Shown here: positions 1 through 64,000 of the stretch, in pieces
How the letters are laid out: each line of letters begins with the position of its first letter
Position numbering within the stretch: the stretch's first letter is position 1
Position numbers and translations under genes: made by a program
NCBI GenBank assembly: GCA_052426225.1
Contig: JBNJNM010000013.1
Location: forward strand, 992,001 to 1,056,000
Origin: Zancudomyces culisetae HAW-14-8
Lineage: Eukaryota; Fungi; Kickxellomycota
Reading direction: 5' to 3'
DNA length: 64,000 bases
The notes under the pieces: generated by a model
Databases searched by the model: none
What the model was told of the DNA's origin: nothing
Seen by the model: only the letters and a program-made list of their open reading frames with translations

Positions 1-107
1 ATTTATATATGTTTGTGTTGATTTACTAAATATAACATCGGATATTAAAGCTTTTTCAATATTTTCCTCGGGAATAATTAATACGATTTTTACACAAAAA
101 TATTTAG

Positions 108-2832
108 AAAAGCATAGAAGAGGTCATCACAACATTTGAAAATGCTCAAGTATTAGAGGCAAGTAATTGAAAAGAAAAACACTGTAAACCAGATAACTGG
201 TACAGTTATAGATAGTACAAGTTACCAAACACAAGACCCAGATTAATAATAAAATACTAAGTTTTTTTTGTATTGTAATGGATGATTAAATTAGAATAAC
301 ATGAGAGAGATTAAGGAGGTTATAAATGCCCAAGGAATAGAAAGAGCGGTGGAACTTATTCACAATAGCACAACTGTTTTGGAACAGCTTGATACGTTAC
401 ATGGGAAGCAAATAAAACAGTTGGTGATAGATATAACAAACAGGCAAATCGGGGGAAAGGACTTTGGGAAAGTCATAGAGACGCAACGAAAAGAAATAAT
501 AGAAGTGGTGAAGGGGGAATTTGAATCAGCCGAGGCTGATGGCGATGAAATCAGACTAAGCAAATACTTTAAGCTTTTTCCGCGTTTGAACGAAGAGAGG
601 CTGGGGTTGGATAGCTATTCAAAGCTTTTAAGCCAAAAACTCAGAGAGAGTTATAAAGTTAGTGGGACGCAATCAGCTAAAAAGGGAGTATATGGGCTGA
701 GACTTGGGAATATGTTTGAAGCAATGGCGTATTTAATCGATAACAACACGAATGTTGTGGAAAAGTATTATGGAGGTGGAAGTATGGCAAGGGTAATTGA
801 ACATTTGCAAATAGAGATGGACAAGAGAATAGTGTTGGTGGTGGAGTCATTTGAGGATTCGCGGCAAGTGACGCAACTGGTTGGACAAGTGGAGGGGTTT
901 TTCGACAAGGTTTCGAGCCATCCAAAGGAGGCGCCAGTAAAAGAAACTAGAGACGTAGCAGAAACAGCTGCAGGTACGAATCTTAAATGGATGGGGGTAA
1001 AAACGTCACAAAATGTGGGTGAAAAGGGCAGAGGAGTGAGTTCAGAGTTGGCTAGAAGCAGCGGGGAATCGGTAGAAGAAGGTCCGGATATGTCTATAGT
1101 ATCTGAAACGATAGATGAGTTGGCAGTAATGGCGAGTCAATGTGTTGGATTTGTGCAGTATTTACAAAGAGTAGGACAGTCGTTGTCAGAAAGGCTGGTT
1201 GACAAAGAAAAGATAGTTTTGACAGAGGGTGAGATAATGCTTTGTTTGCCCGGAAGAAGCGATACATTGATGAGTAAAAAAGTAGGGGTAGGCCACGAGA
1301 AAGGGCTGAAAGTAAACCCAGATACAGGTATATTGATTAATACACAGCTCGAGCAAATGACAGAGTGGCTGGTCAGCTCGTATATTCAGTTAGAGAAGTA
1401 TTATTCCAGACAAATGTCGCTAAAAGCAATACAATACGACGATTTGGAGGAGTTGGAAGGTTGGGCATATGCGATATCTATGGATAAAGGTCCAATAAGA
1501 CAGCGGCGAGTTGAGGCAGATGATAAAAGCATTGGAAATAATAATTGGCAGCTGACATCAAGTTGCGCAGAGGATCTATTCTATGTTTTACAACGAGGGT
1601 TAATGAGAGCAGTAAAAATACAGAGAGAAAATGTGATGGGAGAAATAATAGCTGTTTGTGCTGATATAATGAGTAACGTCTTTTTGGAGTACTTGGAATC
1701 TCAGGTTATGGAAAAATGGGAATACCAAACCCATCCCAGTGGTGTTCCTGGCTCTGGTCAGGGATTCTTCTCTGGACCGGACCAACCCGGGCGAGCTACA
1801 ACTCTCAAGTCGGGCTATAGCAATTCAAATGCTGCAAATAGTTATCTTGGTATTCCTAGTAGTCGCGATGGGGGCACGCCTAGCCTTGGAACACACAAAA
1901 CAGGAACTTATACCAACCTACTCCCACCTGCTGTGAATAGTACAGGAGCCGCCGGAGGTCTCTGGAAACAAAGCTTAAAGAGTTCTCTGACATCTTCGAC
2001 ATTAGGATTGGCACTGGGGCTGGGCTCATCCTCTTCTACTTCGGCCATCAAATCCCAGAAGCATATTTGTGTGGGTTTAAACAATTTAGATGTTTCGGTT
2101 TCTTACTTGGCCGCCCTGCTTGATAGTCTCACAAAGTACATTTCAAACCAATGGGATTTTGACGACGAACAGGACCAAAATAATGCAAAAATCGACTTAA
2201 CTATACAGTCAATGCTGAGCAAACTGTCGATTTTTTCGTCAAAAATGTCCCTGTTGCTATCACGTGCGATCAACAGACTGGTGGTTTCTGCCCTTCGCAT
2301 TAGAATACGCCAGGCACTGAAAGAGAGTTATTCAGATATAAAATATGTCTTGAATGACGAAGAATTTAGCGATGTGATGGCCAACAACTTGTTTGTACAA
2401 AGACTTTTGGTCAAGCTTCACGCACTACTTTTACCATTCAAAAACAGGTTTACTAAAAATAACTATAGCCAGTTTGTGGCCAATTTTGTGGAAATTTTAG
2501 TATCTGATTGGCAGCGCGCAATAGTTCAATCAAAATTTAACGTCCTGGGTGGGATTTGCTTTGAAAAGGACGTCAAGGCTGTTCAACATTACTTTGAGGA
2601 GCTTCCATGTAATTATAACCTGCGGTCCAAGTTTTCCAGGCTTGCACAAATGGCAATGGTCTTGGCTTCACATGATCCAAGGTCAGCTATAAATCAGTTG
2701 AGCGGTTCTCATAATACATTTTATAGTTTAGATGGCGATGGCAGTGTGGATGAATCTGAAAATAGTAGCCTAGATGATGTCCTCTTGCCCGATGAGGTAG
2801 CTAAATTGATTTCCAGTAGAATTGATATCTAA
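108..2832 (+). CDS. COG4: Conserved oligomeric Golgi complex subunit 4 (5' end lies upstream of the window; probable exon 108-158, main exon 295-2832)
   Basis: 843-aa ORF with COG4-type segments: 'LSKYFKLFPRL..E.LGLDSYS', 'SSCAEDLFYVL', 'ICVGLNNLD', and C-terminal 'KFNVLGGICFEKDVK...LRSKFSRLAQM'. AG acceptor at 293-294 with a TACTAAG branch-like site upstream. Confidence 0.85.
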
Positions 2833-3084
2833 AACCCGACTTTTTTCTTTCTTTTTCTTCTTTAACTTTTAGGTTACAGGGATAATACACTTGTCAGTAT
2901 TCTCCCTTCTCAACCATTCACTTTTCTTTGTGTAAAAACTCGAAATAAATATGTTATATTGTTGATTTTTGTTATAACCCATCTCATTTCTGTTTCATTT
3001 CCATAAAAATCCCCAGTTTCGTCAAATAAACACTGAGGCTGGAGCGGGAGGGGGGGGGGGGAGTGCTTTACCTGATTTTCATCA

Positions 3085-5158
3085 CTAATCGCTTGTCCAT
3101 TCATCATCTTTCTCTACCTCTCCTCTCGCCTTTTCTATTTCTTGGTTTTCTGGCGTCCAAGCCACAATATTACCAACTTGGTCTCCACTAAATAACACAC
3201 TTCTCCCGTTTTTATAACTTGAGTTTATTTCTAAACAGTTAACTCCAAGCATTTCTGGATCCTCGATTTCTTCGCAATATCTCAGTATTTTTTCGTCTAC
3301 CTGTTTTATCCCCTTTTCCACATTACCGATTTTATACCTCTTGTCAATTGGAACTATTTGGATCTCGTACTGTTCGGTATTAGGATAAAAAACTGTTGTT
3401 TCTGTTTTTTCTAAAACCTGCATTTCAATAACTTGTAATTCATTTATTCTTGGAAATGTCTGAATGTTGTAGTTCTGGACTTGCTTAGATCCGATTATGT
3501 CTCCAGTAGAAGCCTGCCACACACATATTCTTCCAGAAATATCGCTACTTACTAGCACATTTCCCTGAGTGCTTGTTGCTAGTCCATTTATTTGAGCTGT
3601 GTGAAGTTTTTTCTGGTGATTATCTATTGTATTGAATGCAAAAAGTGTTTGAAAGCGTATTTTATACATATTTTCTATTCGCAGTGTATCGATATGTATA
3701 TTAAGTGTTATTGAGACAAAAGTATGCTCTGTATTACATATCCTTGAAAAAAATATGTGCCCATACCTATTGCACCCAACTCAAAAAGAAAAGATTTCAT
3801 TTTCCTTATATCCCAGTACTTGATAGTCGAGTCTAACCTTTTGATTTAAAGGATTATCTCAAGTGTTACATTTCAAGTTATACAAGCATTTTTATTTTTA
3901 CTTATCTGGTAAAATAAGAAAATTTATTTTACCCTCCAGTGACCAAAGCGTATTCATTCTTTGGCAGCCATTTAGATACAATACTCTTTCCTTGGTTTGC
4001 TATTATTATCGTCATAATTTAAATACAATATATCAAACAATAATAGTAAACATTTTAATAATCATTCAAGCTAAAGCTACAAGCACAAGAGTTACCTTGT
4101 ATGGTATGCAGACTTGACCCAGTTCTTAAATCACATATCTTTACAACTTTGCTACCCATTGCTAATATATTTTATAGATAATAAATGTAATTCTTCTCCG
4201 CGTTATGCCGAAATTTTCACTACTTGATGAAACTCTAAAATGGTTTAATGTTAATCAAGGTCTGACCTGAAATCAAGTGGTGGTTTCCATTTTGTGCAAC
4301 GCTGTGGTTCGATATCTTGAATTCCAGCGAGAAAGATTGAACACACTAAAATTCAAGACTGGTATTATTTAATATGCAAAAAACTCACCACCCCCTCCTC
4401 CCATCAGTTCTTCATATCCGTTTTTAAAGCACTAAAAATATACATATTCTTGCACCGTAAAGTACCTTTGAAGTCGTGATGTCCCAGTATCTCAATCTTC
4501 CGTCGTAGCTACAGCTAGAAAATCTTTTGGTATCGCTTGAATTCCATTCTACACCCGTAATTACAGAGCTATGGGCACTATCAAATAAAAATAGTTGTGT
4601 GTTATTATTTGAAGATCCATTATAATTAAGATTACACTGTTTCTAAAAAGAATATGTATACAGCGAACATGTTCAATTTTAGGATGAATATATTATAATG
4701 TGAAGCATATTACGACTTGATTTCGATTTTGGGTCCAAATATTTTTTTCGTGACTTGTTTTTCGTAAGCCTCCGATATATCATACATATAGATGTTTCTA
4801 TCGTCCCCACAGGAAAGCAAACTAAATGATTTGTTTACATGTTTTTAGATTTTTAGTATGATTATTAGCATTCCATATCCTCTAGGCATCTGATATTACA
4901 TTATTGTTAAATTATTTATAATATTTCAGTAAATACAGATAAATATACACAAAAGAAGTGAGGAATGTCCAAATAAATAGATCACCTTGTTTCTGTGAGC
5001 CCATCTAGTGTTAGCCATTTAACACCGCCTTGATGATTACTATCAATTCGAATTTTTTTTGATAAAGCAAAATTCTTCGTTCCAAGATGAATAGCCTCGT
5101 CCATGATATCTGCTCCACTCAGCTCTCCTGTTTTTCGACGTTTTATAAGATTATACAT
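3085..5158 (-). CDS. ERCC8: WD40 DNA excision repair protein ERCC8/CSA (Rad28/Ckn1-like), multi-exon
   Basis: Hand-spliced exons: MYNLIKRRKTGEL...HQGGVKWLTLD (ATG 5158); LLSCGDDRNIYMYDI; HSSVITGVEWNSSDTKRFSSCSYDGRLRYWD; CVQSFSLEFKISNHSV; VKICDLRTGSSLHTIQ. These are colinear with the known CSA WD repeats. Last exon is the 3085 ORF. Confidence 0.8.
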
Positions 5159-6470
5159 TATTAGTTATACCTTTATTGATATTTTTTCAAGAGATTCAGT
5201 TTTATATTTGAAATTGGAACGCTTACTTGATACAAAACATCACATTCAAGGACTAAGTGCAATAAAAAAACCGGGGGATTTTATTGGATAAGCCAATCTT
5301 CAAGCAACAAATCCTCTAGATCATTTTAACTTTTTATAATTCCAAAGCCTGGATCGATATTTTGAGAGAACTTCAATAGCCTAAATGAAAAATTAGAAAA
5401 AATTGATTGCAGCAAAAAAACAAAATAATTCCAAAACCATCTAAAAGTGTAATAGCTAAGGATAAAACCCAAATTCAACACAAGAACTATGTGAACGTAC
5501 AAAGTAAGTAACTATAAAATATGTATATAGCAGTTTTTAATGCAAAACAGGAGAAATAAATTATTACTTGAGCGATTTTAGATATGAAAAGTCGTATCAA
5601 AATATCCAAGTATAGGTAGTTTGAAATCTAAAAAAATATAATCAAGCGAAGACGGATGAGTGTAGATACTAATAAGAAATTTGATGTATACAAAATTCAT
5701 CTAGAAATAACAACCCGTAACGTGCTAAAAAGAAAATATGTATCGAGCGAAAAAAATAGAAAACCGAAACTTTTACTCCTAAAAAAGTAGTATAAATGTG
5801 TGTAGGTCAAAAAACTAAACCCTGTGCTGGTCCATAATAAAGAAGATATGCTAGCGCGGTCAAAGGTGCATCATATAACTATGATCTACTATCTGAGTAG
5901 ATAAAAAAATACAAAGTATCGAACGAAAAGGAGAAAATGACTTATGAGTAGACACGGTATTCAAAGATAGATACAATATAATTCAAAATACAATAAGAAG
6001 ATGGTAAATGAATGGAAAATGTAGTGATACGCAAATAGATAGCTTGACGAGTTTGCTGCTATAAAGTAGATAAAGCTAATTAACTACAATTGCAAAAAAA
6101 TCGTCAAAAAAATCGTCAAAAAAATCGCAATAAAAAATGGTAAATTCATATATTGGAATTAAGAAAGTAAAAATCGATAAAAATGAAAGTAAATAGTAAA
6201 AAATTATGAATAATGGAAAATCCAAGAATAAAGGTGAGGAAATAGAATTTACAATGCTTCAAAAGAAGCAGCGAAATGATAGTTTTTAATGACGATGAAA
6301 AGACATCATCCGTGAATGCATGGATATCGAAGAGTCAAGCATCGAAATAATACTTAAATCAGGATATATAGCGGGGATTGTTATTACAATATGGCAACAG
6401 AAACTTATCGATAGTAAGTTGTGAGTCTTGATAATAGTGTGACTGTTTCAGTATTGAAAAATTTAACAGA

Positions 6471-9400
6471 TTAAGTACTAGTGTCAGTTGTGGTATCAGT
6501 AGTAGTGTCAGTGGTGGTGTCAGTTGTGGTATCGGTTGTGGTATCGGTTGTGGTATCAGTGGTTGTATCAGTTGTGGTATCGGTTGTGGTATCGGTAGTA
6601 GTGTCAGTAGTAGTGTCAGTGGTTGTGTCAGTTGTGGTATCGGTTGTGGTATCAGTGGTTGTATCAGTTGTGGTATCGGTTGTGGTATCGGTAGTAGTGT
6701 CAGTAGTAGTGTCAGTGGTTGTGTCAGTTGTGGTATCAGTTGTGGTGTCAGTGGTTGTATCAGTTGTGGTATCAGTGGTTGTATCAGTGGTTGTATCAGT
6801 GGTTGTATCGGTTGTGGTATCGGTTGTGGTGTCAGTGGTTGTGTCAGTGGTTGTATCGGTTGTGGTGTCAGTGGTTGTATCAGTTGTGGTGTCAGTGGTT
6901 GTATCAGTTGTGGTATCGGTAGTAGTGTCAGTTGTGGTGTCAGTGGTGGTGTCAGTGGTTGTGTCAGTAGTAGTGTCAGTGGTTGTGTCAGTTGTGGTAT
7001 CGGTTGTGGTATCGGTTGTGGTGTCAGTTGTGGTATCGGTTGTGGTATCAGTGGTTGTGTCAGTTGTGGTATCAGTGGTTGTATCAGTTGTGGTATCAGT
7101 GGTTGTATCAGTTGTGGTGTCAGTGGTTGTGTCAGTTGTGGTATCAGTGGTTGTGTCAGTTGTGGTATCAGTGGTTGTATCAGTTGTGGTGTCAGTGGTT
7201 GTGGTATCGGTTGTGGTATCGGTTGTGGTATCGGTTGTGGTGTCAGTGGTTGTGTCAGTGGTTGTATCAGTGGTTGTATCAGTGGTTGTATCGGTTGTGG
7301 TGTCAGTTGTGGTATCAGTGGTTGTATCAGTTGTGGTGTCAGTGGTTGTGCCAGTTGTGGTGTCAGTTGTGGTATCGGTTGTGGTATCAGTGGTTGTGTC
7401 AGTTGTGGTGTCAGTGGTTGTATCAGTTGTGGTGTCAGTGGTTGTATCAGTTGTGGTGTCAGTGGTTGTATCAGTTGTGGTGTCAGTGGTTGTGTCAGTA
7501 GTAGTGTCAGTTGTGGTGTCAGTGGTGGTGTCAGTGGTTGTGTCAGTAGTAGTGTCAGTGGTTGTGTCAGTTGTGGTATCGGTTGTGGTATCGGTTGTGG
7601 TGTCAGTAGTAGTGTCAGTGGTTGTGTCAGTTGTGGTGTCAGTTGTGGTGTCAGTGGTTGTATCGGTTGTGGTATCAGTGGTGGTATCAGTTGTGGTATC
7701 AGTTGTGGTGTCAGTGGTTGTGTCAGTTGTGGTATCAGTGGTTGTGTCAGTGGTTGTATCGGTTGTGGTATCAGTGGTTGTATCAGTTGTGGTATCGGTT
7801 GTGGTATCGGTTGTGGTATCGGTTGTGGTGTCGGTTGTGGTATCGGTTGTGGTATCGGTTGTGGTGTCAGTGGTTGTATCAGTTGTGGTATCGGTTGTGG
7901 TATCGGTAGTAGTATCAGTTGTGGTGTCAGTGGTTGTGTCAGTTGTGGTATCAGTGGTTGTGTCAGTGGTTGTATCAGTTGTTGTATCAGTGGTTGTATC
8001 AGTGGTTGTATCGGTTGTGGTGTCAGTGGTTGTGTCAGTTGTGGTATCAGTGGTTGTGTCAGTGGTTGTATCAGTTGTTGTATCAGTTGTTGTATCAGTG
8101 GTTGTATCAGTGGTTGTATCGGTTGTGGTGTCAGTGGTTGTGTCAGTTGTGGTGTCAGTGGTTGTGTCAGTTGTGGTGTCAGTGGTTGTATCAGTTGTGG
8201 TGTCAGTGGTTGTATCAGTTGTGGTGTCAGTGGTTGTATCAGTTGTGGTATCGGTAGTAGTGTCAGTTGTGGTGTCAGTGGTGGTGTCAGTGGTTGTGTC
8301 AGTAGTAGTGTCAGTGGTTGTGTCAGTTGTGGTATCGGTTGTGGTATCGGTTGTGGTGTCAGTAGTAGTGTCAGTGGTTGTGTCAGTTGTGGTGTCAGTT
8401 GTGGTGTCAGTGGTTGTATCGGTTGTGGTATCAGTGGTGGTATCAGTTGTGGTATCAGTTGTGGTATCAGTTGTGGTGTCAGTGGTTGTGTCAGTTGTGG
8501 TATCAGTGGTTGTGTCAGTGGTTGTATCGGTTGTGGTATCAGTGGTTGTATCAGTTGTGGTATCGGTTGTGGTATCGGTTGTGGTGTCGGTTGTGGTGTC
8601 GGTTGTGGTATCGGTTGTGGTATCGGTTGTGGTGTCAGTGGTTGTATCAGTTGTGGTATCGGTTGTGGTATCGGTAGTAGTATCAGTTGTGGTGTCAGTG
8701 GTTGTGTCAGTTGTGGTATCAGTGGTTGTGTCAGTGGTTGTATCGGTTGTGGTATCAGTGGTTGTATCAGTTGTGGTATCAGTTGTGGTATCGGTTGTGG
8801 TGTCAGTTGTGGTGTCAGTTGTGGTATCGGTTGTGGTGTCAGTGGTTGTATCGGTTGTGGTATCAGTGGTGGTATCGGTAGTAGTGTCAGTTGTGGTATC
8901 GGTTGTGGTGTCAGTTGTGGTATCGGTTGTGGTATCGGTTGTGGTGTCAGTGGTTGTGTCAGTGGTTGTATCGGTTGTGGTGTCAGTTGTGGTATCGGTT
9001 GTGGTGTCAGTGGTTGTATCAGTTGTGGTATCAGTGGTTGTATCAGTGGTTGTATCAGTGGTTGTATCGGTTGTGGTATCGGTTGTGGTGTCAGTGGTTG
9101 TGTCAGTTGTGGTATCAGTTGTGGTGTCAGTTGTGGTATCGGTTGTGGTATCGGTTGTGGTGTCAGTGGTTGTATCAGTTGTGGTGTCAGTTGTGGTATC
9201 AGTTGTGGTGTCAGTTGTGGTATCGGTTGTGGTATCGGTTGTGGTGTCAGTGGTTGTGTCAGTAGTAGTGTCAGTGGTTGTGTCAGTTGTGGTATCAGTG
9301 GTTGTATCAGTGGTTGTGTCAGTGGTTGTGTCAGTTGTGGTGTCAGTTGTGGTATCGGTTGTGGTATCAGTGGTTGTGTCAGTTGTGGTATCAGTGGTTG

Positions 9401-12400
9401 TATCAGTGGTTGTGTCAGTGGTTGTATCAGTGGTGGTGTCAGTGGTTGTGTCAGTAGTAGTGTCAGTGGTTGTGTCAGTTGTGGTATCGGTTGTGGTGTC
9501 AGTGGTTGTGTCAGTAGTAGTGTCAGTGGTTGTATCAGTTGTTGTATCAGTGGTTGTATCAGTGGTTGTATCGGTTGTGGTGTCAGTGGTTGTGTCAGTT
9601 GTGGTATCGGTTGTGGTATCAGTGGTTGTGTCAGTTGTGGTATCAGTGGTTGTATCAGTGGTTGTATCAGTGGTTGTATCGGTTGTGGTATCGGTTGTGG
9701 TGTCAGTGGTTGTGTCAGTGGTTGTATCGGTTGTGGTGTCAGTTGTGGTATCGGTTGTGGTGTCAGTTGTGGTATCGGTTGTGGTATCGGTAGTAGTGTC
9801 AGTGGTTGTGTCAGTGGTTGTATCGGTTGTGGTATCGGTTGTGGTATCGGTTGTGGTGTCAGTGGTTGTGTCAGTGGTTGTATCAGTTGTGGTGTCAGTT
9901 GTGGTATCAGTTGTGGTGTCAGTTGTGGTATCGGTTGTGGTATCGGTTGTGGTGTCAGTGGTTGTGTCAGTAGTAGTGTCAGTGGTTGTGTCAGTTGTGG
10001 TATCAGTGGTTGTATCAGTGGTTGTGTCAGTGGTTGTGTCAGTTGTGGTGTCAGTTGTGGTATCGGTTGTGGTATCAGTGGTTGTGTCAGTTGTGGTATC
10101 AGTGGTTGTATCAGTGGTTGTGTCAGTGGTTGTATCAGTGGTTGTATCAGTGGTTGTATCGGTTGTGGTATCGGTTGTGGTGTCAGTGGTTGTGTCAGTG
10201 GTTGTATCGGTTGTGGTGTCAGTTGTGGTATCGGTTGTGGTGTCAGTTGTGGTATCGGTTGTGGTATCGGTAGTAGTGTCAGTGGTTGTGTCAGTGGTTG
10301 TATCGGTTGTGGTGTCAGTGGTTGTATCGGTTGTGGTGTCAGTGGTTGTATCAGTTGTGGTATCGGTTGTGGTGTCAGTGGTTGTATCGGTTGTGGTATC
10401 AGTGGTTGTATCAGTTGTGGTATCGGTTGTGGTATCGGTTGTGGTGTCAGTGGTTGTATCAGTTGTGGTATCAGTGGTTGTATCAGTGGTTGTATCAGTG
10501 GTTGTATCGGTTGTGGTATCGGTTGTGGTGTCAGTGGTTGTGTCAGTTGTGGTATCAGTTGTGGTGTCAGTTGTGGTATCAGTGGTTGTGTCAGTGGTTG
10601 TATCAGTTGTGGTGTCAGTTGTGGTATCAGTTGTGGTGTCAGTTGTGGTATCGGTTGTGGTATCGGTTGTGGTGTCAGTTGTGGTATCGGTTGTGGTATC
10701 GGTTGTGGTGTCAGTGGTTGTGTCAGTAGTAGTGTCAGTGGTTGTGTCAGTTGTGGTATCGGTTGTGGTGTCAGTGGTTGTGTCAGTAGTAGTGTCAGTG
10801 GTTGTGTCAGTTGTGGTATCAGTGGTTGTATCAGTGGTTGTGTCAGTGGTTGTATCAGTTGTGGTGTCAGTTGTGGTATCGGTTGTGGTATCAGTGGTTG
10901 TGTCAGTTGTGGTATCAGTGGTTGTATCAGTGGTTGTGTCAGTGGTTGTATCAGTGGTTGTATCAGTTGTGGTGTCAGTTGTGGTATCAGTGGTTGTGTC
11001 AGTTGTGGTATCGGTTGTGGTATCGGTTGTGGTATCGGTTGTGGTGTCAGTTGTGGTGTCAGTGGTTGTATCAGTTGTTGTATCAGTGGTTGTATCAGTG
11101 GTTGTATCGGTTGTGGTATCGGTTGTGGTGTCAGTTGTGGTATCGGTTGTGGTGTCAGTTGTGGTGTCAGTTGTGGTATCGGTTGTGGTATCGGTAGTAG
11201 TGTCAGTAGTAGTGTCAGTGGTTGTGGTATCGGTTGTGGTACCAGTTGTGGTGTCAGTTGTGGTATCGGTTGTGGTATCGGTTGTGGTGTCAGTGGTTGT
11301 ATCGGTTGTGGTATCAGTGGTGGTATCAGTTGTGGTATCAGTTGTGGTGTCAGTGGTTGTATCAGTTGTGGTATCAGTGGTTGTGTCAGTGGTTGTATCG
11401 GTTGTGGTATCAGTGGTTGTATCAGTTGTGGTATCGGTTGTGGTGTCAGTGGTTGTGTCAGTGGTTGTGTCAGTAGTAGTGTCAGTGGTTGTGTCAGTTG
11501 TGGTGTCAGTTGTGGTGTCAGTGGTTGTGTCAGTGGTTGTGTCAGTTGTGGTATCGGTAGTAGTGTCAGTGGTTGTATCGGTTGTGGTGTCAGTTGTGGT
11601 ATCAGTGGTTGTGTCAGTTGTGGTATCAGTGGTTGTATCAGTGGTTGTATCAGTTGTGGTGTCAGTTGTGGTATCAGTGGTTGTGTCAGTTGTGGTATCG
11701 GTTGTGGTGTCAGTTGTGGTATCGGTTGTGGTATCAGTGGTTGTATCAGTTTCCGTGGTTGTATCAGTTTCTGTGGTTATGTCAGTTTCTGTAGTAGTAT
11801 CAGTCTCAGTATCTGTTGTAGTATCTGTTTCTGTGGTGGTATCTGTTTCTGTATCAGTTGTGGTATCGGTTTCTGTGGTGGTGTCGGTTTCTGTAGTCGT
11901 ATCAGTCTCAGTTTCCGTGGTTGTATCAGTTTCTGTTGTAGTATCAGTTTCTGTTGTAGTATCAGTTTCTGTGGTGGTGTCGGTTTCTGTAGTAGTATCA
12001 GTCTCAGTTTCCGTGGTTGTATCTGTTTCTGTATCAGTTGTGGTATCGGTTTCTGTGGTGGTGTCGGTTTCTGTAGTCGTATCAGTCTCAGTTTCCGTGG
12101 TTGTATCAGTTTCTGTTGTAGTATCAGTTTCTGTGGTGGTGTCGGTTTCTGTAGTAGTATCAGTCTCAGTTTCCGTGGTTGTATCTGTTTCTGTGGTGGT
12201 ATCAGTTTCTGTATCTGTAGTTGTATCAGTTTCTGTAGTAGTATCAGTTTCTGTGGTGGTATCGGTTTCTGTATCAGTTGTGGTATCGGTTTCTGTGGTG
12301 GTGTCGGTTTCTGTAGTAGTATCAGTCTCAGTTTCCGTGGTTGTATCAGTTTCTGTTGTAGTATCAGTTTCTGTGGTGGTGTCGGTTTCTGTAGTAGTAT

Positions 12401-14289
12401 CAGTCTCAGTTTCCGTGGTTGTATCTGTTTCTGTATCAGTTGTGGTATCGGTTTCTGTGGTGGTGTCGGTTTCTGTAGTAGTATCAGTCTCAGTTTCCGT
12501 GGTTGTATCAGTTTCTGTGGTGGTATCAGTTTCTGTATCTGTAGTTGTATCAGTTTCTGTAGTAGTATCAGTTTCTGTGGTGGTGTCGGTTTCTGTATCT
12601 GTAGTTGTATCAGTTTCTGTTGTAGTATCAGTTTCTGTGGTTGTATCAGTCTCCGTGGTTGTATCAGTCTCCGTGGTTGTATCAGTTTCTGTGGTTGTAT
12701 CAGTTTCTGTGGTGGTATCGGTCTCAGTGCCGGTGGTGCTACCGGATTCTGTTGTTGTAACTGTAACAGTATCTGTAGTTGTATCTGTAACAGTTACAGT
12801 CACATTGTTTGTTTCTTCTAGCCATGGAATACCTTGTATGTTTTCCAGATCTAATTCATTTATTATCAACCCATCTATCTTTATTGTTGACTGTCCTGCA
12901 TCTACCACTTGTCTTTTGTGATTTTGAAATTCTACATTTCGCTTTTTTATATCTCTAGACCCATCGTTTGTTATTGGCTGTACTTCTGTATCCTGTGATT
13001 CATTTCCTATTCCAACCAAATTAGCTTGGCCTGTCTCAGTTTCTTCGCTTTCTGTGGTTGGGAAAAAATCAGTATCTTCGTCTCCTGTCTCGATAGGTAT
13101 ACTTACACTTTCAGAGTTTGTTGAGGAATCAGTTGAAGAATCAGTTGAAGAATCAGTTGAAGAATCAGTTGAAGACTCAGTTGAAGACTCAGTTGAGGAA
13201 TCAGTTGAGGAATCAGTTGAAGACTCGGTTGAAGAATCAGTTGAAGTGTCAGTTGAAGAATCAGTTGAAGAATCAGTTGAGGAATCAGTTGAAGTATCAG
13301 TTGAAGAATCAGTTGAAGACTCAGTTGAAGAATCAGTTGAAGAATCAGTTGAAGACTCAGTTGAAGACTCAGTTGAAGAATCAGTTGAAGACTCAGTTGA
13401 AGACTCAGTTGAAGACTCAGTTGAAGACTCAGTTGAGGAATCAGTTGAAGTATCAGTTGAAGAATCAGTTGAAGACTCAGTTGAAGAATCAGTTGAAGAA
13501 TCAGTTGAAGAATCAGTTGAAGAATCAGTTGAAGAATCAGTTGAAGACTCAGTTGAAGACTCAGTTGAAGACTCAGTTGAAGACTCAGTTGAGGAATCAG
13601 TTGAAGTATCAGTTGAAGAATCAGTTGAAGACTCAGTTGAAGAATCAGTTGAAGAATCAGTTGAAGAATCAGTTGAAGAATCAGTTGAAGAATCAGTTGA
13701 AGACTCAGTTGGGAAAATATCGGTACTTTCGTCTCCTGACTCAGTTGGTATGCTAATCTTATCTGAATCAGTTGAATTATCAGTTGAAGTATCAGTTGAA
13801 GAATCAGATGAGGAATCAGTTGAAGTATCAGTTGAAGAATCAGATGAAGTATCAGATGAAGTATCAGTTGAAGAATCAGTTGAAGAATCAGTTGAGGAAT
13901 CAGTTGAAGTATCACTTGAATTGTCTTTTGATGTTTCCCACCCGGGTATGCCATTTAGTTCATCTATCACCAGCTCATTTATTGATATTCCACCAATGCT
14001 GATAGTTGAGCTTCTATCTGATTCTTCCTGTTTTTTGAAAAATTTAACGTGGCCCGCTCTTTTTGTTGAAGTTTGCTTAAACTTATTATGCAAAAAGCCC
14101 ATTTCGCTTGCTTTCAGTTCAGTTATTACTTCCAGCATTTGGGCATTATATGCACCGTTTGAGCAGTCATAATATGGCTCTATTGATGATGATGAATACG
14201 ATGATGATGAATACGATGATGATGAATATGATGAATATGATGGTGATGATGAATATGATGGTGATGATGACGATGACGATGACGATGAC

Positions 14290-14345
<56 letters not shown>

Positions 14346-15541
14346 GTTAGTTTCAGAGACAAACTCGACGGTACCCACATCCAATCCCTTCATTTCCATT
14401 TTTCCAATGCTCACAACAAGATCTCTACGTGCATTATCCATCCTCTTTTCCATTTTTTCGTTTCTCTTCTCTATTTTTTTTGTATTATTTTTTGCACCTA
14501 GTTTTTCTAATATTGCCTTCATCAACATCTTTTTAAATTCGTCGCTTGAAGTGATAAATGAAGAAATAGCTTGTGTTGTATTGTTTGAATTACCTGAGCT
14601 ATCCTTCGCTTTAACGTCTCTCCTATTGAATCCCATTCGTTCCTGTAGCCTCAAAGAACTAAACCCACCAAATCTTTGTCGTTGTATCACCTCCTTTTCT
14701 GTATTTTTTGACGCCTCATCGTCTCCTTCGTCGTTTAATTCTTGTTTTCTGCATTTTTCTTTACACACCAACCCCCTCAGTGTACAAATACACAATGTGC
14801 AGTTGTCGTCCTTGTATATATACTTGGCACCATGCATTTTAATACAATTTCTATATCTGTAGTAAGGATTGTTCCTTAGTGGTCTATTTAGACACTTTCT
14901 TCCGCTGTAAGTACAGTAACACGCTTTTTTTGTCGCAGGGTCAATATCTAGCACTATTCCGTGTAATTTTACACAATCGTGATATTTTTTCCAATTTTCA
15001 TTTTCCATATCCATATCAAAGCTAGTGTCTGCTCTTTTACTACACTCGTCTCCGAGTGGGCAGTTTTCGCCATAAATATCACAGTAGCATTTCGTGCATT
15101 TTTCGTTGCTGTAGTATAACCCATATCCATATTTATTTACACATTGTAGATATGCGTCTTTTCCTTTCCATTGACCTCTTATTGGAACTTTTGTATCTAT
15201 ATGTTATTTTTATTTGTCATCAGTATTACCAACTTGTATTTTTTTTTGGTTATTTTTAAATGAAATATATGGTCAATATTTGACAATGCTCAACCAATGT
15301 TCTGAGGAGCTACTCTTTATGCTGATGTTAATTTAGCATCTCCGTTTTATCTTTACAGATACTACTCCTCTGTTTGGCATACTTATGGTATACACTAAAA
15401 CGTGCTTTATTATTTACCTTTGACAAAATCCGGGGTTTCAGAACCAGTGTTGGAATCATGCCCTTCCTCAATTACCCAGGAGTTTCCTGAGTTGGGGATG
15501 ACCGCTGCAGCATACAATAGATGAAAGTAGCTGATCCTCAT
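6471..15541 (-). CDS. Giant secreted Cys-knot plus Ser/Thr/Asp-repeat (mucin/adhesin-like) polyprotein, ~2949 aa; exon 1 15541-15418, intron 15417-15197, exon 2 15196-6471
   Basis: Exon 1 reads MRISYFHLLYAAAVIPNSGNSWVIEE... (signal-peptide-like). The GTAAAT donor and ATAG acceptor join in frame (G|AT=Asp) to the 2847-aa ORF. Variation within the repeats is almost entirely synonymous. Confidence 0.8.
6474..11748 (-). repeat. Coding tandem array of 12-bp units encoding (TTTD)n, ~440 units
   Basis: Directly visible: GAY ACH ACH ACH units, with only two TTTG variants and two single-Thr insertions seen. Confidence 0.95.
11749..12725 (-). repeat. Coding tandem array of 18/24-bp units encoding TETDTT / TETETDTT / TDTETDTT
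   Basis: Directly visible in sequence and translation. Confidence 0.9.
13123..13920 (-). repeat. Coding tandem array of 12-bp units encoding DSST/ESST/DTST
   Basis: TCAGTTGAAGAA-type units on the + strand; translation (DSST)n(ESST)n. Confidence 0.9.
14183..14346 (-). repeat. (TCA/TCG)n trinucleotide tract encoding poly-Ser punctuated by Tyr/Pro
   Basis: GAT/GAC run on the + strand; translation is a long Ser run followed by PSYSSSPSYSSYSSSSYSSSSYSSSS. Confidence 0.9.
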
Positions 15542-18201
15542 GTTTATTTTACACTTGTACTATTTAATGCTACAAGTAAAATTTGTATATTTAATTGATA
15601 TATTTCTCAATAAAAAATACTTGTGTTCGGGTCGGTTGCAAGTTGGTTTTTTAAGGGTATTCTGTATTGGTTTTATTTATTTATACGCCAAACATTTACT
15701 ATCATAAAACGACACCTTTTTTTCTCTATAAAATATGTTCTACTAGGCTAATATGTACTTTCAATAACTAATCCCTTTTATTGAGTACCATGTTGTTTCA
15801 CAAGGAAAAAAAAGTTCAAATATGAATGGGTTCCAATTTTGTTTTTTGTAATATAATAGCAACAACAATTATACAGTATTATCCAATTTTGTACATATCC
15901 ACTTTTGCTTGTAAACACTAACTAAACTCAAAGCCATTATAAAGATATGTAAAGCGAAAAAAAATGCAGTCGAAATTCATGATGATTATTGTTACAAATA
16001 TTTCCCAAATGAAGTACAACTGTGCTGCTAAATGGATTACAAACCACCCTTTCTGTTTCTGTGGTAGATTATTAGTATTTACTTGCCGAAAAATGAAGTA
16101 AGGATATATTCATTTTTGCAAACATTCCATCGCATAGACAATGGTAATAATATTGATGCTTTCACAGTATCATCAGATTAGGTACATTACCCAGCACAAA
16201 TATTTTATATATCCGAGTATGCTTTATCTCCGTTCCTAACACAGGTTCTGTACTTTTCAAAATAGTTGCCATATTAAATCCAAAAAACCCTAAACATACT
16301 TCGGGCAACTGGCTTTTTGTATTTGCACGAAGGACTAAATTCTATTAACATAGACACTGTGAATAATTACATTGTCTAGCTTTCCTATGGGTATTTCTTA
16401 AATATATTATTTTCAGCCATAGACTCCCTTTCAACGTTATACATATAAAGAATAAAATTCTAAAGGTCCCATATTCAACAAAGTAACTTGGTTTACGTGA
16501 ATATTTATTTTTTTAATTAAAGATTGTTCATGAAAATATTGGGTTTTCCAACCATACCGCACATCCCAGATCCCAGTACAGATATATATCATATAACTAA
16601 TTTCAGTCATTTAGTAAAGTTCCCTTGCTCTTAACACCATCCTGGGTCTTCAGATGATTTTTCAATATATTATTTTGGTCTCGTCATTTAGCAAAACTTA
16701 GATAAAAAAGAAATTAGAAAGTCAGTCGCAATTAAAGTTATTCGCTAAATTCTGTATATCAATTGTAAAAAAACAAATACACTAGCTCCAATATTTGTGA
16801 AAAAAAAAATTCGCCCTTGCGATATAAAATAAGCATGGTCATTTAATGCAAAGTATACTAATGAATCCGTATACCAATATAGCTGAAGGCAATAACAATA
16901 CTTACTCTCCGATAGCCTAACTTCTTTCAACCTCAGAATGTTGAACATGTGTTCAGTTTGTGTAGGTCGCGTGAGTACAAGCTTTACTCTATTTTTTGAT
17001 TTATCAATAACAACTAAGCTTTGTTTGGAGTTTACTCACCTTTTTTCAATTCATCAGTGTTTAGAAAAAGGTTTTTTTTCTTATTTCTACTTTTCCATCC
17101 TAAAAAGACAAATTTCGACTCACTCTTGCTGATACTTTCATATTTTTCGAGCTTTTTCGTCTATTAAAAGTAGGATTCTCGCAATAAGATTTAAGCGAAC
17201 ACAGATAGTGCAATTTACATTCATCAAAAATATCACTTTTTACTTAAATGACATTGTCAACTAATTAACACCTTTGTCTTTGTTATTTCAACTTTATAAG
17301 CTAAACATGCTTTTCTTGTAAAAAATCAGCACTTAGAATCAGCACCACTAATACGGTTACCAGTATTTCGCTACTAAGTCCATCACGTTATCAGATTGGG
17401 AAATAATATCGAAAATGTGTATATACATTTGAAAAGATATGACAATGAAAAAGCAAAATACAATGTAAATACCCAGCTACTGGTGCTCAAAGCTTCCGTA
17501 CATGCCATACTGGCAAATAACTTTAAGCTCAGAGATTACCAAGTAGTTTTGAACGAGTATAGTAAGTCAGTATAGCAAACTGTCTTTTAACATTCCTCCA
17601 AAAGATAAATATTCACTTCAGATAAAAAATACACACAGATAGTAGAGTTTAGTTGTATAAAGCAGCATATATTATATTCAGAAACGATTAAAGCAAATAA
17701 TGTCGGCCGAATCCGCTATATCTATTACAGTGTACCGATAGGAAAAATACAACCCACTAGCTTCCCACAACTTTGTGTGAGTTTTAGCCATATACTTGCT
17801 ACTTTTGAGCATAGGCGTGTGACTCTATTCGGACATGTGATTTGATTTGGCTTAGTGAGGCCTGCGTCTAGCCAAGTTAATGCTAAGCCTTACAACAAGG
17901 ATCCCATTTTCCCATTAGGCTTTTGGCAAACGAGTATATTGTCATGGGCCAATAATGTACAAGGAAATTTCCGTAAGCTTTTTTTTTCCCGAGAATTTGC
18001 ATTACACCACACAATTCGGTTTACTATTTTTTCATAAAGGTGCAAAAGAAAATCCCTAGAGTAAAAACTATAGGGAAAATTAGAAAAACAAAGAATTTGA
18101 ATTCTCATCTAAAGTAAACACGAAAAGCCATTTTATCCACTCTAAGATATACTACTTTGGCTGTCTTTGTCTTTTCAAATATTTTGTGTTGATCATCACA
18201 G

Positions 18202-19625
18202 ATGGCGCAAAGATTTACATTATTTGTTGCAGGAATAAATCCTAGCACGGATTCTAGAGATTTGGCGCACGAATTTGAGAGGTAATAGTTAAGCATTTTT
18301 TCTACTCTGAATTTCGATACTTCTGCCAGCCTTGCTGCCATTTTATGACTTGTTAAGAAAATATATAAAATTAACTTGAATTAACGTACTTGCACTCTGC
18401 ACTCTCCTCTCCGCCTCACTTCTCACTCACTCACTGCGAAATCCAATTAACATTCGATTTTTATTTTTATTACTTTTTACTATCATAGGTTCGGACCTCT
18501 AATAAGATGCGACATTCCGAGGCCAAGATCGGGTGCGCCAAAGTCGTAAGCCTCTATACCAATACCATTTATTTTAATGTATTTTCTATTATTGAGGGAA
18601 AACGTCACAATATACTTTTATGTTAAATGGGTTTACAGCCAAGAACTAAAAACATCGTATTAAAAATGGAAGAAAAAGGATAAAAACTTAAATCTGATAC
18701 GAATTAGTTGCGACCATATTGTTCGGTTTAATCGATAATCGATTTCAACGAGCAATTTATTATCGATCTTTTTCGAAAGCAATTTTCTTTGTTTTGACTT
18801 GAGATTAAATTGTGAATATCGACGCGAAATGAATATTTAAACCCCCTCTTCTCAATATTTTTATGGTGAAAGATTGTTTTGGTTTGGAACGAAGAACGAA
18901 GGCGTAGTTATTTCTAGGAGAACGGAAAAATAAACAAGCTAACCGAATCTCCTATATAATTCAAATACAACTAGAATAGCATTTATAGAATACAGAGATC
19001 CGTTGGATGCCGAAGATGCTTTCAATGAAATGCACGGCCAAATCATAGACGGCTATCGTATCTCGATACAGGTATTTCCAGTGGATATTTATTAATTCTT
19101 TTTTCATACACCTTTTTGGTTTAATCTTTGCAAATATAACTTACATTATCGAGAAATGAATTTTAGTGGTCGAGAAGACCTCCAAGCAGCGCATGGCGAT
19201 TTGACACTATACCAGGAGAAGGTCGGCATCCTCCACCAAGAAGGTCAGTCTCGCCAACAAGGGGTAATACTCGGCGATACAGGGATCGTAGCCGCTCCCG
19301 ATCCAGATCCCTTTCTAGAAGTCCTTCTCGTCGTAGATACGGATCTCCTAGTGCTGGGAGATCAATGAGTCGGGACAGATACAGAGAGTATCCACCGTAT
19401 TACGAACGAAGGGGGCCAAGTCCCGTGCGCTATAGATCTCGAAGCAGGGGTTATCGCCCAAGGCGTAGTCCCAGCCCGCGCGGGAGATTCCGGAGTCCAA
19501 ATAGTAGGAACCATAGCTACAGTCCACGACAGCGGCCGCCAAGTAGAAGCATCAGCAGAGAGAGACGACGGTACACTCCTTCACCCAGACAATATGCGTC
19601 TCCTCCCCAGCGCGATCCCGAGTAG
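18202..19625 (+). CDS. srp1: SR-family pre-mRNA splicing factor (single RRM + RS domain), Srp1-like; exons 18202-18281, 18489-18545, 18975-19071, 19167-19625
   Basis: Spliced product MAQRFTLFVAGINPSTDSRDLAHEFERFGPLIRCDIPRPRSGAPKSIAFIEYRDPLDAEDAFNEMHG...IQWSRRPPSSAWRFD, then RS/RSPS repeats. Matches the S. pombe Srp1 pattern 'FGPLIRCDIP..FAFVEYED.RDAEDA'. All introns are GT-AG and in frame. Confidence 0.88.
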
Positions 19626-20642
19626 CTGCGCTGATTTTGATTTGTTTAATGTCTATCTGAACAGGAAAAGGCGGGTTTTTGGCTACTTTAACGATATTGC
19701 TGCTAGATTAAACTTATTTTATACTTTTCGAAGCTATACAAGTTCTCGAAAATATGTGTAGTCTTGGAAATTTTGAGTCCAGATAGCTCTCTTATTATAC
19801 CATCTCCTTATTTTGCCCATATTTTATATGAAAATCGATCATCTTTTTATCAAAATCTACATTCATAATCTTGGAACACTCTGGTTGAGGCTAATCATGG
19901 TGACTTGGCTGCACCAGGATGAAAAAAAAAGGACGAGTGGTGGTTAGAAAGTGCTCCAATATTATTCATTCATTCGTTTATTTATGATTCCTTATTGATG
20001 AGGCTATCTTCAATGGTTGGCCACTACACCATACTGGTGGGTATTTAATATCTACATGACTACAGAAATTTTCAGGTTGATCTTGACTGGAAAGTTGGAT
20101 ACTCATTCATGTTTTAAATAGAAAAGGAGTACACTGGAAAGTAACTCCTAGTTTTAGCTAATATTGATTGCAAACGAAGATGTATTTCAAGCGAACACTC
20201 AAAAAGTTGGGTTGGATGCAAGGAGTCTCCACACTTTATACTTGTATTTAAACCTCATTTCCATTTCCTCACCTCCCCACATTTTTGACAGGAATGGTGG
20301 GTTTCTGTTCGGTTTCTGCTCGGTTTCTGTGAGTTTGGGATGGTTAGAGTTATTTTCTTTCAAAAAGTTAAACGCCAATCGATTTTCGTTTCGCTTAGAT
20401 TCCAAAGATTTTTTTTTGCACTAAAAAATGAGTTAGTTTAGTGAATAAAGGCGAAAGAGTTGTCACATCAAAGCATACCTTTAAATTAGAAATTTGTTGA
20501 TACAAGTTTGAACCGAACAGCAAAAAAAGGGGAAATAACAGCTAATAGCAGAACATAAATCACCAGCTGGTAGACGAGAGCGAACTTGACACTATATAAA
20601 ATCAATTCCAGGCTCTTAAATCTTCTTTTTATGAATATAAAA

Positions 20643-22332
20643 ATGCACTTCATTAGATTTGTGCAAACGATGGTCTGTGTGCTTTATCAAAGTAAGCGAA
20701 AATAACCAGTTAAAAAGAAAGAATAATACGTATTAATTATGTACTGAACGAAATCCAAACTAGTTGAAAAGGTAGTTAGCATAAAGCTGGAAGACAATAA
20801 TCTTGAGCCAACACCAGGTAATTAGCCACAGGTTTAACTATCATATATTTACAGCTACGCGAATAAAAAAGATACGCAATATTAAGCGTGATATCTACTT
20901 ACCGATTATTGTTATTGTTATTGCTATTTTTTTATTTTTTCAATAAAAAGTTGTAATCTGGCATGGGATGGGGGATACTTGCTGCGAAAACTCTATAAAT
21001 CACGTTAAGGCTATTATCGAGCAAGAGATTCCGTCTGTATATGTATACTCAATTAAAATCGGCGAGACAGTAAATCAAGACAGATGGGCTGGGTTTAAAG
21101 GAAATATTAATAACCAGGTAAGAAATTTTTATTTTTTTTAAAAAAAAACACAAACTCAGCTAATAGAAATACTACGGAATACAGTTGGAGGTAGTAGCTA
21201 GCGAATTAATGAAGGATGAAAAGCTCAAAAATGGTTTTTATGGGTTGGGGTTTTCACAGGGTGGACTATTCCTTAGAGGTCTTGCACAAAGATACACGAG
21301 ACTAAATATGAAGCGACTAATAACCCTTGGATCGCCACACAGTGGCGTTGCCAACCCGCCAGCCTGCAGAAATAATGATTTTGCCTGCAAGTCAGTTCGA
21401 CCACTGTTATACAAGGGTGTATACCTCCCTTACATCCAGAATAATATTATTCAAGCTCAATACTTTAAAGATATAAAGCGGCTAAACGAGTATTACGATA
21501 AATCGATATTTCTAGTCGACATTAACAATGAAAAAAAGGTAACAGCATTTTCTTTTTTTTTGGGAGGAAGGGATGAGGGGGGGTAGCCTAGTTCATTCGG
21601 TTATGTTATGTTATGTTATGTTATTATGGAACTATTGTATAGGTCAACCAAACGTATATTGATAATATTGCAAAAATGGAGTTATTTGTGCTTTGTAACT
21701 TTAAAGAAGAAAACGTGATTGACCCCCCAAACTCATCGGTAAGTTTTATCCTTCAATATTCTCGACAATCAATAGCATCGATGTTGTGCCGAGGTATGTC
21801 ATAATAACCTGCATTTCTTTTATACACACAAACAGATCTTTGGATATTATGATGAATATGGAAATATGGTTCCAATGGAAGAAACTGAGTTGTATAAAAA
21901 GGTAACATTTAGATATACATCCTACCGTATTACATCACCATAAATGTTATATATTCATTCGGTACCAATCGTTGAAGTGTACTAGATGAAATCAATAAAA
22001 TTATGAACAAATAGGATCTTGTTGGGATAAAGACTCTCAAGGAAAAGGAAAGATTAAAACATTTGATGTTGGAAGGAAGACATGTGAGTACTAATTTCAA
22101 ATTGCATCATATATCTATTAATTCTCCGTTTATTGCAACCAGACTCTACATTCAGAATGCAGTATTCAATACCCATTATTTTAATCTCGAGCATATTTAA
22201 AGGCTTATTTTGTTGTATATTGAATAATTAAAGATGGAAATATCAGAAAACGACATGCGATTTATATCCAATAAATACTTGAAAATGAACCCAACTGCAA
22301 TCAATAAGATTCGCTATCAACAAATTTCCTAA
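20643..22332 (+). CDS. PPT1: Palmitoyl-protein thioesterase 1, multi-exon
   Basis: Exons give VVIWHGMGDTCC, the nucleophile motif GFSQGGLFLRGL, LITLGSPHSGV, IIQAQYF, ETELYKKDLVGIK and EGRH (catalytic His). Confidence 0.88.
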
Positions 22333-23076
22333 GTCCAGAATCCGCCTTTTGTATTCCTCATGTAGTCTATTCCCATCAGCCTCACCGAACCCCAACTTTA
22401 TTTTTCATGTTGTGAATAAAACTTGTTCCAAAAAACCAAGGATGGGTCTGTGAAGCGGTTTCTGAATTGTCGCAATAAGCAACCACGTTTTTATTTCTTT
22501 ATATGTCGGTTTCTATTTACCAACACATATTTTTCGGCGCCTTTACCAGTAATTTTAGTGATCTAATAAATAGCTAATTATAAAAAATCCAAAAAAGTAA
22601 AGTAATTAAATTGTATAAGGGTATCAAGCCTGGGTGATAACACAAACTATCTTGTAATGTTTCAATCTCAAATAGGAAAGGGGGAAGGGGAAGGAGACAT
22701 TTCAAAAGTTACATCCGTACCGTCGACCCAGAAAAGCAAATAAATACAAAAAGTATCCATCGGATCTGTAATGAACTTCACTCATCCACCCCCCCCCCCT
22801 CTCCGTCACATGTGAATCTTTATGAATAGACAAGAGCTTTATTCAGGGTCAAATACTGGGCAAGGAAGGTTCACCTCAGTATTTTGTTTTCATAAGCACT
22901 TGGGCTAGACCAATGAGTTTTATACAGATTGGTATAGTATTACATCATTCCATCACCAACTGATATCACCTACAATAACCGTAAAGCCTGTTTCATATTT
23001 TTATGGAATGTATATACTGACACATTTTCACAGGTATATGAACAACCTTCGAGCTTAGGATGAATACATAACTAAG

Positions 23077-25476
23077 TTAAATAGTCGGAGAGCTTTTTTT
23101 TGCCGAATGTTCGGTGTCTAAAGCCTTGGAAAAAGAATTACGCCGTGAATCGACCTGCTCATTAATAGCGCTGAACTTTGAATTGGAAAATGATTCCTTC
23201 ACCACATTTCCGGGCATATAGCGAGCGCTGATGGGCTTAAAATTCTCATGGAGATCCAAAGAGCAAATGCTTTCTTTATCGCTGTCTTTACCAAGGTCTG
23301 TTTGAACCTCAGTTGCGCTGGGAGATAAAGACCCTTCCCTTTCATCACGTTCCTCTTGAAGGTTTGAATGGGAACTTTGACTTGAACTGTGTTGGTGACC
23401 AGTAGAAATACTGATGCCTTTATCATTCTCTGACAAGTCGTGTTTATTTTGAATGATTAAATCAGAAAGCCCCTGGGAAATCATCTGCTCACCGTGCCCG
23501 CTTTTTGTAGGAGAGGAGGCGGATATAGATTCAGTTTTTTCTGTGATTGGTTTCTCAGGCCCCTCGCCAGTCCTTGTGGAATCACTCTGCTTGTCCAGAT
23601 CAGAATCTTCGGGTTTAGGATTTGAAAAAGTTAAGCCACTGTCACACATTTTCTTGATTAGGAAGTCTACATCAGCCGAATTTTCTAACCTTCTTTCGTA
23701 TCTATTGGCAAGGACTCGTTGTTCCTCGGGTAAATTTTCTAATCCCTTAATACTCACTGAGATCCTTCTCTGTGAAGCGTCGTCTATATCAGACCCGTTG
23801 TCATCAACATGCTCAATTTTGTTGTGTATTTCAACACTCACCTCAGAAATGTCATCTAGGATTACTGTTCGATTTTCATTTGATTTACTTGCTGGTTTTG
23901 ACAAAGCTTTCGTTTCTTGTGGCACAACAGAATTAGATGTCGCTACCTCGCTATGTGTATCATTTTTTGATGTTTGATCGTTATTATTGGTGTTCTTTTC
24001 ATCCAAGTTTTTTTCCGATTTCACTAGTGTCGACTTATTTGAAGTTATTGTCGAGTCAACTTCAGGTATATCTTTGGCAGATGGATAATCTCCAGGTGTT
24101 TGATTATTATATGCTGCAGCGGCCTGAGTCGGTGTGTTATTTTTCCCTTCCAAGGAACTATCTGGTGCATTCTCTACAACATCACTGCCATTAAATTCCG
24201 ATATCGTTTTGTAAGCACCAACTCTTTTGGGAGCTGCCGCAGCCATCATAGCATCAGGATTAATAACATTCTTTTCCACAAAACCTCTGAATTGCATATA
24301 TTCGAAATAATCAAAATTCAAAAACTCCTTATTTGCACGAAGCAACTCTGCTTCGATTCTCATGTTGTGAGACTTTCTTCTTCCACGAGGGTTTTGAACC
24401 TGGTGCTGTTCTTCATACTCAGCTGCCGCCTCTTCAAGTTCATGAATTATGTCAAAATTTGAGGTGTCGCTCTCAGGAACAAACGGCGGTCGTGCCTGTT
24501 TTGTTTCTATATTGTTCCAATCTATAACCTTGAAAAACTCGGTTTTTGCTATCTCTTTGTACGGGTTTGTTCCATGACAGCCCAATCTTTTTTTCGGATC
24601 TCTCTCCAAAAATCCTTTAAGTGCCACAATACACTCTTTGCTTATTCTTGCACCCATCCACTCTGGAAACTTTATGGGTGTGTTAAGTATCGATTGGCAT
24701 ATCTCACCTGTCGTTTCGCCCACAAATGGTCGCGCTTTATAAACACACTCGTACATAACTACTCCCGTCGACCACCAATCAACGCTAAACGCGTAGCCTT
24801 CGTCTCCGAGAAGCTCTGGCGCCATATAAGATACAGTTCCTGATTTTTCGTAAAGTAGCTGATTCTTCTTTTTTATACATGCTGCTACGTTAAAGTCAGT
24901 TAACGCTATGTGCCCCTTGCTATCCATTAGTATATTCTCTGGCTTAACATCACGATGAACTATTCCCCTATGGTGTAGATAAGACAGTCCTGAGCAAAGC
25001 TCAGCAATCCAAAATCTGATCACCCTTTCGTCAAATCTTTTGCGGTCTATATGGAATCGCAAATCTCCCCCAATCATCAGATCCATCACCATAAACATAT
25101 TTACTTCGTTTTGAAATGAAAAGCGCAGATTGACGACATAAGGATGCTCGATCTCTTCCAGAAGATCTCTTTCTCGTATAATAAGCGTTAATGCACCCAT
25201 CCTCACACATTTGTCTTTGTTTATATACTTCATTGCATAAAGTGTCTTGTTCTTTTTGTACTCGACCACTCTTACCTATATATAAATACATATCATAAAT
25301 ATATATAATTTATCACCGAAAATACTCATTGAACAAAAATCATTAACCATTCTTGATACACCAAGAATACTCACCTTTCCAAAGGCACCCTTGCCGATAC
25401 TTTTCAGCAGTCTAAAGTTGCCAATTGTAACTTTATCACCGGGCTGACCACCCTGTTTAGTTGCTTGTGCTCCCAT
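23077..25476 (-). CDS. AGC Ser/Thr kinase, STK32/YANK-like, with long acidic disordered C-tail; exon 1 25476-25375, exon 2 25275-23077
   Basis: MGAQATK (myristoylation-like N-terminus), IGKGAFGK|VRVV, YAMKYINK, HRDVKPENIL, and DFN in place of DFG (an STK32/YANK hallmark), YMAPE. Confidence 0.85.
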
Positions 25477-27370
25477 TCTCTTCCAATATTATTACTTGTT
25501 TTTTTCTCTTTTTAAATTACAATACACAATTGTCAATACCACACCTACAAAAAGATATGGATATGACACAATCTACACCTTTTCCGATAGGGTTTTATAT
25601 CTTTTCCAAGAATATCGTTCCCGGACTATTTTTGCTGCTCTTTTTTTGGGGAGGATGTATCACGTCCTTGAATTTTAAACTTCAAACAGTTATGTATCGT
25701 TGTATTCTTTAACTTGTTCTAAATTCATACCCCTCGGCTTTTGAGTGGTTTTTAAAGGATTAAGGCCTTTTCTTATTTGATTTGTAACACTTGAGTGATT
25801 ATTTGTTTCGATGTAAAAAATAAAGATAAATTCGACGCTACCCTCGATGAGATATCTAGAAAAAATACAAATGTGTTTTCGAATATTCCTGTTTTGCAGA
25901 GATAGTAAAACTACTTTTACAACATTTAGAATCGCTCTTGTAAAAAAAAAAAAGCCCTGCATATATTAAATATTAAGCTCTTTTTCGAAGAGGGGTTTTG
26001 CATGGATTTTAGATGCAATTTTTAATCTAAGCACTGGCAACAAAGCCAAATTTAAAAATCGTATTTGTGGATAAAAGGTACACAAATTGCTACAATATTT
26101 ACTATCCACTAAAAATTGCCTTTATTTTTTTGCTACAACTACCCTTGGTTAAAGATATAGCAATTACTACTATTTGTTACTCTTATTTGCGTTATTACAA
26201 ATATTTGTAGTATTGGAAAAGCACATGAAAAAATTAAAACCTGATTACAAAGCACAATTTTAACAGGCGATTGGATGTCACAAAGATACCGAATTCCTTT
26301 TTTCGGGTTATAAATAAGCCACTGGCTGCTATATTAGTAAGGGCAGTAAACAAATATCACAACAGTAACCATACTTGTGTCCTAAATTAATCTTTTTTTT
26401 TCCGTTGCTTGATGTTGAGTTTGTGTGGTAATCGGAGGCAAGTGGGTGGGGGTAGATGAGAGGTTGGAATTTCAGCATTGTTAGTGATTTCCATATTTGG
26501 GGGTGCTGGTTTTAGATAAACAAGACGAGCCCTGTGTCCAAATCGAATAAAGTGGCTAGATCAAAGCCACTCATTACAGGAATAAGAAATTGAGTTTGAG
26601 ACTCATTCTTTTTTTTTTTGCTACCAGGGCTCGAAACTCAGCTTGATAAATCTGTATTTTCAGCAATTCCACAGTTCAGGATAACAACATCATTTGACAG
26701 TTTTGATCATATTTGAGAGTTAATTAAACAAAGGAAACAATCTATTCTAGGAAGGGAGAGCAAAGAGGCGAATTCTGATAAGAGGGGGAAGGTAGCCACT
26801 TTAGAAAAAAGGGATTTTTAGGGTCAATATTTGTGAACACAAGAAATATATCCAATAGTAGATGCTCAAAATAAAATTAAAAAAGGATCACTAACAAACG
26901 GAAAGCAAAAAAAAAATGAAACATTGGCAGGTTTATTGCAAAATTCTCCCAGTCCTGTTAGAGCAACTCAACCCCCCCCACTAAAACTGTCTCTGTATTG
27001 GCTGAAAACAGCCCTCCCTCCTCGCTACAATGTTAGGAGGAGGTATGTGCAAAAACACCAGCTTCATTAGCTGCTATTACCTGCACACATCGCGCTTTTG
27101 CCTGTAAAAAGCCCTTAGCGGTCCCCTTTTACAATGGCTAGGAAAATATTCTGCAATGTGTTGCTGCTAATAAAGCGAGTTAACGCACTTGTATACGCAT
27201 CAGCCATTATGGAAACATAGTTAATAACTATAAGAAAACAGCTTTGAGCTAAAGAAGCGGATTTGAAAACAGTAGTTGAAATGTAGAAATGTATTGAATT
27301 TATAGCTGCGATAGCAGTGGAAGCAGCTTGTCAGTACAAAAAATGAGTGTGGTAAATAGATTATAGTGGA

Positions 27371-29214
27371 TCAGTCTAATTCTGATTGGATCAAAACCAA
27401 CTCTTCATGATAAATCACATCCTTTACAGCTGGATCTGTATCAAGAGCGTCAATTAAGTTACCACCATATTTCCCGTTATGGCAGTTCCTTTGGCATGAG
27501 AAAACAAGGATAGTACCAAACTCCATTCCGATCCCTGAAGAGTGGAAAACTGTGTTTTTCATACCATGCTCTGCTTTGGGATTTTTTGGAGCATCAGGCA
27601 TAGAAAGCCCATCCAACTTTAGCACAGAGATAAGAGATGGCATGACTTGTAGTTCAAATGTTCTAGGTCCCTTGCATAGGGGGCATTTAGGAAGCTTTTT
27701 TGTGCTATAGGAATTAATCTTGATATCCTCGTCACTATCCTCGTCACTGTATACAGTGGACTGCTCCTCCACTTCAGTAAGCGTGTTCCCAGGTAGATTC
27801 GATCTTTGTGTCACATTTTCAACCGTTTCTGTTATAAGCGTTTTTGCAGTTTTGTCCTTTAAAGTGTAGAACAAGGGAACTCCACCGAACTGATATCTGA
27901 CAACCTGTTCAGGGTTTTTCCCAAATATAGACATAAACTTTACCATTGCCTCGTCCATTCCCCTCGGGAGCTTTGAGTTTTCATATTTTTCACCCTCCCA
28001 TTTTTCATCTTTGTCATTTTTTAATGATACATCTTCCACTGGATTAGTTGAACTTTTCTTTTTTCCAGGAATATCTTCAAAATTAGAACCATTAAAGGCC
28101 TCCTCTTCTGTATCCAAGTAGAGACTCGTGGCATGAGGTATGATCGTGGGCCATTCGCCAACTTTTTCCGATCCCATGACGTTTTTATTGCCATCTTGTA
28201 TTCTCAACTCTTGAAGTTCATCTTCTATTTTTTTTTCCTGTGAAATTGGCTTGGCTCCGAAAACGTCTACACTGTTCCCAGAAAATACAGTACTCTGACT
28301 TGGTGGAGAGAAAATAAACGAACTGATGCTTTTCTTGTCTGTGGAGCTAGTGGCATTGCCTAAAACACTGGCTTGTACATTTTTTGCTCCCCAGATTGTG
28401 GTAAACTAGTGGAGAAGAGTATTAAAAAGATTCAGAAGAAATAAAAGAAAAAGAAAAAGACAAAGATATGGTGCAGTATGGATTTTTAAACCATTTTTAC
28501 ATTTTCTTTTCGCACACTTTTCCTCCTTTTTGTAGAAAAGCACGATAAGGTGGTGAAAAACGCTACATAAGAAATGTGGTATGGACTTACATCGAGCTTT
28601 TTTGTAGAATCGAGTGGGTTTGCGCTTTTTGACTTGCTGTTGCTATCCATCTTTTTTTTTGGTTTTGAATTTTTTCGCTTAACTTGCAACTTCCGCAAGT
28701 AATCGTTATTGATCAGCTGTCCTCGTAAGACCTTAAAGCTATTAAGTTATGACGTATTGTACTATTTGTTTCTTGACCTTTTGTTTTGAATTTGGACATG
28801 ACGATCCCCAAAAACTTACTAGTATTTACATAAGATATGTACCTTCCATTGGCTACACTACATTCTTTTTTGTTACAGCCCCATACGTAAATAAATCTAT
28901 CAAACGGCGAATCCTCAATCGGTGCGAATATTTGGAGTAACAGCACCATGGGCTGTGTACATGAGTCGCAACTGGCCTTTTTTACGTCTGGCTTTATCTC
29001 GCGTTCCCCGATCTTCAGCCAGCTCTATTTTAAAGTGGATAATAAGCACAAAATCTTCAAGTAATCGATCCAGACCTATATACATATGCCAATTTATAAA
29101 ATGCAAACTTACTGGAACCCCGCCAAGCTTATTAACATATGGGTCCTTGCTATCGTTTTGGGATTGCTCCCCATCCGGATATCCAAGCAACACTGGATCA
29201 ACTAGCTTTCTCAT
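27371..29214 (-). CDS. TSR4: PDCD2-like / Tsr4 (uS5 chaperone, 20S rRNA accumulation protein), multi-exon
   Basis: N-terminal VLLGYPD...NKLGGVP and LLLQIFAP..SPFDRFIYVWGC. C-terminal PDCD2_C-type QVVRYQFGGVPL..CPLCKGPRTFELQVMP..MEFGTILVFSC. Confidence 0.82.
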
Positions 29215-29278
29215 ATCCAAGCTATGATTCTTTGACTCTTTTCTCTGCTTTTAAACGATCGCTGCAAATTAGGTTTTT

Positions 29279-29294
29279 AAAAAAAAATTTTTTT
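29279..29294 (-). promoter_or_regulatory. RRPE-like tract upstream of TSR4
   Basis: A9T7, 65-80 bp upstream of the ATG at 29214. Confidence 0.35.
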
Positions 29295-32200
29295 GGGGGG
29301 GGGATCAATAAAACTGAATAAAGAGACAAAGTAATGGAAGAACGGTATTGAAATATGATCAACTTTTTCCTCCACTGGTTCCTGAAAATTACAAATCGCA
29401 CGTGATGAACTGTGTCTAGAAAAAAATGAGTGCAATATGGAAAAGGAAGCCCCCCCTCACAGCACTGAAAGAGCATCTTCGATATGAACTTATCATAGAG
29501 TAGCAATACGAGTACACAGAACGCACACGTGGTTAAATAGAATTTTGACATGCGAGTCGAGTTTTTAGTATGCACTACTGTCATTTAAAACTAATACCAC
29601 GGCTCCAATCAACCTAATATACACATTTTCTTGCCATTGTAGATGGTTGACTCTTTTTAATTTATTGGGGATTAAAAACACATACAAATACTATAATATC
29701 TTGGGTATAAATAAACTAAAAGCACGCAATATAAACTTCATTTTTTTAGTTAAAAAAAGGTTTTCAGTCAATGGAATCAGCCTTAACCTTTCCATGGTTA
29801 GCTTCCAGTATGTTTTTTAGTGGCTTCAAACTGCTCGGAGCTCATAACCTATATATAGCAATCTTTAAGATTTAGTTCTCAGCGCATTAAAAATATGACT
29901 GTTAGTATAAAGAGTATCGCATCCAAACACTTACATTAACCTTGCTGAACAACTTTGTCCCCTGGCCCTCTTCATGTTCTCCATAATCCTCACTACCAGT
30001 GCCCCAGTTGTGACCTCCACCTCCACTTTTTTTTATTAAGCCTCGACAATCACCACCATTTCTATTTTTGATTCACAAGATATTTATTAGGTCTAGAGTG
30101 AGGTAAAAATATTGAGATTATAGGTAAAATATAAAGGGATGTTAACTAGCCTCGGGACTCTTTACAAAAAACTCCGACCAAAAAGAAAGAAAACTGAGCT
30201 TTCAAAGTACACATACAGTATAAGTATCCTAAAATTTTATAACTTCAAAGCTGACATACCTGCTTAGATGGCGGTCGCTGCTAGAGTTACCTTGCTTGTG
30301 GGGCTTCAACACCATTATCACTTTTACTTTTGAATTATCTCAAAGCTGATATCACGCTTTTCTCTCTTTTATTGCTACCGAAGCTTAATACTTCTTTTCC
30401 TAATTAAAGACCAAGTTAATGTAAAATAACATAAAACGGGAAATGTACTGTGAAACACGACCGGGACTTTTTTGTTTCATTATATACTAGTTTGTTCGTT
30501 CGAAATACCCACCTACATTGTTGATTTTACCTGCCTGAAAACGAACCACTTAATTTTTATTTCTGATATTGCAAATGCAAAAAGTAATTGGTTCTGCCAA
30601 AAAAAAATAGCTGGCAAATGCTCACATGGCCATCTTTGCGCTCTTCTGGTTTGCCTCTTGATTTTCCACGACAATCACTGCGTCAAGTAATTTACCTGCT
30701 ATACCCACCAAGCATTCAACCAAGTCGAGCAAATTTGTTGGATTCAAGTGCAAGGATAAACAGGGATAGAAAGTGCTAGTGTATTCAAGTAGCTTCGTGT
30801 ATATTATAGAAATCAGGTTACTTGACTGACTCTAGTCGTTGATTTGTGAGTATTTTTACCAATCAAGTATATTTCAAAAACCGGCAATTTTGCCTGTTTA
30901 GCCTAAACAATTAAACTAGATTATGCAATAGTAAAGCACTGATAATATAATAAAAGCCAGTCCCTGCCGCATTTTAAATTGCGGGAAAATACACAAAAAA
31001 TAGGGCTGGTATTATAGCAAACATCATATATTACGCAAACAAAAATGCATTTTTCCTGCTCAACTAAACGAATGGTACAAAACAGACAGGTAGCCCAAGA
31101 CAAGATATTATTTTTGTATGCCAATACCCTATTTATCACCCCCAACCTTACTATATCTATTGATCCTCTGCTTTTTCCTCACGATATTTGAGAAGAAACA
31201 CAGTTTGCAATCGGAAAGAAGTATGAAATTAAATACCTCATCCCAATCATCAGAGCAATACTTTATGCTTGTTTTTAATGCTAATTGAAAAAGAAAACAT
31301 CGTGCTCTTTTGAGACTCTAAAAATAGTGAGATAAGAACATTTGTGATAGCACTGCAGCGATAACACAGACCTTTGAGTAATAGGAACAGAATTCCTTCC
31401 TTGTTTATTTTTTGTTCTTGAATTCAGTTTGATAATTTTGTGGTTTGGTATCATCTGATCTTGCAAGATTCTTTGATGAATTTGCCGCAAAAAAATATAG
31501 TCGGCTTTTTGTTCTATGCAACCTAGGAAAAAAAAGCCCAACATTTTTTTTGAAAAGCTCCCAGGCCAATTGGCCAACTGTTGTTTTAATTCGCACCACC
31601 CACCTCCTAAAAGCGAGCAAACACAAAAATAGAAAGCATAAACACCACTCGCTCTATCTAGTTCAAACAATTAACCAAACTGAACTTTTCTATCCCTGTT
31701 ATCAATCTTGCGAAGCGCTTACTAGTGGAGCTACTTACTGGTTACGCTACCTTACAATGATTTTGGAAAACGAGGACCAAGAGCGCGATTGAGAAAACGG
31801 CACGAAGATTTCTGTTTTTAAAAGAATAACAAGAGAAAGTGCATTTGTTTTGAGACCGGCTTTGAGGTAATTTTAATCAATGCACACAAAAGCTAAATGA
31901 ATAAATTTAATAATGATGAAAGCTTTGATGTATCAAACTAATTTCTACATGACGAAGTTCTGGATTTGTTTTTATCACGAGTTTCCTTGGTTTTTCTCTT
32001 TTAGATGATCGAGAAATACATACATCGAACCCGAGATATTAAAAATCAAGATCTTTTATTATTGAAAACATCTTCTCTCTGACTTGAACTTACTCTTGCA
32101 AAGCACGACTATTGTTTGCATTTTTTTTCTAATTCATCCCCCTTATCATCTTATATTTATAGAACGCCTGGCCTGGTAAAAATCACAAAAATAGCGAAAA

Positions 32201-32684
32201 TCAACTATAATATTAATGGTATGGGACTTTGAGGATTGAAATGCAACTGTACGCCGATCCTTAGTATCAACTTTATACCTCTTTCTTTTTCTTTTTTTTG
32301 ATGTTAGACGTATAGTAGCTAATATATGTTTCGTTATGCACATATACACGGCTAAGACAGGTCAATTATGCCTTGATGCTGATAACCGATATGTGGCTAT
32401 TTATTTCCCAGTTATTGAAAATATGAATATGGGCTGCAGTCGCATGAAAAGATGTTTTGAGGCATCTACCATCTTAGAAGCATAACAGCTCATCTCGTAT
32501 ACATTTACCAGTATCTAGAGCCGATTTATTTGGAAGGTATCATTTCACCTCATCAAAAACAATGATAATATACTCTGTTTTTTTTGGAATTTTTATTAGA
32601 TAAAGAAATAATAGCTACACATTGCTATACTCTCAGGTACCTGTTCTTCACAACCAAAAACTATATCTACACGAACTTATTAAA

Positions 32685-33443
32685 CTAAGGAGACGTTTCT
32701 ACGGTACCAACAACACTTTCTTTATTTTTGATTGCCTGCTCCTCAAGCTCTGCCTGACTGCCTTCGGCCTGAGTCTCTATAGATTCGATACTATACTTGT
32801 CCAACGATCCTAAAGACCCAGAGCTTAGGCTATGTTTTTTGAAATAATGGAGTTTAGGATTAAACAGGCGGATAATAATGAGAGACAGTATAAAGTATAT
32901 CACGAATATACCCCAGGAAACACCACATCCAACAAGTAGACTCACGCAATGGTTCATATTTTTGGCTGCCCCTTCAGCTCCCTTTAGACACTCGTGCATT
33001 TGCGATTTGTATATTCTAATTAGCGTGGATAACGAGACTGATGCTGCGGACCACAATGATATTATTATTACTGTAATAACCAGCTCTGATTTTGGTTTAA
33101 TGATATAACTGAATATCTTGAGGGTAGTAGACATATCCTCTTCAGCATTTTCGTTGTCTTCATTCGCTCTATAATAATTTCTCAGCATAAATGATGAGAC
33201 AAAAAGGAACATAGTCCAGAAGAGCGTCAAGCAGGCTAGAATTATAGTAAAGATTTCAGACTCTTTTACTTCTATTCTATTCAGAAATTCGATATTGTCA
33301 ACAGCTGTTGAAATTGTACCGATTACAATTACCGCGAGCACAAAGACTAGTAGATAGGTGTAGAATCTAAGTTTATATGCAAACTTTGACGCTTTTATAC
33401 TAGCTTCGCTGATCTTTTCTGTTACCTGGATGTCATTAAGCAT
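32685..33443 (-). CDS. MARVEL-like four-TM membrane protein
   Basis: Four hydrophobic segments, with 'ELVITVIIISLWSAAS' and 'C..L..GCGVSW' as is typical of fungal MARVEL domains. Confidence 0.6.
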   Translation of the reverse strand: MLNDIQVTEKISEASIKASKFAYKLRFYTYLLVFVLAVIVIGTISTAVDNIEFLNRIEVKESEIFTIILACLTLFWTMFLFVSSFMLRNYYRANEDNENAEEDMSTTLKIFSYIIKPKSELVITVIIISLWSAASVSLSTLIRIYKSQMHECLKGAEGAAKNMNHCVSLLVGCGVSWGIFVIYFILSLIIIRLFNPKLHYFKKHSLSSGSLGSLDKYSIESIETQAEGSQAELEEQAIKNKESVVGTVETSP

Positions 33444-34707
33444 CTTTTTTTTTACTTTTTTTTTTCTTTACTTCTTATCAATCAGAACGAAATAGTTACT
33501 TCAAATGTCCTTTCCTAAGGATCTTCAAGTTGTTTTTTATTGTTTATCTTATGAACTACGAGTGTAGTGAACAATTTAGACGCTTCTTCCGTTCAATATT
33601 AATATATTGTATTCTTTACAACCTACCTGCTATATTTATTGAGTTTAAATTGCGTGATTCTAGGATAAACTATATCTGTATGAACTACTTTTTTTGTTTT
33701 CTTATAAGGGAATTATAGTAAATATCACAAAAGAAATATAGGTGTGGTAAAAAAAAAAGACATGGTGGGAAAGGCTGGTACTAATATACAAAAATTGCAG
33801 CTAGTAGCCCTTTATAGCTAGCCTCTATATTTTGTTGTTGTTTTTTGTTAAAACAGTATAAAGTTTCAAATACACTCCAAGAATAAAAGAATTATGGCTA
33901 AACACAGAACTCTAACAAAGTAAGTGTAAATGATCTGAAAAGTTCAAGAAAAAATATCTATAATGTAATATAGCAATAAAATATTCCGTACACACAAACA
34001 TTTAAAAGTACTAGATGTCTCATTGTTTGCGGCAACTCTACACTAATGGTTTCACTGCCTCCTTTTTATCGCTCCACTTTAAATAAACTTTATAGTTCTC
34101 TAACTAATTTGTAACAATGTTTGGCATTTCATTAAGCGTTTTTATAATCAAACTAAGATGGGTTTGTTTGAATATAACATAAAGTTGGTGTGATACATGG
34201 AAACTCTACGGAAAATGTTCATAAAATTACTTGCACTTCTATCTCGGTTGATAAAAATGTGCCATACAATAGTGATGTTCACAGTTTATAACATTCATGC
34301 TATCATTATGACTGTGCTGTACGTTTGATGGTTTTCTGTAATTGTATAGTGACTTTGCATTTGTTTATGCCTAGTGGTAGCAGGCTCTATATCATCCACT
34401 GACGGACGATAGTTAAAGTATGTCGCCGCCAACAATTAACATAATGTGCCTCGCTTTTTTATTTCACTAAGGTTATGGTTGGTGTTTTTTAAACTTACAA
34501 GCGGTTCGGATACAACCTTCAGTTTATTTCGGTTTTGAAATGATGGATCTGTGAGGTAGCCGTTTATCCAATAAACCAAGGGAAATCACTGGTAATGAAA
34601 ACATTTGAGGAGCAAAGAAAAAATAAAACAGTAATGAATCATGGTTAAAATGAATAACAGCTTTTGACTTTATGCAGGAATAAAAACAAGAAAGAAATAC
34701 TTTAAAA

Positions 34708-36756
34708 ATGGATGAGAATCAGGCAAATGATTCAGGAGTTGACGAATTAAACAGGTATTTACCAATATATTAACAGTTAAATATTAAAGAATCAACATAA
34801 AGACTCGATACATTTTTTTTACCACTCAAGTAATCAATAAAAAGAATATTAAACTAACATTGATTGTATGGTGGGTAGTGAGGAGTACGAATTTGAATTT
34901 GGAAACATAACTGACGATGAGGATTGTGATTTTGAACCTGTAGAAGAGTACAAAGGTAAGAAAACTGGTTACCCAAAACACAAAATCTATAATGATCGTA
35001 TGGAAAGTAACATAGTCAGGGGAAAAAAACTATAGAAGAAAGCGAAGAATACGTCAACGACAGACAGGATGAGAGTAGTGAGATCGAACTTGAACCGGAG
35101 GGTGTGGAAGTGGAGGTAGAAGGAATAAATCTTGGAAAGCAACAAAAGAACAAACGAGTGGGAATTACAAATAAGGACAGGGAGAAAAGGAGGCAAATCC
35201 ACGTAGCGCACCTAATTAGTCTAGTTGCATGCTGTTTGATATTAAATGATGTCGCAAATAACGTTGGTTTTCAAAGAGAGGTTATGAAAAGCATATCAAG
35301 ATCGAACAAAGATAGAGAATTGGAAAGTAAGTTAAGAGAAATCGCAAAGATTGGTGAAACTCAGTTTGGGATAGTGGACTACCAAAACGTAGAACACACA
35401 ATACGAAAGGTATTCAGCAGTGTAGAGAACTGGATGAATGCTCTTATATATAAAAAGAAACGGAAAAGCACTTTTATGGATGGGGGAGGGATGGAAAAGG
35501 AAAAGGTGTATATGAAACAAATATTGGGACGCCAAGATGGCAATATGGCAGGATATATAAGAAAACAAATTATAATAGGAGGCATTTTTAGAGCGTGCGG
35601 AATCAGAACGAGGATATGCTTTGGAATTAGCCCAGTACCACTGCAAGTAAGAATTAATGAGTTGGTTGAAGGTGCACCTAAAAAAGAACCTAGTAGAGTT
35701 ATAGGGAATGTATGGATAGAAATCATTTACAAGGACGAATGGGTAATATTAAGCCCAAATAGTGGGAAAATAACAAATCCCAATGTTTACAATGTGGAAT
35801 TTAGAAACAAACAAATGCATAGCACCGGAGGCATAGTAGTGAATAAGGACTCTGGGGAAGGAGAGACCAAAAATTTCGATGCAATAATCCCCTATTTGGT
35901 CGCTGTAGACAATGGTGGAGGTGTGAAGGAGCTGAGGAAAAAATATTTTATCAAAAGCATGCAAAGGTTAGAAAAATATAGAATTAGGGATGAAGAAATA
36001 GGAGAAATACTAGGAGCTACTGCAACAGTCAAGGATGCAGGACATGAAATTAAAAATGAAAATGAGGAAAAAATAGCACATATTAATGAACAAAGTCGGA
36101 TACAAAGTAATATATACAACCAAAAACTACCAACAAGAGCAACAGATTTTATAAATCACAAGATATTTGCACTGGGAAGATACTTGAAACAAAACCAAGA
36201 GTTCAAGGATGGCGCAGCATGTCTGGGGTACTTTAAAGGCGAGAAAATATACTCCCGGGATGATGTGGAGGATCTATATAGTGCTTATGAATGGAAAAAG
36301 AGGGGACAGCAGGTCAAGACAAATGAAAGAGCCAGAAAAACGATACTCAGAAAAACTAATGGAAGCAGTAGCTTCAGTAGTGGAGGATTTTATGGGGGCA
36401 ACAAACGAAATTTCGAGGGAATGCTGGTAAATGAAGCAAACTCGGATGTAAGAGAGATTGAGTTGTTTGCGGAGTGGCAAACCGAGGCATACAAACCCAG
36501 AGAATTAGATATGGGCGCGATGGGAAATAAAAGAAAAGTAGAAATCCTGCACAGCAACATGATTCCACATAACGCAGTTCATTTAAAGCTGGAAAAGATT
36601 AAAGAAACAGCAAAAAGGTTAAAAATCAAATATCTAGATGTGGTAATAGGCTACGAATATAAGCATAGTGTTGGAAGAAGCGTGCCAATTGTAGAAGGAA
36701 TATTAATACTTAAAGAAGACGAAGAAATGTTGCTAAGAGAGTATAGCTTGGAATGA
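34708..36756 (+). CDS. RAD4: DNA damage recognition protein Rad4/XPC; two short 5' exons plus a long third exon
   Basis: RRQIHVAHLISL, FRACGIRTR, VWIEI, BHD1 'LPT...FINHKIFALGRYLKQNQ', 'GEKIYSRDDV..L.S..EWKK.G', 'LFAEWQTE.Y', BHD3 'VIGYEY..GRSVPIVEGI'. Confidence 0.85.
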
Positions 36757-36763
36757 AGAGTAT

Positions 36764-39712
36764 TTACAGAGAGGAAATACGAGAATTCACAAAGTTCCTT
36801 ATATTTGAATCGTGGTGGTTTAGCAATATCAAAAGTTCGGGAACAAAGGAGGTTGGGTTTGCCAGATCTGGATCGTCCAAGTATGGCAAATACGCTCTAC
36901 GATCAGAGTAGATGTCTGAAGAAGGAGAAATAGACTCGGGGCGGAAAAGGTCGAGAATCTGGGAATATTTTGAGGAATCCTTGTTAGCACTATTGACATT
37001 CGTAGCGTCAAAGGCAAACTGTAGCAACTTTACCGCATCAACAGCGTTTAAATAAAAGCTTAGCTGTAGCAATCTTTTGATAAAGCTAGTGGCTCTTGTA
37101 GCCGGAATGGTGGTACCTCGGTTCAGCTTAAATTTGGATTTGGGATTACTGTTAGTTGAAAAGACACAATGCAAACACAGCAAAAGTAAATCGATGATAC
37201 TTTTGCCTTGTTGTTTTGGTAAGCGGGATTCGTGGAAGATAAACGAAGGGAGTAGTAGCGGAATGATTGCGTACAGCTGTTTTTGGTATTCAAACATATC
37301 GAGCTCTGCCTTGTTGTTGAGTGTTGATGTTTTGGTGGTTATGTTATAGGCTGTAAGGATACAGTGAAGAACGATTTGTACGTCATGGTCCCTGATGGTA
37401 TTGGTTGAGCCAGTGGCACTCATTATTACTGAAATTATTCCTTTGAGCAGTTTGTTGATTTCGGGTAAAAAGTCGACGCTAATCAAATGCGAATATTTCT
37501 TGAGACCTTCAAACACCATCAAATATAACTTGGTGGTGTTGTCGCTGTTGTTTTTATTTTTGCTATGATCTAGCTTCAGTATTTTAAAGTATACAAAAAA
37601 TATGTTTTCCAGTGTGCTAGTATGGAATTTTTCCTTTGTTTGAATATCAATCTCCGCATTCGCTTTACTTATGTCCCTCTCTAGTTGTTTCAACTCCTTT
37701 TGACGTTTTCGTTCTCGTTTAGACCGGTGTTTTTCTGTAAGTGTGTTTTTCCTGGGTCTTTGAGCATCAGATGATGAATTATTTTTGTTGTGTTTGGCAT
37801 CTTTTTTGTTTGTCTTTTCGTTGTTGATAGCAGCTGTAGTTAGTTGAAAGTGTAGGAACGGCTTTATGCTATTTGCACCAATATTTTCATAACCTAGCTT
37901 CTTAATTCTTCGGTTGCTGAGTAAACTGACCTGATGCGCATACTCTCCACTTACATCTTTTTCTTCAACAAGCTTTATAATGATGTCAACTGCATCCATT
38001 TCAAGGCTGGTTGTTACACTCGCTTGTCCAGTTTGCTCCTCAGTATCATCGATAGGTTGCTTTGGACCATTGTTTGTCGAGCGCACAATATACACGTTTA
38101 TTAGTCGTTCTATTATGTCGTTTCGGAAATTGAAATTTGGATGCGCCAGCACAATTTCACCCAGACTCTTCACCGCTATCTTTGCCAACGCTCCTTTGAC
38201 TTTAGCAGCATTTTCATTGTTAGCCGGCTGTGCGTGCTCTGAACCTGCCTCTAGCAACTTGAATAGTTGCTTTAAATAGCCACCATAGCTCTTTACCAGC
38301 TCCTCCTCAAACTTTCTTTGCTTTTTTATTTCCTTGCTTACTGCTGTTTGTTCTTTTTCAGTCGCAGTTAGCTCTCTAATCTGATAATCTGGTATTATAT
38401 CCTTGTATATAGCCAACAGAGTCAAATATCCCATCTGTTTCATATAACTTTGTTTTTCCTGAACAACTATCTCCTTTAGTTTTCGCAAAAGTCCAATATT
38501 TTCTTCTGGGTCTTCAATTATCTTTTCTGCCATTTCTGAAAGCTGGTTTTGTCTGACTATCATGTATTTCTGAAGCCCTAAACTTTCAATATCAATATTT
38601 TCGTATTGAACATTCCCTTGGGTGGTTGGACTACCGCTATCCGCATCGTTATCCTCACTATCATCACTGTCATCGCTGTCATCACTTGAAATAGCAGTCC
38701 CGTCATCCGAATCTTCGATACCATTATCATCATTCTCTTCATCAGAATCTTGCTCGCTTTCACTAACGTGCACAACTTTTCCGGATTGGTCTTTTATAGG
38801 AAGTTTGTCTGTGTCTCGCTCCTCTCGCTCCTCTGGCTGTTTAAACTTCCGTGATGTCAATTCATATTCTGGGATATCCTCCTCTTGATCTTTATCGCTC
38901 ATTTTTGTCTTGTTTTTGCTTGTTTGACTTTGTGCAGTCTTTGCCTGGTTCTTTGACTTTACATTGTTTTTGGAGTTGACTGTGGCACGCTTAGCACGAT
39001 TATCCTCGTCGTCTGAAGACATATCATCCATTTCACTACCGCTATGGAATAACTGATCATCGTATATTCCAACTGATTCTTCCTCTTCTTCCTCTTCTTC
39101 TTCCTCCTCCTCATCGTCATCGTCATCGCTTTCGATATCAATCTCCAACCCTTCTTCATCACTTTCAAATACATCCTCAACATCACTATCACCTTTGTAT
39201 TTATTCTCTGCCTTCATGACACGTCTGACCTCAGCATTAAGATCGTCTGCTTCATCCTCGCTTTCACTTTCACTTAGAACGTCTACTTGTTTTTTGGAGC
39301 TGCTACTTTTCTCTGCAACACCCACCCTTATCATGTTGCTATCCTTGGCATCAGCTTTTGTATTATCTTTTGCTGTGCGCTGCGCCAGCTTTTTAGCATC
39401 CACTTGTGCCAAAAACTGCAAGCTATTCAAGTTTTCTTTTAAGAAATCCTCTTCGTCATCCTCAAAGTCGTATTCTTCTTTTTGTTCAACAATATCATGG
39501 TATTTTTTATCCTTTTTATTTCGGGTATTTCTCGCGCCATCTACTTTGCTTTTTTTATTGGTGTGTAGACTATCGATCCCTGATTTATGTTGATATTCCC
39601 TCTTGCGATCATTCCGACCATTTTTTGCTCCTGATCCTTGACCCCCAGCATTTTTGTTTTTTGAATTTGCCTTGTTACCTCCCTTGGAAGACGCAATTTT
39701 TCTTTTTGCCAT
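36764..39712 (-). CDS. NOC3: Nucleolar complex protein 3 (CBF/Mak21 domain)
   Basis: 'KLPIKD..G', 'IIEDPEENIGLL', 'LLAIYKDIIPDYQIRELT', 'HPNFNFR', 'EGLKKYSHLISVDF', 'DDPDLANP'. Confidence 0.9.
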   Translation of the reverse strand: MAKRKIASSKGGNKANSKNKNAGGQGSGAKNGRNDRKREYQHKSGIDSLHTNKKSKVDGARNTRNKKDKKYHDIVEQKEEYDFEDDEEDFLKENLNSLQFLAQVDAKKLAQRTAKDNTKADAKDSNMIRVGVAEKSSSSKKQVDVLSESESEDEADDLNAEVRRVMKAENKYKGDSDVEDVFESDEEGLEIDIESDDDDDEEEEEEEEEEEESVGIYDDQLFHSGSEMDDMSSDDEDNRAKRATVNSKNNVKSKNQAKTAQSQTSKNKTKMSDKDQEEDIPEYELTSRKFKQPEEREERDTDKLPIKDQSGKVVHVSESEQDSDEENDDNGIEDSDDGTAISSDDSDDSDDSEDNDADSGSPTTQGNVQYENIDIESLGLQKYMIVRQNQLSEMAEKIIEDPEENIGLLRKLKEIVVQEKQSYMKQMGYLTLLAIYKDIIPDYQIRELTATEKEQTAVSKEIKKQRKFEEELVKSYGGYLKQLFKLLEAGSEHAQPANNENAAKVKGALAKIAVKSLGEIVLAHPNFNFRNDIIERLINVYIVRSTNNGPKQPIDDTEEQTGQASVTTSLEMDAVDIIIKLVEEKDVSGEYAHQVSLLSNRRIKKLGYENIGANSIKPFLHFQLTTAAINNEKTNKKDAKHNKNNSSSDAQRPRKNTLTEKHRSKRERKRQKELKQLERDISKANAEIDIQTKEKFHTSTLENIFFVYFKILKLDHSKNKNNSDNTTKLYLMVFEGLKKYSHLISVDFLPEINKLLKGIISVIMSATGSTNTIRDHDVQIVLHCILTAYNITTKTSTLNNKAELDMFEYQKQLYAIIPLLLPSFIFHESRLPKQQGKSIIDLLLLCLHCVFSTNSNPKSKFKLNRGTTIPATRATSFIKRLLQLSFYLNAVDAVKLLQFAFDATNVNSANKDSSKYSQILDLFRPESISPSSDIYSDRRAYLPYLDDPDLANPTSFVPELLILLNHHDSNIRNFVNSRISSL

Positions 39713-39933
39713 TATATTATTATTGCTGTTGTTCTAAGATACTGTTTTTTTTTTCGCCGCTCTTCCTCTCAAATGTACTTTTAGAATGGTATTAGAATAT
39801 ATGCTATTTTTACCTTAAAGATATCTATCTATACACCCATCAATTCCTGTTAAGAGTTGCAAGTTTTTATACCGTGTAGAGAGCTTGAATAACTTGTAAT
39901 TACTTTTCATGAGTTTTCAAGCCAAATTGCACA

Positions 39934-40014
39934 GGAAAAAAAAAATTTTTTTTTTCATAAAAGTTCAAACCAAGATCCTACGATTCAGCTCACGCAAAAT
40001 TAAAATTTTTTTTT
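39934..40014 (-). promoter_or_regulatory. RRPE-like A/T palindromic tracts upstream of NOC3
   Basis: Minus strand reads TG-A10-T10 about 230 bp upstream of the ATG. A second AAAATTTT tract starts at 40002. Confidence 0.45.
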
Positions 40015-40388
40015 ACGATTTGCCAAAAAGCTCCGAGTAGGTTTGTGTAGCTCTTACATGCGTAAAAAGCTCAGAACCTTATATATAGTGAAAGAAAAAA
40101 AGGAAGGACTAAGCAGTAAACCGCGTTTTATGTATTTCTGTTATCACTAATGTTGTTCCGCATCATCTCTAGCTCTCTTTGTAGCTTCTACATTCCTTTT
40201 ATTCATAAAAGATCAAGATAATGTCATTGAATGCAATCAAATCAAAACAAAAAACACAAAAATAAATACAAAAAATAAAAACATTTACAAGGACAAATTT
40301 GTGAGCTTGAATAGGGGGTAATTATTATATAAACAAAACCGAAACAGAGTATTTTCTAAATTAACAATGAAAACCATATGCTATAAAA

Positions 40389-42098
40389 CTAGTTGAAGTA
40401 AGAATCAAGCTGTTTGGAAGCAGCAAGTATCAGCCCCAAGAATGGTGGAGAAGGCTTAAGTGGCTTGGTAATATATTCAGGATGGTACTGAGTTCCTACA
40501 AAGTAAGGATGATTCTTCAATTCAAAAATCTCCATTCGCTGGCCAGTATCAGCGTCTCTTCCAACAAACTTAAATCCGCCCTCCTCCAACATAGGAACAA
40601 ACTTTGGGTTGACTTCGTATCTATGACGATGACGCTCGTAGACCACTGGTTGAGAACCATAAAGCTTGTAGATCGATGAACTGTATGTATACTCGTCATC
40701 AATGAACTGGGTAGGCTTGCTTCCGAGTCTCATGGTTCCGCCCATATGCTCACGATCGATCTCAGGCATAAATATAGCAGCAAGGTTCTCGGCATTTGGG
40801 TTAAATTCTTCGGATTGTGGGTCAGACACACCACATACATTCCGAAGAAACTCGATTGCGGCCAATTGAAGACCTAAACAGACTCCCAAATATGGAACCT
40901 TGTGCTCACGTGCCCATTTGATAGCTGCAATCTTTCCCTCAATTCCGCGATCTCCAAATCCTCCAGGTACCAAAATACCGTCGGCTGAAGTCAGCTTTTT
41001 CATGGCATCGTGGTACTTCAATGGGTTAGAATCCAACATAGAAGCATCCATATCAGTCGACTCTATCCACAAAATTTCAACATGGCGCTCTGCGTTCAAT
41101 GCAGCGTGTTCCAATGCCTTGATCAAAGAAAGATACGAGTCGGAAAGGTATGTATACTTTCCTACAACTGCAATCCTGACCTTTTCCAACTCCCGGGCCT
41201 TCAAAGATGCAAACTTTGTCCATTGTCTCCACAACTCAACGCCTGAATCAGCCAACTGTGCTGGAATTTCAAGCTTGCCCAACTGAAGCTTTTCAGTCAA
41301 AACATCCAACAACCCTTGATCCTTCAAAAGGATTGGAACATGGTACAAACTGCTACAGTCGTGTACTGAAAATACGTTCTTCTCTGGTACTTGACAAAAC
41401 ATTGAAAGTTTTTCGCGAATACCTTGTTCAAATGGCTGTGCTGAACGACATGCCAGGATATCTGGTGAAAGCCCCAATCCTCGGAGATCGCGGACACTGC
41501 TCTGTGTTGGCTTGGTCTTCTGCTCTCCCACTGCACCGACAACTGGAATCAAGGACACGTGGATAAGACAAAAGTTTTCGCTTCCGACACGGTTGTGAAA
41601 TTGTCTCATTGCCTCTACAAATGGCGCAGACTCTATGTCTCCTACAGTACCTCCCAACTCAATAATGCAGACGTCGGGTGTAAGCCCATTTTTGGATGTT
41701 GGAACCTTTGCAACACGTTCAACCCAGTCTTGGACTTCATTGGTGATATGTGGAACTACTTGCACTGTTTTTCCAAGATAGTCACCTTTTCTCTCACGCT
41801 CAATGACTGATCTGTAGATCTTTCCTGTTGTTATGTTATTATCTCTTGTAAGTGTTACATCCAGGTATCTTTCATAGTTTCCCAAATCCAAGTCCACCTC
41901 ACCACCATCATCTAGCGTAAATACTTCGCCGTGATCTAGTGGCGACAGTGTGCCTGCATCTATGTTAAGGTAAGGATCTATCTTGATAGCTGTCACAGTC
42001 AATCCGAGTGTCTCAAGAAGCATTCCTGTGGAACTTGCTATTATTCCCTTTCCTATCCCCGAAATGACTCCACCTGATACTATAACAAACTTTGTCAT
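40389..42098 (-). CDS. URA7: CTP synthase (true ATG at 42098, MTKFVIVSGGVISGIGKG)
   Basis: Canonical synthetase motifs (KIDPYLN, DGGEVDLDLGNYER) and glutaminase triad (GVCLG, QYHPE). Confidence 0.97.
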   Translation of the reverse strand: MTKFVIVSGGVISGIGKGIIASSTGMLLETLGLTVTAIKIDPYLNIDAGTLSPLDHGEVFTLDDGGEVDLDLGNYERYLDVTLTRDNNITTGKIYRSVIERERKGDYLGKTVQVVPHITNEVQDWVERVAKVPTSKNGLTPDVCIIELGGTVGDIESAPFVEAMRQFHNRVGSENFCLIHVSLIPVVGAVGEQKTKPTQSSVRDLRGLGLSPDILACRSAQPFEQGIREKLSMFCQVPEKNVFSVHDCSSLYHVPILLKDQGLLDVLTEKLQLGKLEIPAQLADSGVELWRQWTKFASLKARELEKVRIAVVGKYTYLSDSYLSLIKALEHAALNAERHVEILWIESTDMDASMLDSNPLKYHDAMKKLTSADGILVPGGFGDRGIEGKIAAIKWAREHKVPYLGVCLGLQLAAIEFLRNVCGVSDPQSEEFNPNAENLAAIFMPEIDREHMGGTMRLGSKPTQFIDDEYTYSSSIYKLYGSQPVVYERHRHRYEVNPKFVPMLEEGGFKFVGRDADTGQRMEIFELKNHPYFVGTQYHPEYITKPLKPSPPFLGLILAASKQLDSYFN

Positions 42099-42373
42099 TT
42101 TTGATTCTTGTTTTCTTAGCAGTGTTTTCTTTTGTTCTATACAGTACAAATTGTATTTATAGATCGTCTTTGTATAAGAACTGCACCTCCTCAGAGAAGA
42201 ATAATCGGTTCAAATTATAAAACCAGAGCACGGAAACCACTCTTTCAAACCTTAAAAGACAAACTTACTTTTTAGTTCTATGTACTTGCCCGGTTTTCAA
42301 CTTTAGTAACTTTTAATTACTTCAAAGTGACGGGAAGGTTTCAATTTTTCTGCGAAATCTTTGGTTTATATAC

Positions 42374-42490
42374 AAAAAAAAATTTTTTTATTTCCGAGAA
42401 TTTTTTTTTTCTTTGATCTATATTAACTAATGTTAAAAAAAAATTTTTTTTTTTCTTTTCCTGTTTCCTTAGTGATGAAAAATGAGCTAA
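42374..42490 (-). promoter_or_regulatory. Cluster of RRPE-like (AAAATTTT) tracts and a PAC-like ATGAGCT upstream of URA7
   Basis: Long An-Tn tracts at ~42374 and ~42435; GATGAAAAATGAGCT at ~42474. Confidence 0.4.
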
Positions 42491-44348
42491 TAAAATTAAA
42501 AAAAATCACCAATCACATTACCAGTAACTTTTAGGCTGCCATCCCGGAATTTAAGTTCACGTGAACTACACTAGAGAAAACCCACCACAAATTATATATC
42601 CAACTTGACCTACAGATCATCTTTCGTTTACTGCACAATTTCTAATAACCGTGCTTTTATGAACGAAAAGTGCACACTAATTGATGGGGAATGCTATTTA
42701 GAACTTTGACTTGTAATTTAACATATGATCCATATTGAGGCCAATAACTGCACCAATAAATGAATAGGTTTTAAAATTAATTTCCGCAGTAGCTTCAATA
42801 TTGTAGAAACAATTTGTTGTAGCTATGCTAATCAACGAGTTTCCACGCGCAAAGTACGTGAATATGTCTAAAGCGCTCAACTCGCAACCGAAAGCTAATC
42901 TTAAACCTAAACCGGAAAACACGACTACTAGCTTGATGGAGATACAATACATACTACACTGACCGATATTCACACCCATACTTTTTAGTAAAATTAAGCG
43001 ATTTTTGGCGTGGGAATTGCACAAGCAGACAAAATGTCGCCAAAATGCATCCAGAATTTGGCTCGAAGGTGTAGGTGTAAAATCCGCACTTAGTTTCCTA
43101 ATACCTGGTGGTTGCGCTTACATGTGAAAATATTAGTTGCAAACTAATATTCTGTACTATAAACCAAGAGATTATACTGTGGTTTTAGTTTATTATCCTG
43201 TATTTTCGATCTCATTACTACACATTGTACAAACAGAGAGTAAAAATTAGGGATTCCACAAAAAAAGATTAAATTTTTTTTATCGATAGCTTGTAGAGGA
43301 GGAGTGAGTACACTTCTCAACAACTTTAGCTCTTAGAACTCATTCTTAGAGATAATATTTCCATTATCACAAATAATACAATTAGAAGGAAATTTTTACC
43401 AGAAGAATTCAAGTATTTACAATTATCCTGGCACTTGGACTCCTTTTCTTATTGATGGGTACAAATTTAATATGAATATATTGCATCATAAAAGAAAACA
43501 GTAATAATTTTCTGTAAGTTAATGACAGGATATAACTGTTAGTAGCTTTATGTTGATGTGGAATGTAAAATGATTGATACTCTAAATTACACCTCAAAAA
43601 ATAATGATATCTTATTTCTATCTTAGGCATACAGCATATTAAGAGTAAATACTATATGTAGCTCTTCAAAAACGTGACTTATAATAAAAATCTACACAGA
43701 TACACGTGGTCTAAGTATACCTCTTCAGTAATATCCGTCACACCACAAAATTTGAATGCTGTACCCACCACACCCTTTAAACTCGCTTTTTTTATTTTAC
43801 TTGCATACAATATAGCGTTTAACAATATCAATTACAATCATACAGTACAGTTATACAGTAAAAGAGGTGAGTGGGATAGGTGGGGTAACTAGAGGAAAAT
43901 GTAATATAAAAAACGCTTCATCTTGTCCTCAGTCTTTTTGCTTTTGTTCTGTTTTTTTATATAGGAAATAGCGGACTTTGATTTTAGCAAACCAGAATTA
44001 CAGGCACTGGTTGGTTACACACTTTTATTTCAAAATGCTTGTTATTCGTGACTTGGCATCCGCTGAACACTTGCCGAAACAGAATGAGAACGTGGCATCC
44101 AAGAAATTTGCACCAATCTTTAGGAGAGATTACTTGCTTTTGTTGGTTCAATTTTACCCCTTTCCACCCCCATCCACCCACCCACCAACATTCGTTATTT
44201 TCAAACATTTCTAGCACGTATCAAATGTATTTTTTATTTTTTTAATGAAACATTATAATGAGAAAAAAAAAGAACATTGCACCATATATGTTAATTAAAG
44301 CTCAAGTATATGTATATGTATTGCCATTGCGCAACCGAAAATAAAATA

Positions 44349-46042
44349 ATGGAAGTAGAAAACTTGCGAGCTGATATTCATAAGCTAAACGAATATGCAG
44401 TGGAAATCTCAGGTAAACTCATTTTCAGCTCTTAGTGTTAAGCAATACATTCTTCTTTTCTCCACCTCTCTATCTTTCATTCAAACAATTCCGAAAGTAT
44501 TCGGTTCTAGATTTTCAATTTATAGAAAAAAAGAGTACTAATAAACACTAGAGATTCTGAGAAAGGAGATACTACGACAAATCAACATCGAAAGCATTGG
44601 GTTAACCAAAATCGCCGAAAATAAAATCATAGAGTACGAAAACATCGACAATGGAATATATCGGTTTAATAAATGCATTGATTGTAAGTAAATAGTGCGC
44701 TTTATTTTTTTTTTTACATGCTTTCCTGTCTTTTCATTGACAAGTGTGCTCCGAAAATATGTGTAATATAGATTATAAAGCTATAAAAGGAATCAAAAGG
44801 CATTTCCGAATTATGAAAAGGATCTCCGATGAATATATCGATCAGTTATCACTTGGTATCAAGCTAAAAGATACTTGGACTTTTGGTGATGGTGAATATA
44901 CATTCGAACAAATTAGGTACAACTTGACAGAGTCTGTTTTATATGCCTGCTATGGTAAGTTGATGGGCTAGTTTCGCGCTTCATTCATACTTGCAAACGT
45001 TCTAAAAAGACGTTAGAACTACAACTTTAGTAATCCCGAGCTCTAGTCGAACGCCTTCTCTTGAAGAGTTTATTAGGACAAACAAAGATCTAAAATACAA
45101 TGGCAAACCTGTTGACGAGAACATCGTTTTAACTCATGCAAAGAACTCACCTCGATTGAGTGCGCTTATGGCGATGGGATCAAAATCACAACAAGGTGAA
45201 CATTGTGAAGATACTATTTTGAGGGCATTTGACACCAAGAGTTTACACTTCGAATCCAATCGTCAAGCAGTAGCTAATTCATTTATGTATGAACATCCTC
45301 AGCGCATGCGCACAAGCTCAGCTTCCAGAGATGCCCCATTCGTATTTACGGCAAGAAACGATTCCACAGAGGCTGATAATAGTAGGACTCTGCGTCTGAA
45401 TTCAGGAGCACATAGCCTGTATGTGCCCAATAAGGGTAGAGAGCAGGATGTAAGAGTCTTTTAATTTCTTTACTGTCGTTGTAGGATTTGTATATATATA
45501 TATATATATAAGTAGCTATCGACTTGTACCAGATTTTTTTTTTTTGTTTAACATTATGTTGTATAGAGGCCAAATCTGGAGATAGTTGGGAGCGATATTG
45601 TTCCAAGACCGTTTGCCACCGACGCACAAATACTTTCAAGGAATATTTGTGGGGTTGGTTTGGATGCACATGTTGAGTATAGAGTTGCGATTAACACCGT
45701 TAATGTAAGTGTGCTTAGCTTGATATTTGCACTGGTGTATTTTAATTCGATTTTTCTTGTTGGAGTTTTACTAATATACAAATTTTGTAAACCAAGGGCG
45801 AAAACTTGGAGCTTTCGAAAAGATACACTGATTTTGAACGACTAAGACTAGTCATGAAAAGGATGTATCCTATGTTTGGAAAAAACCTACCAAAGCTTCC
45901 ACCGAAACGAATTTTGGGAAACTTTAACGACGTGTTTTTGGATCAAAGGGAAAACTCTTTACAGTATTTATTGTCCTATATTGCTCTGCACCCAATTCTC
46001 GGATCAAGTATGGAGTTTAGGACATGGTGCTTGTCTCGTTGA
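44349..46042 (+). CDS. PX (phox homology) domain protein, Ypt35/sorting-nexin-like, multi-exon; 5' exon structure tentative
   Basis: C-terminal exons AHVEYRVAI|..KRYTDFERLR...LPKLPPKRILGNFNDVFLDQRENSLQYLL..IALHPILG form a PX signature. Confidence 0.7.
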
Positions 46043-46532
46043 CTAGTGATTGTATTATCTAGATATGTTTTTTACATTTAATCCACTTTTGTTAATGCTA
46101 TATCTACATTATATTTTTGATTTTTATGCCTTACAAAAGACAAAACTTATGAACTAGCATTTTATTTATCTGATCTATCCAGCGACACAGACCCTTAATT
46201 GATTCTCTTTACCAAGTATCAAAAGAATGGTCATTTTCAAATAGCTATAGCATTATTTGGTTTACCTTTGCATAAACTCTACTCGATAAGAGGGTTACTT
46301 TTTTTCTGCTAACCAAAAGCCTGCGCACGCTAGAGACAAAATATTCCATCATATCCAAGAGCCTTGGTTCAACTCATACCTTTGTTGCACAATATGGCGA
46401 ATCAAAGAATTTTTCAATTACATTTAAATTCAAATTTCTATAATATGCCAAATTATTAATTCTGCCTCATTTCTCTGTATGCTAAAAAATTTTAAATACA
46501 AAATAGTAAAATAAGAGTAAAATAAATTCAGG

Positions 46533-47593
46533 ATGAAAGGAAAAGCTAACGTAGAAGCGATGGAAGCCTCGGTGGATGAACGGGATTTAGAACATCCAGG
46601 GGCTTTGGAAACGGCTGAAAAGGATATTTTAAACGCAAAATCTACAGCTGAAAATGAAAGCGAAAATCAAAATGAAGACAATCACAATAATGAGAGTGAA
46701 AGTGAAAGTGAAGGTGGAAGTGGAAACGAAGATAACAGTGAATACGAAAGTAGTGATGAAGATACACCCGATATATGTGCTCGTAAAGACTTACCTGCTC
46801 CTATATTAGAACGAACACAAAAGCTGGCATTGCTAAGGCAAAAAATGGTATGTGCAAAAAAGCCTTAAAACATTATTTTTTTACTACTCTTCTGTTGAAT
46901 TGCTGTACTGAACTTTTCATTTAACCTGAAAAATAGTATGCATCAGAAAGGCAAAACAGAAAGGACGTTTATAAAGAAGTACAAGCGTCTAAAAATTCAT
47001 CTAAAGCCGAGGGTAGGATGGAAAGGAAGCGAAAGGAAGCCCTAGAAGCCTTGCGACAACAAGAAATTACGGACTTAGGGCTTGATTATGAAAGAGTTCG
47101 AAGTTGGGACTACAGCGCTGAGGATGTTGAGCGATACAACAAAAAAATGGAAGAAAAAAAAGAAAACTACAATCCTGGGTTTGCTGATTACAACGATGTT
47201 GCCAATCGAAAATACAAAAAGCTTGTTAGGGAGATTAAGCCTGATTTGGAGTCATACAACTACCAGAAAAAAGTTGTTGAAGCTATCAATTCGAGGGTTG
47301 GCGAAAGTGCTGGAGCGGGCTTTGATGATACAAATATTCTACTGGATGATCAGCTGGTCAGACCAAGTGACCACAACCTTGAAAAGCTATCTAATTCTAT
47401 AGTACAATCCCAAGCCAATAGCGCCAAGAGACAAAAGGCTAGTATCAAGAAGGCTAATAGGGACATAAACAAAACAGGTGAAGTTACATATATCAATGAC
47501 AGGAATGCTCACTTCAATAGAAAAATTGCTCGTGCCTATGATCCTTACACCAAGGAGATCCGTGATAGCTTTGAAAGAGGCACTGCTTTGTAG
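46533..47593 (+). CDS. SYF2: Pre-mRNA splicing factor Syf2; intron 46848-46936
   Basis: 'DYERVRSWDYSAED', 'GFADYND...RKYKK', 'VTYINDRNAHFNRKIARAYDPYTKEIRDSFERGTAL*'. Confidence 0.93.
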
Positions 47594-48031
47594 GAATTGA
47601 TCTCCTGTTTTTCACTCGCCTTCATTTTTTTTTTGGAGGTAAGGGGAGGGGGTAAAACTATACAGTACTTGGGACCTCTTATCTGTAATAGCTGGGTCTG
47701 AAGATCCATTTTTTGTTCCCTTTACCTTACAAGTTATTTTTACATGTACTTTAGACGCATAAATAAACTTCGCTTTTGCTATTAATTGTGCTATACACAT
47801 TTCGAGACAAAAAATAACTGTACCCATATTATTACCACAAAAACTAACTATCGATATTTCCTGTTGAAGGAATGCAACAAGGTTGAAAAACTAAATACAC
47901 TTATCTGCACTATCTGCACCAGTAAAGAGAAATGTGAATATATTTATTTAGGTTTTACTTTATACGGATTTACATAGCCGTCACTTTCTATACAATGAAA
48001 ATGCACTAAATATGGACATAATCATAAGAAA

Positions 48032-49246
48032 CTAGGCTTGAGCTTTTTGCAATTTTGCATACTCACTCTTAAGTACGCTCACAACATGAGGATAGGAGAA
48101 CCATTCTGGGATGTCTTCACCAGTTTTCAGCATGTTTCTGAGCTCTGTTCCGGAAATATTCAAGGTCTTTGCGCCCTTTTCCAGCTTGTCGATCTCTTCG
48201 TATCTATTCTCATCGGGCAAGTAGGCCAACATAGAGAACCGAACTGGTTTGATTTCAAGCTCATCCTCATACTGTTCTATAAATTCTTGTGCTTCATATG
48301 GACCATAGAAATCCTTTCCATCGATATCTTTTCCTGGACCTGCATGATCTCTTCCTACAATTATATGGGATGCACCATAGTTTTTTCTGATTATTGCGTG
48401 CCACACAGCTTCTTTTGGTCCTGCCATGCGCATGGCCAGTGGAAGAAGTGACAGAAATGCGGTGTTTGGTTTGTAGTACTCCATGATGATCTTGTATACC
48501 TTGACGCGGGTAATGTAGTCGACATCACCTGGCTTTGTCATGCCAACCACTGGATGTACAAGTATCTTGGCATTTACCTTTTCACCAGCACGCAAAGTGA
48601 GTTCATGATGGGCTCTATGCATTGGATTTCTGGTTTGGAAGGCAACAACTCGTTCAAACCCATCCTTTTCAAACTTTTCTCTGACTTGTGCAGGCGTGAA
48701 TCTGATCTCTTGGAAATCCTCATGGCTGACGGGATTTATTATTTGGATATCGCCACCAATGTAAATATCACCAGTCTGGTTGAATAGGTAATCCACGGCA
48801 GGATGGTGAGTGCTCTTTGTACCGAAAACCTTTATAGCCTCTTCCTCCTTGTCTACAGAGTACAAATCCTTGATTTTAATGATAGCCAAGTTACTTCCGT
48901 TTCTTGGGTCTACTAAAACCAACTTCTTTCCCAAAATTTCGTTGCTTTCGTTGGTGTTGAAGATCTTTTTGAGGTGATCTAGATTCGTATCTAAGCATAC
49001 TGGAATCGTCCATACCAAACCATTTGCAAGTCGGTCAGAGTTTACAACGCTTGAATAGTCTTCTTTAGTCATAAAGCCCTCAAGCGGCGAGAATCCACCA
49101 TTTGACAGCAACTCCAAGTCACAGAGCTGTCTCTCTGTCAGTTCCAGGCTTGGAAGGGTCTTCGCACTTTCCTCGAGCTGCGCCTTTATTGGTGCATCTC
49201 GGGCAATCAGGTCTTTTAGTATTCCACCGTGAGGAGATATTGTCAT
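48032..49246 (-). CDS. MET3: ATP sulfurylase (sulfate adenylyltransferase), 404 aa, catalytic domains only
   Basis: PHGGILKDL, ERQLCDLELL.NGGFSPLEGFM, VAFQTRNPMHRAH, GRDHAGPG, ISGTELR, PEWFSYP. Confidence 0.95.
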   Translation of the reverse strand: MTISPHGGILKDLIARDAPIKAQLEESAKTLPSLELTERQLCDLELLSNGGFSPLEGFMTKEDYSSVVNSDRLANGLVWTIPVCLDTNLDHLKKIFNTNESNEILGKKLVLVDPRNGSNLAIIKIKDLYSVDKEEEAIKVFGTKSTHHPAVDYLFNQTGDIYIGGDIQIINPVSHEDFQEIRFTPAQVREKFEKDGFERVVAFQTRNPMHRAHHELTLRAGEKVNAKILVHPVVGMTKPGDVDYITRVKVYKIIMEYYKPNTAFLSLLPLAMRMAGPKEAVWHAIIRKNYGASHIIVGRDHAGPGKDIDGKDFYGPYEAQEFIEQYEDELEIKPVRFSMLAYLPDENRYEEIDKLEKGAKTLNISGTELRNMLKTGEDIPEWFSYPHVVSVLKSEYAKLQKAQA

Positions 49247-51025
49247 TTTAGTTTCTGATATTTTATTTACAACCTTTTTCTTGAAATGTTGGTGTAATGC
49301 TAAAAGGGGCAAAGCACATGTGTTTATATATGTTTTTCTTTTTTAAATTCTGTGGTTTTTTTGTGATTCTAAACCATTAAGCAATTGCTGAGTAATTGTA
49401 ATTAACAAAAATTTAAGTTTAGCACGAGTCATTTTTGTTTGTACATCTATAACACTCCTCCATATTTCTACACCTCCACTTCTTTGCCCATATTATCCTT
49501 CCCCAACTTGGTTCTTTATTTGCAAAAATACTAACGAAATTAGATTTGGGAACATTGAATAGCGTCTATGTGGTTAGTGTTTTTGATTTCTTATCAATTT
49601 AACATTAAATTCAGTTTTTTAAATTAATAAGCGAGTTCAAACCGTAAGAAAAAGGTCCAGAATGCACAGATAATATCAGTTTATAGCAGTTTGCACCTGT
49701 CTTCTCGTCAATAAATGTTTCAATAATGGGATCTTTGACGCCAGCACTTCGTTTAACGATCACGTATTTTTGGTTACTTTTTTGCGATTTTTCGAAATTT
49801 GAATTTGTGCTTGATTTGACAAATATGTTCTCAAATTCGAAAACATCCAAGTATATGATTGGCCAGAACCGCAAGGAAACATTGTTTATGCACATTCACT
49901 ATTCATGGCCCACAAGCGCAAGCAAGGCAACTAGTTCACAAGTGGTGCTTCTAGCGGGAATAGCATATAAGCTGCATCTACAAATCAGAGAGTTAAGCTG
50001 ACGACGTATGAAGTTTATCAGATATGATGCAATAACACAAATAAAGTACGCTTTCAGGTGCTCAGAAGAAAAATATTGGTATGACTTGAAAGCAATACAA
50101 AAAATAGAGCCCTGCTACCGTTACCATACAATATCGCTATCTTCACACTTATCTCAATCTTCTCAGACCAAGAGAATCTTGGTAAACTGGTTACCAAAAA
50201 CACAGCACATCCTTTTTTATTTATTGAATGTATTGAAAGCAAAAGCAATCAGCTTTTCACAAATCTGTTATTGATAACTTTAAAGAATATTAGAGCACGA
50301 TAACTACTAAAAACACAAGGTATCTATTGTATATCTACATTTGCGGTTATGAAATCTTAATAACATACACTACCATAACCCCCCCCCCTCCTCTCCTCCC
50401 ATCTTCCTCTTCACATTGCACTTTATAAGCAGTAAAATTGGGTATTTTTCAGATGAATTGAAACGCAAAAAATATTGCATTTCTTAGATGATATAATCCA
50501 AAGCTACCTGTGTAGTAACATAAAACATTCTGGTTTTAAAAACTTATGGACACCTCTGTTATTCACCAGCTAGATATTCCGAATTAATAAGAAAAAAAGG
50601 GACTGGATGTAGCATATGCTGGCTCAGGTCAGTAAGTATTACATAGAAGTATTAAAGGTGGCATCACCTCGATCAGCAATACCTCCTTCCTCACCTGAAC
50701 TTCTCTCTCTTATCCTAGCTATTTGTTTGTAAAAAATGTAGAAAATTGGGGGGAGGGTGGTTGCAAAACACTTGTTGACCATTTGTTTCAGTGTCTGACA
50801 CACAGTTCTAGGTTTGATGATTTTTATATTGTTAAACAACACGTGAAAGTAAACACACCCAATCGTACAGTTCAGGTATCATAGACCGCTTTATCCGTTT
50901 CTTTCCTAAACCAGTTATCAGCATTTGATACTGATTCTATATTACATTAAGGGTAAAGAAAAAAGGTTAAATACCAAATAATACCAGGAATTAGCGGGCT
51001 CATAAAAAAAGGCAACAAGATCAAG

Positions 51026-52163
51026 ATGTTTGGCTTTGATACGCTTTTGGTCTTTGGAGATTCAAATTCTGATATCGGAAATGTACGCAGGGTAAGCAAG
51101 GGGTTATCTCCGATCGCAGGAAGTTACGATGGAAGATTTTCAGACGGCCCGGTTTGGTGCGACAATCTGGTTAGAATTTTTAACTTGAAGACTCAGAACT
51201 ACGCTTATGGTATGTATATTTCGATGAAATAACACAGTCCAAATCTAGAATTTGCTTTTTATTTTTCCCTCAAGTTTGACTTTGTTGCTTATAAGTAATA
51301 CATGAATATTAGGAAATGCTACAACAAATAACGAAAACATTGCAGGCACCATAAGAGTTAAAGATTCAGCTACCAGAGTGGAAGTTCCTGGCGTGAAACA
51401 GCAGATTGCTCAGTACTTAGATAGCGAATACAACGTAAAAGAGAATGGCGCAAGCCGTGATACCGAACTATTTGCAATCTTTGTGGGATCTAACGATTTA
51501 ACTTCTCGCCTATACCCTGGCTCGTACAATATTACCCGGGAAATGACAGAGAAAGAACTAATTGAAAGCCAAGCCGAATGTATTGTAAGTTTACTCTTGT
51601 ACTACTCTTCCTTTTCCTGCGTGACACAACCGCATTTCTTTGGGTGAGCTTTTTTTGACAGGCTGTATTCTTTTTACGAACATAAAAATTAGGAGATGCT
51701 TATTGAGAAGGCAAAAGCGAAACACTTTTTAATATTTACCACTCGGCCCCGCGAAGATTATCCTGGTATAAGGCAATTTGAGGATTCACAGGTTTCAGCT
51801 GCTAGGGATGCGGCCTTGGAGTTCAATCGTCTTCTGAAAATTATGGTAGAAGAAAAGACGAAAAAGTATCCAACCGTCAATTTCATACTCTATGATATTC
51901 ATAAACTCATGAAACAGCTTGCTTTGGAACCAACAAGATATGGTTTACACCCTGATGTCTTTACACCTATTATAGCCAGCAAGGATAGCAACTCTGCGGA
52001 TGACCTAACACCGGGACAGGATACGGACTGTTCTAAAAACAACAGACTTTTCTGGGATACATTCCATATCTCGCAAAAAGCACAAATGCTGGCTACTGCC
52101 GATATAATCCACGTGATAGCGCAAAACTTCTGGAAACGCAACACTCACCTACTAGGCGAATAG
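51026..52163 (+). CDS. GDSL/SGNH hydrolase (carbohydrate esterase/lipase), three exons
   Basis: Block I FGDSNSDIGN, GRFSDGPVW, NYAYG, block III FVGSND, block V FWDTFH. Confidence 0.85.
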
Positions 52164-53062
52164 CGTGTCTACGCTAAGTTTTCGTGCTTGTACAGGCAAA
52201 TGAAGTGCGTATTTCTGTGGGGCTAGGGTATTTTAATTTTATGTTGATAACATCATCAGGTCTCAACTATAAGGATTACCAACACCCAATCTTAATAAAT
52301 ATTTCTTTTAGTGTTGTAGGTACAAGTCCGCTTTCATTTTTTATTTATTTTGCTAGTAAAAGGTTTTTATTAGCATTTTGGCACTTTGATTTTACTCGCT
52401 TATTTTTCTGCAAATGTTCTCAACAATAGGCACTTTTTAGAATTAAATAGGAAAAATAAGGGTGAACAAACCCATGGATTCACAAAACAATGAAAAAAAA
52501 AATCCAAGCATCTGGAGTTGCAGTATGTTTGCTTTTGTTAAAATTAAGTAAACAAATTTCCTGTTTGCGTCTTTAGTATCATTTGAAATAGCTGCTTCAT
52601 CGGATTCAGAAATTTCAGTCCATTCATTATCCAAAAAATTGTATTCGGCATATCTTCTGGTGCTAATCGTACCGCACACGACAGGTTGACGATACTTATT
52701 CTAGTTTCCGAAGGAATAAGGTAATCTGAATGCAAGAGACATCTTCAAGTGCATTGTCAAAAGCTGTACACTTTTACCTTTAAACTGTAAGCAATCACTT
52801 TTTTTTTTGTACCTATTTTTTCTTCTTCAGTTTGATTCTGTTAAATACATACATATATGCGAATTGTTTTTGACGAAAATTGTAAAAACAAGCGCTCAAG
52901 TTTTAACATAATTTTAAAGAGGCAGTTACCAATTTTATTTTTTTTGCTTAAAGTAAAAGTGATGAATAAATAGGTTTATAGAGCGAGCTGCTGCTGAATA
53001 AAGAGTAGATTTCATTAAAAAAGAAGCAAAGGAAAGAAAAAAAGGATACGACACATATATAA

Positions 53063-54465
53063 ATGTCCTATAGAGCAGCAACTTCCCGGAGACCTCACAG
53101 GGAAGAGCTAAAACATGGGAATCGAGATAACGATCGATCGAACAAGGAATCTATGCTAAAAAAAGGAGAAGATGAATTTAAAAAACAAGAAACGGGTAGA
53201 AGAAGTCAGAAAACTTCTGAGGCGCCAGGTGGAGGCAGGGAATCTGAGCGACAAGAAGCTGGAAACCCTAACAGACGCTCAATAGGCAACAGCTACAAAA
53301 ATATTGAGGAGATTGGGGCAGGGGTAAGTGCAAGAGGGGTGGATGAGAATGGAGGTACAGAGGACGAGAGTTGGATATCTGTGTCTAGAGATAAGAAGAG
53401 GAATAGTCAGCGGCTTTTTATGGGGGAGAACAAAGCAAGAAAACATTCTGAAATAAATAGAAGTTCAAGAACTGGAACACCACTGGGAAGTACAAGCTCA
53501 CACTCGCCAACCCCACTTTATAACCGGGGTAGTACGGAAGGTTCAGCAGCACGAGGAAGCGTATCAACAAAGTCGGTTGAGTTTGATGTCGGAGATAAGG
53601 TTTGGATCAGACTTTGCGACAATAGTGAGGTAGTGGGTGTGGTGTTTGCATATGAAGTGATGATTGGTGTTATTGTGTTGATGAGTAAAGCCCCTTTGGA
53701 TACCACAAAAAAATCCAACTACGATCCGACACAAGAACCGACATTCCACTTGATGGGACATAGTAACCAGCATCCTACCACTGCCGAAGTCACCATGGTA
53801 TTTACGAATAACATCCGCGAATTAAATGTTGTGAAATACGCAAGCAACACTGGAACTAATGAATCAATCATTAACAGTGCTGTGAAGGATCAATCCGAAC
53901 TCAAAAGCAACAGCCAGCCTGGTGGGACTGTTGCTGAACCCTTTGTGCTTCCACAACTTAAAAAGCTACCAATAGACAAACTAGGATTGGCTAATAAAAA
54001 AGCATTAGCAGAAGCCGATATTCAAAACCAGAAAGTGGGAGTTGGTGTATCAAAGTATGCTCAAGATATCTTTGATTCCTTAAGCAAAACGTAAGTTGTA
54101 GCAACTCTCTTGTATGCACGAGGAATAACAAACTATACATACTCATTTTAACATTATATAATCTTGTATTTTATTTAGGATGCCATGTCGTTGGGTTGGT
54201 GAAAAAATTGTAGTTTTGGACGAAGTACTTATTGAGCCCCCTTATGACGTTGATAATTGTCTAGCCCTATCAAACAGCTCGTCATCACTTAGTCGTATTC
54301 AAATAGTTGTAAGTACACCTCACACAATCCTGTCTAATCTAGCCTTCATGATTAAATGAATATCATTATTTTTGAACCTTTATAATAATAATAATAATAA
54401 CATTGTATTTTATCTGCAATTCTTAATAGCTACGTGGCGAAAAGCGAAAACTGGGCTCTTCATAA
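53063..54465 (+). CDS. LSM12: LSM12-like protein (LSm domain + anticodon-binding AD domain), three exons
   Basis: 'VGDKVWIRL...VGVVFAYE' LSm fold; 'GVGVSKYAQDIFDSLSKT|MPCRW...IVVLDEVLIEPPY' AD domain. Confidence 0.85.
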
Positions 54466-54955
54466 ACCTATATATTTTAATTTGTAGCTAACAGCCATTT
54501 ATTAATTATTTTTGTTTTTTCTTATTGCCATTTATCTACACCAATAAAATTTTAAAATTGAAAATTGCTGCTTTTGAAACTACAACTCGCTCATCCGGCT
54601 ACAAGCAACACAAGACTTCATCCAGTATGTGCTAGTATCTGCGTTTCATTCCATAACTACATTTGTAACCTTCAAAAAAAAAACAAACAAAAAAACAATA
54701 AGGATATAGATAAAGATAAACACGCGAATATTTCAACAAAAGTATTCACTGAGCAATTCCAACGCCCAGCATAATATCAGTAAACGCGATAATAATGTTC
54801 AACTTACAAGAAAAAAATAGCGATAAAGTAATGAATAAAATCCCGATTTATTTTTTTGGGATATCGATATTCATATGTATTGAAACATGTTCTTCTCCAA
54901 TGGTGGGCTGCACAAAGCCAACCACTTGCGCCATGTACTTTAAAACGTTATTACA

Positions 54956-56776
54956 TTAATGATTGGGTAATTCTGAGTCTAGTTCACCGCTAATGATGCT
55001 GAGTTGTGACAATAAACCACCATTTGAGTATGGTTCATAACACTTGGTCCTCGGAGGGCTACTAGACCCATAAAGACTATGCGTACCATTCGATATACCA
55101 TTTTCATTCATAGTTGAATGTAGACTCCCAAGTGTATTATAGCTATCTTCTTGATTGTGTCGTCCGATGGTATTCTGAACACTGTCAAATTGCACACGTT
55201 CGCCCTCTGGAATAGCCATCTCCTCGTGCCACAATGGTATAGATGCACGTGAAAGCTCATTGCGCTTATTCAAAACTTTATCATTCTCGGGTTCCTTGGT
55301 ATGTGTAGCTTTCTCCTCAAACACTCTGGTGGATTGACCACTTAAAAAGGGTGAAGACGGGCTCCTCTCATTGTGTAAAAGGGAAGACGCCTTATCCTCC
55401 ATTAAATCACCGGTTCTCTCTGTGTACGCATGGTTGTGCAAAGCTACCGCCTTTTGCGAGGCAAATTTAACTAGTCCGTTGTCCTTGTTAGCCATCAATG
55501 ATCCTGTAACATTTTCAAGGCACAACTCACTTTTGTCGAGCCCCACCGCATAACTATCTGCAGTCTTTCTCTCATCACTACCAGACTTGTCTATGAAATT
55601 ATCCACTCCTTTATATTCTAGTATGTCTCTGGTATGCTGTGTAATACTTTTGTTATATGTGTTAACATGGTAGGAACCATGAGCCTCGTAGGTACCATAC
55701 AGCTGTGTTGTTTCCTCGGATAAATCTATCGGTTGGAGTCTGTTTATCCTTTTATTTGAGTCCTGTAAATTGGCGCCTGGTACACTCGAATTTCTTAATA
55801 TCCCCCCAAATCGGTGGTAATTGACAGCATTACCAGTGCCTATATGTTCACCAGGAAATGTTTTCCCCAGTTTATCGCCCATTGTATTTAAAAAATACGC
55901 GTCCCTTCTAGTGTCTATTGCTACAGTTTCGTTAGCATTAGCATTCTTGTAGAAATGTCTGCTAATGCATCCAACATTTTCATCATAAGAGCCTCTGTAT
56001 GTTTGGTAGTCGAATACCTCAGGATCCATATCTGTACGCCTATCTATAGCTCTTTCGCTCCTAACACTGCGCTGCGTGATACTATCGCTTTTGGGGACCA
56101 TAGACTCCGAGTAGTTCCCAGATCCACCCTTTTTCACGCCATTCCCCACCACACTGTCATTTATGTCGGTGAAATCCATCCACATGCTAAAATTGTATAT
56201 CAGGCCAAACTCTGGAGGCAACAAATCAGTCCACGAGATTAGGAAAAGTGCTATCCCTGCTGTTACAACTGTTAAGCTAGAAATAATATTGAAGAGTGAT
56301 TTGGAATACAATAGACACCCAAAAAACGTATAAAACAAAGCCCTCCCTTTAAAAGTTAACAAAAACTTCATGTATTCCATGACAAACTCAGGGATTTGAA
56401 ATTCCGACACAATCATGACCGTGCTTATGATTCTATTATTAATAGATAATACAATTAAAGTAAGAATTAGATATCACTCTTTTTTTCCATATCAACCAGC
56501 AGGCTTTAAATCCCCCCCCCCTCCCCCATTTATAAACAGGACAATAATAGTCTTTTCTCTCTTTTTTTTATAAAAAAAATATAGAGCTGAGTAAAGAGCA
56601 ACCTAATATTACTTTGTTATGACTACTTACATGGTATAAGCATTATATACTATTATGCTTGAAGAATGAGTATTTACAATATTTACCACACCTGTTACGA
56701 GCAATAAAAAACATAAGAGTATGTTTAATACGCTGAATACCAACAATGTGAGTCTATAATTAAAGTATTCCCTCAT
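54956..56776 (-). CDS. Tvp15/COPI-associated-domain membrane protein with long C-terminal extension; exon 1 56776-56631, exon 2 from 56432
   Basis: Hydrophobic N-terminus with 'EF..P...YMKFLLTFKGRALFYTFFG', typical of Tvp15/COPI_assoc. In-frame GT-AG intron. Confidence 0.6.
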
Positions 56777-58879
56777 CTATATCTATTGTAGTTTGCCTAA
56801 TTCATTGATCTATATGCTTATTTGTGTTGCCCATCGATGTATCTTCTAAGGGAAAAAACCATGGATTGAGATATTGTGACGATTAAAGTCGGGTATTCCA
56901 CTACCTTATTTCCTTAATTGCGAGCACTTTGGTCACTATTGGTTTCCCTTTATATGTTGATGCTATGAGGCTTTGAAATATCGGACAAAGAACCAGTTCG
57001 CACTCTTTGCCCTTTTAAATACCCTCTAGCTATCAAATCATAAGTGTTTGTTTATATTTGCCGCTGATTTTTTTGAGTTTTTTTATTTATTGTCTTTGTT
57101 TATTTTTAAAATTCGCGAATCGATTAGCAATGTTTAATTTCTCAATCGATTCCAGTTCTTTAATGGGCTTAATACCAGAAGCAAAATGCTAAATACAGTT
57201 TAATCAGTGTAAATATCAATAACTACATCACCATTGAGAAAGTTTTAGAAAGTAGACCCGCCTTGAATATCCCATCTCCTCACACTCAGGGCTACAAATT
57301 TCCGACATTCGGCGCTTGGTAGGGTTGAATGTTTTTTATTGCTTGTTTGATAAAGATGCTAATTCTAATTAGTGTATAGGATGGTACATGAAAGTTACCT
57401 AGAGGTAAAGTGCAAAAAAAAATTCCCAGTCCTACGGTACAAGTTTAGTGAGCCGCAAAGTATATAACATATACATGCTAGAGTAATCCCTTATTTACAT
57501 CTCACATTTTATGTTTTCGGGGGAGGGGAGGAGAGGGGATGTTTTTCATCGGGGGGGGGGGGGGGTCAACTGATCGGCGACCAACTATAACACATTCATT
57601 GTGTGTTTCAACAAATAAAACAAATATCAAACAGTATATTTCGACCATTTTTGCAAGTACCAAAGTGTAAGCTTCAAATATAGCCTGTTTGATTCTCATC
57701 AATATTATATATCAAATTTATGTTAACTTCCTTGTATCATCAAAAGCAAAGTGTCTACAAAAAGCATCTTTTTTCTGGTATATTGATCCTGGCTAACTAA
57801 GTAGTAAGGCATCTTTACACTTTGAAAATACCACTCATTTTGCCAGCCCTTAAAGACGCTGTTAGTCTTATTTCTCGAATTTCCAAAACAAGATCCATGA
57901 TGCCCATTGTTTTAACAAGCGTGAAAAGTGCGATTAACAAGCTATTAGAAATCTATCTCGGAGGTTATCCGCGCTTCTCAGGTTTTTTATTCTCTGGGCA
58001 TTGGAACAAATTACCAAAGTTCAAATTGGTCGCAAAACCTGTTACATCCCTTTTTAAATTGGAGCTCATGAACTTACATAATAGAATCCGTCATGTACTT
58101 TGAGATATGGTTGGTTGTTCTTTTTTAGCGAGTATTTTCAACCTGTTCTTGGTTACCAAAATTTCCTTAACCGCAGAAAGTCGTATTTCCGCATTAAACC
58201 GGCTTGTTTTTTCCTTTTTGCTATCTCCAGACAATTATTAAAAAAATCACACCAAAAAAAAAAGATATGCATTTTGTTTTATCCATGTCAGATTTGGGGC
58301 ATTAACAGCCCCAGTTACATGCACATGTAAAGCCTTTGGAAATGTTTTACCATTGTCAAGAATTGTCCTTGAAAAAATACAAACCAAAACATTTGTTGGC
58401 TATCAATTCCATTCTCTATTCTAGTTTCCCATTTGACCTTTAGGAACTATTCCTCAGCTGAAAAGGAAAAAGTGTTTCATATGTTTGGAAATGTGACCTT
58501 CCTCTGTTAAAAAGCTCGTTTTATACGCATGTGATAAAAATTAATAAAGGGTCAGAGCTGGATTCTCAAATAGAAACATGTTTATTGAAGCAACAAATCT
58601 AACAATCTGAAAAAAAAGGAAACAAACGGCTGATTAAAGGAGCTACACTTATTCGAGAATTTCAAATTTGGGTAAAGGAAAAAGCCAAATAGCTTTTAAA
58701 ACAATACCAGTTTAGAGAAACATTTATAAATAGCCTCCAGACAAGTCAAAATCAGTGATCGATAAATATTTTCTACTATAACACCAAGATATATTCTAGG
58801 CGATAGATAAGAGCCCAAGAAACAATTAATTTTTTTTAAAAAAAGAAAACGAGAGATAAGAGAAGCAATTGCGATAGAG

Positions 58880-60922
58880 ATGCCTGAAATCAAACAGCTG
58901 AGCTACGCCGTTCCAAACTCCCAAAGGGAGGGAGAGTCTGCTATATACAGAAATCTTGCAAACAAGGATAGTTTGGAATTCAAGGCACTACCTCATATCC
59001 AAACAGTTTATGACATTTTTTGGAACTCTGTGAAAAATTCCCCAAATAGTCCATACATTGGTGAAAGAGTTTATGACCCAGTTACTAACAAGCATGGAGC
59101 TTATAAATTCCAAACTTATGCAGAGACAGGTAAAAGAGTGACAAACTTGGCCAGCGGTATAATTTATATCTACAAGAAGGCTCATGGAATTACCGGAGAT
59201 GCACCCAGAAACTGGCCTGTTGCGATATACTCCACCAACCGTCCAGAGTGGAATATTACAGAAAAGGCTGCAATCACACAGTCATTACAGGGTGTCTCGT
59301 TGTACGATACACTTGGTGAGTCATCGATTGAATACATAATGAACCACTCTGAGAGTCCCTTGCTCTTCTGTAGCTTGGATAAAGTCTCAAAATTGCTGAG
59401 TATTACTGATAAGATTCCAAAATTGAAAACAATCGTCTCCATGGACTCTTTTGGCCTGGAAAACGAAGGCATTGGGCTTCCATCACCTTTCAATGTCAAT
59501 TCAATCAGATTACTGAGGGAATGGGCCGCTTCCAAAAACATTGAATTATACTCATTCGATGAAGTTGAACAGATAGGAGTAAAGAACCCAATTCCTCACT
59601 GTCCCCCAAAGCCAGATGATTACTACACAATTTTGTACACTTCAGGCACTACAGGAAATCCAAAGGGTGCTCTCACAAAACATAAGGGATATACAACATC
59701 AGCAAAGGCAGTAAATATGACAGGAGGCATCAAGCCTGGTGCTGTCTACCTCTCCTTCTTGCCTTTGGCTCACTGTTACGACAGAAATATAGAGAATTCG
59801 GTTACATTGGCAGCAGGATCGATTGGATACTTCTCTGGAGACATCACAAAAGTCGTTGAGGATTCGCAAGCTCTTCAACCTACAGTCATGTGCGGAGTCC
59901 CAAGACTTCTCAACCGCATTTACGATAGGCTAGCTGCAGCCTCAATCCACGCACCTGGACTTAAGGGAATGTTGGCTAGAAAAGCTGTTGCTGCCAAGCT
60001 TGAAAACATGAGAGCAGGCAATGGTAATCTTCACTGGTTCTGGGATAGAATTATTTTCAAGAAGATGCAGGCTGCCCTCAGCTCAAGAATGGAATTTATC
60101 GTTACAGGCAGTGCACCTCTTGATGCAAAGGTAATGGACTTTTTAAGAATCAGTCTGTGCTGCACCATTATTGAGGGATATGGAATGACCGAGACTGCTG
60201 GAATAGCAACAACACAGAACCTTGACGATTTTTCATCTGGCTGTATTGGTGTCCCAACAGCAGGAGCGGAAATAAAACTGGTTGACATACCAGATATGAA
60301 CTATTTTGCAACTGACAAGCCCTGCCCAAGAGGTGAGCTATGCGTCAGAGCCGACTACGTCTTTTCTGAATACTTGAAAGAGCCCGAGAAGACTGCAGAG
60401 ACATTTTTGGAAGGCGGCTGGCTTGCAACCGGAGACGTTGCCAGAATCAACCCTGATGGTACCTTCGCAATCATTGATCGCAAAAAGAATATGTTCAAGC
60501 TTTCACAGGGCGAGTACGTTGCTCCTGAGAAGATCGAGAATGTGATAACCAGATCACCTGCATTTATGCAAGCCTTTGTCTATGGTGATTCATTCCAGAA
60601 CTACCTAGTCTCCATTGTTGTTCCAGACCCAGAAGGTTTTATTCCTTGGGCTCAAAGCGTAATCGGTGACAGAGCCAAGTCTATGGATTTAAATGCATTG
60701 TGCAAAGACCCTGCCATAATCAAGGCAGCCTTGGGCGAAATCTCAAACGTCACAGCAGCCGCCAAACTGGCCGGATTTGAACGCCCAAGAGCAGTTCATC
60801 TCGAAACAAACATGTTTAGCGCTGAAAACGGTATTTTGACACCAACAATGAAGCTCAAGCGCAATGAAGCCAAGATATACTTTAAGGAACAAATTGACGC
60901 CTTGTATGCATCCTTGAAATAA
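58880..60922 (+). CDS. Long-chain fatty acyl-CoA synthetase (ACSL/FAA2-like)
   Basis: YTSGTTGNPKG, SFLPLAH, EGYGMTE, GWLATGDV, IIDRKKNMFKLSQGEYVAPEKIE, LTPTMKLKR. Confidence 0.95.
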   Translation: MPEIKQLSYAVPNSQREGESAIYRNLANKDSLEFKALPHIQTVYDIFWNSVKNSPNSPYIGERVYDPVTNKHGAYKFQTYAETGKRVTNLASGIIYIYKKAHGITGDAPRNWPVAIYSTNRPEWNITEKAAITQSLQGVSLYDTLGESSIEYIMNHSESPLLFCSLDKVSKLLSITDKIPKLKTIVSMDSFGLENEGIGLPSPFNVNSIRLLREWAASKNIELYSFDEVEQIGVKNPIPHCPPKPDDYYTILYTSGTTGNPKGALTKHKGYTTSAKAVNMTGGIKPGAVYLSFLPLAHCYDRNIENSVTLAAGSIGYFSGDITKVVEDSQALQPTVMCGVPRLLNRIYDRLAAASIHAPGLKGMLARKAVAAKLENMRAGNGNLHWFWDRIIFKKMQAALSSRMEFIVTGSAPLDAKVMDFLRISLCCTIIEGYGMTETAGIATTQNLDDFSSGCIGVPTAGAEIKLVDIPDMNYFATDKPCPRGELCVRADYVFSEYLKEPEKTAETFLEGGWLATGDVARINPDGTFAIIDRKKNMFKLSQGEYVAPEKIENVITRSPAFMQAFVYGDSFQNYLVSIVVPDPEGFIPWAQSVIGDRAKSMDLNALCKDPAIIKAALGEISNVTAAAKLAGFERPRAVHLETNMFSAENGILTPTMKLKRNEAKIYFKEQIDALYASLK

Positions 60923-61414
60923 TCTGGGTCTCTTTTCATAACTTTTACTAGTACTACTATTACTCCCACTACCATTATTATTATTATTATTACTATTACG
61001 ACCACACTATACCTCATTTTGGGTTTGTTGTCAGTTACAAGCCTATCTCCATGTCTCCCCTCTTTCTTTAAAAAAAGTAATAAAAAATCTTGGCTTCAGT
61101 TTGTGTTTATTTCAACTTTCGATTTTCATTATTGTTTTAATATCATAGTGGCCATACTACACTATTGCGTTTCAAGTATTCATCAGGAGAAAGACAAATA
61201 TATTAACTTATTGAGTTCGATTTAGGAGTACAACATATCTTAAGCACCAAATTCAAACAAAAGACACATGTGCTTTTATCTTCAAATTGGAGCTACCCAA
61301 GGTATTAACAAATGTGTAATTAAAGTTGTAACAGAAAAAAGATTACACCAGATTTTAATAGAACTAGTAAGTACAGAGTTAAATAAAGAAAATGTTAGTA
61401 AATGCAGGCCTGGT

Positions 61415-62912
61415 CTATTTGTGGTATTGCGACAAACACTTTGCAATGGACATACCAATGGCGTTTTGGTACAGCGACAGCCTGTTTTTCATATCAGTAT
61501 AGAGCATATTTGCCTCGTTCACTTCGTTTTGGAATCGGATTTTGAGTGCCTCGAAGTCAGTCTTGTCCTTCTCAACATCTTTCATTCCAACTTCGTACTT
61601 TTTCAAAATCTCTTCAATCATGCTTTCTATTTTCATCTTATCCTCGTGTTTTGAGTTGACTTTTTCTTTCAGTAACTCAACCTTGTTGATTTTTTGTGCC
61701 TCTAACCGATCAATCTTCTCAATACATGCTGCCAAAAAGAACTTTAAGTTGTCCTCCTTGTTTTTCATGATGTTGAGTTCAGATGTGGCCTGGGTTATAA
61801 TTTCATTGTGACTGCTAACCTCAAGCTCCAATTCTTTTCGTCTGTCGCGAATTTCCAGGTTTTCCAATACCATTTTATAAAAGTGGTCCTGATCTACTTC
61901 CAACTCCTCTAACCTACTGTTCCCGCTTTCAAACTGCTTTAGCAACTCGTTTTTTGTGCTAATAAGCTGCTTGACATTTTCGAGCGATTTTTTTAGCTCG
62001 ATTTTCCCCATTTTGACTTTCTCAGGGCTGTATACGATCTGAGATTTAAGTTCCGCTATTTGACTATGGTTTTCATTGGCTTTACTTCGGATCGGTACGA
62101 GCCTTTCTTCGATCGTCTCTTGGTCTTCTCGCAATGGATCTAACTCCTCAACGAGTTTATGTTGCTTTTGCTGTAACAGCTTGATCTTCCCTTCCAGCTC
62201 TGAAAACGCCTTCAGCTCTTCAGCTACCTGTGGTTGCTCTATATCCAGCTGTCTTTCCGATTCCTCCAGCATTTTCATGAGATTTTCCTCTTCTTGAATC
62301 AAAGCCTTGTATTTTTTCATATTTTTTTCGTTTTCCATCGCATATTTCTCTAATACAACCATTCTTTCATCTCTAAACATTGCAAAATTACACGACTCGC
62401 TCAGAAACTTCTTGATATTCCCCGGATCTGGCCTGATCAGATCCGACACCAATACGTCTGCGGTCCCTATCTGCCACATCAAATTACTCCTATTGTATAA
62501 ATAATAGCATTATTTCTGCTTGCTGGTGTTTTTGCTTTAGAGCAAGATATTCATACACTGGATCTTATTCCACTAAGAGTTAATCCCAGCTGATAGTTTG
62601 CTTTTCATATGTTTTACAACGATAGTAAAAAAAAAAAGAAGCTTACATTGCCTTTTTGAAAATAAAAAAATTTGTAACTTCCTCCAAGGGTTCAGGGTAA
62701 TCAAATGTTTGACGATAGTAATCTTGGATATAGCTAAATACATTATTTGAATCGTATGAGCAAAGCTCAAACATAAGCGAATCGAAAATATACTCTATAT
62801 TCTGAATTGTTGGTCTAGTCAAATCGTCTTCTGTTATCGTTATACCCATTCTATCCAGAGAATATGCAATATCTGCAGTTTGCAACTGCGGCACATAATT
62901 TATTCGAACCAT
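61415..62912 (-). CDS. NUF2: Kinetochore Ndc80-complex subunit Nuf2; exon 1 62912-62647, exon 2 62489-61415
   Basis: N-terminal 'PQL...I...L..MGITITEDDLTRPT' and 'DLIRPD...KKFLS..CNFAMFRDER', followed by a long coiled coil. Confidence 0.82.
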
Positions 62913-64000
62913 TCTTCCAATTTCCGTGATTGTATTAACAGAGAAATATTATAGTTGTATATTTAGCATTCGACCATTCGAAATACTCTCGTTTACAGAT
63001 ATTATTGTAGAAATTTTTTTTAAGGGATCTTTCTGTTTGTATTACAAAATTAGAATGAATAAAAAGGAATTTAAAGCAATCTCGCTACCTGTACTCTATT
63101 TAACAATTGCTTGATTAACTCACAATTGTACAATGATATTGTGCGTGAAAATATTACTCACCATTTATTGGCCACAGATATTTATGTAAATACTAAATAG
63201 AGTTACCATTGGATAATACTAAAGTATATCTCTGTCATTTTGTTTTACCATAGTTTCTCGACTAAAGCTCGCAATATGAAATAGAGTGTTGCCCAAGAAA
63301 TGAACCAAGTGATCAAGAATAACAGTATGGCTATAGAAAGGTTGGACGATATTGGTCAAAATTGCGAGGAGGATAAGCGATTAACTGCTTTTCATGCTAC
63401 TACTCACCTACACACGAGGCGGACTGTATTACTAAACACATTAGTATCGCTCTGCACTACCAATGCCGCTACCGATGCACTCATCAAGAGCTATGATCTC
63501 ACCATTGTAAAATCTTCACTAGCCCACTTCATGTGTTGACACCCTTTCTTTTCCCTTCCCTAAACGTAACCTGTAAACTGAAATGTTTTGTTTTTTAGCT
63601 TTTATTTTACTTATTTTCCATGTTTTTTGGCTAATGTTTGTTTACATTTTTGGTGTAAAAAAAATTTAGGAAAATCGATACATTTGGTGTTTTTTCGATG
63701 TAGTAACAACAGAGTAGACAAAATAATATTCAACGTGCATAACAAAACATAAATACGCAAAACGATAAGAACATAGCAAATTATACCAAAGTCTGAAAAG
63801 GAGTTCCGGAAGTCACACAGAAGGATACCATACAAACTATAAAAAAGAGAGAAAAAAAAGAATGTCCTCGAGCGATCTAAATTCTGCTTCAAAATGGGTT
63901 ACAAACTCTAATGAGGCTGTCCTGATTAGATTATGTATGTATTGAACCTTGTTATCTCTTCAGCGTGTGTAATTGAATCTTTTGATCTTTTTATATACTC

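Follow-up and report, generated by a model that had tools for sequence, protein, structure and literature searches.

A giant, probably secreted mucin-like protein of Zancudomyces culisetae with a pacifastin-like cysteine head and acidic threonine-rich repeats

A two-exon gene of Zancudomyces culisetae, a fungus of the mosquito gut, encodes a protein of 2,949 residues that is most probably, at roughly 60 % by our estimate, a secreted, non-anchored and strongly polyanionic mucin-like glycoprotein carrying a pacifastin-like head of three units (6+4+6 Cys). The gene lies on the minus strand (15541-15418, 15196-6471) of the window, meaning the whole stretch of 64,000 nucleotides that was analysed, and all features given below are on that strand unless stated. 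For the molecules behind the attachment of Harpellales to the insect hindgut cuticle and their survival there, the only candidate that we found in the literature is a fasciclin protein proposed from comparative genomics (PMC5954228). The gene and its family provide a concrete set of secreted candidates, so far only in Z. culisetae, that was revealed only by long-read assembly. They also provide a fungal case of pacifastin-like domains on mucin-like polymers beside dibasic sites, and thus have a bearing on a recently proposed scenario in which these domains started out embedded in a matrix and were released by proteolysis at a later stage (PMC13388995). Were the protein merely another Ser/Thr-rich wall protein, the result would be an ordinary one.

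We propose the following course of events for the mucin-like glycoprotein. A predicted signal peptide would route the protein to the secretory pathway, the head would fold into three small units, modelled as a helix plus a beta-sheet (pLDDT 70-82), and PMT enzymes would presumably O-mannosylate about 1,850 Ser/Thr residues. With an Asp or Glu at every third or fourth residue, the polymer would become a stiff, hydrated, protease-resistant anionic rod of several hundred nanometres. Since no GPI signal is present, the product may be released or held non-covalently, forming an extracellular coat, matrix or adhesive material with a binding or inhibitory head.

The start of the protein depends on a short exon located upstream of the main open frame. 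This frame, exon 2 (6471..15196), is 2,910 codons long, ends at a TAA stop (6471-6473) and has an in-frame stop just upstream. It contains no ATG 5′ of the first Cys unit, and an upstream exon is therefore required. The putative exon 1 (15418..15541) begins with an ATG at 15541, measures 124 nt (41 codons plus 1 nt) and joins exon 2 in phase across a predicted GT..AG intron of 221 nt (15197..15417; GTAAAT...ATATAG). This intron has a GC content of 29 % and, some 30 nt upstream of the AG, a motif (TACTGAT) resembling a branch site, and reading through it runs straight into stops. Exon 1 would supply a signal-peptide-like start, as the original prediction had proposed: residues 1 to about 20 consist of MR, a hydrophobic core and then PNSG, the best 10-residue Kyte-Doolittle mean of the exon-1 peptide is 2.0, within the range of 1.6-2.8 found for the N-termini of paralogs, and the starts of two paralogs (L009 and L013) are similar to it. 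Secretion, which had likewise been predicted, is very probable. A long ORF on the plus strand (6481-12921) was rejected as an antisense reading of the repeats.

The N-terminal part of the protein confirms the three Cys-rich knots that had been noticed earlier: 16 Cys are found at residues 60-190 and fall into three units of six, four and six. Unit 1 (15030..15167) has six Cys and a C5-C6 loop of five residues, PLGDE. Unit 2 (14862..14999) has four, with C2 and C6 both missing, likewise in all nine paralogs. Unit 3 (14733..14870) has six and matches the units of a Pfam-positive paralog at 98.2 % in hhalign. Units 1 and 3 share a six-Cys pattern that includes the CxxCxC of pacifastins. Pacifastin domains have the connectivity C1-C4, C2-C6, C3-C5 (PMC13388995), and the joint loss of these two Cys from unit 2 is consistent with a C2-C6 bridge.

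On sequence comparison the Cys units are pacifastin-like, and their homology to bona fide members of PF05375 is transitive, via the paralog L016. Pfam returned no match for the head, for single units or for either of the two non-repeat islands described below, the gathering threshold of Pacifastin_I not being reached, whereas L016 scores 50.9 bits with Pacifastin_I against a cut-off of 27.9. A profile of 27 family units aligned with a profile of the L016 and L015 units over 42 columns with an hhalign probability of 98.2 % (E 3e-14). Searches that bypass the paralog point in the same direction at lower significance. A direct profile search against PDB pacifastins was marginal (E 0.12-1), and pacifastin or VWC ranked first, but weakly, in the PDB profile search, in the Atlas feature search and in the Atlas shape search, the top of the latter being a pacifastin cluster with a TM of 0.46. 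The AF2 model of a single unit (pLDDT 82) is composed of a helix plus three strands. Foldseek and VIA-align gave no significant match with either the triple-module or the single-unit model; among the non-significant matches, the pacifastin inhibitor SGCI (PDB 1kgm) came at rank 25 with an rmsd of 2.1 A over 25 columns.

The homology chain to Pacifastin_I via L016, together with the attachment of the fungus in the larval hindgut (PMC12611240), leaves a small chance that the head inhibits host gut trypsins or chymotrypsins, with the glycosylated acidic polymer acting as carrier or as a protease-resistant coat; such a function would be compatible with the other readings. The pacifastin reactive loop sits between C5 and C6 (PMC13388995), and the second residue of this loop in unit 1 is L, L, K, M, R, R, I, R and R across the nine paralogs, all P1-typical, in a column that was chosen after inspecting the alignment; the unit 3 loops of the paralogs, in contrast, have T, A, D, N or Y at P1. 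The canonical form C5-X-P1-P1'-X-C6 has four loop residues and is not matched by the gene itself, where the loop counts five residues in unit 1, is absent in unit 2 and counts three in unit 3. Models of the family units also carry an extra N-terminal helix that is absent from the solved pacifastin inhibitors, and we know of no inhibition data for fungal pacifastin-like domains.

The preferred reading as a mucin-like glycoprotein draws on the family to which the gene belongs. Within the same genome the head has 25 matches, and 49 unit matches are distributed over about 19 loci, nearly all of them fused to low-complexity repeats, with Ser/Thr-rich repeats of many kinds. Paralogs combine a signal peptide, the 6+4+6 module and Ser/Thr-rich repeats; in nine of them the triple forms one conserved module that maintains its 16 Cys and its Gly positions. 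Hydrophobic, GPI-like C-terminal tails are found in two or three family members (L002, L003, L014). Because the paralogs share this head-plus-repeat layout and some have GPI-like tails, the family resembles fungal surface proteins of the mucin or adhesin type, which does not support the earlier view of a material distinct from an ordinary adhesin.

The family is known so far from Z. culisetae alone, and the organism is indeed a Harpellales gut fungus as had been suspected. The head, compared exhaustively by phmmer with 1.84 billion representatives, gave four matches, namely three Z. culisetae paralogs from an older assembly and a protein of 109 aa on a Logan contig. P0001, from that older assembly (GCA_001969505.1 / LSSK01), is about 99 % identical to the paralog L002, and one paralog is recorded as 'hypothetical protein AX774_g773 [Zancudomyces culisetae]'. 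Word-indexed protein searches with the L016 ORF, the P0002 head region and P0004 returned nothing but the queries, within their length limits and with L016 probably swamped by low-complexity words. Since the family has no characterised member, function rests on analogy.

Following the head, a K/R/E-rich linker (14424..14735, residues 196-299) with four [KR]R sites (NRR, EKR, EKR, ARR) leads into three modules. Module 1 (14205..14423, residues 300-372) is a head-like stretch followed by a poly-Ser/Tyr tract. Non-repeat island 1 (14058..14204, residues 373-421), with a lone Cys386 and TKR at its end, precedes the module 2 head (13911..14057, residues 422-470) and its (D/E)SST polymer of about 66 units with one internal spacer (13086..13910, residues 471-745). 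Non-repeat island 2 (12912..13085, residues 746-803), with KKR and HKR sites, precedes the module 3 head (12771..12911, residues 804-850), the TETDTT-type repeats (11748..12770, residues 851-1191) and a DTTT array of about 440 units (6474..11747, residues 1192-2949) with which the protein ends. The original prediction described these polymers as poly-S/Y, DSST/ESST and TETDTT/TTTD, and they are present as described.

The composition of the Ser/Thr tracts makes O-mannosylation plausible, in line with the O-glycosylation expected earlier, and the genome contains eight PMT loci. The C-terminus, made of DTTT units, is free of any hydrophobic or GPI-like signal, and the protein could be linked to the wall in a mode other than an anchor. 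A hidden GPI-signal exon was sought 3′ of the stop, and no plausible one was found in any frame. A search of the genome for a Fam20C-type Ser kinase (PF06702) had no match; control genomes were silent too, and the result is thus weak evidence against a phosphoserine cement.

The size and purity of the DTTT array, extreme in both respects, raise the question of whether the gene is functional. Across its 1,758 codons the third positions are mixed (ACC 532, ACA 406, ACT 380; GAT 241, GAC 196) and 40 distinct 12-nt unit variants occur, while only about five residues are neither D nor T. This variety with almost no amino-acid change suggests that the protein sequence is under constraint. It makes it very improbable that the gene is a decaying member of the family with a runaway expansion of microsatellite type, an idea to which the missing anchor and the failure to find a near-identical protein in protein libraries would otherwise lend weight; the 8.7-kb frame is moreover intact and the head keeps its conserved Cys and Gly. 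An assembly artefact falls under the same low estimate, given that HiFi reads are usually longer than the 5.3 kb of the array. Coverage of the HiFi assembly is 48x (PMC12611240).

Relatedness among the modules is restricted to two of them. The module 2 and module 3 heads are identical at 17 of 43 positions (40 %, E 3e-7) with an upstream KR aligned, whereas the module 1 head has no significant similarity to either (E 0.15-0.17); the claim of three related heads thus holds for the second and third and fails for the first. Elsewhere in the genome the head motif had no match; the search recovered just modules 2 and 3 of this gene. A look-alike head stretch in L008 and L013, spotted by eye, failed to score.

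All eight dibasic sites that had been listed are present (SKR/A, NRR/D, EKR/N, EKR/M, ARR/D, TKR/A, KKR/N, HKR/Q), and the genome has a kexin gene (S8 plus P domain). From these sites the original prediction derived a polyprotein, in which kexin cuts most of the eight and releases free disulfide peptides and three polyanionic polymers in a fixed ratio as holdfast or trichospore-appendage glue. We regard this outcome as unlikely, with evidence pointing both ways. In the non-repeat parts, [KR]R occurs 8 times versus 3.7 expected from shuffles (P 0.019) and KR 6 times versus 2.5 (P 0.029), but the linker taken alone has no significant enrichment of [KR]R (P 0.10). Heads 2 and 3 keep a KR at an aligned upstream position in spite of their low identity to each other, while a kinship of head 1 to them is not demonstrable. 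Each polymer block has a dibasic site before it; long paralogs, however, stack several repeat types in stalks devoid of dibasic sites, and internal sites between polymers are restricted to this gene. A KR lies 12-20 residues after the Cys head in four of eight paralog lineages, which is marginal (1.8 expected, P(>=4) 0.06), and it is the sole [KR]R of the protein in L011 (2,715 aa) and in L013. In arthropod pacifastin precursors the domains are separated by dibasic sites (PMC13388995), and Harpellales spore glue is reported to be released on a pH shift (PMC5954228); the present protein nonetheless falls outside the definition of Kex2-processed repeat proteins (PMC6339444). Enrichment and conservation, both marginal (P ~0.02 and ~0.06), lend the polyprotein weak support: the enrichment, the aligned KR and the kexin gene speak for it, and the lineage test and the paralog stalks do not.

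One part of the polyprotein claim is not supported by the comparison with paralogs. Within the triple the only dibasic site is SKR/A, which lies between units 1 and 2 and is conserved in no paralog; there is none between units 2 and 3. Separate knot peptides are unlikely for these reasons, and the small disulfide peptides of the original prediction are better described as a single conserved module. The protein may be cut into separate glue components, and kexin may act on the K/R-rich linker as well as on the conserved KR that precedes each of modules 2 and 3. Such cleavage would have counterparts in arthropod pacifastin precursors, which are processed at dibasic sites, and in yeast Flo11, which is shed in a Kex2-dependent manner; it is dispensable to the explanation as a mucin-like glycoprotein. 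We see a slim chance of a broader scenario, in which the family of about 19 genes is a gut adaptation where kexin frees a pacifastin-type inhibitor head from O-mannosylated polyanionic polymers that form the holdfast or spore glue, the unit being derived from, or convergent on, inhibitors of the arthropod host. One precursor would then supply both host-protease inhibition and an adhesive matrix.

Compared with known systems, the mucin-like glycoprotein shares most of its layout with fungal adhesins of the Flo11/Muc1, Als and Epa types: a predicted signal peptide, a folded N-terminal head, long Ser/Thr-rich repeats and length variation among paralogs. The N-terminal folded domain on a Ser/Thr-rich repeat stalk of GPI-anchored wall adhesins is thus matched. 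The protein differs by lacking a GPI signal and any sequence similarity, by having a pacifastin-like triple instead of a Flo11, PA14 or Ig-like domain as its head, and by repeats that are strongly acidic (20 % Asp), far purer and longer. In S. cerevisiae, Flo11 undergoes a Kex2-dependent cut near the N-terminus and is shed (PMC8617999).

Kex2-processed repeat proteins (KEPs), such as alpha-factor and Ustilago Rep1, resemble the protein, a putative secreted precursor, in having KR or RR before repeated elements and a kexin gene in the same genome. KEPs hold at least three near-identical short peptides that are flanked by sites (KR/RR/KK) and clustered (PMC6339444). The present protein is unlike them, with three dissimilar modules of about 120, 380 and 2,150 residues of which just two have related heads, and with fragments between sites that differ in sequence and size. 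The Drosophila Sgs proteins are Thr-rich, O-glycosylated glue mucins, and the SD repeats of staphylococcal Sdr/Clf proteins form protease-resistant stalks. Both have hydroxyl-rich or hydroxyl-plus-acid short repeats, glycosylation and Cys-rich or folded ends, like the protein described here with its presumed glycosylation; they are unrelated to it in sequence and organism, and the parallel is one of functional analogy only.

The protein resembles the pacifastin family (PF05375, MEROPS I19) in the six-Cys arrangement with CxxCxC, in a paralog that passes Pfam and in dibasic sites that follow the domains, as they do in the arthropod precursors; the joint absence of C2 and C6 from unit 2 would agree with a C2-C6 bridge. 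The units differ from the family in scoring below threshold, in a longer C1-C2 loop, in the added N-terminal helix and in non-canonical C5-C6 loop lengths. Pacifastin-like domains have recently been reported in fungi and in matrix-type proteins (PMC13388995), and in Z. culisetae they are joined to giant Thr/Asp repeats.

The protein is encoded on the minus strand by a long open frame that runs from 15196 to a TAA at 6471-6473 (2,910 open codons in the genome search). This frame has no ATG ahead of the first Cys-rich unit and is preceded directly by a stop, so an upstream exon is needed. The putative exon 1 (15541-15418, 124 nt) starts with an ATG and joins in phase to exon 2 (15196-6471) across an intron of 221 nt at 15417-15197, with a GTAAAT donor (15417), a branch-like TACTGAT motif and an ATATAG acceptor (15197). 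The intron has a GC content of 29 % and meets stops immediately on read-through. The exon 1 peptide starts with MR followed by a hydrophobic core, whose best 10-residue hydropathy of 2.0 compares with 1.6-2.8 in paralog N-termini, and paralogs L009 and L013 begin in a similar way. We thus infer the splice and a putative signal peptide, in agreement with the original prediction of an unannotated first exon. Searches and folds were queried with exon 2 or parts thereof; the exon-joined model served for residue numbering and composition only. The C-terminus contains no hydrophobic stretch, and no credible further exon lies downstream of the stop. Roughly 140 nt ahead of the proposed start codon, at 15678-15685 (minus strand), there is a TATAAATA motif. 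The plus strand is open for 2,146 codons at 6481-12921; this frame, which is the Thr/Asp repeats read in antisense, was rejected as a gene.

The 2,949 residues of the protein are 56 % Thr, 20 % Asp and 7 % Ser, with 703 acidic versus 74 basic residues. The signal-like start leads into three Cys units at residues 60-190, which contain 6, 4 and 6 Cys, and then into a linker rich in K, R and E. Beyond the linker, a poly-Ser/Tyr tract and a (D/E)SST block are separated by a short island free of repeats, and another island separates the (D/E)SST block from TETDTT-type repeats and about 440 copies of DTTT; the three polymer types first described are all present. Third codon positions in the DTTT array are mixed (ACC 532, ACA 406, ACT 380; GAT 241, GAC 196), making 40 distinct 12-nt units, while only about five residues differ from D or T. 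This combination argues for maintenance of the array as protein sequence and against a plain DNA microsatellite. Its Thr codons (6474-11747, minus strand) are rich in ACC and never ACG, unlike five neighbouring ORFs, which prefer ACA and use ACG.

Most filamentous fungi have three loci for protein O-mannosyltransferases (PMT). Here eight loci match the family above cut-off (four on contig C21, two on C11, and C15 and C8), and because of these O-mannosylation would be the expected fate of the Ser/Thr tracts. No Fam20C-type kinase was found in the genome; since the control genomes were equally without a match, a phosphoserine cement is only mildly disfavoured.

The head, that is the three Cys units, matches about a dozen further loci in the same genome, and a profile of the single unit picks up 49 units spread over about 19 loci. 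Family loci in this assembly (G000) are L002-L018 and L024-L027, for example C11:3091086-3092243, C6:1171700-1175050 and C11:2653300-2661400. In the paralogs examined, a signal peptide lies in frame with the 6+4+6 triple known from the target, after which come low-complexity repeats, Ser/Thr-rich or otherwise, that differ widely in kind and length (264 to 2,715 residues). At other loci between one and five units are joined to repeats rich in Gly/Ser, Pro, Asp/Asn or Thr/Asp/Tyr, and the types fused to family units comprise TVTET, LTITSTLTD, TDPGTGGG, NEDVQD, GSGS, PGPAP and TDTYPTDEYP. Given this variety, the stacking of several repeat types within one protein is usual for the family. Hydrophobic, GPI-signal-like tails are found in L002, L003 and L014 and are absent from the other paralogs and the target. 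Two recent duplicate pairs, L010 (C6:1171000-1176500; 1,117 aa) with L012 (C6:1200000-1207500; 1,692 aa) and L008 (C6:1858027-1861167; 600 aa) with L013 (C10:1164800-1168800; 648 aa), have near-identical heads and different repeat lengths; repeat number changes fast in the family.

A near-identical copy (P0001) of one paralog occurs in GCA_001969505.1 (record LSSK01), listed by its authors as Zancudomyces culisetae (PMC5954228), and another paralog bears the name 'hypothetical protein AX774_g773 [Zancudomyces culisetae]'; the guess of a Harpellales gut fungus was correct. Family members are annotated merely as hypothetical proteins. Outside this species, searching 1.84 billion representatives exhaustively with phmmer turned up a single relative of the head, a 109-aa secreted protein on a Logan contig (L019:562-891, run SRR29834385) that has two units and the Y-x-x-C-[VL]-K-x-H-G helix motif common to the family. 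Word-indexed protein searches, whose length and word limits make their blanks weak, found no further relatives. The family is a previously undescribed, species-specific expansion, so far seen in Z. culisetae only.

The Cys units of the target reach no Pfam threshold. Paralog L016, whose five units are separated by Ser/Thr linkers (L016:1122-2243, plus strand; G000:C11:3091121-3092242), passes Pacifastin_I (50.9 bits; cut-off 27.9), and a profile built from 27 units of the triple modules matches that of the L016/L015 units with 98.2 % probability (E 3e-14). By this transitive homology we regard the target units as pacifastin-like, not as demonstrated protease inhibitors. Weak but concordant signals come from a PDB profile search (twelve pacifastin inhibitors and mucin VWC modules, E 0.07-1), an Atlas feature search (pacifastin cluster first, 0.76) and an Atlas shape search (pacifastin and VWC2L clusters first, TM about 0.5); Foldseek and VIA-align searches with the head models gave no significant match. 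The joint lack of C2 and C6 in unit 2 of 9/9 aligned paralogs is consistent with the bridge that joins C2 and C6 in pacifastin-like domains (PMC13388995). Compared with the canonical domain, the target units have an extra N-terminal helix in predicted models, a longer C1-C2 loop, and C5-C6 loops of 5 and 3 residues instead of 4. In two L016 units the reactive loop follows the canonical C-T-L-x-x-C pattern, where Leu occupies P1. Fungal pacifastin-like domains, often embedded in multidomain proteins of matrix type, were described in a 2026 paper (PMC13388995), in whose available supplements no Zancudomyces entry was found.

The gene was originally read as a polyprotein processed at its dibasic sites. 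All eight sites listed are present, exceeding in the non-repeat parts the expectation for [KR]R (8 versus 3.7, P 0.019), and one precedes every polymer block, as claimed. Modules 2 and 3 have homologous heads (17/43 identical, E 3e-7), with a KR aligned 17 residues upstream of both, and the second site of module 3, HKR, aligns with KK in module 2; head 1 has no significant relation to either, so the relatedness proposed for three heads is demonstrable for two. The site between units 1 and 2 (SKR|A) is kept in no paralog and none separates units 2 and 3, so the three small disulfide peptides envisaged are better read as one module. At 12-20 residues past the last head Cys, a KR recurs in L009, L011, L013/L008 and L014, as the sole [KR]R of the entire protein in L011 and L013, and L002, L003 and L009 have an additional KR soon after the signal peptide. 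However, this recurrence is marginal at the family level (4/8 lineages versus 1.8 expected, P 0.06), K and R are concentrated in post-head linkers regardless, and the target linker by itself is not enriched in [KR]R (P 0.10). There is one kexin gene in the genome, coding for subtilase and P domains, arthropod pacifastin precursors have dibasic sites between domains (PMC13388995) and the shedding of yeast Flo11 follows a Kex2-dependent cut (PMC8617999), but long paralogs lack dibasic sites between their repeat blocks and the target falls outside the definition of Kex2-processed repeat proteins (PMC6339444). We consider full processing unlikely; a cut at some point of the post-head linker is somewhat more likely.

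The second residue of the unit 1 C5-C6 loop (about 15045-15065, minus strand, in the target) is L, L, K, M, R, R, I, R and R across the nine aligned paralogs. This would look like the variable P1 of a serine-protease inhibitor, in a column picked after viewing the alignment and in a loop of 5 residues, not 4. A protease shield would be an attractive lead for the role of the head.

Spores of Harpellales are reported to release glue once the pH shifts, and a fasciclin protein has been proposed as an adhesion candidate (PMC5954228). A site of action of the target at the holdfast or the appendage, as first suggested, would be conjecture. The original observation was largely right and its interpretation is partly supported. 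The most defensible reading makes the protein a polyanionic mucin, secreted, O-glycosylated and without an anchor, that bears a pacifastin-like head and may serve as extracellular coat, matrix or adhesive. The target is an extreme member of its family, built on known principles: the fungal mucin-like surface protein, the pacifastin-like domain and possible kexin processing.
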